Part shown: positions 1 to 64,000 of the stretch, in pieces
Layout: every line of letters begins with the position of its first letter
Numbering within the stretch: the stretch's first letter is position 1
Origin: Isurus oxyrinchus
Lineage: Eukaryota
Reading direction: 5' to 3'
NCBI GenBank assembly: GCA_026770705.1
Contig: JANJGN010000027.1
Coordinates: forward strand, 19,096,001 to 19,160,000
Length of the DNA: 64,000 nucleotides
Made by a program: the position numbers and the translations under genes
Notes under the pieces: model-generated
What the model saw: only the letters and a program-made list of their open reading frames with translations
What the model was told of the DNA's origin: nothing
Database searches by the model: none

Positions 1-547
1 GTGTCGGGCGAGTGTCCCGACGTCATCCTGTACTCGCGTGACATTTCAGTTGGCGGGCGCATACGAGCATCGGAAGCGCGCCCGCTGACAATTAAGACAA
101 TTAAAGTTGTTAAAGTTCTAATTGACCTGATTTTTCATGGTCCGTTCAACCTTACAGTTGGCGGATGGGTGAATCTGCCAGGCGGACTTTGCATTTTTGA
201 TAAAAACTCATCCAAGGGTGGGACGAGGTTTCCGTTATTAAATTTAAAAAAAACGTATGGACAGAATTTTCATCATGTATGTGTTCAGGTGACTGATTGT
301 GATGCGTGGACATTTTTTTGCTAGATTTAAAAATCATTATTTAATTGTTTTTATGTCTTCAGCTCCCTGAGGCAGCTCTCTGCCTCAGGGGACTTTCGTT
401 CCACGCTCGCGCTTACATCAGCGCCTGCCCTCCTCTTGCCCCCACCCCAGGAGCGCTGAGCATTTCGACGTGTACTTCATTCTGGCTGGCCGTTAATTGG
501 CCAGCCAGCTGCTCCTGGGCCCGCACTGTGACCTAAAAATCCTGCCT
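1..547. mobile_element. Right part of a non-autonomous Harbinger-type DNA element (MITE-like)
   Basis: Ends in aaaatcctgcc. Colinear similarity to 41957..42626 (ctccctgaggcagctct, ccaaccttacagttgg, palindrome gctggccgttaattggccagc). Confidence 0.7.
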
Positions 548-577
548 ATAGTTCCCCAACTGTGTCCATACTATTAC

Positions 578-718
578 AAAAGCAAAATACTGCAGAGGCA
601 GGAAATCTGAAATAAAAACGGAAGATGCTGGAGGCATTCAGCAGGTCAGGCAGGATCTGGAGAGGCAAAAAAAAAGTCAACGTTTCATGTCTGTGACCTC
701 CATCAGAACCCTGTTCTG
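578..718. mobile_element. Penelope-like element terminal fragment
   Basis: aaaagcaaaatactgcag...gaaatctgaaataaaaac...cagcaggtcaggcag, shared with copies at 2116, 8113, 35305 and 40525. Confidence 0.65.
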
Positions 719-911
719 GCCTCGTAAATTTCGGTCTTTTACTCTTTTGTCCTTGCTTATGAAACCCAAAACGTTACTGGCCTTTTGCTTTGTGACTTCA
801 TAATTTGTGTTCACATTTTCAGAAATTCTGCAATGAAACTCTTATCATTCTTGTGGGTCTTAGACAAGTTTGTCCATGGTTAGGATTTATAGATATTGCT
901 GGAGGCAAGGC

Positions 912-1066
912 TGTTGGTAAACTTTACCTTTTATTGAACATTATACTAACCATGTACAGTACGAGGCTTAGCATGAGGCTCTACGTAGAACTATCTCTCA
1001 GCACACACTGTTGCCATGTGATCTTACATCACTAGTGACATAGGCTATCAATTTACGTATTTAACA
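912..1066 (-). repeat. Putative 3' LTR of the Gypsy element
   Basis: Bounded by TGTT...AACA; minus-strand AATAAA inside; adjacent minus-strand purine tract gagagaaaggg (PPT-like) at about 1070-1081. Confidence 0.55.
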
Positions 1067-2115
1067 TTAGCCCTTTCTCTCATTCCAGCACAAGTCTCTG
1101 ACTCCATTAAAAACATTATTTACATGATCCCATATCTCCCCTTCAAGTCTCTGTTATCATCTCTGGTTCATAGAGATAAGTGCTGTGGTCATTTCATCAA
1201 TCTCCCCAACCTTGTTCTCAACTCTCTCAGAGGTTGCATAGGATTCAAGTTCTCCATATTCTCTCTTGAATCCTGTAGAATAGTATGTGAATCATCAGCG
1301 ACTATTTGTTCTGTTTAGGTTGTCTTTCTGGGTCATATGGGTAGTTTTTCCATTCCATTGTTAGGCGTCATCTTGTAGTTATAAGTGCACTTCTAATTCC
1401 CCTTACTATTCCATTTTCAGTCTCAACAATATCGTGGATTTTGTGTTTTTTCCAGTACTTGGCCTTCTTAATTCTGGTCATGAATCCAGACCGATTCACC
1501 TGGTTGGAGTTCTGGTAAATCATACACTCTATACCACTGAAAATAGTTTCTGGTTTGTCTTGCATGATACCATCTACTTTCTCCCTTACTCTCTCTATAT
1601 CTATTACTTTGACAGAAGGTATAAGTGCATGTGGAACAAAAGGAAGTTGAATATGTAGTTGCCTTCCCATCAAAAGTTCTGATGGAGCCAAACCATGGAG
1701 AAGAGGATACCATCAGTGGTTCCCTTCACTCCTGGCAATGGATTGTGGCGATGCATCTCAAAACCATTTCTCGTAATGATTTTGAGATCCCTGGAATTTC
1801 AGTCTCTAGCATGACACTTTGTAATGCCCAGGTGTCCCTGGTGTCGTATGGTTGATAGCTGGGTGGAGGCTTGCTTTAGCTACAGTTCTGTGTTTAAAAG
1901 AATTGAAACTCTTGCTCCTGTGTCAAATTTGATGTTTGCTTTATGTCCGTTAACCATAATGTCTGCGCTCCAATAGTTCCCATTTGATCCTGTCATTTCT
2001 CCCATTGTCTTCATTGTCTTTATCATCTTCAATTTCTTGAAAGATTTAGGTTGTTTCTCCATTAATTTTTGGTGTTCAGAGCTATTTTCTGTGGCATACA
2101 GAGTTAAATTTTCCT

Positions 2116-2342
2116 AAAAGCAAAATACTATGGATGCAGGAAATCTGAAACAAAAACAAAATTAGCTGGAAAAACTCAGCAGGTCTGACAGCATTTGTGG
2201 AGAGGAAGACAGAATTAGCGTTTCAAGTCCGTATGACTACGTTCTGATGAAGAGTCATACGGACTTGAAACGTTAACTCTGTCTTCCTCTCCTCAGATGC
2301 TGTCAGGCCTGCTGAGTTTTTCCAGCTATTTTTGTTTTTGTT
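2116..2342. mobile_element. Penelope-derived palindromic insertion carrying a minimal hammerhead motif
   Basis: Inverted arms of about 95 bp around 2235-2250; flanked by an imperfect duplication (ttaaattttcct / ttaaatttttct). Confidence 0.75.
2241..2280 (+). ncRNA. Minimal type I hammerhead ribozyme motif (Penelope type)
   Basis: GTT-CTGATGA-A-GAGTC(atacg)GACTT-GAAAC-GTT-AAC: intact catalytic boxes, stem II, loopless palindromic stem III (ACGT) and short stem I (GTT/AAC). Confidence 0.6.
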
Positions 2343-2709
2343 TTAAATTTTTCTCTCTTCTTACAGGAATGAGACTGCATTTTTGGGTGGACCATTCTTC
2401 GGACCGGTGCAACCTATTCCCGCTACAGTTAGAACACTGAATAATGGTGGCTACCGTGCCCTCTTCACTGTTTCCCCATTTTGGATTAGGTGCGTTTCTA
2501 CAAACTGCCCTGTATCAACTGTTTTTCTCCACAAGATCTCTTTGTCATCTCTAGTAAATAATGATTTTGCTTTCTCACTGCTGCCTGCCTTGCTAGCTGC
2601 ACAGCCTTCGATAAGATCAAATCTGTCCCCGGCTACTCTACCAACTGAGGATCCTACAGTACAACATCGATCAGACAATCATGCCATGAGTGATATGTCC
2701 TCTTTCACA

Positions 2710-3700
2710 GGCCAATGCCATGCACTAATTATCTCCCCTTGCTTTCGCAGGCACATCTGGGAAGCAGCCGATGGAGTCCATGACCCAGAACCTCCAAGCA
2801 AGCTCCGAAGAAATCTCTGAAGAGGAATCTGAAGGCACCCTCCCTGAAGTCCTGTCACAGCGCAAACCCACACCCTCCACCATCGTAGAGACACATACCT
2901 CATGGGACCTAGCTTTAAAGTAGCCTCAGGATCACAATCTGGTGATCACATCGCACTTTCTGATCCACAGCAGGTGGAGGCATGGACTTCCTAGGTGTCC
3001 GGCACTGGGAGAACTGCTGGAGGCCAGAACGTTGAGTCAGATGACGAGCCTCTGTACTTGGTCAAGTCACAGTTGCTGGAGCTGCAATGGCAAGCTCAGG
3101 AACAACAGGAAAGGATGTCCGCTGCGCTCCTCAGATTGCAAGGCATGATGGAGGAGTCCGTGCGTCTTCAGGCTGCGCTGGCATTGCAACACACCGAGGT
3201 GAACACTGGCAGATTGGCAACTGCCATGGAGACCTTGGTCTAGGATGTCACTCCTGCACGGGCTTAACTCCATCGCTGATGCCATAGTTGGCCTCCAACA
3301 GTGTGTATGCGAGAGGGGTGCTGGGCAGCTCGATTTCACTCCAGCTACCCCTTCCGCTCACTGAGTCAGCCAGGAGCCCTTAGGCACCCATAGGGAGGAG
3401 AATCAGTAGGTGAATGCTCTGGGGCCATCCAACCAGGTGACTCTGGGAGTGAGTGGCCCATCTCACTCCCCTCTTCCAGTGACCTCCGCAGATCCAGCTT
3501 CACAGGCTGAGGAGGGTGCCACTGCCACACAGCAGGACCCTGAAAGCAGGCCGGGGGCCTCCAAATCTCAACCCTCCAGAGGACGCCCGCCAAAGTCATC
3601 ACAGACAGGGCGTCGCAGTCATCAGGCTGCCTCCACCTCTGCTGTGTAAGTCCGGGGAGCACCAAGGCTTGGTAGCAGAATTAGGAAAGTTAAGGAGAAA
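2710..3700 (+). pseudogene. C-terminal part of the Harbinger second (Myb/SANT-type) gene, degenerate
   Basis: Coiled-coil-like QLLELQWQAQEQQERMSAALLRLQGMMEES and a low-complexity S/P/Q tail, convergent with the transposase. The Myb domain itself is not visible, so the assignment rests on Harbinger architecture. Confidence 0.55.
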
Positions 3701-4411
3701 TAGTTGCAGAGTCTGAGCAAAGGTGTTAATTACTTGTACATAATGTTCACTATTGTCAATAAATTCAAGAATGTCTCCCTGCCTGTGGCACCTTGTTCTG
3801 ATGAGCAGTGTTCTTGCCACTCAGATGTGAAACCTTTCTGCACAAGATAAAAGGCAGGTGTCCCAGTCCAGGGCCTCTTACCTGTGCAGACCACAGTGAT
3901 GGTCCAGCTTCATGCTCCCTAGAAACATTACTGATGCCTGCACCTCGGCAGTGCTGGTCATTGCTGCCAGAATGTAGTGGGCAGGCAGCACAGAGTTCTC
4001 TCATACTCTCAGTGTGCTCTCAGCACCTTTAAGGTGGGGCTGGCCTCCATCACACCAGCATCTGTGACCAGTGATGCTCTGCACCAACTCCTGAAGAGCT
4101 GAAATGCTGAAGGCGGACAGAGCATCAGATGCATCTAAAGTTTCATGGCTGTGTCTCTGAGATGGCCCTGATCACGGAGCACAAAAGAGTTGCCCTCGGC
4201 CAGACAGGAGTAAGGCATTCTCAGAGGCTATGTGAAGATCTATGAAGTGTCCTCACTGCATGTCATCATCATCCTCCTGCGATCAAGTGACTATTAGGGC
4301 CTCCACTGCATCTCCTTGCCTGCAGCATTTTCACAGAGGGTATTGGTGCTGCGATAAGCCAGACTTGAGTCAAACGTTCACAACTACGATGTGAGGATCT
4401 ACGGGGACACC

Positions 4412-5640
4412 TCACTGCATGTTGTCATCATCCTCCACAAACCTGGCAGCTACGAGGGCCTCCTGAGTGCGCCTGTCTCGTCTAGCCAGTGCGAGAGTCT
4501 CATCCACATCGTCGTCACCATCGAGGACCTCCTCACCCTCATCCCCGTCAGTTTCCTCCTCATTGGAGGAGACATGATGCTCTTCCATCTCCTCACCCCG
4601 TTGCAGCATCAGGTTGTAAAGGGTGCAGCAGATGATGATGATGTGTGACACCCTCCGTGGACTATATTGCAGGGCTCCACCAGACTGGCCCACGCACCAG
4701 AACCTCATCTTCAACATCCTGATGGTCTGTTCCACCAAGTTGCTAGTTCTGCATGAGCCTCATTGTAGCGTCGCTCTGCTGCAGTCTGAGGTGTCTGAGG
4801 AGCATGGGAGTCATCAGCCAAGGCCTCTGAAGGCAGCCCTTGAGCCCAACCCTGCAGCCTCTGTGGACCCTGGAAGACTGCAGGGATCTGTGAATGACCC
4901 AGGATGTAGGATTGTGCACACTCCCTGGAAACTGTGTGCATACCTGCAGGATGCGTTTCTGGTGGTCGGATACCAGCTGTACGTTCAGTGAGTGAAAGCC
5001 CTTGCGGTTGATGAAGTCCACTGAGTGTAGCGATGGAGACCTGAGCACCACATGAGTGCAGTCGATCACACCCTGCACCAGTGGGAATCCTGAGATCAGG
5101 GAGAATCCAATGGCCCTTGCATCCTGGCTGTCCCAGTCCCGGGCGAAATGCACAAAGTTGTGTGCCATGGAGAAGATGGCTTCCGTGACCTCATGGATGC
5201 ATTTGTGGGTGGTGGATTGTAATCCCACAGAGGTCACCTGTGGAGCTCTGAAAGGAGCGACTGGCATAGAAATTGAGCACAACAGTCACTTTCACAGCCA
5301 CTGGCGGTGGATGCCCTCCATGTCCCCTTGGCTCCAAGTCCTGCAGTGAGGGACAGATGTGAGCCACCAGGTCCCTAGACTTGCACAGTTGTCGGCGATG
5401 CTGGTTCTCAGTCATCTGGAGGAATGGCACGTGGCCTCTATAGACCAAGTGTCGCCAGGCGCTGACCAGCCACGGCTCATTGTCACTCCTGGGCAGCGTG
5501 TGCGGGAGCCCCTGCTGCCCCTTCTTCATGAGGCTGCTGCTCCTGCCTTTGCTCAGCCAGGAGCCTCAGTCATTCTCTCCTCCGTCTCCTACGGTCCCTG
5601 TAGGCCATCAGGCATACAGCTAGGTCACCGGGATCCATGA
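4412..5640 (-). pseudogene. HARBI1-like DDE transposase of the Harbinger element, frameshifted
   Basis: GFPLVQGVIDCTHV, FINRKGFHSLNVQLV, FPGSVH, VEQTIRMLKMRF..LQYSP..IIIICCTLYNL spread across ORFs 5191..5529, 4743..5282, 4711..4941 and 4412..4738. Confidence 0.9.
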
Positions 5641-6893
5641 TTCTGACATGGTCCTCCTGCAGCATGAACGAGAGAGAGAGACGTGGTTATCATGGTTGCA
5701 CTTAGCCCCTTTCCTGGCCCTGTGTGACCGACCCTTTATGCTTCCCGGAGAGTGCTGGTCACCCCTCGGATGGCCAGAGATGAGTGTGCTGCATGGCTGC
5801 CCTGTCAACCTGTGACATGGGGGATACTGGTCCAAACCAGGATGCTGAGATTGCCAGGGGCTGTGAGCCCTCCAGCAGTGACTGCTACATGGCCAGCGTT
5901 GGTGAGGAGATTGTACAATGTGTGCAGTCCAACTGCTCCGCGGTCCAGTAAAGTGATGACAGGGTCGAAGTCTGTGCTGGGGGTGGGGGTGTTAAGGTAT
6001 GGAGCGCTTGGTGGCCCTTTGGTGCCTCTGCGATGCTTGCATGGGTGGGCAGGCTAGCAGCCTAACCCCAATCATATCATTGTGGCTGTGCCTGATCTGT
6101 CTTAGTTGTAAAGGCCTGGTCAGTTTATACAGGTGTCCCTAATATGTGGCTGCTTCCTCGCTCACCCTGTCCCCCGCCTGCCGGTGGGATATAGCGCCAG
6201 GGCAACATTTGACCACCCCACCCCCCACCTCAGCAGTCACCTCTGAGACTGGGCAACACTTGTCCCTGGACACACCCCATCCCTCAGCAGTCGCCTGCGG
6301 GGGCCAGGCAGCACCTTCCCCCAACCCCCGGTGCCCCTGAGGCCTGTAAACGACAGGTGAGCTGTGGAGAACACTGCTGCTCACTCACCTCAGTTCCCCC
6401 AAAGTGAAGGCCGCCAAATGCACGTGGTGAAACACGTAGGAGTGTTTTCTCACCAACGTGGATGGACGATACGGCGGGGTTCCAAGAGCCTGGCGGGATG
6501 GCCTTTTGATTCTTTGCTAATGGATTACAATTACCTCCCTACCATTGTGAAGTGGGTCCAGCCATATTTTCCGTGCACACCACCACCTATCAACCCGCTG
6601 CCAGAGGGCTGGGAAAATTCCACCCTAAGGCTTCTACAACAACATGATCCCAAATTAATTCGTTTTTCAGGGCTCCATATTCACAATTCTCAGCTCGTCA
6701 ATATAAATCGTTAGTGAGGGAATCTACATTCTCTCCTGGTCTTTGGGTATGTCTACTGAACTCTGCTCTTTGTATAATGGTGTTTCTTCTAAGGCTAAAA
6801 CAAGTGTCAAAGGCTTTGAAAACCTCTTCGTGTGTTGCCGTTTCTTCATTTATGCCATCTGACCATACAGTCGTCGGCTGCACCACTGCCTTT

Positions 6894-7222
6894 GTAAGGT
6901 AGTGTGTATGTCCGTGTGTGTATGTACATGCGTGCATGTGTGTGTGTGTGTGTGGGCCCGAATGATTGCATGAGGGCCGAATGTTTGATGTCACATTTTT
7001 ATTATTTTTTCAGGTTTAGTGGTTAATAAATTTGCTCTTTCTTTGACTCAAGAAAACCTTGGTTAATTGGCTCCTTATTGCTCACAGCTTAAATAGTTAA
7101 ATACATTCTGATCTGGAAAAGGGCATATCCTCATAAAAAATTGAAACTTAAAGCTTTGTCGTGACCAACCGAAGAGATTGAGTAGAGGCAAGGCTGTTCA
7201 CCCCTTCTCACCCGGTCATGAC
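6894..7222 (+). mobile_element. 3' part of an unrelated solo LTR with a (GT)n tract
   Basis: AATAAA at about 7025; ends ...ttctcacccggtcatgaca; truncates the Gypsy gag frame. Confidence 0.45.
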
Positions 7223-7744
7223 ACTAATTATAAAAATCTCAGACATGGGGGGTTTGGGCATTGGGGTGGGGAAGGATGTTTGCCAGACTGTCAAGGATAA
7301 TTCAATCAGGTAAAGAATCCGTTCACATTCTGATTGGTGTGGGAGGGTGGTACACCACACAGATGGGTATATTAGCCAACCAATGGTTGAGTGTGGGGGC
7401 AGGAGGATGTTATAACAGCTCTGGGAATATGTCCAACCAGAGTTAGCAGTCTATTCTAAAGGAATGTCTGCTACTATGTACATATTTTTCCAGCTTCTGG
7501 ATTGAGAACAAATGGCTGCCTTTAGTTTAACATCTTTTCTAGCAACTGAGTTAGCTCTGATTAATAAGGACGGAGGGTGATAAAATTGGCTTCAGAATTC
7601 GGGAGTTAGGGAGCTAAAAATCAGCCAGGGTTTCCCCTCTCGATCACTATATAGACATTAAGCAAGGATTGAGTTCAACTATAATACTCCAGGCAGATGA
7701 CTTGTTGAATCCAGTCCCTGGACCACACTTTGAAAGGGATTATT

Positions 7745-8110
7745 TGTGAAGTCCATGATGTTCACCCTTCGTCCCATGCTCACTGACCTACACTGGTTTC
7801 TGGTTAAGCAATGCCTCAATTTTTAAAATTCACATCCTGGTTTTCAAATTCCTCCATGACCTCAAATCACCACACCCCCCCCCCACCACCTCCATCTTTA
7901 TAATCTCTGCCAGACCCACAACCATCCAAGATTTCTGCACTCCTCTAACTCTAGCCTCTTGAGCACTGTCTTTGGTCGTCACTGTCACTGTCTTTGGTCG
8001 TCTGTCTTAATATCTCCTTACGTGGCTCAGTGTTAAGTTTTATTTGAGCATACTCCTGTGAAATGCCTTCGGTGTTTCACCATGTTAAAGATACTAAATA
8101 AGTTGTTGTA
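7745..8110 (+). mobile_element. L2-like LINE/SINE 3' tail
   Basis: cccatgctcactgacctacactgg...ctcctgtgaaatgcctt...taaataagttgttgt; the same tail occurs at 46.3-46.9 kb and inverted at 55.4-55.8 kb. Confidence 0.6.
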
Positions 8111-11100
8111 GTTGCTCTCTCTCTCTCCACAGATGCTGCCAGACCTGCTAATTATTTCCAGTATCTTCTGTTTTTATTTCAGATTTCTAGCATCTGCAGT
8201 ATTTTGCTTTTTGTTTTCCCAACGTTGCCATTGTTTAAGATGTTTGGGATCTGCTGGTGCGTGGAAGGCTGAACGTAAGAAAACCAGGAGCTTAGGTATG
8301 TGTATGAACAAAAATAAATAAGTAATGCTTCAAAATGGGGCTGAATAATGCAGCCCTCACTAAGGAAATAAATAATAACCTTTACACTACTTAATATAGG
8401 CTCTCTGATAAAATTCCATATTTTAATTTTACAATATAACCTTTATGGGTCTGAGATGATGAACAGTGAAATTGCACTCCAAAGGGATTTCACTGTTTAA
8501 GGGAAGACTGGTAGTATTCTATTTTCAAGTCCAAATGGGTGCAAGTTACTATTTTTATTCACAGTATGTGTAATTGTAGTCTTGAATTGCAGAAAGCAAA
8601 ATAAAAGTGAAGTGCCTCATAAATCAGAACCTGTCACTTTTAACTTGATATAAAGGCTAATTAAAACCTAATTCACTTCATTGCTTGGGCAAGTTTAATG
8701 AAAAGTACTGGTAGCAGCACTGGAATGCATTAGCTTTAGCCTTGCATTGTTCATGACAAGATCATGGAGCAAGCAGAACAACAGAGGGCAACACTCATGT
8801 CTACCAAATGTGGACATATTCTATATACTTAACAAAGTTAAGAGAGAAGTTTGTTACTAAACCTGCAATACAGATTCATATGAAGTTCTGGCATGGCATT
8901 TTCTGAGTACCATTTCATTTTATAGGCAAAAGTGCAAAAGAAATCAGGTAAACCTTCATTAACAGTTTTAACCACCTGTGTTTTTTTTCTAGATTTCTTT
9001 CCTCCTTCCCTGATTGCTACTTGGAGGGTAATTCCAGGATGCTGGTCTGAAAACAGGAGTAAGGCCCTTGATCTACATAGTTAAATGGCCTAATGTCTGT
9101 TTTAGGTGATCTGAAAAATCACCCTACCAATTTTGGTCAGACTTCTTCCTAGTGTCTTTTGCGGACAAGATGTTGGTTCCTAAAATTGGGCCTTGTTGCA
9201 CCCATTTTGCACCTCAGGTGCAACAATGAATTGAATAAATGCTAGTTCTTCTTTCTTTCCTACTTAATAAACATTTGGGATTAACCTAGCAAGCAGGATA
9301 ATAAAGCCAAAGATATTAGATACTGGACTGAGAGAATTAAATCAAGAGCTTTGATGGGTTGAATGGCTTTTCCTCATACTTGACATTTTCTTATATTTTA
9401 ATTGTAAAGCCCATATTGCTGCCCAGCTGGGATCAGTGATCTCAGCTCAGACTGGCAATCAAATCTGGAACCTGGAGGGTTTGCAAGGCTCAGTACCACA
9501 CTACATGATACATTCACTTACAAAACCATCAAGAAACAAATTGGTTATAAAAGTAAAACCACCAACTGGAGAACTGAGTCATGTATTCCCAAGGACGTTC
9601 GTGTGGCCACAGTGACAACTTCTGAAGGGACGCTCACTCATTGAGACTAAGCTAGGAGGGGTACACACTTTGTGTGAGATAAGCAGGGGAGACAGAGCCA
9701 AACTAACATCCACAATCAAGTTATCTGCAGCACTGGCAGATTTTTAATTGGACCTCTGCATAAAAAGCAATTAAATACTCTTGCAAATGAAGATAAAAAG
9801 CACATTTTACCAGAACTCACTGCAGGTTTCAAAGCATTTTTTTCACAACTCATGTGATTGAACAGCAAAAGAATGGTTATCTAGAATGAGTACAGTGAGC
9901 AATAAATGTAAATGGCAGGAATTTGGAGGTAATGTCTTTCTGAACTATTCCCTTAAGGCCGTGCTGTAAAAAAAATCCTAAATGTAGATACCAGGCTAAT
10001 GTACTTCAACCTGCAATTAGAACATTACTGGAACCATTACCCACTTAAACAATAGCATCTGATGCAGTCCTTGTAGTCTCATTAGATTTTTAAGGGTTAT
10101 GTGGTTTACTAGCGTTGTGTTACTGCTACAAGTTTGCAATTAGTAAATATAAAGCAGCAGGGTGGTTAGCCATGTCATGCCAAAGGTGTGTAAAATATTA
10201 AAATTAGAATATCTAATTTTTATTTGCGAGTAAGCGGTTTAAATGCCATTCTCCTAGCTATTGCAGCCCTCATTTAATTAAGATTGCTGAGCCACTTAAG
10301 AAAACATCAAAGGGCCAAAAGTCATTCTAATAAGGCACAAAACACAATTACTGTAATAATGATAGACCTCTAAATCTATTCCAGAGACTTTTAAAATATA
10401 CTATATTCACATCAAATGTCTTACTGGCATGAGAGCTTTTCAATCTATTCTGAGGGAAATTAAGGACAGGCATGGAACAACCAGTCCAGCATTAAAGACT
10501 CAGAACATTTTAAAAGTCTCAAAGGAGGTATAAAGTGCTTTTATAAATATTTCAGAAGTACAATCATTTAAACGGTGTTATTATCTATTGCTCTGTTAGC
10601 TCTCTAATACCACTACTTGAAGTTGGTGAGTGTTATTTAGCAATTGTTGCAAATCGATTTCAGTAATTTTATAAACAGCCTTAAGCAATGGTTGATTTTC
10701 TACCTGTTGCCAAGCAACTGCTGTAATGCATAGTCATCTATATAAATCATTACATTCGGTTGGAACAAACATTGATCCACTCGTATATTTTAATTAAATC
10801 ATAATATTCTTTTCAGATTCAAAAAAGGTATGACACAATGTTATACAAGTCAGAATACACTTCAAACAATTCAATGTCTTAAGGCAAACACAGGGATTAA
10901 AATATTTATAACAGGGGCTAAGAAACAGTAAATAATTGCCTTCTGCACCTATATGCAGATGTTATCAAGCATATATTTGCTGATTTTAAAGATCCCACGT
11001 CATTTCTCATTTTCAAGAAGGTAGTCAGCCCCATACGCGAGGAAAACATATCAGCGGTTTCTAATATGTTTACGTCCCTAGATAGTAGTGTGTAAAATAT

Positions 11101-11777
11101 TTCCACAAGAGGTACATTACTGCACAAACAACTATACAATCTGACAATGAATAGAATCTAAATCTTTTCCAACAAAACGTTTTACGAGGTCAAACTGTTC
11201 CCTGCCTCACTCTATCATCAAATAACCCAGCAAGGTTGACGTGCAAGATGTTGAGGCCTTAAACAGAGCCAGCGCTAAAGGGTGATTAGTCATAGCTTGG
11301 AAAAGACGCACAGTGCATTTCAATATTTAATCAATAATGGCGTCTTCCCGAGCTAAACAGAGAAGGTAAGGAACATTCTCCAAAACTCTTTAGGAAACTG
11401 CAGAGCTGAAAATATCCCAATAATTCTGCATATGCCTTGACCCTCTGAGCATCAACACAATGTTTGAGGAAAGCAAAAAACAATTGTTGCAAGAGAAATT
11501 ACCATATATATTTTAAAAAGATATTTCTTTGTCACTTTTCTGCTCTTTTCTCTCAATCAGTCACAAAAACGGCCACCTATAAACCATAAATATGAACCCT
11601 TTTAAACACTTAAGTTTAATTATGCCCTGCCTACATTAAGGCTCAATCCATTTCAAAATTCTCCATCAATCCAAAAGCTATTCCTTTCGATTGCTGTTTA
11701 TCTCCGTCCTGTTTAAAACATCATAGCAGTCAGTTGCCCTTATTGTCAAACATACCAATCTGAGACTGTTTGAATTA

Positions 11778-12083
<306 letters not shown>

Positions 12084-13734
12084 TCAAGACTGCAGCTATG
12101 GGACAATACTTAACAAGTAGTCTTTTATTCTCCAACATTAAACCAATGTAACTATGTGCTGGGGAATTGGAGATGTGCACTTATCTGAAAGGGTAGATGG
12201 TGCTGATGGCAACTCTCCGATTCATTGTTTATACTCAGTGAAGCCATTAAAAGCAAATAAGAGACAGGCTCATTGCCAGCTTTCCACATCTGAGTCATTG
12301 ATGCCAAGTCAATAACTGTGAGCAATCTTTTCTAACTGGCAAACACTGGCATTTAGAATGCATGAACTAAAAACCAGGCTGCTCATCACTGCAACAAAAT
12401 GTCAAATAGCCACTTGCGGCATTCTGATGTCCAAGAAACTAAGGGTGAAGGAAGTAAAATAACCTAAACAATGGCAGTTATTTGCAAACACCTGCCCTTG
12501 CTATTGTACCTGCGCTACAGATATGCTATATTATCTGAATTGTACTTCTGTTGGGAGTTATAGATATTTCAAAAGTAAAATCCTCAATTCAAGGAAAACA
12601 TTTCTGTCATCATGGGAAATGTTTTAAATTGTATTTTGATGAGTTTGCACTCATACACATACTTTTGTGACTATTGTATATTTGATTACCTGGTGCATAC
12701 AGAAACACCAATATCTTCTTAGTGTGATTGTGTTGGAACAACTATGGGCTTAATGGCTGAAGTACTTTGTTATTGGACCCTGGCACCCATTGGGATAAGG
12801 AATACCGGGGACCTGCCTACATGCTGCCTTTTGGTTGTTGTCTTGGGTCCTTGTTGGTCTATGAATGAATCATATGCTGGCCCTACTTAGCATGTATAAT
12901 CATGAATGCTTACTTCTCTTCTGGTAATGGTCTGTTTTTTCCCTTCTCATTGAGTGTTTTGTCACCGAGAACATTGCACTGAATAGGCCTCAAAGAACTG
13001 ACCAGATTTTACTTGATGTTTCTCTAGTTTCAACTGATATCTGTTGTTCATTATCCCATAGGTGCTTCAGACACATATTTGCCATGGAGAGTCTGTCAAC
13101 TCTTTTTTGCATGGAGGATAGGACAAGAGGAATGCACCTTTTTGCAGCCAACAGCAAAAGCTGTGGCTAATCTATGTGCAATTAGGGGGCCCCCTTACTC
13201 TCTATGGGACCAGCAATTATTGGTCTGGGCCTTCTGAAATGTTGAGACCAATTGATATGATCTTCTGGACTACTGTTCAGAATGACAATGCAGGGGCCTG
13301 ACCAGGATTTTAATAGAAGGAGTTGCCCTACTGGCTATAAGTTCTTTAGCAATAATCAGCTCTACTGCACAGTGACTCCAGGATATATATAGGTGATGTA
13401 CTGCAGTAACTTATCAACCTTAGTTTAGCAGCACCGATCAGACCCGTGCCCTCTACCGGTAGACCAGAAATAGCATGGGATATTGTTGTTCCTTCATCAT
13501 TACTGGGTCAAAATCCTGGAAAGGCCTACTAAACATCATGTGTAGATTATTATAGGTTATAGGAGGTGAAGGCAACTGTGAACTGGGTAGATGTTTTATT
13601 AAACTGGCTGGATAAAAGCACAAATGATGAGATTGGAAAATAGGAAACTTGTTTTAGGCATGACAGAAAGCCGCCAAAACCTGTTACAAAAGCACAAGAA
13701 CTCAATGACAGTGGGGTCCTTGTAATAGTGCTCA

Positions 13735-14775
13735 TAAGATTATTTGGAATAGGAGGAGGAGGCCATTCAGCTAATTGAGCCTCCTCTGCCATTCAATACG
13801 ATCATAATTTATCAGAGTGTGGCCTTAAGGCTGCTTTCTTGCCTGTCTCCCCTTGACTCCCTCAAAATGGGTCAAAAATCTAACTCAGCCTTAAATGCGC
13901 TCTGTGGAAGAGAATTCTAAAGACTAATGACTTTCTGCGAGGAGAGATTCCTCCTCATCTCCTTGGGCACATATTACGGGGCAGACTGCATGACCCCCCC
14001 AGGAACGGAAGTCGGCCAGAAGCTGACAAGCCCACCCTGCAGCCAAAACAAGCTGGGGGCGACAGGCTAAATTGGTTGAGAGTGGGACTTCTGCCTTTCA
14101 GTGAAAGTCCTACTCTCGGAAGCTGCTGACAAATCTGAATGGGCGACAGCTCCAGCAGTCCTGACAGTGCCAAAGTTCAGGACTGCAGGAAGGAGGACAA
14201 AGATGATCATGGCTGCCCCAGAAAGGTGAGTCCCAGGGTTTTAGGGTGGGGAGGGATCCTGAAGTCTAAGGAGGGGGGAAGCAGTGGGGGTTAGGGGCTG
14301 GATTTTGGAGGGCAGGTGGCACGGAAGTCAGGGGTGACATCTTGGGTGGGGGTGCCCTATTGAGTACAAGGCATCCCCTGAATGAGGTGCCCCCTTTCCT
14401 TCCTGCCGTTTTTCATGGAGGCCAAAAATAACAACCTGCCCACTTCAGCCCACTTGCCTATGCCAGCCATATTATGACATGGGCAGCATATTATCCAGGT
14501 CAATTGGCTTGCTAACAAGCATAATTTTATTATTTATATACATATAGTTGGCAGGCGCTGAAATCACATCGGTCAGCGGGGACACATTAAATCCAGTCCC
14601 TTATCTTTAAACTGTGCTCCCTAGTTCTAGATTTCCCCACAAGGGGAAACGAGCATCTACCCTCTCAAGACCTTTCAGAATCTTATATGTTTCAATAAGA
14701 TCATCTCTCATTATTCTGAGTTCCAATGAGTATAGGCCCAACCTTTCTTCATAAGACAACCCCTTCATCCCATGC
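13735..14775 (-). mobile_element. CR1-like LINE 3' fragment split by a Harbinger-type MITE (about 13965..14599)
   Basis: aggccattcag...ctctgccattcaat tail, resuming at ccttatctttaaactgtg after the insert. The insert is bounded by gggcacatatt / aaatccagtcc with ctt on both sides. Confidence 0.6.
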
Positions 14776-15023
14776 AGGAATCAGGGATTTTTTTTTTAAC
14801 TGTTTTGCCCAGTGTAACCACTCATGCTTTCACTCAGCAAATTATCAACAAGATGGTGAAATCCACTGCTGAATTAAGCCACAACAGAAACAAGATACAA
14901 TGCATGTTTGAAGACATAAATTCAAGTGTTTGCATTACCACATGTACTAGGGAGTGACTTTTGAGGCTGAATCAGAGTGACTCAAACTGTTTTAAGGTAT
15001 TTGTTCCTTTTTTTGCTAGCTCA

Positions 15024-15284
<261 letters not shown>

Positions 15285-15544
15285 CTAGGAAATAGAGATC
15301 TTTATTAGTGACAAACAGACACGTTCATTCAAGTGTGTAAAAATTAACCACAGAAGAATTAAATAATATCAGTGCCAGACCTGGGCTTTATTCCATGCAG
15401 ATGTAAGGGGCTGGTTGTTTTACCTTTATTGTACCCTATATTTTTTGAAAAAAAGATGCTCATAATCAAAGATAGCTGCCCTATTTTTCCTTCCGATTTC
15501 CCCATTCTGCCCACACAAGTGCTAAGATCTTTGATTAAGCACAT

Positions 15545-15845
15545 AAGGAAACATCATTTCCATTGGCAGGAGGGTTGCTATCCAGAGGACACACATTTAA
15601 GGCAATTGGCAAAAGAACCAGAGGTGAGATGAGGACAATTTTTCTCCTAAATTCTGATGATCTGGAACATGTTGCTTAAAAGAATAGTAGAAGCAGATTC
15701 AATGCCAACTTCCAAAAGGGAATACTTGAAGGTGAAAAATAGCAGGGGTATGAGGAAAGAGCAGTAGAGTGGAACTAATTGGATAGCTCTTTTCCAAGAA
15801 CTGGTGCAGGCAAGATGGGCCAAATGGCTTCCTTTCGTGCTTTAA
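15545..15845 (+). mobile_element. CR1-like LINE 3' fragment
   Basis: agaggacacacatttaagg...tggaac...gggccaaatggcttcct tail. Confidence 0.6.
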
Positions 15846-16733
15846 AATTCTAAGCAACTGAAATTTGAGTAGGTGCCAAGAGGGAAAAATGGATTCATAG
15901 CTGCAAAGTCAGTTAAACCCACTGTAAAACAGGACAGTGGCATGATGGGTGCAGCAAAATCTCGGCTTGCACTTCTTCAGAGGGATAAACCTGCTAGCAG
16001 TCCTCAAGCTGTTATCCTTATTATTTTACTCTTCACACTGCTCAGTGTCCTTTATGGACTTTTCCTGTCATATAGCATCTGCAAAGCTGATTTGCTATTA
16101 ATTTCCCAGAGATGAGTGTTATTAAACTAGAGAAACACACGGAGCTGTATTGCCATTAATTGACAGTGCATTTTGAACAGACTGAAAATTGCTAAATTGA
16201 GACAGAAATACCAACAGAGCTACCACAGGGTTAATCAAATCACACAAACCTGATCCAGCCAGCTCCATTATATCAGTATGCTGTCTAATGAAAATAGTGA
16301 AAGTTCTTGATTCTGAAATTAATTATCACTTGTATCTTTCTGACAAATGAAGTTTAATGGTCCAGGTCTACTACTAAGGGTGGGCTTGAGACAGGAGCTG
16401 ATCCAATCTGAACAGTGTCATGGAAATGAGTCACAAGCAAGAATGGCTGAATTCAAGCTCGAGTACTTTCAGGTATTTAAACAATGGAAGTTTTGAAAAA
16501 GCAGGTTAAATAAAAGTTTCCATTCCAGTTTGGTATGAAATTCATTACAGGGTGTGAGCAGCAGCACAGACAAAACTAATTCTCCTTCTCCAGCTCTTGC
16601 AGCCCATCACCCATGTTCAGCATCACTGGGGACTTATGACCGGTTGCATGAACCTGATGTACCAAAAATTGCCTTATTGACCACACTTCAGTTGTTACTG
16701 CATTTAGGAAGACAGGCATTTTTTTTCATTACG

Positions 16734-17195
16734 TAAGAACATAGGACTTAGGAGTGGGAGTAGGCCATTGGGCCCTTCGAACCTGCTCTGCCATTCGATA
16801 AGATCATGGATAATCTGGCTGTGGTCTGAACTCGACTTTCCTGTCTGCCGCCAAAAACCCTTGACTTCCTTGTCTATCAAAAATCTGTCTAACTCAGTCT
16901 TAAATAAATTCAATGACCCAGCCTCCATTGCTTTCTGGGGAAGAGAATTCCACATACCAACAACTCTCAGAGAAAATAATTCTTCTCATCTCCAACTTAA
17001 ATGGGAGACCTCTTATTTTTAAACTGTGTCTCCCCAACAAGAAGAAACATCCTCCTGGTCTCCACCCTATCAAGTCCTCTCAGGATCTTATATTTTTATA
17101 AGATCACCTCTCATTCTTCTAAACTCCAATGGGTAAAGGCCCAACCTGTTCAACCTTTCTTCATAAGATAAGCCCTTCATCTCAGGAATGAGTCG
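16734..17195 (-). mobile_element. CR1/HER1-like LINE 3' fragment
   Basis: ORF 16704..16955 (WNSLPQKAMEAGSLNLFKTELDRFL) matches the CR1 ORF2 C-terminus; tail ttcctatgttctt. Confidence 0.8.
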
Positions 17196-17699
17196 AAGGA
17201 TCATTCAGCATAAACTGAGCCATAGATCTAAATAGTAATAGTTCCTCACAATCTAAATAAGTTAAGGCCTAAAACAACCCCTGGATTTCAGTCTTATGAA
17301 AAGGATTTTCAAAAGGTGCCTAATTTGAGGCTTTCACATCCTGGGATGCCAGCTTCCAGCATCCTGAGCCAACTTTCAGACTGACTGATTACAGCGCAAG
17401 CAGAGATCAACTAAAGGCAAGGTTCCCTCTCCTTCAACCTGTACATTCTCTGGTTCCATTATCTTATTGTTCAGTTCTTGTTCCATCTCATTGCTTTGGA
17501 AAGAAAAGTACTTTTAACCTGGAACCCGACTCCCTCCTACCAGATGCTAGCTTTTAAAGGCAAAATTTAATATCACCTAACAATGGTAATAACAGCGAGC
17601 ATCACACAGAATCAGAAAGCCTTGGGCCCAGAGCCTTCCAACCTAGGCTGGTTAAAGAAATACCTAGTGGTAGGTAAGCAACAGAACAGGAAGTGAAAA

Positions 17700-18068
17700 T
17701 TATGTTTTTGGCTCTCTTTGATAAAATTTCTTATAGGGCTTGACAGGATAGGTACTGGGGAACTGTTTCTACTCGAACTAGGGGCCAAATTCTCAGGACG
17801 AGGGGTCGGTGATTAAGGATTGAGATGAGGAAAAATTTCTTCGCTCAAAGGGTTGTGAATCTTTGGACTTCTCTACCTCAGAGGGCTGTGGATACTCAGT
17901 CATCAAGTATGTCCTGAGGGAGATTGATAGATTTTTGGATAGTAATGAAATAGAAAGATATAGAGAAAGTGGATTTGAGGTAGAAAATCAGCCATGATAG
18001 TATTAAATGGTGCAGCAGGCTCAAGGGGCCATATATGGCTTACTCCTGGTCCCATTTCTTATGTTCTA
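17700..18068 (+). mobile_element. CR1/HER1-like LINE 3' fragment
   Basis: gggttgtgaatctttggacttctctacctcagagggctgtggat...cttatgttct; inverted relative of the 16734-17195 copy. Confidence 0.75.
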
Positions 18069-21000
18069 GGAGTAGTCACTCCAATTCTCAGTGATCAAGG
18101 TGCTTTAATTTAAACATAGTTTAACTTAGATTGGGTGAATGTGCAACACATTTGTTAAAATATAAAAAATGTAGCAAAATTGTCTATATTCTGCAGCTTA
18201 CCTAAGGATTTTGCCTGGTAACCAATGAATAAAATTACCTGCTCTAACTATTCTCTTCTTTTCCCCACTGCGCCTAACAACAACTCGCACATGGGAATCC
18301 CAACACTTAAAACATAATGCTGATAAGCAAATCACTGGTGTTAGCCGCAAAAAGTTCACTGACTCCTTCAGTTAATTCCCTTAAGTCCTTTTAATTTGAT
18401 TGATTGATCAATCCCTAGGACGAAAGCTTCCAATCCTCTGTGTCCAGCTGTCAAAGACCAGCAAGTCCGAAGTTCATTCCCTCACCCGGGTTAAGTGAGC
18501 TCAGTCATGGAGCAGAGGGTAAATACAAATTTATGGTTGCATCCTGGGTCAGAGGGAAACATAATTGCCTATTTCAATTTAAATGGGTAATGCCGCCACT
18601 AAAATAGCAGGCTAAATTTTGTCACGTGAGTGCATTGGCCATTTTTCCATTGGCAATATCGACAGTCATTTGTGGGCCCTGGTTTTTAATCAAAAAATAC
18701 AGGCATGGAGGTGACACAAGGCCACGATCAGGGTTGTAACAGTCCCCATGATCAAACAGCCTGCTGATATTCATTGTCCAAGCTCAGTGACATAACCGTC
18801 TACATCAGTTACTGCAGGTGCTATGTGATTCACTGACTGCAGCCCAGCAAGAAACCATTGCCTTTGAAGAGAGGGAGAAAAAGGGAAAGAAAGAAAACCA
18901 CAATCATTTTGAATGACAAGTAATTGTGATAACAAAAGTCCATAGATTGGTACAAATAAAGAACAGAATTGCAAACCTATTCACTACAAAGCTATAATTT
19001 CCTTCTTACCTTGTCCTATTTGGCAAAGTATAATCAGAAAATCATTTTTAAAACAATTTGTGATAGATTACATGTTGTACAATGAATAAAAGATCAGCGC
19101 TCAAAGGGACAGCAGAAATCCAATAAGGTGATTAATGGTTGGGTATCAACAATACCACTGCAGTGAACGGTTTGCTACCATGGTTCAAACTCATGGCATC
19201 CATGCCATTCTGTTTACATAAAACTATTTTTAGGCTGCATTACCTTCTATGATGTCACACATCACCTGCATTGGTGAAGTTCCCCTGATATTAATACTTT
19301 CATACTGACATTTTGAAAATTTGAAACTATTTGTCCTCTTGAAACTATTATTCATTTATTCTTCTGTTTATATTCATGATAATGTAACATTGGTGCATCA
19401 ATGAAAAGCTGATCACTGAACATGACCAACAGTGTCCGTAACATTTCAATACTCTATCTATGCATTGATGAAGACCAATAGGTAAGGCCATTCTCTATTG
19501 TGGAATTGATCCATTTACACCAAGTTGGTCATACGTACAAATCTCTGGCCCAAGCTGAGTTAGCTACCTCAACAATGGCTGAGATCAAAGAGAGAATTCC
19601 CTGTGTGCGTTTCGGATAAAGAATAAGCTCATCCAGTGGCATCCTGCAGCTAGAAAACATGTGTATCTGGATGTTAAGTGGGATGAGGACTGAATGGTTC
19701 CCCCTTAAGTCTGAATATAGTTCCTATATTGCTGATGAATGGGAACACTTGGGTGAGATGCTAAAGAACTCCCCATGGCCATCAAGGTGTGCCACAGTGC
19801 AAGTCAGAAGATTCGGAGAGGTAGAAAAGAAATTTCTTTACAAGTGATAGCTCAACACATATCACGGCACAATGTAGCCTTGGGGGGAGGGGGGGGTTGT
19901 AACACACCTCAGGTGTGCCTGACCAAATGGGATCTCCACAACACCAACTCCAAGCGCCCCTGACTGTGCTGACCTCCAGCAGCAGCCTGCCCCTATGCGA
20001 ATGCTCCGTGATCAACGTCCTCAACACTGCTGATTTTTCCCAACAATTTATTTGGGGAAAATCCACACCAAGTCTGCAAATCTGAAAATTGTCTACAATG
20101 GACAGAAAGTCATTGACTTCCTGAAACATGCACTAGGGACGTCCAGAGTGAAAATTTTACGAGTTTTGTGTTGCTTTGGTGTGTTGAATCATGGGGAGAG
20201 AAGGGAAAAGAATGAAACAAATTGTTTCACTGGCATTCCTGTATCAATCTGATTTCAAATATGTCAATGCTAGTCTTATTCTTACAAATTTCTTGTAACA
20301 AATTCCAATAACTGTTTTCATTACAGTAAACAATACTAAAAACATTGTTAATGTGGAGATATATAGTGCCTTTTTTCAGTTTTCTCCTATGTGGAGAATC
20401 ATTCGACTATTCCAGAATAAGGATAGAGCCATAAGGGGCACTTGGAACAGAGAAGTACTGGAACAGAATGATAACATAGCTGCAAGAATTCATTATTCAC
20501 AAATGAGAACACATCAGTGTTATAAAGCGTGTCACAGCTGACAGTGAGACAGAATAAAAATCTCCACTTGTGAGGCTGCTCAGAGCTCACTAGTGATTTC
20601 ACCGCTTGCGAGGTGGATTCACACGTTGAGACATTTATCACATCACATGACTGGTCTGGATCCCACATATCCGTTCAGATATGCAAGGAGGCGAAAGTAT
20701 GGAGCTTGTTCCACTACAAATCCTTGTGGGTTGGGTACACCTACTACCCTGTGACTGTTGCTCTTTCTCTGCATTGGGACTGCCTGTCAAACAGGCTCTG
20801 AAGCTGGTCTCTGTGAAGAAATCAGATCTCCAGCAGAGACTGCGCAGGTTAGCATGTATTCAAAGCAGGACTGCCACATTACTGCAAATCAGCACAGTGA
20901 TTTTACAAATGAGAAGTGGCATTTATGCAATCAATGAATGCAGCATCATTTTGAAGACCGGCTGCTGATAGGCAACCGGCATCTAAATGCAGAAATACAC

Positions 21001-21467
21001 ACCTCTGATTGTTGGTCTGATTGCAATTAAATAGAAAATTTACAGTTCTAATTGTATTTGCATGGTTGAAATATTTCATAGGCTGTCTATAACTAGGTGA
21101 GCCCTATTAATATCAGGATAAATGACCCATGCCCAATGCATGTTGTTTCAGTGTCTCAAACTGAGCGCGGTCAGCTTCGTTCGCAAGACGTGGACTTGTT
21201 CCTAATGAAGTAGAATCTGATTCATCACACTGATAAGTCAGTTAAAATCAGCAAACAATGGGTTTGATCAGGAGACAGTGGATCTTAATGAGGGTCAGGG
21301 CTGTTGGTGGCAGTTTGTAAAACATGTCACTTTTGCTCTTACAGGACATTGAAAAGCGCAGCATATATGGTTGTCAGATCCCACTGAACGAAAATGTCGG
21401 TTACAAGTAATTGAAGAGCCATGTCACCTTGCGCCATCCAAGGTTACTGCCAGTTTGTGATACCCAC

Positions 21468-21591
21468 CAGAATGACCTTCTCCATTTCTTTGGCTGGGCA
21501 CCAGTGAAACATCCCAGTGGAATCATATTTCTTCACACTAGCGTCCATTTCCTCTATCTGATCATTTCCTGGAATTGACAAGGGGTCATGC
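21468..21591 (-). CDS. KCNMA1: KCNMA1 exon, [41 protein letters not shown]
   Basis: ctgcag|GCATGAC...ATTCTG|gtgggt; 124 nt, phase 2-0. Confidence 0.98.
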
Positions 21592-22641
21592 CTGCAGAGA
21601 CAAGAGAATCAAGACAAGGAGTTGTCTATCAGCCTGACACCTCACTCAATCTGCTTTGACCAGTTGACAAGTTACTGCTGGCCAGGAACACACTTAGTGA
21701 ACACAAGTTGTTTAATTTACAAGCAATCGCATTACTGCAGTACTTACTCCAACCACCACCCCATCCACACCCACCCTGCCCCCTGCAAAAAACATGATCA
21801 AAAGGCAGACATTAACTGCTGCAATGAGGTGAAATAGATAGAGACAGAGCTTCATGCTGGCTGAGTGGCATGAAGATGAAAAGCCAATTACAGGCTTTTA
21901 CTGCATACAACTTCCGATGCTGTTCTCTGTGCAATAAAAGCTTTAACAGGGTACACTTGATATATTTTAGCAATTTTACCCCCATCATATTTTGCTTTTT
22001 TGAAAACTGGAAGCCATTAAAGTTTCAGAGGATGTCAGCTCGGAGCAGATTGATTAATTTACATCTACATTGCGAGCAGATGATTTTTCTCCAGAAGAAC
22101 ACTGAGTATAAAAGTGGTCCTCAGCAGCTGCCACCTGGCCATCAACGCCTGCACTTCTAACATTTCACTGCATTCTGCACATCCATCATTCGCCAGCAGC
22201 TGTCATCCCAAGTCTCTGTCTTGAATAGTCAGCAATAGAGCTTTAAAAACCCCTTTTCATCTTGACCTAGCTGAAACTCTACCAGAATCCCCATTACTTC
22301 AAATTCCATCACTTACGGGGTAATTACACCTGCAGCATACCTTTTTTTTTCAACCTACATAAGTTTCACTTAAGAAATGCTTAGAAAATTTTCAATGTAC
22401 ATAGCAATCCTGCTCAGACACTTGAAACTCTAAATTATTTCTGAGAAATAAATCACAAATTTTTAAGGAAACTAGATTATTTTCAATCCTAAAGCTGTAA
22501 ATTTAAAAATTCCAGTACTTTATTTATTAGTGAATGAAACATTGTGCACATGATAGAATATTTATTTATGTGTGCAAGCAGACATTAACAATTCTGCCCC
22601 TAAAAAAAAAGGATTCAGTAAATACAAAAAGAACTGAATGC

Positions 22642-22915
22642 TTAACCCTTCCACCTGGAGAGGCTCACACTGTGAGTCCTTTCTTGACCCGGGAATTGTT
22701 GTGTGTAATGTACTGTTTGTACCGCAGGCCTCTCTTGTGTAATGCTTTGTTCAGTGCTGATAGCTCCCCAGTGTAATGCAACGCTTCATGTAGTCTGAGG
22801 TGAGCACTGCAGACATTCGAGAACATTTACTACATGGAATTAATTAGACGGTGGGTGAAAGCACCTTTGCAGAAGCACAGGGTCGATACTGTCCGTCAGG
22901 GCTTCAATGGGTTAA
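22642..22915. mobile_element. Possible old piggyBac-type MITE
   Basis: TTAA-CCC...GGG-TTAA boundaries. The inverted repeat beyond CCC is poor. Confidence 0.3.
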
Positions 22916-25221
22916 AAAATGTAGCTAAGAGTTAAATTTCACTTCTCTGCAAGGATTTAAATTAACTTTCTTTGAAAGCATTTTAACCGTAACTTACAAA
23001 TGAATTGTTCTTGCTATATTTAATTTTTGTACATTTTAACGTATATTTTTAGTGCTCCATATTATAAATAGTTCCTTACTAATAAATATGTCACTGGAAA
23101 TAGTGTCCTGTAGCAAGCCAAGAATGTGTTGTCAAATCTGCTACTGGCAAGGGCCTGTTTGGAACATCGCATCCAACCATGCAGCTCAACGACGAGTAGA
23201 AATTGTGGGTAATGTACTATGAGTGCACACTAACCAAGCTGCTTCACAAGCAACAGCCAGAAGCAAAACCACAATCCTATCCAGTAATGTTGCTGGGGAT
23301 AGATTTTCTGCAGATCCGACAAAATATTGCTTCTCGCTTGGCATTTCAGTCATGCCTGCTCGAAACCTCGCACGTTTATTTAATTTCCCCCCTCGTTTTC
23401 TGCGTTCCACATTCTCAGTCCTTCACAATCATCATGACAAAACATTTGTCTATTAAAATGTTCGTCGCCTAGATGCATGCAGTCAGTGCAGGTGCTAATA
23501 ACTGTGAAACCATTTAGTGATTTTACACCATGGCTGAATATTTCATGATGCTCTGTGTGTTTCACGATTTAGTCAATGGACCTCTGTCACTTCAATCTTT
23601 GCTGACTGCCTTGACTGGCGCAATAAAGCTCCGCCAAGATAGCTATCTTTCACCAACTGTCACTCATTGCAGCCTGTCATTGGCAAACTCTTGTTGAACG
23701 CTGCTACTCACAGGGAATAACTACGACATTTGTTACACCGTAATGCTCTGTTCTGATGGATTAGAACAAATGCGTTGTGATTAATAGACCCAACATTCAC
23801 CGACTACAATTAGAAGCAAGTATCCGATGACCCTCTGAAATCCAACAGAATGGTATTAATTTCATGTAAAGAATGTCAGACTGGCACTCGTTAGAACTTG
23901 TTATACTGAAGGCTCAAACAGTTCTGTGCTTGGTGTTCAAGCTGCGTTTAGCAATTCCAATGTGATGCTGACTAGACAGCACTAGCAGGGGATGACTATT
24001 CTTGCTCAGTCCCTCTCCACCAGGCAATGAAAGCAGGCTGCTCTTTGAAATTTTCCATTCCCATCATGCAAACTGACAAAGGCATGCTTTTCAAAACCCA
24101 CTTCCAAACTGTTGATCATTACTTATTTACAAAGGCCTTGAGGCATGTGTGCCTGCAAAAACCATATTTGATACAATACATACCAGTTTATTCACCCTTG
24201 TGCAATAAGCACCCCTTAGGCAGACTTAAACCGGCACTTAATATTGCCCATAAAACGTACCTTGTAATTCCAAAATATGTAATATTTAAGGTATAATATT
24301 TCTGCAGGAAAAGGATTTCTGAAGGGTTCGGTGACTCTGCGTTCAGTAATTCTATGTTTTGCTGAGGGCTATGAGTTGAAAAAGCTGCACCAAGCATAGA
24401 CGACCTGTCATTTCACTACCCAAGGGCCACTAATATAAAGGAGTACCCTACAGCAGCAAAACTTCGGCACAGCTTTGAAGCGTATGAGAACAGCAGAACT
24501 TGCTCCCTAGAATTATTACTGCAAGCAGATCAAAAGAGCCGATGCCTATTTTACATGGTAAACAGGGACCCACTGCTCATCTGCGAAATGTTTGGAGTTT
24601 CTGTAAACCTGAAGCAATCTTCATGTAATATTGTTTCATATGCTAAGTGGATGAAGCTGTTTACTTGTCTAACATTGTACGCACTTTAATCCCTGACACA
24701 GAAGCGGTATATTTTCTATCACAACCCTCCTTCTACCTTACCCCACCAATTATTAGCTTTTCTTTCCTTCCTTTAAGTCAAAATCAATTAATGCCAAATT
24801 AATATAAATGGACAAGATAAAAGGGATATAAAAAAATTTGGGTTCATTTTTCATTGTGCCGCCATATCTCACATATGGCCTAAAGTACAGAAAACAGGAC
24901 TCGAAGGGCTTCGCGCAAACGGTGAATAGCCTGAGGCAAAGTAACCGTATGAGTCTCTCTGATTGGTTACTGCTGTCATTAGTGCCATTGCTGTTTAAGA
25001 AGTACATGCGGACAGGCTGAGGTGACAGCTGAGACTTTAAAGGCTGCGTTTTCTCTAACAGCTTTTCCTACCCTCTTTCATGACAGAAATTTTTCAGCTC
25101 TATCATTAACTGCTGACAGGCTGACAGAATAAATACTTCAGCCTTTAAGGATTTCTCTCTTGCTCGCTCACTCGCTCTCTCTCTCTCTCTTTAGACACAA
25201 GAGTTCTTTAAGCTGTCTTAC

Positions 25222-25315
25222 CTCATCAGTTTGGGTGAACTGTTGGGTGAATTTCGCATACCTCCATTTCGCTGCTTTTTTTTGGGTGACAGAGCTGATG
25301 GGTTTTCATCTTGAA
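25222..25315 (-). CDS. KCNMA1: KCNMA1 exon, [32 protein letters not shown] (RCK1-RCK2 linker)
   Basis: ttgcag|TTCAAGATG...CTGATGAG|gtaaga; 94 nt, phase 1-2. Confidence 0.97.
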
Positions 25316-27903
25316 CTGCAAACATATGGAAGATGGGAGATTAGGAGCCATTTTAAGTCTGATATGAAATGAAAATGGAATATTAAAAAATGCATATTAA
25401 ACAGAAAGTGACTCATTATGAAAGTTAAAGGTCCCCATTACAGGCAACTAACAAGATTTGAGAATAAGAGAGTAATATGGGAAAAGCATTAATCAAAATG
25501 AGTTTAAAACCCTATATATCACATCTAGGGTTATGTATTATTCAGTATTATTCAGACTATGGTGCTATAAGGACAGTAAAACAGATAATTAAAGGAAAAT
25601 TTAAAGCAATACACATACAAACAAAAAGTAAAGGAAAGCTCTGAGTGGAAACAGCCTAAATTTGGGTGGTTAGGAATACAAAGCATCACCTGCCACTCCA
25701 AAAATCCAAGTAAACCACACTCAGTATAGAGTTAATATATGTAATGTTCTAAAGTAATTTATTAAAAAATAAATCAAACCACTCAGTTAAAGATGGTGTC
25801 ATTCTGAGCTTGCAGTTTTCACAAATGGGCTCCTGTGTTCAATCAGCAGTGGCCGATGGAACTACATATGCACAACTTGCAGTACTAGGCAAAGCATACA
25901 GGGTGAGAGAAAATACTGCAGGGTGCGTCCCTCTGCCTTTCAAACAATGGCTGTTAAAAAAGGTAGACAAAGTTTAACTGAAGTATTTAATCTATTATGA
26001 AAATGCTACTAATTTTGTTGGTCCACTTAAACAGTATGTGACCACTCTGAAAATGTTAAAACCCACACAACACTGTGCCTGTATATCTTGCTTGTTGTTC
26101 TGTTCAAAGGGATTTAAATGCATTTAGGCAAATAACATATTTTCAGTTACTCTAACATCATCTGACACCTTATTTACATGTTTATTGAATCATTGGAATT
26201 CAATTGGAATTGTTAAAACAGGTACTGAGTTAAGACGTTACTGTGGTCTTTGCAATTTGTAGCTTTAGTTTTGTTAGGGTGAGAACTAATGTTTCGTATG
26301 CACGTTGGGCTATGGTGTGAATTCAGTGACTCATGCAAGGACTATAACTAGGATTATCGACAGACAATGGAAACCTGCAACTAATTGAGGAATCTTATAG
26401 AATGACAGGTCAGGAAAGGGTAGGTGGATTGAAGGTATGGGAAGAGGAGTGAAAAGATAGAGGAACGTAAGGTCGTTTCCAATGATTGGAGTCATGGAGT
26501 ACAGGAAATAAGGTGCTTTGGGAAACTGCAGGAGGACATTACAGTTTTGGGGTCTGCTGAATGTGCCTTTCCATTTATCATCTGCTGTATGCCATTAACC
26601 CTTTTGGTTTGTGCAGAATTACTGCATTTTATACAGCAGGAGCATGATAAGAATACTCCCCCAGCCTTCAATACTGAACCCAATGACAGCAGCAACAACA
26701 AAAGAAGATATTTCTCTCTAAAGTGCACATTGGAATAAATTGAGATATTGCAACTGCTCCAATATTTTTGACACAATTGAAAAAGGCTGCCAGATTCTAC
26801 AGGAGAGCTCGATTTCACTGTGGCTGTCAGACTATGACGAACACATCAACCAACATCGAACACCACTGTCTAGAACACAATTAGCAAGAGATTAGATTCT
26901 AGTATAATATGCTTCTTAAAATGAAACGCTTGCCAAGGGTTCTGGAGGGCTGCAGCAGTGACGACAGTGTTAGTTGGAAAGAAAATAATTCATGGGCTGT
27001 TAAATCAGGGTGGACTGAGATATTGGCTGATTTAAAATGTTAAAGAGCAGGGTTTTGGCTCAGAAATTTTCAAACATTTTCTGGAACATCTTTAGTCAAA
27101 CTTCAAACTGTTATTACTGGCAACTGATAAGATGACACAGTCCCCCAGACAGAGATCCACAAAGCCTGGAAAAGCACATTCTTTACCTTTAAAGCTGTAA
27201 TATTACTGTGAAACCACAAAATGTTTTCATTCCTCATTTGCATGTAATTTTATAACTTATTTGAACATTCATTTCTTTAACATTAAATCAGCACAGGCAG
27301 GTGGTTCCGAAAATGTAGATAGGCTTCATCCATTTGTGTTACTTATAAACAGCAACACACACAATAATGGATGTGTACCTGTAGGTGCATACAGCAGTTA
27401 CTGGGGCTGCACAGTATAATCTGTAGCTACTAATAGTTCTGCATGATATACTGAAAAATAGGCACAATCACTGTTAAAGAATTTAAGAGCGTACCCAAAC
27501 AGATGTCTGCTGTGTTTATGCATATTATTCTGAAAGTCAGAACATTTCTGCTCATTTCTAACTAAATAAATTCAGTAAATTGTACTTATTCTATCCAAAT
27601 CTCATAGCCTATCAACACTACAAAAGCTGAGTTTTAAACTCTCAAACTCTGCAAATGGCTGTTTTTATTAAGACGAGTTCTTTTTGTGTGTCTGTATGCC
27701 CTTGTAGCTTGAAAGTTAATTGTATTTATTTGAGTTTGTTTAAATGCTGCAAAGAAATGGAGACTTAGTTCAGATCAGACAATAAAAGGATCACTTCTGG
27801 GTGGACTGTACTCCTGTCACCACTTGGCAGATTTTCTGTCTGTGTGCTGAGTTTTTTTAAGTAATGTTTGAAAGGAGAAAAAAAGGCACCCCAAACTATA
27901 CTG

Positions 27904-28244
27904 TCATGCACAGCTGTCAGCACTGGCTGCAGAATGTGGCCAAGGGCACCTATGGAGGTCATTGAAAGCAGAGCGGATGGGCTGGCACCTGTATTTCCTG
28001 GGCAAGCTTAGTGCCCGATGCAATTTACACTGGACAACACTTCCCTGTTCCCTCACATTCAGCCGACTTAGGCGACTGAGTGAAGGGTCTCTGAACAAGT
28101 AAACGTCCCCTTTGTTCCTGTTAACAAGCAGCATGGATTCTGCCTTTTCTGGAACAGGTGCAGGCTTTGGCAATACCATGTGATCTGTGGAATTGTGGGC
28201 TTTAAATGACTCACTTAGTGAACCTGCTTTAGCTTCATCCTTTA
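27904..28244 (-). CDS. KCNMA1: KCNMA1 exon-22-like alternative exon, open to a stop codon (putative alternative terminal exon; internal donor would give a 30-nt form, 28215..28244)
   Basis: Acceptor ctcctctttcatacttgtcag|TAAAGGAT is in phase 1. Peptide LKDEAKAGSLSESFKAHNSTDHMVLPKP resembles rodent e22 (LKVEARAR...VPKP, recalled). The frame stays open to TGA at 27904, and AATAAA follows at 27725-27730 and 27664-27669. Confidence 0.7.
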
Positions 28245-31200
28245 CTGACAAGTATGAAAGAGGAGATACATTAAAAACAAATTTGAACTAAGCATCTGCA
28301 TTGTCAGAAATTATTTTTGGTAACATTTTACAACTTCTTTTCCCTGTTCTATTTTTAAAAAATACTTGAATCAAATTTTACTGACAAGTCTACTGACTAA
28401 AATATATAATCAGATGTTACAGTGGTACCAGTAGTCACCAGCCAATAGGGATGCAGAACTAATAATCTCCAACGAGGTAACAGTCTAAAAAGCTGTACTA
28501 TACACCTGTGCTTGTAGTTCATTATCTGGGATGCTGGCAAGTCACTCAGAAGCAATCTGCATTAGTACAAATTGTACAGATAACAAACACACTCGCAACC
28601 TTATGACTCTGTTGCAAGGTTTAGTGCTTATAATTGAATTGATGGTAACAACTTACACATCTGTTCCTTAAGCAATCTTTTAACAACCTGAACAATATGA
28701 TGTATTCCAGGAACATAAACGGTGTCAAACTAGATACCAACCAAAGAGCAAATTTCCCAAATTCTGTTTTAAATATAATTGACCATTTAACGAGAAATCA
28801 AATCATGCTTAAAAAGAAACCTATGCATTTTCCCACTCCTCTCACCACTTTGATATTCTCCTATTGTCTGCAAGTTTTTCAGTCTCTCACTCTATGCTCC
28901 AATTGAGAGGATGAGTTCTTCAAGGGTCCTAAAAAAGGTGATCTGGATCCATATATTAAGGGACAACCTAGCTGGAAGTTTCAGGACTTTCATGCTATTT
29001 TTTTTATAAACTTGCTATCCATTTGGGAAGTGCCTGGCCACTATTCACCACCTGTACCTCAGCGTGGCTAAGCTAGGGAATGCAGTGTGTGCAAAAAGCC
29101 AAGGTCCAGCCCCATTTCCTTCATTTCTGAGGTGCGGTAGACAGAAGATTAAAGTGATTTGCTACCAGGAAACCAGACCTTTTTTCCTTATTTACTCAGC
29201 AATGCAACCTTCTCTCTTGCTAACTTCAGCTCCCATGCTGCATCCTCAACACCAAGGGGTTAACATTGTTACCTGCAAAATGGGCAACTAAGCAGCAGCG
29301 AGATTTCCCATTGAAAATGAATCTAGCTACAAGCTCTCTAAGGTTGCAAAATGTTGTCCTCTGGTTTGCTAGTCAGAATTGTATTTAGCAATATCGTGCT
29401 CTCCACAATGGGCCCCCACCTTGAAAATAATAACCAGTACAGAGTCACAAACTCTGCAGTCTATGCTTTGTGCTGACACTCATCATTACAAGCTCAATTT
29501 CTGCACGGCAGCAATGGAGTGCACTGATTTAGTGGGAGAAACCCCATTGAAATTAAACTGGGTTAGTGCTCCTTTAATACTGGCCAACATGGCACACAGA
29601 CCTAATTCTTGAGCCGAGGTTTCAGTCACATGACTCCCTTGAAGGCTCCACCCCCTTTCTAGCCTACCTCCCATCAAGCACACAAGATAAAAAATAGCCA
29701 GTGGTATTGAGAATACTGAATAAAAGTAACTTCTGAAAAGAAAATTTGTCCGTCCATCAAATAATTTTAGCTGAAATTAATAAATGGTGACGTCAATTAC
29801 AGTTCGATTGATGCCAAATCTTAAGGTGCCTTTCCTACAATCTCTGGCAGGATAATAACAGGGCCTAAGTGGAAATAATGTGTGACTCATGCATGCTTCA
29901 TTAATGTGTGCAGTAATTGTAATAAATAGTGCCCTGTGAACAATAGCAAATTATTTGGGTTAATTCAATATTTGGAAAAGTGCTTGAGAGATCAACAATA
30001 ATACAAATAAATATTTATAGAAAACATTGTGCCATATTTAATTATGAGCATCTCCTCATGAATGACTTGTTAAAAATAATTCTTTTGCAGTATTTATCAC
30101 GTTCCACTAATGACTTTGCAAATTCGATAAGAAGTTGAGCATTGAGGGTTTTTGAAAACTCAGATTAAATCCTTACAACAGACTGGAGTTCTGAACCAAG
30201 CATCCAAACCTGAGGAAATGTAATGTGTTTTAGATTTCTCCTGTTACTGGGTAATTAGACAGGGTTAATTCATTTCATCTGGTCATTATTACAAATCTTA
30301 CTGAACTGATTGTCAAGCATCAGAAAATGTCAGAATAACTTATTGAGTTCATTTCACTTTTAATATAAGCCAATGGCTTTTTTGAAAAATATTGCACTTC
30401 CACATTAATGAGGACACTTCCTGAAATCTTTGGACAACAGCAGCAAAATCCCCAAACTAGCTTAGAGCAATCCGTAGAGGTTGATTCTAACGTCAGCTGC
30501 TGCTTAGATTCAAACCCCCGCACCGATAACTCCTGGATTCATCTGCGTGTTGTCAAACATGTACAGCATTAGTTTGAGAATTCGCAGGGTGGCAGTTTCA
30601 CTGAGGATCCAGAATGATCCAGACGGCTGCTGTCTATTTACGCACGGTAAGGCAAATGATGTGCTTGCCGTGCATTTTTTCTCAGTTATGCAATGACTGG
30701 TTAGCAATTGAAAAGATAACATATGAGAACATATTCCTATTTTTATCAGTAACCATGCTTCCTCAGCCTCATTATTTATATTTCCCAGCTTGTTCAATTT
30801 TGGAGTTTAAAAGCCTTTGTCTCATCACTGGTAAAGGGAATGATGTAAAACATTGCTAGAGAATATCTCTCTGGATATGGTCAGCTACAATCATTTAGAT
30901 GTTGTGCTTTATAGGTGTTGTAGATGGACTGTTGCATTTCCCTATATGTGAAATAAGAACTGGTCATACTCTGATGTCCATTCAAATCTGGTGTCCATCA
31001 GTTATATTCCTTTGTACAATCTAGAGAGTTAATAATTTTAACATAAAAAGGCTTCAGAAAGGTACATTGAGATCTTTGATACTGTATTTAGGGTCAAATG
31101 CTACAGAATGTTCTTGTCACTTGTGCAGAATAAATAGGAGGTAAGGAAATAAGCAGTCTATTTACTCTAATGTCAAAGGGCATTTGCCCGTGTGAGAGAC

Positions 31201-31228
31201 TGTGTGTGTGTGTGTGTGTGTGTGAGTG
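31201..31228. repeat. (TG)n microsatellite
   Basis: tgtgtgtgtgtgtgtgtgtgtgtgagtg. Confidence 0.9.
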
Positions 31229-31532
31229 TATAAACACAGGGTTCTCTGATGCTTTATTCCTTAAGTAGTAGCACCACCTGCTGTTTATTACATTCATCTT
31301 ATACTCTACCACACTCCACCATCTATCTATTGCTTTAAGTTTAAATGAAAAACAATTACCAGGTATGGCAGCAATGGTTACATTTGACACATTGAGGCAA
31401 TGCACAACACTATTAAGAGAAACAGTTCCATTTAATTAGTTAATTTTTTTAAAAGCATAATTCTAAACTAAAAAGCACAGTGCACTGATTACTTGAACAA
31501 CTAATGGCTAAAATACTCAACTATTTAAGTAT

Positions 31533-31659
31533 GGGTGGAATTTTACGGCACCTCCCACAGGCGGGCTTTTCCAGTCCCGCCGAAGTCAATGGACTTTTGA
31601 ATGGCTTGCTGCATTTGCTGGCCTCACCCCTGCTATGAAGGGGCCGTAGAAGTCCACCC
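31533..31659. mobile_element. 127-bp Harbinger-type MITE
   Basis: TIRs gggtggaattttacgg / ccgtagaagtccaccc; the left TIR is the reverse complement of the 6613-6625 Harbinger end. Confidence 0.75.
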
Positions 31660-34600
31660 TTTACTTATTTTCACAAGAATTGTTTCTTTAGTGCGTATCT
31701 AATCTCCTATCCCTGGAACATAGCCTTTTGAAATCTAAATGAAGCATTCTAAATGATAGATAATGCATATTAAAAACAGTATCCATATTTGGGGTTGCTG
31801 AGCAGTCCTCAAACAATACCACAGTCCATGTCATTGCACTTTTTAGCTCAACCACCACATTGTTGCTCTCACACTACAACAATGCATAACTGTAAGAAAG
31901 CACATACAGCTTTTAATGTAGCAATAAAGAGGCACAGGCTATCAAAAAAGCAAATAGACAGGAGAGAGTAAATCCAATCTTTGGTCCCGATAATGTTCAT
32001 GGAAACATCTGAATGCTGCCCTCCTCATGGTTTTACTGGCACCATTAGAAACGCTTGCTCTACCTGAAGGATTGTGGCTTTGTCTCAGGTACCCGTGTAA
32101 CTGTCTGGACTCCATTTCAGCTTCATACAAAGATCATTTTTAGAACCCTTAAGATTACGCTCTTGCGTAATATGTTCGGAGATTGAGCAGACTGGAAATC
32201 AGGATGGAGTAGTGGAAGTGACAGAGGATGGCTCAGCAGGCATTTCGAATACGTCCAGCAATTATTTTTGATCAATGGGCAGAACAGCACTTGAAGACTT
32301 GCCACAAGCGGCAGCTCAAAGGAGCCAGAGCTTTGCTGACGCTGCTGGCATCTGCACTTGAAGATTCGGCAGAAAGGAGCTGCTGATATAGATACTCTTC
32401 CTCTGCATGTTTCAACTACAACTTCCCTCCGCCGAGCTCCCCAATGCCTCATTACAATTCTCCAGAGAGTAGCTGAAGCATAACTACTAGGAAGGTCCTG
32501 TGTCTGATCTCAAGTCTGTGTCGTGTTAACTTATTTCAGGCATGGGGGCGACCCAACCACTCTGGGTTAGAGAGGCACAAATTGGGTTTCCGTTATTGAT
32601 AGGGGCACGTGTTTAAATGTTGAGCTGGGGACATTATGTAATTGTTTCCCACATGCTTGTTCATACTCCCTGTCAAGATAAATAATAACCACTCGAACAA
32701 AACACTGGAGGGTGACCAGCACCTGTGTAACCATACCGTGTTTGGACAGAACCTTAAAGAATTGGAGAGAAAAAAATCTAATTTAAAGGCCAGAGCTTCA
32801 GCTAAAGGGCCCAGATATTTGACCTTATTTGTGTCGACTCAGGCACAAGCCAGGGACATAAACGAACAGGCTTAAGATTCAAAGGATCAATATCAGCCAT
32901 TTTTTCTGAGCGAACCTTGATTATGGCTGATCCTGATATCACTGAAATCTAATTGACAAAGTGGTTGCAAAAAAAAACTAAAATAGGTAATCACTGCACT
33001 CCAACTAGAAGGATAAATCTAAAGGAATGGAAGCAAACCATAGACGGGCAGGGTAGTTGGGTTAAGGGGAGAACATGGGGAAAAATAAGTCAAACAGGAG
33101 GCAAAAGGTACAGGGATAAATTAATTGTTGACACACCAATGACTTACTTGAGCTGATATATCCGTTATAGCCATATTTTGCTAAAGACAATGCAAAAAAA
33201 TGACAGTTAAAAGATGCGGAAAACAAGAGTCATGTTTCATGAAAGGTCAATGAGAAGCACAGGGAACTTTAAGTTTCAAAAAGTCAGGATTGGTAATGCT
33301 TTCTGCCCACTGCCTCCCCATATATGTTGTATTGCTTTTTGTGCTTGTCTCCATATACAAATTAGTTCTTAAGCCAAGTGATCACTGATGTATAATGGGC
33401 AAAATTCCCAGCAATATATTCAACAGTACCACGAAAGGTATGCTGAAAATGACATGTCGCATATCCTATAGTGAGCATCAGAGGTCCTAGAGCCAATACA
33501 AACATTCTTTCACTGGATCGGTACCATTGAGGAGAAATGCCAAGGTGCGCCAATCTCTATTAAGCTTGTTGTAAAGTATGGTAAGTGTTTCCATGCCCTA
33601 TCCCTTGCCCCACACCCCATTAATACCAACAGGTGGAAAGGGGCTTATGATGCTGGGCAGCAGGCATAGCACCTTCTGAAGTCAAATATAACTACGCAAT
33701 TGCACCACAGCATTTCTGTCATTTACAAACTGAACCAGAGAGATTGCTGGGGAAATTCCTTAAAAGTAGAACATAGAACAATGAAGGGGTTGTGAAGAGG
33801 AGAAAAATATGTTTTTTTATGAAAGGAGTAATCTCTACGGTGAAGCAACAGGTCATCTTTTTTAAAGGCCAAAACTGAAAGAATTCTGATGGAAAATGAG
33901 TTCAATCCCAATTATGCTGAAGAAACTTAACGATAGAGAACAGCAGTGCTATATTGACCAAGTAAAGGGATAAACTAATTGTTTACAAACCAATGACTTA
34001 CATGAGCTGATACATCTGACAGACAGCACCACATTGTTCCTTTGCAATCTAAGTAGCTTTTGCTTTTCTGTATGGTGTTCCACTCTGGAGCTAATGTTAG
34101 CAGAAGAACTGCCTCACTAAAATTATTGAATTCAGTGCTGACAAGTGCGATTGCTGTCTGCATCTAGATAGCCTGGGTGGAACTCTGTTTCTAATGCAGG
34201 CTGACTTGAGGGAAGGAACAGGAGCTGAAATTTGCTTTGAGCCTGCTCTGGATGAAGGTTTGTGCTTCTCCATAAAAGCTTTTGTTTTATTCACAAAAGG
34301 TCACTCTTTGGACTGAAGGCAGGAATGTGACAGAAATGTTCCTGGGAAACAGTTCTTGTCCTGGCATCTGTCGCTTGGAATAGTCCGGAGTGAAAGGGCT
34401 CCGAAAAATAACTGCTGAGCATCTGTCTTGCACAAAAAATGTTGCAAGAAGAATCTGCTGCCTGGTGGTAAGAAACTGTCAGGGTGAGTTTCATGACAAC
34501 CAGCAGCACTCAGAAAATGAAAACGCAAACATAATTTCCATGTCACCACATATAAACCCTCCACTGAATTCACAGCAGAAGATGCAGACAGCATCATTTC

Positions 34601-35304
34601 CAGCCTGTCCACATCACAACAAACCACTCGCTGTTTAGTTTCCAGTGACCCTGGTAAGAAACACTGTAGTAACAAGCCCACACTAACAACCGCCTTCAGC
34701 AATAGAAATTCCTGACCTCTCTTCTTAAAGCTCCAGTCTCTCTTCCAGTTGGCTTACACAGGTTGTCTCCTTAATGTCATTTTGATGTAATGCCCCCTTT
34801 AAAATGTTTGCATGGCATTAAGAAGAGGTTTGCAGCACATAGAAAGAAACAGGGCATTATTTCCCATAGTTTAACTGCACCGATACTTCATGTATTATTT
34901 GGATAACAAACAGTACCAAACAGCTTGAAATTACTTTGATCTATTGTTACACATGAATAGGTGCACATACTAACGCAATCAAAGTTTCCCTCCAAGAAAT
35001 ACTCTATTCTCACTTGGCTATATATGGAATTCCATACTAAACACCACCATTGTGAAGACTAACTCAAGGTGCCCCATCGCCGCCTTGTTAGTGTATCTAC
35101 AGGATGGGCAACAAATGTAGCTTTGCAAAAGTCATTCACATCCCGAGAACAAACATTACAAAATAGGCTCATACAAAAAAAAGGCACCTGGGGTTAGCAA
35201 TTTCATCTTTGCAGTATTTACCTGTCTTTTTAACTGAAGCCAAAAAGCTGGTCTGTCCTCAGCCATAATCCCTGCAACCTATTCCAACTTTGTATAAGAA
35301 TGAA

Positions 35305-37095
35305 AAACAGAATACTGTGCATGTTGGAAATCTGAAATAAAAGCAAAATGCTGAAGATGCTCAGCAGGATAGGCAGCAAACGTGAAGAGAAATAGAGTTA
35401 ACATTTCATACAGGTCTGTGGCCTTCCATCAGAGAAATTCAATAGGGTTTGAGCAAGGGAAGGGTTGGGCAAAGACAATAGGAAGGTCTGTGTTAGGGTG
35501 CCACACAGGAGAGGTTTAATGATAGAAGAGTTTGTCTTAGGGCCTAAGGGAATGGCCAAAGGGAATAACCCAGCCCTTGCTCAAAACCCATTAAATTTCT
35601 AACTTTGCCCAGTTCTGATGAAAGGCCAGAGGCCTGAAATGTTGACCTGAATTTTCATGCCGATGGAGAATCTCTACATCTTTGTGAAAATAGTACCAGA
35701 GGCCCAAATTGGAAGGCCTGCCCGTGAACCTGGTCCTCATCATTTTCGCAGAAGGGGGCAATAGGGGCAGGTCAAACTTTGCACACCCATAGTTCACAGG
35801 GGAACTGATTTTCACTAGGAGAGAGTGGGAAATAGGACTTGTGCACGTTATAACTGGCAGGATAAGGTCTAAACTTACAGAGGTATTTGGAGAAGCAGGG
35901 TCCCCTGTTGAATATAGTCTCTGAACATCTTTGCAAGAGGTCAGTGCCCTTTGGGAGAGGTAAAGTGCCCTTTGGGATTGTTCAAAGTAGACATGAATGT
36001 GTGTAAAAAGTGGATAACTCATTGGAACTGTCAAATACATTGGAGCTGTCAAAGGGAGCTGTCAAGGGAACTGTCAAAGCTCATTGGAACTGTCAGGCTA
36101 TCAAGAGATTTAAATATCTAAGCCTTGAAATTAAAATAAAAGCAGTCAGCAGGTTTAAGGAAAGTTACTGGATGCTATTTCACTCTGTCTGTCAACACAG
36201 GCCTGAGGGTTTTCGTTATTAATTATAGAATTAGTGCTGCATGACTGATTTCACAATCTATCACCACCACAGTGGGGCACTTGTCAGTTCATAGTTTGAT
36301 TGACAGCTCCATGTGGTTATAAAGTCTCTGATGTGGGGCTGTGAAAAGAAATGCTTGTTGTTATAAGGGATTAAATGGCTGAGGGATTTTAATGTAGTGA
36401 ATGGTTTTTTATCAATGAGAGTATTTTTTGTAAATAGTGAATTCATCAATAGACACTTAGAACTTTATTTTATTTTCTCAACATAGGTCCTGAGGTCTGC
36501 CCGTGCTAGATACTGGATGAGTTGGCACAGAAGGTAGAAGGGCATAGGATGGTGTGTGGGAGGCATGGGTTGGCACTAAGTTAGCATGGGGCTATAATGG
36601 GCCATGGGGAGTTGGTAGAGGGGCATAGGTTGGCATGGAAGGCATGAGAGGACAGGGAGTTGTTAGAGATGCATGGTTTGGCATTGAGGGTATGAGTGAC
36701 CATGGGCATGGGTAGGGCATGAGGTGACATGGGGAATGTGTGGGGGTTGAGGGCTAGAGGGCTGTTCTTTGTTTTATTGTTTTTTTTGCAGCTAGGGCAA
36801 AGTGCTGGATCACTGAGGCCAGCCATTTGCTAGCTCACCTCGGCACCCAGCAGCACCTATGCTATGTCTAAACTGTTTCCCGGGACAGTGGGCCCGACTC
36901 CTATATAACCTGGCCACCCTGGAATGAAAGTCCAAACTTTGGGGGCACTTTCTCCCAAGTCTAGTTTGTGCAGCCGGAATTCTCTCGACTTTGCACTGCC
37001 AAATCAGGAGCGAAAATTCAGGCCGTTAACTCTGTTTATTCTCTCCACGGATGCTGCAAGTCTGCTGAATATTTCCAGCATTTTCTGATTTCATA
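35305..37095. mobile_element. Penelope-derived inverted fragment interrupted by a 1.38-kb Harbinger-type element (35644..37024)
   Basis: Penelope arms at 35305-35435 and at 35605-35643 plus 37025-37095. Insert TIRs gacctgaattttc / gaaaattcaggcc with a GTT duplication. Internal ggaactgtcaa tandem units at about 36020-36095. Confidence 0.75.
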
Positions 37096-40000
37096 TAAGA
37101 ATGACTTGCTGCCATTTCTCCTAAACAGGTTCCCTACAAACTGGAACCATAACCAAAGCACCTGATGCTTTGACATGTGTATAACATGGAAACATAAGCA
37201 GATAAACCCACTCGAATTTATTGTGTAAGTAAAGCAATTGTTTGGAGTTGAGTTCTTGGGATCATTGTAGAATGGAACAAATTAGAGTAACTAGTAGAGC
37301 TGTTACAGCATTTATTCATCCCAAATCCTATAAGCATTTCCTGTATCTTATAGGTCACATTGGTACCCCAGATTTAATAAGTAAGGGGTAAGTGAACATA
37401 TGAACTTAATATTCACATTTGTACAGCATATGCATGTGAACTCTAACCTTTTTATGTATTTATTGCTAAAATGGTAGGACAAACGCAAAGTGTGCTTTTT
37501 TATCACTGTGTCTGCTTTACTTTCTTGATTGCTCAATGTCAGGAGATGCTTGTTAAGTAAACACACAGTAGATTCACCTGTATAATGTGAGTCTGTGCAA
37601 GGTGTCTTCTACTAAAATCATGTGGTGAAACAGTGTGCTGTAGCCACATCTGTGACTAGTCAGCACTTTTTTATGCTGCTTTAAAAGGTTTAATAAGAGA
37701 TGATCGGGGGATGAGATGAGGTTTCTGTAGCTAACACTACTGCTGCTGCACCCTGTTGATATGTGCTAGCATGTTGGTATGTTTGTACCTCTGCAATATG
37801 ATATATTCTGCCACCTGCCAAATATTTTGCACGCTTGACAAAATAATGAGTTGCTCTCTATGGACCAATAACATTTCTACAGTTTAACTTATTCAGAGTT
37901 CAACGGCATAATTGTGTTGATGAATACACCTTTAGCTTGTGCTAATGCTAAAGCATTTGCATCAATCATTCCAACAGGAATTACTGTGTAAGTAAAAGAC
38001 AGAAAGACAATGTGTGTGACTATGTTCCTGCTCATCCTTTTCCCAATAGCCTCCCTCATTTCCAATCTAGTATAAAATAATGAAACGTGAGTCAATTATG
38101 ATTTTAATCTACTACTAAACTAATCCATATCCTTTGAGGGCAGGATTTGTTAATATTGTACTGCTACAGCAACAGTACCATTCAACCAAGTCATCTAAAT
38201 GACAGTGTGATTAAAAAATTACTGTGGAGCTGTGAAAATTGTGAACTGGGTGGAGCAATTAAATAGCCCAGTGCCCTTCCAACCATGGGTCGAAGAATCA
38301 AGTCCAACCTAGGCTGCTGGGATAAATAATTTCCCTTCATTGTACTTGTAATCTCAACCAAGTTCTTATTGGGCATGAGCCCACATCTACGAAAATGGAC
38401 AATAATTTGGACAACTATTGGCCATCACACCAAGTGTGGGTGATGATAGCTACTATGCAGGTAGCTGTGTTCCGCATGCTCAGTACTGACATCCTTCATC
38501 ACAATGAGCATAAAGACTCAATATTCGTCCTATACCCTGCACACAGAAAGTGAAAATATTTGTAATGGAAGAACCAAGTCTTGTATGGGTAACATTTATT
38601 ATACAAAATATAATATTGTGCAAGAACTGGGTGGATATATGAATTATATCTCCTGTGATTTATGGCCTGAAGGCAGTAAGGAAGGAATTGGTTTTGTGGC
38701 ATGAACATGCGTGAAGTGGATATCTTAAAACAGAGCCCCAAGCTTCATACCAAATTGGACATTTTGAGCCTCACCTCCATAAAACTGGTGAACTGCAGAT
38801 GTAAATCGGGCATTGTAACGCAGCTCATCAGTCAGAGAATTCCCAAAATTGTCCCATTATGACAACAAGGGCCTGTGGGTACGTTCTGAAGTGGGGAGGG
38901 TGAAGCCAAAAGTATTTTTGTTCCTCCTGGCTCGACATTGAGGCAAGCTTAAAAAAATAAACTTTCTTTTACATTCGCAGCCCCCAGTGATCACTTTAAG
39001 GACCACTGGCTAGGCTGTGGTGCAACTGGAAAACCTGGGCAGACCAAATGTAGTGCACACTCCACGATGTTTTGGACAAATTAGCCAGGGAGATCCTAAT
39101 ATTGCCTCTAGGCTCCTTGATTAGCAAAACCAAGAGAAGGAAATCAGCTGTCCTTTCTTGGTCTGGCCTACATTGGACCAGGTCCCCACATTACATGCTT
39201 GAACTGCCCTCTGAAATGATCTGGCAAGCAATTCAGTTATATCAAACTGATAGAGGGTATCCCAGTACCATTATCTCAGGACAAGCAGGGATGGGCAAAA
39301 TATGGAGGCCTTACCAGTGACACCCACATCCCAGTGGGAAAAGAAAACAGGATTGGTGAATATTGATCAATGCTTGGGACCTTGATGTATTCTGTCCCTA
39401 ACCCAGGAGCACTGAGAATTAGTAGAGCAATTGTAATATCCCATTTACTGGCCTGGCTGAGCTCAAGCAACTCCAGCACACTCTGTTTTAAACTCAGAAA
39501 TGAGCAGGGATCAGAGCAAGATCTCTCTCCTAGCAGTCCCTTGAAGTGAGGAGGATGCTTGCCACAAAGCCCGTGGCATGAGCTTGCGTATGGAGTCTTT
39601 TAACATGGGGAGGCTGTTTTGCTGCAACTACCACATGGTTCTGGCTAACCAGGAAACTCTCCCATTCTTACTGCCTGCCATAGACGTGTCGGAAGGATTT
39701 ACACTTAGACAATCAACCTTCTAGGCCACACCACAAATGCACCTTTCATGGCCATCAAGTCCTGGGGTGGGACTTGAACCCAGAGGTAGGGACAGTACCC
39801 AATGCACCACAAAACTTCTGTGGAGCAAGATCTACTTGGTCCACATAGCTCATTGATTCAATAGGTAAACTGGTGAGCCACTAGAGAACTACCCTGTGTG
39901 ATTTTAAACAGTGGTGCTCGGATGATGGTGCATGTAAGTAGAAGTTTATAGAAAATGTCATATTATTTAATCTCTTTGTAATGTTTGTTCTTTTCAGTTC

Positions 40001-40524
40001 TTCAAATGCTAACAAAACTGGAATAAAAGTCAGATTGAATAAGATTAAAATAAAACATTGGCAGTTGGTCTAGCATCAAGACTAGCTCACTCCAACTATA
40101 TGCAGCCAATCCCAATAAAGACATAACCAATCTGCCAAGTACTGCTCTACTTGGCTCAAGACTGTGCTTCGATCAGGGTTTCCATTTAATAAGAGTGGAT
40201 AGGAATGGTACTCTGTAATTATCTACTTGGAACAGGATTCCTGAACAACATCAACAAATGGAAATGGTAACCATAAGGGTAAAGGTTCTTATGCAACAGC
40301 AATGAATGGGACTGATATATTGTAAGGACATACATACAGTAGCTGTGGTTACAGACGTACACTGTAACTCTGCAGCTGGGCAGGGTCTCGTGTACAATAA
40401 TGGTAACTGGAAACGGTACATTGCAACTCTGTACCTCAGTCAGTATTCATAAGAAATAGGAATTATACACTCCAGTTCTGCACTTGGAACAAGGTTTGTA
40501 CACAACAGGAGTGTATTATTGGAA

Positions 40525-40756
40525 TAAAAACAAAGAGAACTGCGGATGCTGGAAATCCAAAACAAAAACAGAATTACCTGGAAAAACTCAGCAGGTCTGG
40601 CAGCATCGGCGGAGAAGAAAAGAGTTGACGTTTCGAGTCCTCATGACCCTTCGACAGTTCTGTCGAAGGGTCATGAGGACTCGAAACATCAACTCTTTTC
40701 TTCTCCGCCGATGCTGCCAGACCTGCTGAGTTTTTCCAGGTAATTCTGTTTTTGTT
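40525..40756. mobile_element. Young Penelope-derived hairpin insertion with a 14-bp TSD
   Basis: Arms 40561-40657 and 40660-40756 are reverse complements with one mismatch. TSD gtgtattattggaa at 40511-40524 and 40757-40770. Confidence 0.88.
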
Positions 40757-41184
40757 GTGTATTATTGGAAGTTCATTAATGTGTCTTCACTGTTAGTAGC
40801 CCACTTTTCTCTGATTAGTTTTCAGCAATTTTATTTTACTATAAATCAGATATAAATTCCCTCTCTATGATCCCATCAGAAAGTTGACTACAGCTTATCA
40901 ATCCCTTTGGCAACATGTAGATAGAATTAAATATTGTTGTTTCGCTTCAAGAGCCCTTGACAGCAACTATTTATTCACAATGTGTTTTTGGAAACTGATT
41001 TTCTTAATTGGCCATGGTTTTACTCTTCTTAAAATTGCCCACTATTTAACAAACATTCTTGTTCTGCTCTCGCTGAAACAAGAACCATCAGGGCAGAGAG
41101 TGTGTATGGTCAATTTGCTCCCAGCCCACTCCCAGAGTTGCTCATAACCAACCACCAGGAAGTGTCGAAGTGAACTGGTTACAA

Positions 41185-41955
41185 GATAGAAATGTAAGGA
41201 ACAGAATTAGGCCATTCAGCCCCTCAAGCTTGCTCTGCCATTCAATGAGATTATGGTTGATTTGTAACTCAACTCCATTTTCCTGCCTTTGCTCTAAATC
41301 CCTTGATACCATCATGTTACAAAAATCTATTGGTTCCCCCCCACCACTGAAGGCAGGAATGAATTTGTGTGGGGTGGGGTGGGGGGCAGGGGGTGAAAAT
41401 GCTGGCACTGCTGGCGTGGCAGTTGAAAGACGTCTTCCCGGCGCTGGACATTTCGCAAGAGCTGAGTTTGGAGCCTGGGAAGGCAGCCCACCCCCATGAG
41501 GCGGTTAGGCAATCAGGTCCATTAAGAGCCTTGTTGAAGGTAAGTTTAGGAGGCTGACTGGGATTTTCCAGTCATTTCCCGATGTGACAGATCAACAGCC
41601 TGGCAGGCACCCAGTGGCATGCTGGAGTGCCAGTGTCCCTGGCAGGGTTAGAGGCAATGCTGTCTGACTGGGTGGGGTACAGCAAAAGACCACCCTGAGA
41701 GACTCCCCGCCCCTCCCTTCCCACAGTGATGAACTGGCTGTTTTTTTAAATTAAAGTTTTCAACACGTGGCTGAAAGTGTACCTTCTTGTTTAAGTGCCC
41801 TCTAGGTTATTTACCTTGTACTACAGCTGGGTGCTTCTCTGAAGTCAGAAGGCCGCTAATTGGCTCTCCAGCTTTGAAATCCATTCCCCCACCCTTAATT
41901 GGATAGGAAACCTGTCTCCATATCAATGAAGGGATCCACCCATTTGAAAATCCCA
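41185..41955. mobile_element. CR1-like tail (about 41185-41330, minus) followed by a degenerate Harbinger-type MITE
   Basis: aggccattcagcccctcaagcttgctctgccattcaatgag, then a GC-rich element ending tgaaaatccc. Confidence 0.5.
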
Positions 41956-41956
41956 T

Positions 41957-42626
41957 GGGCAGGATTTTCAGCTTGGTGTGTAGACACATGCCTGACATGC
42001 ATGAGCGTGAAATAGCACATGATGATGTCGGGCAAGCATCCCGATGTCATTGCACACTTGTGCGATATTTCAGTGCGCGTGGGAGTCGGCAGCGTGCCTG
42101 ACAATTATGGGGGCTGTTAAGCCAATTAACCAATTAATTAAAGTGAAATTTTCCCTGCCCGTCCAACCTTACAGTTGGTGGGCAGGTAAATAGACCGAGC
42201 AGCCTTTGCATGTTTTGTGAAAACTCATCCACGGGCAGGATGAGGTTTTGAACAACGATTTAAAAAAAAAATAACTTTTTAAAACTAATTTTTAACATGT
42301 CCCCGCTCATGTGACAGAGTCACACGAGGGGGCATGTCTTCCTTATTTTTGAAATCTTTATTTTTAATGTTAAAAATCTTTGGCTCCCTGAGGCAGCTCT
42401 GTGCCTTCAGGGAGCTTTCACTGAGCGCATCCACGTGCATGCGCAAGCTTTAATGCTCGCGCTCCTCCTGCCCCCAGCCAGACAACGCACGACTCACGCT
42501 GGCTGGCCGTTTATTGGCCAGCCAGCATGAAATCGCAGTCAGGGACTAATAGTGGGTGGTGGACCGTTTTGTGGCCGCTCCCGGGCCCACCTGACACGCT
42601 TGCCCGACAAGGGGAAAATCCTCCCC
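41957..42626. mobile_element. Full-length non-autonomous Harbinger-type element (about 670 bp)
   Basis: TIRs gggcaggattttc / gaaaatcctcccc; homologous to 1..547. Confidence 0.75.
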
Positions 42627-43809
42627 GTGTGTTTTCCCCAGATGATGGATCTGTGACCCAAAAAACCTAGTTCCTGTTTCCCAGAACGAAAAAAAACAGT
42701 AAAAACTGGGAAGTAGGAATGCTGGTCCAAACTGTTGTTTCCTTCTGGGTCCCATCTCTGTGGCAAAAATTCAGCCTTGCTTGTCTCCATTCTGCACTCT
42801 TGTTTATTGGCATCATTGTCCTCTAGTCTCTAGGCATTAAATTTGGCATGTTCTAATGTTTACACCTGCTTCTTTTTAATTTCTAGGTTTAGAGTTATTT
42901 TGCTCCCTCTTTTAGCATACTGTCTCAACACAAAAGAAGATACAGGCTGCTAATCTGCTGCTAGGCCTCTGCCAATGGTGCTGTGTAACCAAGAGTAAAA
43001 GAGCTGACCATTAATCCTCGATCATTTAGGAAAGAAGCACATTGCCTCTATTCTGTGCTTCACGTGAAGGAGAAAAAGATTAAAGAATGTGAGGAAAAGG
43101 CTGAGAAACAAGATTAGAGGAGTCAACTCTAATAAGTACCAGCACAGGTACCCTGAGTTGCTTCCCTCTCTGCAGCAATGTCTGTAATTTGCTCTCTCCT
43201 CACTCTGGAAGCTCAGCTTTGAACACAACCTCATTGTGTGGGGTACAGTAGGTACACCCATGCTCTTACTACCCTAAGGCACAGTTTGCCATGTCCCAAC
43301 TCAGGTGATAAGCAGTACAGGGGAGGACCGGGGAGTGAGTTCTTTGCTGTAGCTGCTAAGAATGAACCATAAACCTCAACAATTAAAAACCATCAGAGTG
43401 TGCAGGAACATGTGAAAAAATATAATTTTGATTTTAAAAAGACCTTCCAACAATTTTTGATCTTAAACTTTTTCAGACAGCTATGCAAACAGTTGACTGT
43501 CCAATCCAAAACAGGCAGGTAGTAATCCTGAACATGTACTTTCTTCAACGACAACTTGCATTTCTATAGTACACTTCACACTGTCCCAGTCCATTTTAGG
43601 CAAAAAAAATAAAAAGCTGAAGGGAAGATAATAATAAAGGACTGAGAATTTATGTTGGGGCAGGGGGAGGGGAGCTCAGCACAGTGGAACAGAATGGCTT
43701 TTTGGAGGCATTTGAATAGTTCTGATAGAAAGTTCCAGAAGTGGCAAGGCTGGGAGGTTTAGGTGGAGATTCTCATTAAGGCAGGAATTGATTGAAAGAG
43801 CATCTGGTG

Positions 43810-44050
43810 ATAGAAATATGGAAATGTCGTAACAGCAGTAGGCCATTCAGTCTCGCCATCCCATTCTGCCATTCAATTAAATCATGGCTGATCCCCATTT
43901 TAACTCCATCTATCCATCATGGTTCTGTATCGCTTAAACTCCCTGCTTAACAAAAATGTATCAATCTCAGTTTTAAAATTTTCAAATTGGCCTATGCTCA
44001 ACAGCTTTTGGGAAGAGAGAGTTGCAGACTGCTTCTATCCTGTGTGTGCA
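43810..44050 (-). mobile_element. CR1-like LINE 3' tail
   Basis: gtaggccattcag...ctgccattcaattaaatcatggctgat. Confidence 0.6.
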
Positions 44051-44513
44051 GGATAAATAGAGTATGAAGGTAGAGTGAAGAGTGCGTGAAACAAGGAACA
44101 AACTGGTATCACAGATCACCTAAGTGGAAGGTGGCAGAAGCAGGGTAGAGGGTGAGGCTACAGAGGCACCTGAAAGTAAGGGTATGGATCTTAAAATCCA
44201 ATTGTGGTGTGAAGAACCATTGGACCCTGCAAAGGAGTTGGGCGATGGGTGTAGGCATCTGAGATGGTGATGACTGTGTGGGGTTCTGTGGCAGCAAAAG
44301 TGTAGACCAGGGCATTCTGAATGTTAGAGAGAACAAACAAGAATTAGGCGTTAAGGAAGAATTAAGCCTCAAAACACTTGACTTTTGCTCAGAATCCTGA
44401 CTCTAACAATAGGTTTAGGATCTGCAATCTGAGCAATAGAAACAGAAGGGCAAGCATGAAACAGGAAAAGACGCTTCAGACTCATGCAGACTTTTCCCCA
44501 CTCACGTCAGCAG

Positions 44514-45279
44514 CAAGTGTGGACCCACAGTAGTTTTTCTGTTCAGCTGGCATTCTGGCTTCCTTTGCAGAAAAAGTTTACTAGTGCAGGCGCAATCCGA
44601 AGTGCCGAGGACCCGGATTTCAATATGTGGATCCTATACCCAACAGGATTTTGGCAAACTGAACTTTGGTCTTTATTTAATTAGATTGAGTTACGCAGAG
44701 AAATGTGCACCACAGTTTGAGAAATTAGGTGCAGCTTTTGTTTTTGTATTTCATTTTTCCATGTTTTACTCTCATCCATGCCAACTGCTGCTCTGCTTGC
44801 TTTCTAGTTGTGTGACTATCAGCTCCCAGCTGCCTCTCCGTATTGTCAACAATCCTGTTTGCAAAACGCCCCGATCCTCTGGACCAAGACTGCAGTGTAA
44901 ACATGCAAGCTTTTCTTTAAATGTCACTAAGATGTATGGTTGTATTTGCTGTAAATACAGGGAAGAAGCCCCTCATGAAACAGATATCAATTTCTACAAG
45001 CTAAAGTACAGCTCTGCTTGGAGAACACGCCTACAGACAGTTCAGGGAAAAGGAAATGAAAGAAGTCAGAAGTATATCTCAAGCTTTCTAAATTGTTTGC
45101 TTAAATTGCGGCTCTTCCCCATGTGTTTGATGTTCTTAATATGAAAGATTACAACACACAAGCGTGGACCTGGAGTAGTTTTTTGTTCACCTGGCATTCT
45201 GGCTTCCTTTGCAGAAAAAGTTTACTAGTACAGGCGCAATCCAAAGTGTCGAGGACCCAGATTTCAATATGTGGATCCT
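44514..45279. repeat. Pair of direct repeats of about 121 bp (44514..44635 and 45159..45279)
   Basis: Both copies carry ctggcattctggcttcctttgcagaaaaagtttactagt and gatttcaatatgtggatcct, with roughly ten differences overall. Confidence 0.9.
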
Positions 45280-46269
45280 CTGACTTCCCTTTGAAATGCA
45301 GCATGTACATTGAGGATGGGCCAGGAAACGTCCAAAGTAATTATTGTGTTTGCCAATTTGTGGAACCAGCTATGTGATCTTACTGAAATATCAAAATTAT
45401 GTTGTAATGAAAGAAAATTATCTGACAAAACTATGGAGTGTGCTAACGTTACTAGGGTCCATACTGAAACCAAGCCAAGTAATGATATAATGGGCTTTAA
45501 TGAGTATCTAGGGAAGCAATCTAGTACCACAGTGAAAGACAAAGGGCAAAAAGCATCATAGCTGAACTGACACTAATTCAAGCTGATTGTCAGAGCAGCT
45601 GAAGAATGTAAGAAAGGAAATGTGATCTGTACGTTTGACCTCTCTTTGATTCCATCCCCCACTGCTGCCATTTCTAATTGTCAAATAGTCAACATTTCAC
45701 ATCTGCTCATATTAATTTAAAGAAAATCTGAATCTCACCACTCACTGTCCTTTCTTTCCCCCTTGATTTCATGAACTATTTGTAAGCAGGGTCTGGACTA
45801 GGCTGTTTATATTGCGTGCGTATGTTTTGTTCCTACTGGATTTACAGTATTCAACAACTGTTTATCAGTCAAGCAATTGGAATCATTCCCACTAAAGCAG
45901 GAAATGTTTGCGGTTCATCAATAAATAGGTGTAAACGAAAACAAGTTGTACTGTGCAGTCCAACTAAAATGGAAAGCAAAGTAATAAAGTTCACAACTAA
46001 TGTCTAGTTAAAAATGACATAGGAGTTTTCATCCTAGATATTTACCCTCAACAATTATGAAGATCTAAGTACATTGGTTGGAGAATAGGCCACAGTTTGA
46101 AAACAGTATCTGTTTAGTGAATTGAGGTTTAAGGTTGTTACGTGTTTCAAGTGATGTGGATCTGCTTAAAGCAGTGCAATTTGAGGTTGGTAACTGCTTA
46201 AAAAGTGCTGATTTGCTACCAGTGCTTGCATAGTGGTTTGAGACTGGTACTTGATTAGAGTAATGCATT

Positions 46270-46865
46270 TTGGGATTGATACCTGGCATCCCATCATCCA
46301 CTGAAAGGCTCATTCAAGACTTTGTTACCTCCCGACTTGATTTCTTTAATGTTATCTTTGCCAGCCAGCCTGCCAACCTACAAAATTTTCAGCTTATCAA
46401 TAACTCTGCTGCCCAGTTCCTCACCCACAACAATCCCTGCTCATCCACCACCCGTCTTTCCTTACTATTGCAATATCCATGTGCTAAAATTTAAAATTCT
46501 CAACCTTGTATTGAAATCCTCACTTGTCCTGAACTCTGTAATCTCTTCCTGCTCCTCAATTCCCTTCCAAACCATGCATTCCTGCCAGTCCATTCCCCTG
46601 TGTATCTTTGTGCTCTCCCCTTACGCTCCAAAATTGGCAGCTGTTGTTTCAGCCAGCTTGTTTCCAATCTCTGGAATTCACACTTTGAACCCCTCTGTTT
46701 CTCCATGTCCCTCTCTCCTACATTAAAACCCTCTAAGAAACACTTCTTTGATGATGCTTTTGGTCACACTCCCTAATATCATCTTTTCTATTTTCCTCAT
46801 GCCACAGTGAATCATCTTGGGATATTTTCTACATTAAAGATGCCATATAAATGTAATCTGTTGTA
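46270..46865 (+). mobile_element. L2-like LINE 3' fragment
   Basis: ORF 46270..46494 (LIQDFVTSRLDFFNVIFA...NNSAAQFLT) resembles the L2 ORF2 C-terminus; L2 tail ...tataaatgtaatctgttgt. Confidence 0.75.
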
Positions 46866-48650
46866 CAGTTGTGAGGTTTGAAATCAGTAGATGTTTAGAG
46901 GAATGGAGTTGGAGATTTCTATCTTCTCATAGTGATGCAGAGCTGGCTGATTCAAGTTATATGCCAACCTCCTCCTCATCCTCCAGTAAAGGAAAGTGGA
47001 GCACTGTAGACATTGGTGCAGAGCTGTATTCAACGGTTTCCAAACATTGGCTATATTTTAATATTCACAAACAGTGTAAAATTAAAAATGTTAAAACCTA
47101 TATTTAAAGAGTACAATGGAGGCCTGATTATGTGATTAACTGGCACCAGTTTCCATTATGGTGCAGCCAACATAAGGTCAAAGGGAAAAATGTGATACAA
47201 GTTGATTTCACATCACTTACCTAAATTAAATTTTGGTAACTGATACAGAGTTACACTGCACATCTTTGCATTATTTCCTGGCACTAATGCAAAACATGCA
47301 GGTATAACTGTTGTATTAAACACCAATGTTCAGTTCTGTTCAGACTACATTTGGAATCTGCTCTACAGGTTTCAGAGGTGGCTTGCTCCAGCTCCAAGCT
47401 GAAGTAAACATCCTCGTCTTCCAGTAACAGTTTAAAGTTGGTCACAACACAGTGCATTTGCAGTCTCTCTTTTGTGAGCAGCTAGATTAAGATCTCTGGC
47501 AACTTTTTGCCCTGAGTAAAACACCGTGGTGTCAGGCTGGTAATTTCAAACCGTGAACTAACTGCAGGCCGAGCCGAGTGTGATTGCCTAAAGATTTGGC
47601 TTAATTCACAGCAACCTGATTCAATCTAAATGTTACCTCCTGGTGTAAACAGAATATTATGTTGTGAAATAAGCTGACAGAATTACTGCTTCTTAAAGGG
47701 GCTCTGCCATTCTGCAACAGAACAGGCTCAAATATTTCAATTCCCAATTTCTGCAGAGTTGCCAAAGTACAGTGTAAAATAGTTAAACTTCTAGGGTAGG
47801 GGATCCAATGGTGGTCTGAACACTTCAGGATATCTGGCATAGCATTCAAATTCCAATTTTACAGATACTTTACATTCATTTGGCCCACTCATTGCTAAAC
47901 TATGGACACAGTGTCAGTGTTTGTCAATGGCTTTAAAGGGTTTTACATTCCTTCCCAATTCCCGAATGGTCATTACAATGTTTTTGATCTTTAGTGGGTT
48001 AATTCTAGAGTAATGGTAATTTGGTGTTATATACTGGGAGCAGTTCCATATTTACCAATTCATCACTAATCTGGAGGTTAAGTTCCACTTGTGGTTATTT
48101 CACCAATAGGAAACTGGGATGACATTGAAGGATGTGGCTTTTAGCACCAAGCATATTGAATGGGATGTTCAAGTTTGTTATGCCATGAAGTATTGCACTG
48201 CTCTGGGCTCATGTAACTGGGATATTGTATATTTGTGACAGAAAGAGATAATGAAAGAACATTTATAAAATCAAAACACAGCAATAATTAGAAATAAATC
48301 AGCTAAATTCAAGAGAATATTTCCCCCACCCCTCTCCCACTCCAGTCATGTACTTTAACTTTAATGAAGTCACTTCTCCATAGTTTACCAGAATGACATT
48401 TAAAGACATGGAATAATTTCAATACCACACTGTACCAAGAACATCCACATCAAAGCGGCACTGTGGGTCTCCCATGCTAATCCATAGACCCATGTTCTAG
48501 CAAAGCACACATAGCCAACTTTGTCACTAGGAAGCTCAATGAACACGGCAGCAGTGGCAACTAAAGTACAACTTACTGGACCACAGAATACAACACAGAA
48601 GGGACGACCCCACATAGGACGGACATGGAACAGCATGGTGTTAAACTTAC

Positions 48651-48824
48651 AGGCACGTAAACTGGTGGAGCAATCATTAACAGAGACAGAAGAAAGTGGG
48701 AAGGTTCTCTCAAGGGTGTCCAAGTTACTATGTATACTGTCTGACATGCAAGTGCAGTCACGCTCACAGCGTCCGCAATCAAAACAACATGCGAGTTTCA
48801 TTCTCTTGTAGATGGACATCTTGG
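48651..48824 (-). CDS. KCNMA1: KCNMA1 STREX alternative exon, PKMSIYKRMKLACCFDCGRCERDCTCMSDSIHSNLDTLERTFPLSSVSVNDCSTSLRA
   Basis: tatag|CCAAGATG...CGTGCCT|gtaagt; exactly 174 nt, phase 1-1; cysteine-rich STREX peptide visible inside ORF 48400..48876. Confidence 0.97.
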
Positions 48825-51800
48825 CTATAATCATGTTTTCGATGGAAGGAGAGGAAGAGGAGCAGGTTAATGGCAAGGTTACTCAGTCTGGCAGTTGGAA
48901 GGAATTAACAAGGGATCTAATACAGGCCTTAGTAATGTAAGCAGGCTTGACAAGGAAGAAGAGCTAAGACCATTTCATGAAAGTAGCGACAAGAAAATCA
49001 TCTTTAAAAATTCAAAAGAAAGAGTTCAGAAGATAACTTTGAGTATACAATTCACGTTCTTAAATATTTTCAAGTTCATGCTGCACGGGACACTATTCAA
49101 CAGAAACACAAGAAGTTGCTGAAAATTTCAATTGTAGACCTGCTCATCATATCCCTTTTAAAACAATTTAATCAAAGCAGGCAATTGACAGAAACAGAAT
49201 TGTATTTTAGTGATTGTTCTTTTCGCTGCTCTCCATTGTTTTTGCACAAGCATGTGGTGCTGGCAAGAATTTGGTATAATTAGTATTTTCCTCATAATTA
49301 CTACTGTGCTAATGAGCATGTCAAAATTTAGGTAGCACATAAAATACAGGTTCAATTCTTTCAAGCACACATGATGCTGAAATGGTTATTGTGCTAATTG
49401 GTTCACTTGTTCAATGAAATTTGTAATATAAATAATATAAAACCATATTATTTGATAATAAACCTAATGTACTGGTAATGAGGAATAATTTAAGTTTCTC
49501 ATATCAAGTAAAACAAAATCAGCCTTGGATGAACAAGCCATTATGCCACGTGAAGGACATATTTAAAGCTCTCGACTGAGTCAAGCACTGACCTAAGGCC
49601 ATTTATATCAAAATTACTGGCCAAGCAAGGGTCACGCTATGATCGAGGAAAAAAAGGCTTTGGAGGGTGATGAATGAGAGGCATCTTCAGTAGCATCCCC
49701 ATTTCTCTGCAATCTTTTCAGCGGTTAGTTTCAAAACATTAATTTTCAGCAGATTTTTTTTAGGTTATCCGCTAGCTGAGAAAAGAATGATCATATCATG
49801 CAGCATTAAGCCTGTTCAATGCACGCAACAAGACTATTCGGTTAGCACTGGTATTTCAATGAAGAAAGTAGCATCAAAGCCTCATAAATGCTGGTGATGC
49901 TGGGCAGCATCGGCCTCTTGTCTTCCTTTGAATGATGCCAATCTTTTCAGTGTGACATTAATTGAGTCTGACAAGTCTTTAAAAGGAATGAAATCTTGAG
50001 GGAGATGAACCGTTTTTTGATCTTGTTTCTTGAAATGAAACCAAATACTTCAGCCAAATTATTCTTCCCAATCAACGGGGGAATTGTGTAGAAGACATGC
50101 GGGTGCCTATTTTTTTGTTTTTTTTTAAAAAAAGGAAGACTTGAGGAAACTATTTCTGAGTCCATGCAGAACTACCAAAATAACAGCATGCTGATAAAAA
50201 TAACAGGCTTCAACCTTGGCAATAATGAATAAAGTAACAAAAAATTCAATAAAGGTTATTAAGATTGAAGCATCCATAAACATTAACAGTCTAGCTTGTA
50301 TCTCAAAAAAATCCATGCTGTAATAAATACATTGCATTCATTGTGGAAATAAAACGCAAACAGTAATAGCACTTTCAGACAATGACATGTTGGGAAATGT
50401 TAATTGTTGATGAGATGCATGTAGTTCTACACACGAAGGACGTGTCCACTAACTCGACACACAAACTGCTATATGGACTCCTTGCAAAAACATGTTTATA
50501 CTGCCATTTTTATTAAAAAAAAATATATTTTTTGAATAATCATCGTCAAGGAGGACCCGAAATACCACGCGCTGTTGGAGACCAGAGGAGGAAGAATGAG
50601 AAGGTCTCTGACGACATCTAGTGGATGGGCATCACAGAGCACCATGCTCAGCAAAATGTGGAAGCTGTCAGGGTCCAGTCATGGGTAGTGAGTAAAAAAG
50701 GGCCCAACTACCAAGAAAAATTGAAATGGTGACAAATTCATTTCAATTCAATATCTAGTGATGATTATTTGCATTAAAGAAAAAATGGAATGAGCAGCTG
50801 TGGAATAAAAAATATTCTTTTGATTGGTGTTTAATAAACTTTTTCTACTGATTATAGTTCCTCAATTTGTGGGGCTTCCCACAGAAAATGGTCCATTCAG
50901 TGAAAATACAGCAGCAACATTAAACTGAAGATTGAGAGCACTCTCAAAAAAGTGGGAGTACCCAAATTATCTTCATAGTCTTAGGATAAAAAGCCTTACG
51001 ACAGGTTTGCCGCCTCTATTTTTCTATGATTGGATGAGGGTGTCAGGGCCAGGGCTGCACTTTTGTCACAGAAAGATTAAAAAATGCTTTGTTTCTTTTG
51101 CTAACTTGTAAAATGGGCATTGGATTGGGCAGCTTGATCTAGATTATTGGTGTAGAATCAGTGAGACATATCTCCTTTGTCTGCCTATCCTCGATTTAAA
51201 TACTCCTCAAAAAGACTGAAAAATAAAAATAAACAAACAAAACATTCCTTCTGGCAGATCTTAACCTTCTTTAAATACCCTAGACAGTTTTCTACAAAAA
51301 AATGTTCCTACTTCCTCTCCGGAAGGCTTTCCTTAGTGCAAGGGTTAATTTCAAAGGTGCCGTAGCCCTCACCAACTCACTAATGAGTATTGACAGACTA
51401 TTCAACTACATGGGCAAGTCTCATATGATGGTTATACATGCACACTTTCTATCAGGGGCTCAAGGGTTTGCAGCTATCAGCAGGAACTTTTGACTGTTGT
51501 TTGCCCCCTGCCCTTACCCTAACCTGCGGATATCAGAACTGACTGTAGCATTCTAACTATTGTCTTGGGTGAGTTCAGCTAACTGAGAAGACCAAATCTA
51601 GAACCTGCACCTCTTAATGTAGAGTCTTTACCAGTGCCGAGCAATGGAAACTGCTGATCTTTTCGCCCTTGACATCAATGCCATACTCTTGGCAATGCCG
51701 ATGATTAGATTCTTAGGCTTGCAGTATAACTGAAATCTTCAGAGAAAGAGGGTAGTTGCCTTTGCTCCACATCTGAGGCCACCTGTCCTGTTCACTTCTC

Positions 51801-52234
51801 ATGTTACCTAAAGAGAGCTGCAAGGGCAGCCTGGTGACAAAAATGACAGCATGGTTGCCATCCTCTTTTGCACCTCTAGTATAAAGAAAAGTTGGAAATG
51901 TTGCAAGAAGGTTTTGGAATGAATGCAATGTTCATTTTATCTTTCTTCGCTCTGTTATAGCCAACCATTATCAGGAACACTTGACTCCAGCTCACTGAGC
52001 TCCAAAGCTGACTTCCACTCACTTCCTTTGCTTTAACTGAATCACATTTTTATTTATGCTGGTATCTTGCCGTTGGGCTGCTGTATTTTCTACAGATTCA
52101 AAGTGATCTGTGGGCAGTGCTGAAGATGATGTGTACGTATGATGTAACTGCTACACATGCAACATAAAAATCTCTTGCTCAAGGTAGACAAGTTGGATCG
52201 CACTCTGGGCAACAGGGAACCCGTTTTTACTCAC

Positions 52235-52243
52235 AATAGATCA
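52235..52243 (-). CDS. KCNMA1: KCNMA1 9-nt IYF microexon
   Basis: ctggtag|TGATCTATT|gtgagt; phase 1-1. Gives L-I-Y-F when joined to the 25.3-kb exon, or L-I-Y-S-K-M-S when joined to STREX. Lies between the CKACH exon and STREX as expected. Confidence 0.9.
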
Positions 52244-54281
52244 CTACCAGTGTGCAGTTAAATTATAGAGTTTCATGTTCCAGGGCAGCAGGGAGAAAAA
52301 TAAATTAAAAATACATCAATCATCAAAAGGTACTTGCAATCATTTCATACATGGATTCTCATGTGCCTGAGTTCCACGGAAAAAGGTCTATATGTAACTG
52401 TGTTTTGTGCTTTCTCTTTTCCCCATTACATTTTCTACAACAGTGAGACAAACCTAGAAGGGGTGAATGCTTAAGTAATAAGTTCATACATACAAAAGAA
52501 ATACAGATATATACCAAACTTTAGCATTTTTTCTAACAAATCATCCCATACAACTCTTCAAAAATCAAAACTGAAATGGCTTTTGCACTTCCTCCCTCCC
52601 CGCCTATCTAGGAGAAATTTTCTTTGCAAATTCTGGACCATTCTTTGAATAATTTAGGTTACAATGAAAAAATAATGATACTTTTAAGCTGAATTTTTGT
52701 TTTGCTTTCAAGCAGCCAAGGTTTTCTTTTTAAAAAAAGATAAAGCTACTCACTTTAATTATTCTTGACCTCTGTGGATGCACCAAGTTTTTTTTGTTTA
52801 AATTATTAATAATGGGCCTAAAAGGTTTGGACAAGTGGCTAAGTAGGTCAGGTATATGTTAACAATGTGACATGACTAATGCCAATATAATGATAAATCT
52901 GCTGGAATTTCATTCTAAATGTGACAGCAACTACTAAGATGTGTGCCCTTATCAAAAAAAAACCTCGGCATTTCTGGTACTGTACTCAGGTACTGCATAT
53001 TGCATGCTCCACCATTAAGGGCTGTGAAATACAATGCATTTGGCAAGGATTTGTCTTTGTTTTTCCAGCTGACTTGGAGCATTACCTCCAGAGTTTTCAA
53101 ACAGCGGCAGTTTAGTTCTGACAAGCTCTTTCTTCAGCCTCACTAATCATGTCATTTTATTTATACATCTGTTCTACATCACATCATTAATAGACTGAAA
53201 TTTGGACTCCTCATTTTAGGCACGCCGTTATTCTCCAAGTATATTTTTAATTTTTTGTGCGCAGCTTAATCACATTAATGCTAATTATTTTTCGCTCCCC
53301 AATCTGCAGCGTTCATTAATTTTCTCAGATTTCCCATTATGTATTAATGGCATAATGTTAATCTAAACCTGCCTTCCTTTCAGGTAATTAAACTTCCTTT
53401 CATATAGTCTGAAAAATATTGCTCTCCATTTAATTTCTCTTGCCTTAGTTATTCGACTAGGTTAATGAGTTGGTGAAGGGCATTGGTGGCACAATCACAC
53501 TGCCACGGGCAAGTGACCAACAGAGGCCAGGCACCATGCCACTTGGTAAGTAGGAAGGTAAGTCAAAGAGAGCTATCCCGCAGCTACTCTTCAAGTTCAG
53601 GGTTGCATTGGAGCAGGTTATTGGTCTACTCTGTAGTGAACAAATGGCATGGAGGAAAACATTAAAATAATAGTTCCTCCTTTTAAAAATTGAAGTGGAA
53701 ATCAAGTTCTGTGCATTCTGATGCAGTTTACAAGTCAAAGCATTCGTTATGTTTTTCCTTAAAATGATAATTTGACTGCTTACAGGAGTCTGAAAACCAC
53801 AGTGCTTTTAGAGCAAAAAGGGTTGACTTAGAATAATTATGAAGAGTTGAATTTTCAGCACACTGACCTCTGTCCATATCCTATGTCAAAGATTTATATT
53901 CTGTAGCCAACTTTATTGCTGTCAAACCAAACTCTGTCAAATAGGGATTACAATTAATGGTGGAGCTGCAATAAAATGTGCACCTGTATATTTGAAAACT
54001 GTTTAAAATGAGTGTGTTGCTACTGGATAGCAAGCATTTATAATTGTTGTTTATATACAATGTTCATCGGGTGAGTAAATAGAAGTTTAACTACTATAGT
54101 GTACTCCATCTCTGATCATCACTGACAAGCTAATAACAGAAAACCTTTGATGTCTGGCAAGCCCTCCACAATACACCGTTGCCGCAAAAACCTCAATATT
54201 TTAATGCATTCAAGGTGTACATTTGTTGCAAATTATAATCACTAATAACAAGGTACTGATGGAAAGATGATGAAATTATTA

Positions 54282-54392
<111 letters not shown>

Positions 54393-55399
54393 TTAATGGA
54401 CAGATGCCTTTGCTCAGGCTACAGCGCCACATTTTCTACTAAACGTGGTTTATTCCAATGGAGAAAGACAATGCACTGTCTTTACACAACGCATGTAAAT
54501 TCAGAGTGACAAAATGGCCAGACTTGAAGTTCCAAATTCCTGAGTAAGATATGGTATGATTGTTCGGGGGTAGTGGGAAAATGGAGGTGAAAATATATTC
54601 AAGGATACATAAAAACACAAAAGTCCAGTTGCCTCATTAATCCCACTCCTTTCACAGCCATGCACACTCTCTGCTATTGTGGACTCTACCCAACATATTT
54701 AATCTCCTAAGGGAAAGTTGTATGAAATTTCTCCCTGTCCCCCTTAGATAATTGACTGAAACTCCAGAATATCAATCTATCCTAACAAGGCACATTATTC
54801 AATCCTGACCAGCTGCCTCCAACCAATGACGTTTCCATGGCGTCGGTGTCACAAGAACCATTGTGTTTCCGAAAGTCATTGATCATCTCTGTCTGCACAT
54901 ATCATTATAATCTTCAGTTCTACCTTTAACTAGATATGTAGCTGCTCCTCTTAAAGGAGTTAATCAGCACAGCCTGAACTGCTTTTGCTAAGAGTCTGTT
55001 CCAATATCTACACTACTCTGTGGGGGAAAGAACATTCTAATCTCTAGTCCTGCCTCAGGCTTGTTAATTCTGTTCTCATTTCCTGTAGTTCTGCACACAC
55101 CATCCAAGTTAAATAACCTGCTTACATCCATATTATCCATGGCTATCAGCATTTTAAAGATCTGGATCCTTTCCTGAACTTACTTCTCCAATGACAAATT
55201 CAGTTTGGAGAGGCTCTTTTCATAAATCGCAGCCCTAAGGCTCAAGTCATTGTTGTTTCTCTTTTAAAATGTTTTTGTTGGTGGAATTTTTCTGCTCATC
55301 AGTGTGTGGGTTTCTAAATGCTGGGAATGCTTTTACCTGGCACCCAATGTCAGCATTAAACAGGTCAGTTGTGGATGTAGAATGAAGCTCTCTCTTCTC

Positions 55400-55780
55400 A
55401 ACCAACAGCCTGCATTTAACTAGCACCTTTAATGTCATAAAACATTCCAAGGCACTTCCCTGGAGAGTTATCAAGCAAAACTTGACACCTGGCCACATAA
55501 GGAGATATCTGAATAGATAATCCAAGGTTTGGTCAAAGAGGTAGGCTTTAATGAGTGACTTGAAGAAGCAGAGAGAGGTGGAAGGACGGAGAAGTTTAAG
55601 AAGGGAATTCTAATATTTATAACATAGGCAGCAGAAAACCTGGCCATTAATGGTGGAACAATGTGCAAAATGGCAGGAGTGGAAGAATGCAACCATCTCG
55701 TAGAGTCATAGGGTGAGAGATGATTACAGAGATAAGGGTGGCAAGGCCATTGAGGGATTTGAAAATGAGAATTATTTGAT
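55400..55780 (-). mobile_element. L2-like 3' tail
   Basis: caacagcctgcatttaactagcacctttaat...ggtttggtcaaagaggtagg...gagggatttgaaaatgagaat. Confidence 0.65.
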
Positions 55781-57305
55781 ATAAGAGCTAATTGGCATGA
55801 ATTGTTCGATTCAACTCAGTAAATCTGGGAGATGCTTGTTAGGGCGAAAATTCAAGCTGATGCAACAGAGGGTACTCTTCTGTGATTAGGACTGAGGAAC
55901 ATGAGAGATATTTTCTACTGTTAGAAACAGATGTGTCAGTCTTGTCTTTTTTTTGTGTAGGAAGATATGCTGTTGAGAAACACAATGCCCATGAATGGAG
56001 TGATTCTCATCTGTTTAAATGCAGGTGAGGACAATCCATGAAAATTTGAGACTTGGTAGTAGTTCATGGGATTGGTGCTCAGTCTCTAGTAGAACCTGCA
56101 CTCCAAATAGCCTTCTCCCACCAACACTGAGCCAGTTTAAAGATTGCAGCAAAATCCACATTGAACAGTATCATTCATGGTGAAAGGGTTCAGTTGCTGC
56201 ATCAATGAATTAAGTCCAGCTCAGTAAGTGAGTGGATTCTTACCAATTCTTTTAATAAAATATTAATACAACATTAACAGGCATTAATAAGTATTAGCAT
56301 TGTGCTGGAAGAAAATCTTGAATGTCATTCCCCTCGTTTGAGGGGTGAAGATAGGGAACACCATGAAATGGCCAGCCTGGAGGTTTCACTTAACTCCAGT
56401 TTTTCACTAACTTCAGGGTTCAGTTCTGTGCTCAATGACATTGAAAACAATCTACATTGTTGGGCTTGAGTAGAGTGAGCTTTGGTCTGTATCTTGACCC
56501 TGTTATAAATAACCAAGGGGTCTTAATGCTTCCACTGGGTACGCTGAAGAAGCCTCTCAAAGCTTTCTGATATTATTTGTTGCATGAATGCAACTGTATC
56601 CCTTCCTGATTATGCAATTATCTTAATTGCTTTTCTGATATTAATATGTCTTCATTCAGAAGGAAAATTGTTTGGTTTTTAAGATCAACATACACTATAC
56701 TTCCTCTATACAGATTCTGACTGGCACTAATTGCCGCACTTCCAATACTAGCCAAGGATGCAGGAGTTTTTGGGCCATGCACTGTACTCCACAGCCACAG
56801 TTAGTGGCACTCTGTGATCAGCTGGCTGGGAACACTTTTCATCATATAGAATTATATCTAGCAGTGTGTTTCCCTCTTCCCAAAGTTGACAGTCATGGCT
56901 GGACAAAGAGAGACTGTGCATGCAACCAGTCTCATCATATCTGAGCAACATTAAGAGCAAACAGATGAACTTATTTGGCTCCCTTGCTTGCTGGGAGAGC
57001 TACAAAGCTCCCAGATATGTTTATAAGTTTAGAGGGCTCACACATCCATTCAGCCTTTTACAGTGTCAATGCTGAAGAACGTTTTGGAAATAACACTAAA
57101 CTGTACACATGCTTAAAAAATTGTCACCATATGTTATGAAAATGCTTTAATGTATAGGATGATATCTCAACAGGAAAAGTAGAATTCCTCCCTCCCACTC
57201 TTCCAAATGAAAGATATAGGAGTGTTTATTATTTGGCATATTTCATCACTAATTAGAAACAGATTATAATTGCATCCATTTTCCATGTATCAAATCAAAC
57301 AACTA

Positions 57306-57470
<165 letters not shown>

Positions 57471-57810
57471 TTAAAGGGGAATGGTGCACCCATCCCCACT
57501 GCAAAGAAAATTACTCTCATATGAACTGCACTTATATTTCAGAACCTGTATACATTCCAACAGATGACTATAAATGACTCAATTAATGACTGAAAGGAGC
57601 TTGTTTATTAGAGCCATAATATTAAGATGCATAACAAGCAAAGCACCATCTGCTTAAAAACATATACCCTTAAATAAATTCTCATTTTACCTAATTTGAA
57701 AGCCTTCTGATAACAAAGCAAAGAACAGGCTCTATACTTTTAATCTGGATGATGTAACTCATTGTTAATCACAATCTGAACCAACAACGAAAGTGGAGTT
57801 TAAAGGTTTC

Positions 57811-58302
57811 AGGCTGATTTTTCTTCGAGGGATTACGGTTGCTTCACTTCTACAGGGAGGTAGTGTTTTTTTGGTGCAAACTTACTTGTTCTGATTTGCC
57901 ATTACTGTTTCTCTTCATTCTATTTTGTTTAGGGTCCCACTCCCTCTTGCTGGTACTAGGACCTGTTTCCCCCAGCTAAGGCAGCCCTGCGGTGCCTTGC
58001 TCTCAAGCCTCACCCCCATCACTCTTAAATTGGTTAAGAGGACATCTCTGAAGTGAATTCTTCTTTAGTTTTTATTCAGTGTTTCCTCTGACAATACAGC
58101 TTGTGATGAGGAATTTGCAACCTGAATAACTTCTGACAAAGCAGGATGGATATTGGATGGGGTTTGACAAACAAATTAGTTATATTTGAACCATTAACCA
58201 ATCTTGCATAGGTAAAATAGATTTTCACAGCACTATTTTGTTGAAGGAACCATAGGCAAGATTCTTCAACCATTGACCATACATGGATTGAAAATCTAGC
58301 CC
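57811..58302. mobile_element. Degenerate Harbinger-type MITE
   Basis: Ends aggctgatttttc / gaaaatctagccc. Confidence 0.45.
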
Positions 58303-61300
58303 TATATCCTTAAAATGAAGCTACCATTCACAAATAGTTTAACAGGACAGTAGCTGCAGTGTCAAACAAACAAGTTTCAGTAGTTTGTACAGTTCCCCTG
58401 TGATTGGAAAACAATGTGCGCTCCCATGTAACATCATTAACTGCAACTTATCAATAGTTTAAAGTAACAGTCACAATCCTTTAAAGGTAATACACGTCAA
58501 GCGTACAACTACTGCACGGCACAGCTGTATGCTAAATTAGTTAGCTGACCCAAAGGAAAGAGATGGCTGGTACATGTTATCGACAAGAATCCCAATCTCT
58601 CTGTTTAAATAGTCTGTTGTCTGAAATCTTCCTTTAGTCCTGATTTTTCCAATAAACATCCAGCTCTTTCCTCTGGGCTCTCTCAAACTACTTGGTTTTA
58701 TATAGTTCTACTTTCATATCCAAAGGCTTTGATTTCTGGTAGACAAGAATAAAAAAGATGAAAAGGAAAGGTAGCAGTCGAGAAAGTGCACTCAAGGCAC
58801 ATTCACAAATAAAGCACAGCGAGATCTGAATTGCTTCCAGGGATGAACTCCTTGCAGTTGCTGATTTACAAGCGTTATCAGTAGGGCAGCTTCTCTTGGT
58901 TTGCTGGGACGATGCCAGCACCACCTCTCCTTAGAAACAGCTAAATTCCACGAGGATTATTCAATATCCTGAGGTGATTACCAGACTTTTCTTTCAAACT
59001 TTCTTTCTATTCGCTCTGCCTCATTCTTACAATCATTCATCACTTAACTGCTATTCCTTTGATTTACATCATCCTTGCCTCCTACTGTTTTAAACATTTC
59101 TTGAGTCCTGTGGAATAGGCCTTGGCCCCTCATTTTGCTTTCTCAATAATAAAAAAATACTCAGAAATAAACCTATTGTTGTTTACTGCAAGAACATTTC
59201 TAAATAGAATGGTGATTCTGCTTTTAAGTCAAAATTCATTTGGCAGAAATATAAAGAAAATCTGAAACAAAGCTGAACAGATCCATGAGCGGCAACGCTA
59301 ATGAGTTTTCTGGATATTTTTTGTTTTTATTTTAGATTTACCACATTGACCTTGACTTTTCGGTTTTCCCCATTTTCTTGTGTGCCTTTTTTGCTTCTTA
59401 GCTATTTCCATGTTCTTTGAATGTACTTCTACTGCCTTACAAGATTACTTTTTTATTTCATCTAACAATTGCTGATTTTCAATTAAGCAGTTTTCAAATC
59501 ACTTAACCATTAACTTCCTCTCTGCAATTGGAGCTTCTGCTCTATATTCAGTGTCTTTTACCCCACTTCCCCCTTAAACTTTAGTAAGCTGCTTATGTGC
59601 CAGTTCTCATGCCGTGTATTTCCAACATTTTCCACTTTTGTTAAAAGTTACTGTTTCATTTCCAACATAAAATACATAGAGTTTCCTGCTGCACATATCC
59701 TGGATTGTCAGGAAGCTGCTAGTGTTATTCTACTTCAAGAAACCGATGGTTTATTTGAAATAGCCTAATTTCACAGCAACTAATATAAAAAGCAAACTTT
59801 CATTTATGTAACACCTTATCACGTCATTGAAAAGTCTCAAAGTGTTTGACGCAATGAACAATACTGAAATACAGGCTTCATTTAGATAGGCCTCTAACTG
59901 GTGGGAAATAGCTAATAATGAACACATGTTTCAATTGCCTAGTTCATGAAATGAATTCTAAAGCTTGATTTCAAATATGTTGGGTTGCAGGTATCCAGTT
60001 CTTTGTTGGAGCTTTCTAACAGTTTTTTTTTAAGAAAGCTATTTTACAGTTGATGTTTTTGATTGATCAAATATAAACGGGCCTTCCATACAGCACTATT
60101 GTTAGACATAGCACTAAGAATATTACACTAAAAGATGCACTACAAGGTTTTTCAAAGAGGAAAATCTAAATACATTTTATGTTAGAAACCATGGTATATA
60201 TAAAAACATCAAAGCTAGTTAGGGGAAAATGAATTGTACTCCTTGTATATACTATTATGAGGTTTACTAATAATACCAAGCTATGTATAATATCCATGGT
60301 ACTAACATACCACTTTTCTGTGTGTTATCGTTTATACAAAGTCCTGGTACCATAATCCAGGCTTAATCTCATTGTTGGATTGAGTAGAGCTGTTAAATGT
60401 ATGTGTCTTTACCATTTAGACCACAGCATGTGTACATTGTAAACTGATGTATGTGCCTCTGTATTCACATAAGCTTTTCTTTCTTTATGAATAAAAATCT
60501 GAGTTCTGCTGACATCAGATTCAATTTAATATTCAATTGGCAATGTAATTAGAATATAAATTAATAAAAACCAAGTCTCAGTATAGATTTCCATATATCA
60601 GAAACTCATACAGTACATGATTGACTTATTAACAGATTAAATTTTAACTAGAAAATCAAGGAGTAATCCCAGGAAGCAAATTTCTGTTGGTAAAGAGTTC
60701 AGTTCACTGTGACAATGACATGCTTCCACCACAAACCACACAGAGTAACAATATACAACAAACGATTGCAAAAATAGAGGTACAACCATTGCAAGCCACG
60801 TATGATTGCAGTAACTGTTGTTGGATGGCTGAACGGCACTAGAAACTCTCTTATTTTTGTTGTACATATATCACTGCACACAAGCTTGGAGTCAGACAAA
60901 GGAAGGAGGTGAGGGACAGACACAAAGCAGGATAGGGGGAAAGAAGGGGCAATTCTTGGGACAAAAAGAGAATAAGCAAGTAGCTACTAAGGTAGTTGGG
61001 TCAGCAATTAAATGACGCTTGAAAAAATTGAAACAAAAATCATGAAAAAATTCAAAGATTCAAATTGGTATCTTTGGACTAAAAGGATACTGCCAAAACA
61101 TTAATTTACTTCATGCATTAATATTTCACTCAATGTCAAGCAACAAACAGGGTTTGTGGGGGGGGCGCAGATGAGAAGTGGTTGTCCCAGTGGGCTGGGA
61201 AAAAATGTGCAACCTCACTAAACCAAGAAAAACTAAAGAAATGGTAAAAACTGCTTCTGAAATATGTTTTTCTTCCATATTTAGTGAATTGACTGTGTAA

Positions 61301-61916
61301 GCATGGAATGTGATCAGTTACCATCAGGGCATATTAAAATTATCATTGTGAAAAAAAATCATCAAACTCATTAATTAGCTAATGAAATAAATTTGTGACA
61401 ATTCATTTTTTCTCCTTCTTTTCAATGAATCCACAGACAACATGAAGTACTGTTTAAATGTACAAAAATCTGAAGACAGACAATGTGTAAGACATCAGTT
61501 GAAGATTTTGACAAGCAGACAGCATAATAGCACCTTGGCTGACTGACATTTACATTACATCATCATGGGGGATGGGGAGGAATAAAACTTTATGCCAGCA
61601 AACGTTTTAATATGGAATGGTTGGAAACACAATCTGTGAGACAGCAAAGAATGAAGGACCATCTAGAAAAAATATATGTAAGTATCACTTTTCCCAAAGA
61701 AATTAGTGTAAGGACAAGAAGTTTTTTTTAAAAAATACTGTAAATGTCATATATTGACTAAAATGTTATTCTATTTGATGTGTTTTTAGTATTATCCTGC
61801 TGACTTGGTGAGAGTAAAAGAATAAGCACTTGAGGAAATGAGTTCCAAAGCTGGAAGATGTAAAGAATTGAAGGGAAAGTTGAGATTGGCTGGGAAGTAA
61901 ATGAAGAGAGCTTTAC

Positions 61917-61928
61917 CACTTGGCACCT
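61917..61928 (-). CDS. KCNMA1: KCNMA1 12-nt alternative microexon at the SRKR splice site (encodes G-A-K plus junction Cys)
   Basis: Minus strand reads gttttcttgttgtttacag|AGGTGCCAAGTG|gtaaag after a long U-rich tract. Phase 2-2 and 12 nt, like the tetrapod SRKR exon. The downstream intron translates in a shifted frame as ALFIYFPANLNF, resembling the avian SRKR-extension peptide as I recall it. Confidence 0.75.
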
Positions 61929-64000
61929 CTGTAAACAACAAGAAAACATTTCAATCAAACGCCATGGTAGGAACAAACAGCTCGCAACAAAAACAAAAGG
62001 AAACATTCCAACTTGGCAAACATAAAACAAACAAAATAGTTTTGTTTCTTCAAAAACACGAATGTGGCAAAACGCAAGAAAATGCAAAAAGGAATTTTAG
62101 TAACAAGAATACAAAGTTGAACTTCGTTCTATTTTCTCTGTGGTGTGAAACAATTATGAAAATGAACCTGTATACGCCAATAGAATTAGGACACTACTCT
62201 TGGACATTCACTAGGCTACTTTGCAGCATTTATGTATTTCACCGTAAGATGTGTTTGGCCTATCAGTGTTCATGATAATTGAGAGTTTTAATAAATCTTG
62301 CCTTCAAAGAGCTAATTGGGCTTCCCCATCTTCCTTCCTCCCATTTGTTCATCACTTCAACACAACATAAAGATGAATAATTGTTGTGTTTCAGGAAAAA
62401 TAACTAATGAATTAAAAACAGACAATTCTGGAAACACACAGCAGCTTGATCAGCATCTGGTGGGATGTTTCTCACTAAAACTGCTTGGCTGAAATGAAGG
62501 ATCCCAACTGAACATTAACGTACCTTGCCTCTTTTAGCTGATTGAGCTGCTGTGCTTCCCCAACATTTTCTTAAATAAAGTGCCTTAAGATGCACTTGTT
62601 ACCCGATTACTCCAAATTTAGGCTTAACAAAAGTTTCTGTAACATGGAATGTAATCAATCATATTTTTAATGGAAGAGAGTGGACAGGAAATGTATTTTA
62701 CATTAGGCTGGCATATAACATTGGACACATAATGACAGTGAAAGGCTTATTAGACTTGCTAATTAGTATTGGTTGATACATAGTTCTTCATGTGAGTAGT
62801 TCATTATGTCTTACTGGTGTCTGATGTGTGCAATATTGAAGGTTAATATCACATTTAAATGAAATTAAGATCAGTTACCAGTACAAATGCCAAACAATGC
62901 TATCCTAGAAAGTTATAAAGTTCTTCAATTGGATATCTTTGAGATTATCTTTTAATAATAAAGGTTGCGTTCACTTGTGCATTGTGAACCTTTCATTACT
63001 GGCAGTGTTAAGTGCATTCATATTCTGTCAGTTCAATGAACAGTTTAAGAACTGTACAGTACAGACCCTATTATGACCCTGTTTGCAGAGAATTGGATCT
63101 AACATGAACATGAGACGCTAATTTGACCTCATCTACTGCCTCTGAAGACCTGATGCCTTGGGAGCAGGAGTTGGTCCTTAGCTGAGAAGACAATACTGAA
63201 TGGACTGGCCAGATCTAGTCATGTGTTTGCTTCGGTATAGTTTAGCACACTTTAGGTAGTTTTTAACTAGTAACATACAGCTAGCATGATTATTTCAATC
63301 AGTTTTACATAATCAGTTACTGCGCAGGCAATATATCCAATTTGAAGGAGCTATTGGAATGATTGTCTTCAATTTAATACGTAATTCATATCCACAGCTG
63401 TGAATGGATATGTAATCTTAGTTCTTGAGAATTTACAGTGTATATTACTGCTAATTGGGATTAGCATTGAATCAATAATGTTTGCTTAATGCAAATAAGT
63501 GGATTAAAGAACAGTTTGCTTAACATGAGGCTTCCATTAAGTGGCTTCTACTGTGTTAATGAGTTTAAATCAGCATCATTTATCCCTTTCACATTTAACG
63601 ACAACTATATCTGAAATGCATTCACCTTGTTTCCATTTCAAATCTAATGTTACGTGGAAATATGCCTGAACTGACTTTGAATGGTGTAAACTGGCACTGG
63701 ATGGGCTGGGTTATGCTCACAAAGCACTTAACTGCTGCCTATGGTCAGTGGCAATTAGCCCATTCCAATACTGACTAAAGAGCAAGAACTTTCTGATCAT
63801 GCATCACATAACCTTCAAAGATATCAATAATGCCTGGACAGCACTTTACCATCAATCAAAGTGCCAGCAGGGACTAAATAAGTATCTGTAGGAAGTAACT
63901 TTGAAATGTAGGGGCACTTCTGATAAAAATTGTGGTAAATTTGAAGAATGTTAACAATTAACTTTAAAGAATTAACCTTTCTCAGCTCTGTTATGATAAT

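What the first reader, a model, noticed from the sequence alone, without database searches (positions are those of the whole stretch)
27664..28244. Exon-22-like exon that reads on to a stop and poly(A) signals: a BK channel truncated before RCK2 and the Ca2+ bowl
Seen: a strong phase-1 acceptor at 28244, then an open frame adding 113 residues (LKDEAKAGSL...GDVYLFRDPSLSRLSRLNVREQGSVVQCKLHRALSLPRKYRCQP...SCA*), with two minus-strand AATAAA 175-240 nt past the stop. There is no GT where the mammalian 87-nt e22 would end (CCT G|CACC). The only strong in-phase donor is TAA|GTGAGT, giving a 30-nt exon. Recalled, unverified: the N-terminus aligns with rodent e22, and a similar VYxFRDP...EQGSV...KLHRALSLPxKYR stretch occurs in some tetrapod truncated isoforms. 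Inference: an ancient alternative last exon yielding a subunit with RCK1 plus a new basic tail (RALS is a kinase-like motif), possibly dominant-negative or Ca2+-bowl-independent.
Basis: partly seen in the sequence, partly recalled or inferred. Interest (0 to 1): 0.7.

Follow-up and report, generated by a model that had tools for sequence, protein, structure and literature searches.

The report
Ancient BK exon with dead donor
In the BK potassium-channel gene of what is likely a shark, an optional 291-base exon that bird and frog gene models place inside full-length channels has its exit splice signal changed from GT to AT, so the long open frame is likely a decaying leftover, now probably used only as a 30-base mini-exon, not an ancient truncated channel.

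Summary
The acceptor (28244), the 113-residue frame, the stop and both AATAAA are real, and the coding sequence is old. It is not an ancient last exon. Profile searches find it as an internal, in-frame insert of about 98 aa between exons 19 and 23 in KCNMA1 models of birds, turtles, frogs and newts; 193 of 193 named proteins carrying its motif keep the Ca2+ bowl. Bird DNA ends the exon at GACCTCC|GTAGGT; the window reads GACCTCC|ATAGGT at the aligned place (27954|27953), giving 291 nt in both. A relative about 1.3% divergent shares the AT. The reported stop overlaps a TGCATG intron element that also follows the bird donor. The window's copy has a long branch (0.85 vs 0.12), has lost the otherwise invariant NNRKGS, and has a strong in-frame donor at +30 that the bird lacks. 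Most likely: exon cut to a 30-nt cassette (0.5); otherwise skipped (0.28), derived terminal exon with truncated channel (0.15), or cryptic donors (0.07). No RNA evidence was obtained. Rat e22 looks like the 5' third of the same exon.

The parts
27954..28244 (-). Orthologue of the ancestral 291-nt (97-codon, phase 1-1) KCNMA1 C2 cassette exon
   Evidence: Same length as the bird exon from its second tandem acceptor (291 nt; 294 from the first); tblastn of chicken isoform E 3e-10
28245..28290 (-). Polypyrimidine tract and CAG acceptor
   Evidence: no difference listed here in the relative's X1 contig
28215..28244 (-). Predicted 30-nt in-frame cassette (10 residues) if the +30 donor is used
   Evidence: sequence; use inferred, no reads
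28207..28217 (-). Strong in-frame internal donor TAA|GTGAGT, absent from the bird sequence (CAA|AATGTT)
   Evidence: P0001 has N-D where the window has S-E, which cannot spell GT there
28105..28122 (-). Degenerate first motif NRNKGD (NNRKGS in all other sequences)
   Evidence: NNRKGS in 95 of 95 distinct other segments
28000..28017 (-). Retained second motif RALSLP (RxxSxP)
   Evidence: RA[RL]SLPxKY in 89 of 95 distinct other segments
27948..27956 (-). Dead ancestral donor TCC|ATAGGT (bird TCC|GTAGGT); +1 G>A at 27953, a CpG site
   Evidence: shared by the relative (all 13 differences of X1 record 3 are listed, none here)
27904..27953 (-). Former intron read in frame: 15 codons after the split codon, then TGA
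   Evidence: tails after the donor differ in every lineage
27905..27910 (-). TGCATG (RBFOX-type element, name recalled) 43 nt after the dead donor; overlaps the stop codon
   Evidence: bird has it 47 nt after its donor; 25 copies on this strand in 64 kb
27725..27730 (-). AATAAA, use untested
27664..27669 (-). AATAAA, use untested
54287..54363 (-). Upstream constitutive exon 19 (ends CGCKR, phase 1)
48651..48824 (-). STREX exon, 174 nt
33148..33180 (-). 33-nt C2 cassette (KYGYNGYISS), like the insert in a cloned skate channel
25222..25315 (-). Downstream exon 23 (begins TT, phase 1; QDENP)

Best explanation
This is the orthologue of an old internal KCNMA1 exon of about 97-99 codons whose own splice donor reads AT instead of GT here; it is likely now spliced, if at all, at a newer donor 30 bases in, which would add 10 residues to a full-length channel while the rest of the old exon likely decays. 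Shown: homology, exon length, the GT>AT difference against bird DNA, its presence in a close relative, the +30 donor and its absence in bird. Inferred: the order of events (the new proximal donor appears, outcompetes the distal one, downstream codons lose constraint, the CpG in the old donor deaminates), and that the 30-nt form is made. The open frame to 27904 is then a by-product: the old exon has no stop and the old intron gives 15 more codons. Sub-odds: ancestral internal cassette with dead donor 0.93; present use as 30-nt cassette 0.5.
For: 119 of 119 named hits listed are full-length with Ca2+ bowl; 193 of 193 after adding cluster members; inserts of 98 aa in 162 of the 190 parsed. Spliced versus genomic read-through fixes the donor: bird DL-L-EDE vs DL-R-R-stop, frog EL-F-EDE vs EL-C-M-stop. 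Bird DNA L002 GACCTCC|GTAGGT vs window GACCTCC|ATAGGT, 12 of 13 identical, TGCATG at +47 vs +43. All 49 unnamed genomic read-throughs have C, R or S then R, K or M near the exon end, compatible with xGT-A (read by eye, position allowed to shift). Acceleration: window-only vs P0001-only changes in the 50-aa core 10:3, 11:3, 11:3, 12:2 by outgroup (p 0.09, 0.06, 0.06, 0.013; not independent); end branch 0.85 vs 0.12; NNRKGS lost here, kept in 95 of 95 others. Neutral decay to 8-10 core changes leaves no stop in 49-60% of simulations and no frameshift in about half. First 30 nt match bird at 22 of 30, the next 27 at 14 of 27. Internal-donor shortening recurs: a frog model ends the exon after NNRK (P0251) and rat e22 is 29 aa.
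Against: No junction read supports any form. Against the relative, the old exon shows 2 nonsynonymous and 3 synonymous changes where neutrality predicts about 2.5 and 1.2 (p 0.18): uninformative, but leaning to continued constraint. No stop or frameshift despite the long branch (joint chance about 0.25-0.35). RALSLP is intact. No TGC lies in the 20 nt before the acceptor, unlike the 33-nt exon (SRRM4 rule recalled). The donor score is a crude U1-pairing count. The pairing of the window with P0001 has support 87/83 only and P0001 is unnamed; its intact donor is inferred from residues. Word-based searches favour sequences that keep the motifs, which inflates 95 of 95. 144 of the 264 hits were not listed and could include truncated forms.
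Confidence: 0.5

Rival explanations
1. Pseudo-exon: after loss of the donor the exon is skipped, or rarely included through the out-of-frame GT four bases downstream (TAG|GTGCCC, 295 nt) and destroyed by nonsense-mediated decay; the +30 donor is a chance product of drift.
For: Dead donor, long branch and lost motif fit equally. A GTRAGT in frame in 300 nt is not rare (about 5%, my arithmetic). A 30-nt exon without a proximal TGC may be poorly defined (recalled). Two cloned skate channels lack this insert (PMC10486799 Table 1).
Against: The acceptor stays strong and unchanged in the relative; two substitutions relative to P0001's residues are needed to spell GTGAG in frame; first 30 nt are the best-kept part against bird.
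Confidence: 0.28
2. Derived alternative last exon: with no exit donor, transcripts entering at 28244 read through to TGA 27904 and are cleaved after an AATAAA, giving a subunit with RCK1 and a 113-residue tail but no RCK2 or Ca2+ bowl, likely held in the ER and possibly dominant-negative.
For: Open frame without stop or indel in two genomes, stop and both hexamers unchanged in X1; two AATAAA in 300 nt occur in 3.9% of stretches; RALSLP kept; 2N:3S in the old exon. Precedent: truncated murine delta-e23 and rabbit rbSlo2 are retained inside the cell (PMC2906319 introduction).
Against: A strong in-frame donor sits at +30 and would compete with read-through. The 15 post-donor codons have 2 nonsynonymous and 0 synonymous changes against the relative. 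No truncated form among 193 named proteins. The stop is part of an intronic TGCATG shared with bird.
Confidence: 0.15
3. Near-full cassette kept through another in-frame donor (for example AGT|GTAAAT at offset 216, or offsets 321/333), so a full-length channel carries a 72- to 111-residue insert.
For: In-frame GTs exist at offsets 168, 177, 204, 216, 321, 333; would explain the open frame.
Against: All score at most 5.5, below the +30 site and below 7 of 7 correctly placed flanking donors (7-9); offset 216 would drop RALSLP.
Confidence: 0.07

Closest known systems
About 98-aa C2 insert in RefSeq/UniRef KCNMA1 models of birds, turtles, frogs and newts (e.g. chicken isoform X4, P0020)
   Same: Same intron, acceptor, phase, 291-nt length and both motif blocks; 24-26 of 50 core residues identical.
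   Different: Donor is AT here; NNRKGS changed; new +30 donor. These are predicted isoforms, not cloned cDNAs that I saw.
Mammalian e22 / hbr5, +29 aa at site C2 (PMC3393747 Table 1; PMC3989361 Table 1)
   Same: Starts at the same place: 11 of 29 residues identical to the bird exon without gaps (compared by eye).
   Different: Ends after 87 nt and lacks both motifs; the window has no GT at the equivalent place.
Xenopus xSlo99 (Kukuljan et al. 2003; recalled, paper not held; citation seen)
   Same: Recalled as a 99-residue insert at the same splice site; frog models here also show 15-, 56- to 59- and 96- to 99-residue inserts.
   Different: Identity with this exon not checked.
C-terminally truncated BK variants delta-e23 and rbSlo2 (PMC2906319, passage)
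   Same: Would lack RCK2, like the read-through product.
   Different: They come from other splicing events; this exon gives no truncation in tetrapod models.

Membership tests
KCNMA1 C2 long cassette exon | Lies between exons 19 and 23 of KCNMA1 | tested here: met
KCNMA1 C2 long cassette exon | Sequence homology from the acceptor to the exon end | tested here: met
   E 3e-10 to chicken isoform; 47% to P0001
KCNMA1 C2 long cassette exon | Symmetric phase 1-1, length a multiple of 3 | tested here: met
   291 nt in window and bird
KCNMA1 C2 long cassette exon | GT donor at the exon end | tested here: not met
   AT at 27953; so an orthologue, not a working member
KCNMA1 C2 long cassette exon | NNRKGS motif | tested here: not met
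   NRNKGD here; 95 of 95 others keep it
Alternative last exon | Acceptor followed by open frame to a stop | tested here: met
Alternative last exon | Poly(A) hexamer downstream beyond chance | tested here: inconclusive
   two AATAAA; 3.9% of 300-nt stretches have two
Alternative last exon | No strong competing internal donor | tested here: not met
   TAA|GTGAGT at +30
Alternative last exon | Truncated form and tail conserved in other vertebrates | tested here: not met
   0 of 193 named proteins truncated; tails differ
Alternative last exon | Polyadenylated reads ending after the hexamers | not testable with these tools
   no RNA run holding the stretch was listed
Short in-frame cassette (30 nt) | Frame-keeping length with strong acceptor and GT donor | tested here: met
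Short in-frame cassette (30 nt) | TGC just upstream of the acceptor (SRRM4-type neural microexon; rule recalled) | tested here: not met
   none in the last 20 nt; present before the 33-nt exon
Short in-frame cassette (30 nt) | Junction reads on both sides | not tested
   no RNA test of the junctions was completed

The most novel reading that the evidence does not exclude
One CpG change in a splice donor turned an internal BK-channel exon shared by jawed vertebrates into a polyadenylated last exon, so this lineage makes a truncated subunit (RCK1 plus a 113-residue tail with an RxxSxP motif, no RCK2 or Ca2+ bowl) that tunes BK surface expression as a dominant negative.
Probability: 0.15. Interest if true: 0.65.

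Novelty: new variant of a known kind. Interest (0 to 1): 0.38.

Why it matters
It removes the claim of an ancient truncated BK isoform and leaves two smaller points. First, the RCK1-RCK2 linker of non-mammalian vertebrates has an optional insert of about 98 aa with two near-invariant short motifs (RKGS, PKA-like; RAxSLP, 14-3-3-like; both assignments recalled, untested), of which mammalian e22 seems to be the 5' stub; I found no functional study of it in the library searched. Second, this lineage seems to have cut the same exon short independently, a clean natural case of exon shortening or death by splice-site turnover that one RT-PCR can settle.

Tried and rejected
Single-sequence search of longer proteins: 0 of 248 candidates at E 0.001 or better; weak evidence that no close shark isoform is annotated. 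P0004 and P0005 (2 of 5 hits) are unrelated repeat proteins and were dropped. PDB and Pfam (0 of 5 members): no match. AlphaFold: mean pLDDT 48, pTM 0.14, no fold; not searched further. No RNA holder listed; X1-X3 cover introns, so they are DNA; X10 (RNA by guess) gave no contig on 26000-30800, which is no evidence. The junction test on RNA contigs was not completed, so expression is open. Assembly error at 27953 rejected: X1 record 3 (27405-28423) has 13 differences, all 13 listed, none there; for X2 and X3, 17 of 21 and 27 of 29 are listed. A second copy with an intact donor rejected: one match in the genome, one tblastn hit in the window, which holds the whole exon 19-23 interval. U12-type AT-AC reading rejected: ATAGGTGC is not ATATCCTT (consensus recalled). 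The e18 donor was misplaced by one base and left out of the comparison. Homologues of a frog 15-aa and a passerine 51-aa insert: only chance-level hits. Papers not held: Chen 2005, Miranda-Rottmann 2010, King 2016, Kukuljan 2003; these may describe the long exon. Table S1 of PMC10486799 (cross-species C2 linkers) could not be read. Earlier scan notes: none by sequence, two unrelated by words.

Full report
Setting. The window holds the middle of KCNMA1 on the minus strand. A chicken isoform maps by tblastn to seven exons between 57404 and 11841. Site C2 contains, in order, exon 19 (54363-54287), STREX (48824-48651), a 33-nt exon (33180-33148), the candidate (28244) and exon 23 (from 25315). The genome has 4.98 Gb and exon 23 begins QDENP as in skate, so a cartilaginous fish, likely a shark, is inferred.

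Observation. The acceptor, the 113-residue frame, the stop at 27906-27904, both AATAAA and the +30 donor are as described. Only 1 of 73 acceptor-like sites on this strand is followed by so long a frame. The hexamers are weak evidence: 19% of 300-nt stretches hold one, 3.9% two.

Homologues. phmmer over 1.84 billion representatives gave 5 hits, 3 of them real (P0001 47%, P0002, P0003); two repeat proteins were dropped. A profile of these found 264 longer proteins among 7991 scored; 120 were listed, 119 of them named KCNMA1 models of birds, a turtle, frogs and a newt. All 119 have the Ca2+ bowl. With members of ten clusters, 193 of 207 named proteins carry NNRKGS and all 193 have the bowl; 190 could be parsed, with inserts of 98 (162), 96 (9), 149 (8), 91 (6), 99 (4) and 97 (1) residues. 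A second search gave 45 short unnamed proteins of 94 candidates, 44 of them new, with both motif blocks; they branch apart from tetrapods and are likely ray-finned fish (inferred). So the exon is old and internal.

The exon end. Spliced bird models read DL-L-EDE while genomic read-throughs read DL-R-R-stop; frogs read EL-F-EDE against EL-C-M-stop. This places a phase-1 GT donor right after DL/EL. One DNA locus came from a metagenome scan (1 of 110 stretches); it translates to the bird exon. It reads GACCTCC|GTAGGT; the window reads GACCTCC|ATAGGT at the aligned place, and both exons measure 291 nt from the equivalent acceptor. All 49 unnamed read-throughs have residues compatible with xGT-A near this place (by eye, lenient). 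The AT is not an assembly error: a relative about 1.3% divergent has it, along with the acceptor, the +30 donor, the stop and both hexamers (X1 fully accounted for, X2 and X3 nearly).

Signs of decay. In the 50-residue core the window has 10-12 private changes against 2-3 for its nearest sequence P0001 (p 0.013-0.09 by outgroup, not independent); end branches are 0.85 and 0.12, with the pair supported at only 87/83. NNRKGS is in 95 of 95 distinct other segments and changed here; the searches favour such sequences. Neutral simulations reaching 8-10 core changes keep the frame free of stops in 49-60% of runs, with about even odds of no frameshift, so the open frame does not need selection. Against this, the relative shows 2 nonsynonymous and 3 synonymous changes in the old exon (p 0.18) and 2 and 0 in the post-donor tail: too few to decide.

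Likely present use. The best donor in or after the exon is TAA|GTGAGT at +30, in frame (7.0; seven correctly placed flanking donors score 7-9). Bird has CAA|AATGTT there and P0001 has N-D, so it is likely new. I infer that it took over, freed the rest of the exon from selection, and let the CpG of the old donor mutate. The product would be a full-length channel with 10 extra linker residues. Shortening at internal donors recurs: frog model P0251, and rat e22, which matches the first 29 residues of the bird exon at 11 positions without gaps (by eye). Rivals are skipping (0.28), a derived last exon (0.15) and weak in-frame donors (0.07). No RNA evidence separates them: no RNA holder was listed and the junction test was not completed.

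If the truncated form exists, it would likely stay inside the cell like delta-e23 and rbSlo2 (PMC2906319). The insert has no Pfam or PDB match and no predicted fold, in line with the unstructured RCK1-RCK2 linker described in the same paper. RKGS as a PKA site and RAxSLP as a 14-3-3 site are recalled consensus matches, untested.

Literature seen. Passages: PMC3393747 (with Table 1), 10.1101/274449, PMC1562363, PMC2803478, PMC10018040, PMC3989361 (with Table 1), PMC2906319. PMC10486799: section 3.2, Table 1 and passages; its supplement was unreadable. Ten searches (listings only, apart from the papers above) showed no description of the long exon or of its donor loss, but four key papers are not held, and I recall a 99-residue Xenopus insert, xSlo99, that is likely this exon.

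Verdict. Real exon, known in kind from gene models; new detail is the lineage-specific donor loss and likely shortening. Interest 0.38.

Noticed in passing
window 33148-33180 (-): 33-nt cassette with strong sites (TTTAG|CAAAA ... CAA|GTAAGT) and TGC before the acceptor; encodes KYGYNGYISS, the counterpart of the 12-aa insert called unique to one skate clone in PMC10486799.
   Followed up: partly
window 48651-48824 (-): Intact 174-nt STREX exon, although both cloned skate electroreceptor channels lack it.
   Followed up: partly
L002 1390-1394: Bird exon has a tandem acceptor (TTAG|AAG|TA); the window keeps only the second, so the insert is one residue shorter. P0001, frog and newt residues fit the first.
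   Followed up: partly
window 28223 (-): A weak GT at offset 21 is GC in the relative (difference at 28222), so it is not a kept donor.
   Followed up: yes
window 25316-25360 (-): The intron end before exon 23 translates ..MFAV like the end of a frog 15-aa insert (P0199), suggesting that insert is an upstream acceptor of exon 23; here a TAA closes that frame.
   Followed up: no
P0100, P0181, P0182: Passerine models carry a further 51-aa C2 insert with no counterpart found in the window.
   Followed up: partly
P0128-P0168: Unnamed fish-like fragments fall into two groups, perhaps the two teleost kcnma1 copies, both keeping LVNNRKGS and RARSLPVKYRY; several read-throughs contain CM or MH, compatible with a downstream TGCATG.
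   Followed up: no
window about 1300-6400: GC-richer stretch with several long open frames on both strands, resembling transposon remnants.
   Followed up: no
window about 40460-40760: Near-identical peptides appear on both strands, indicating an inverted repeat of a few hundred bases.
   Followed up: no
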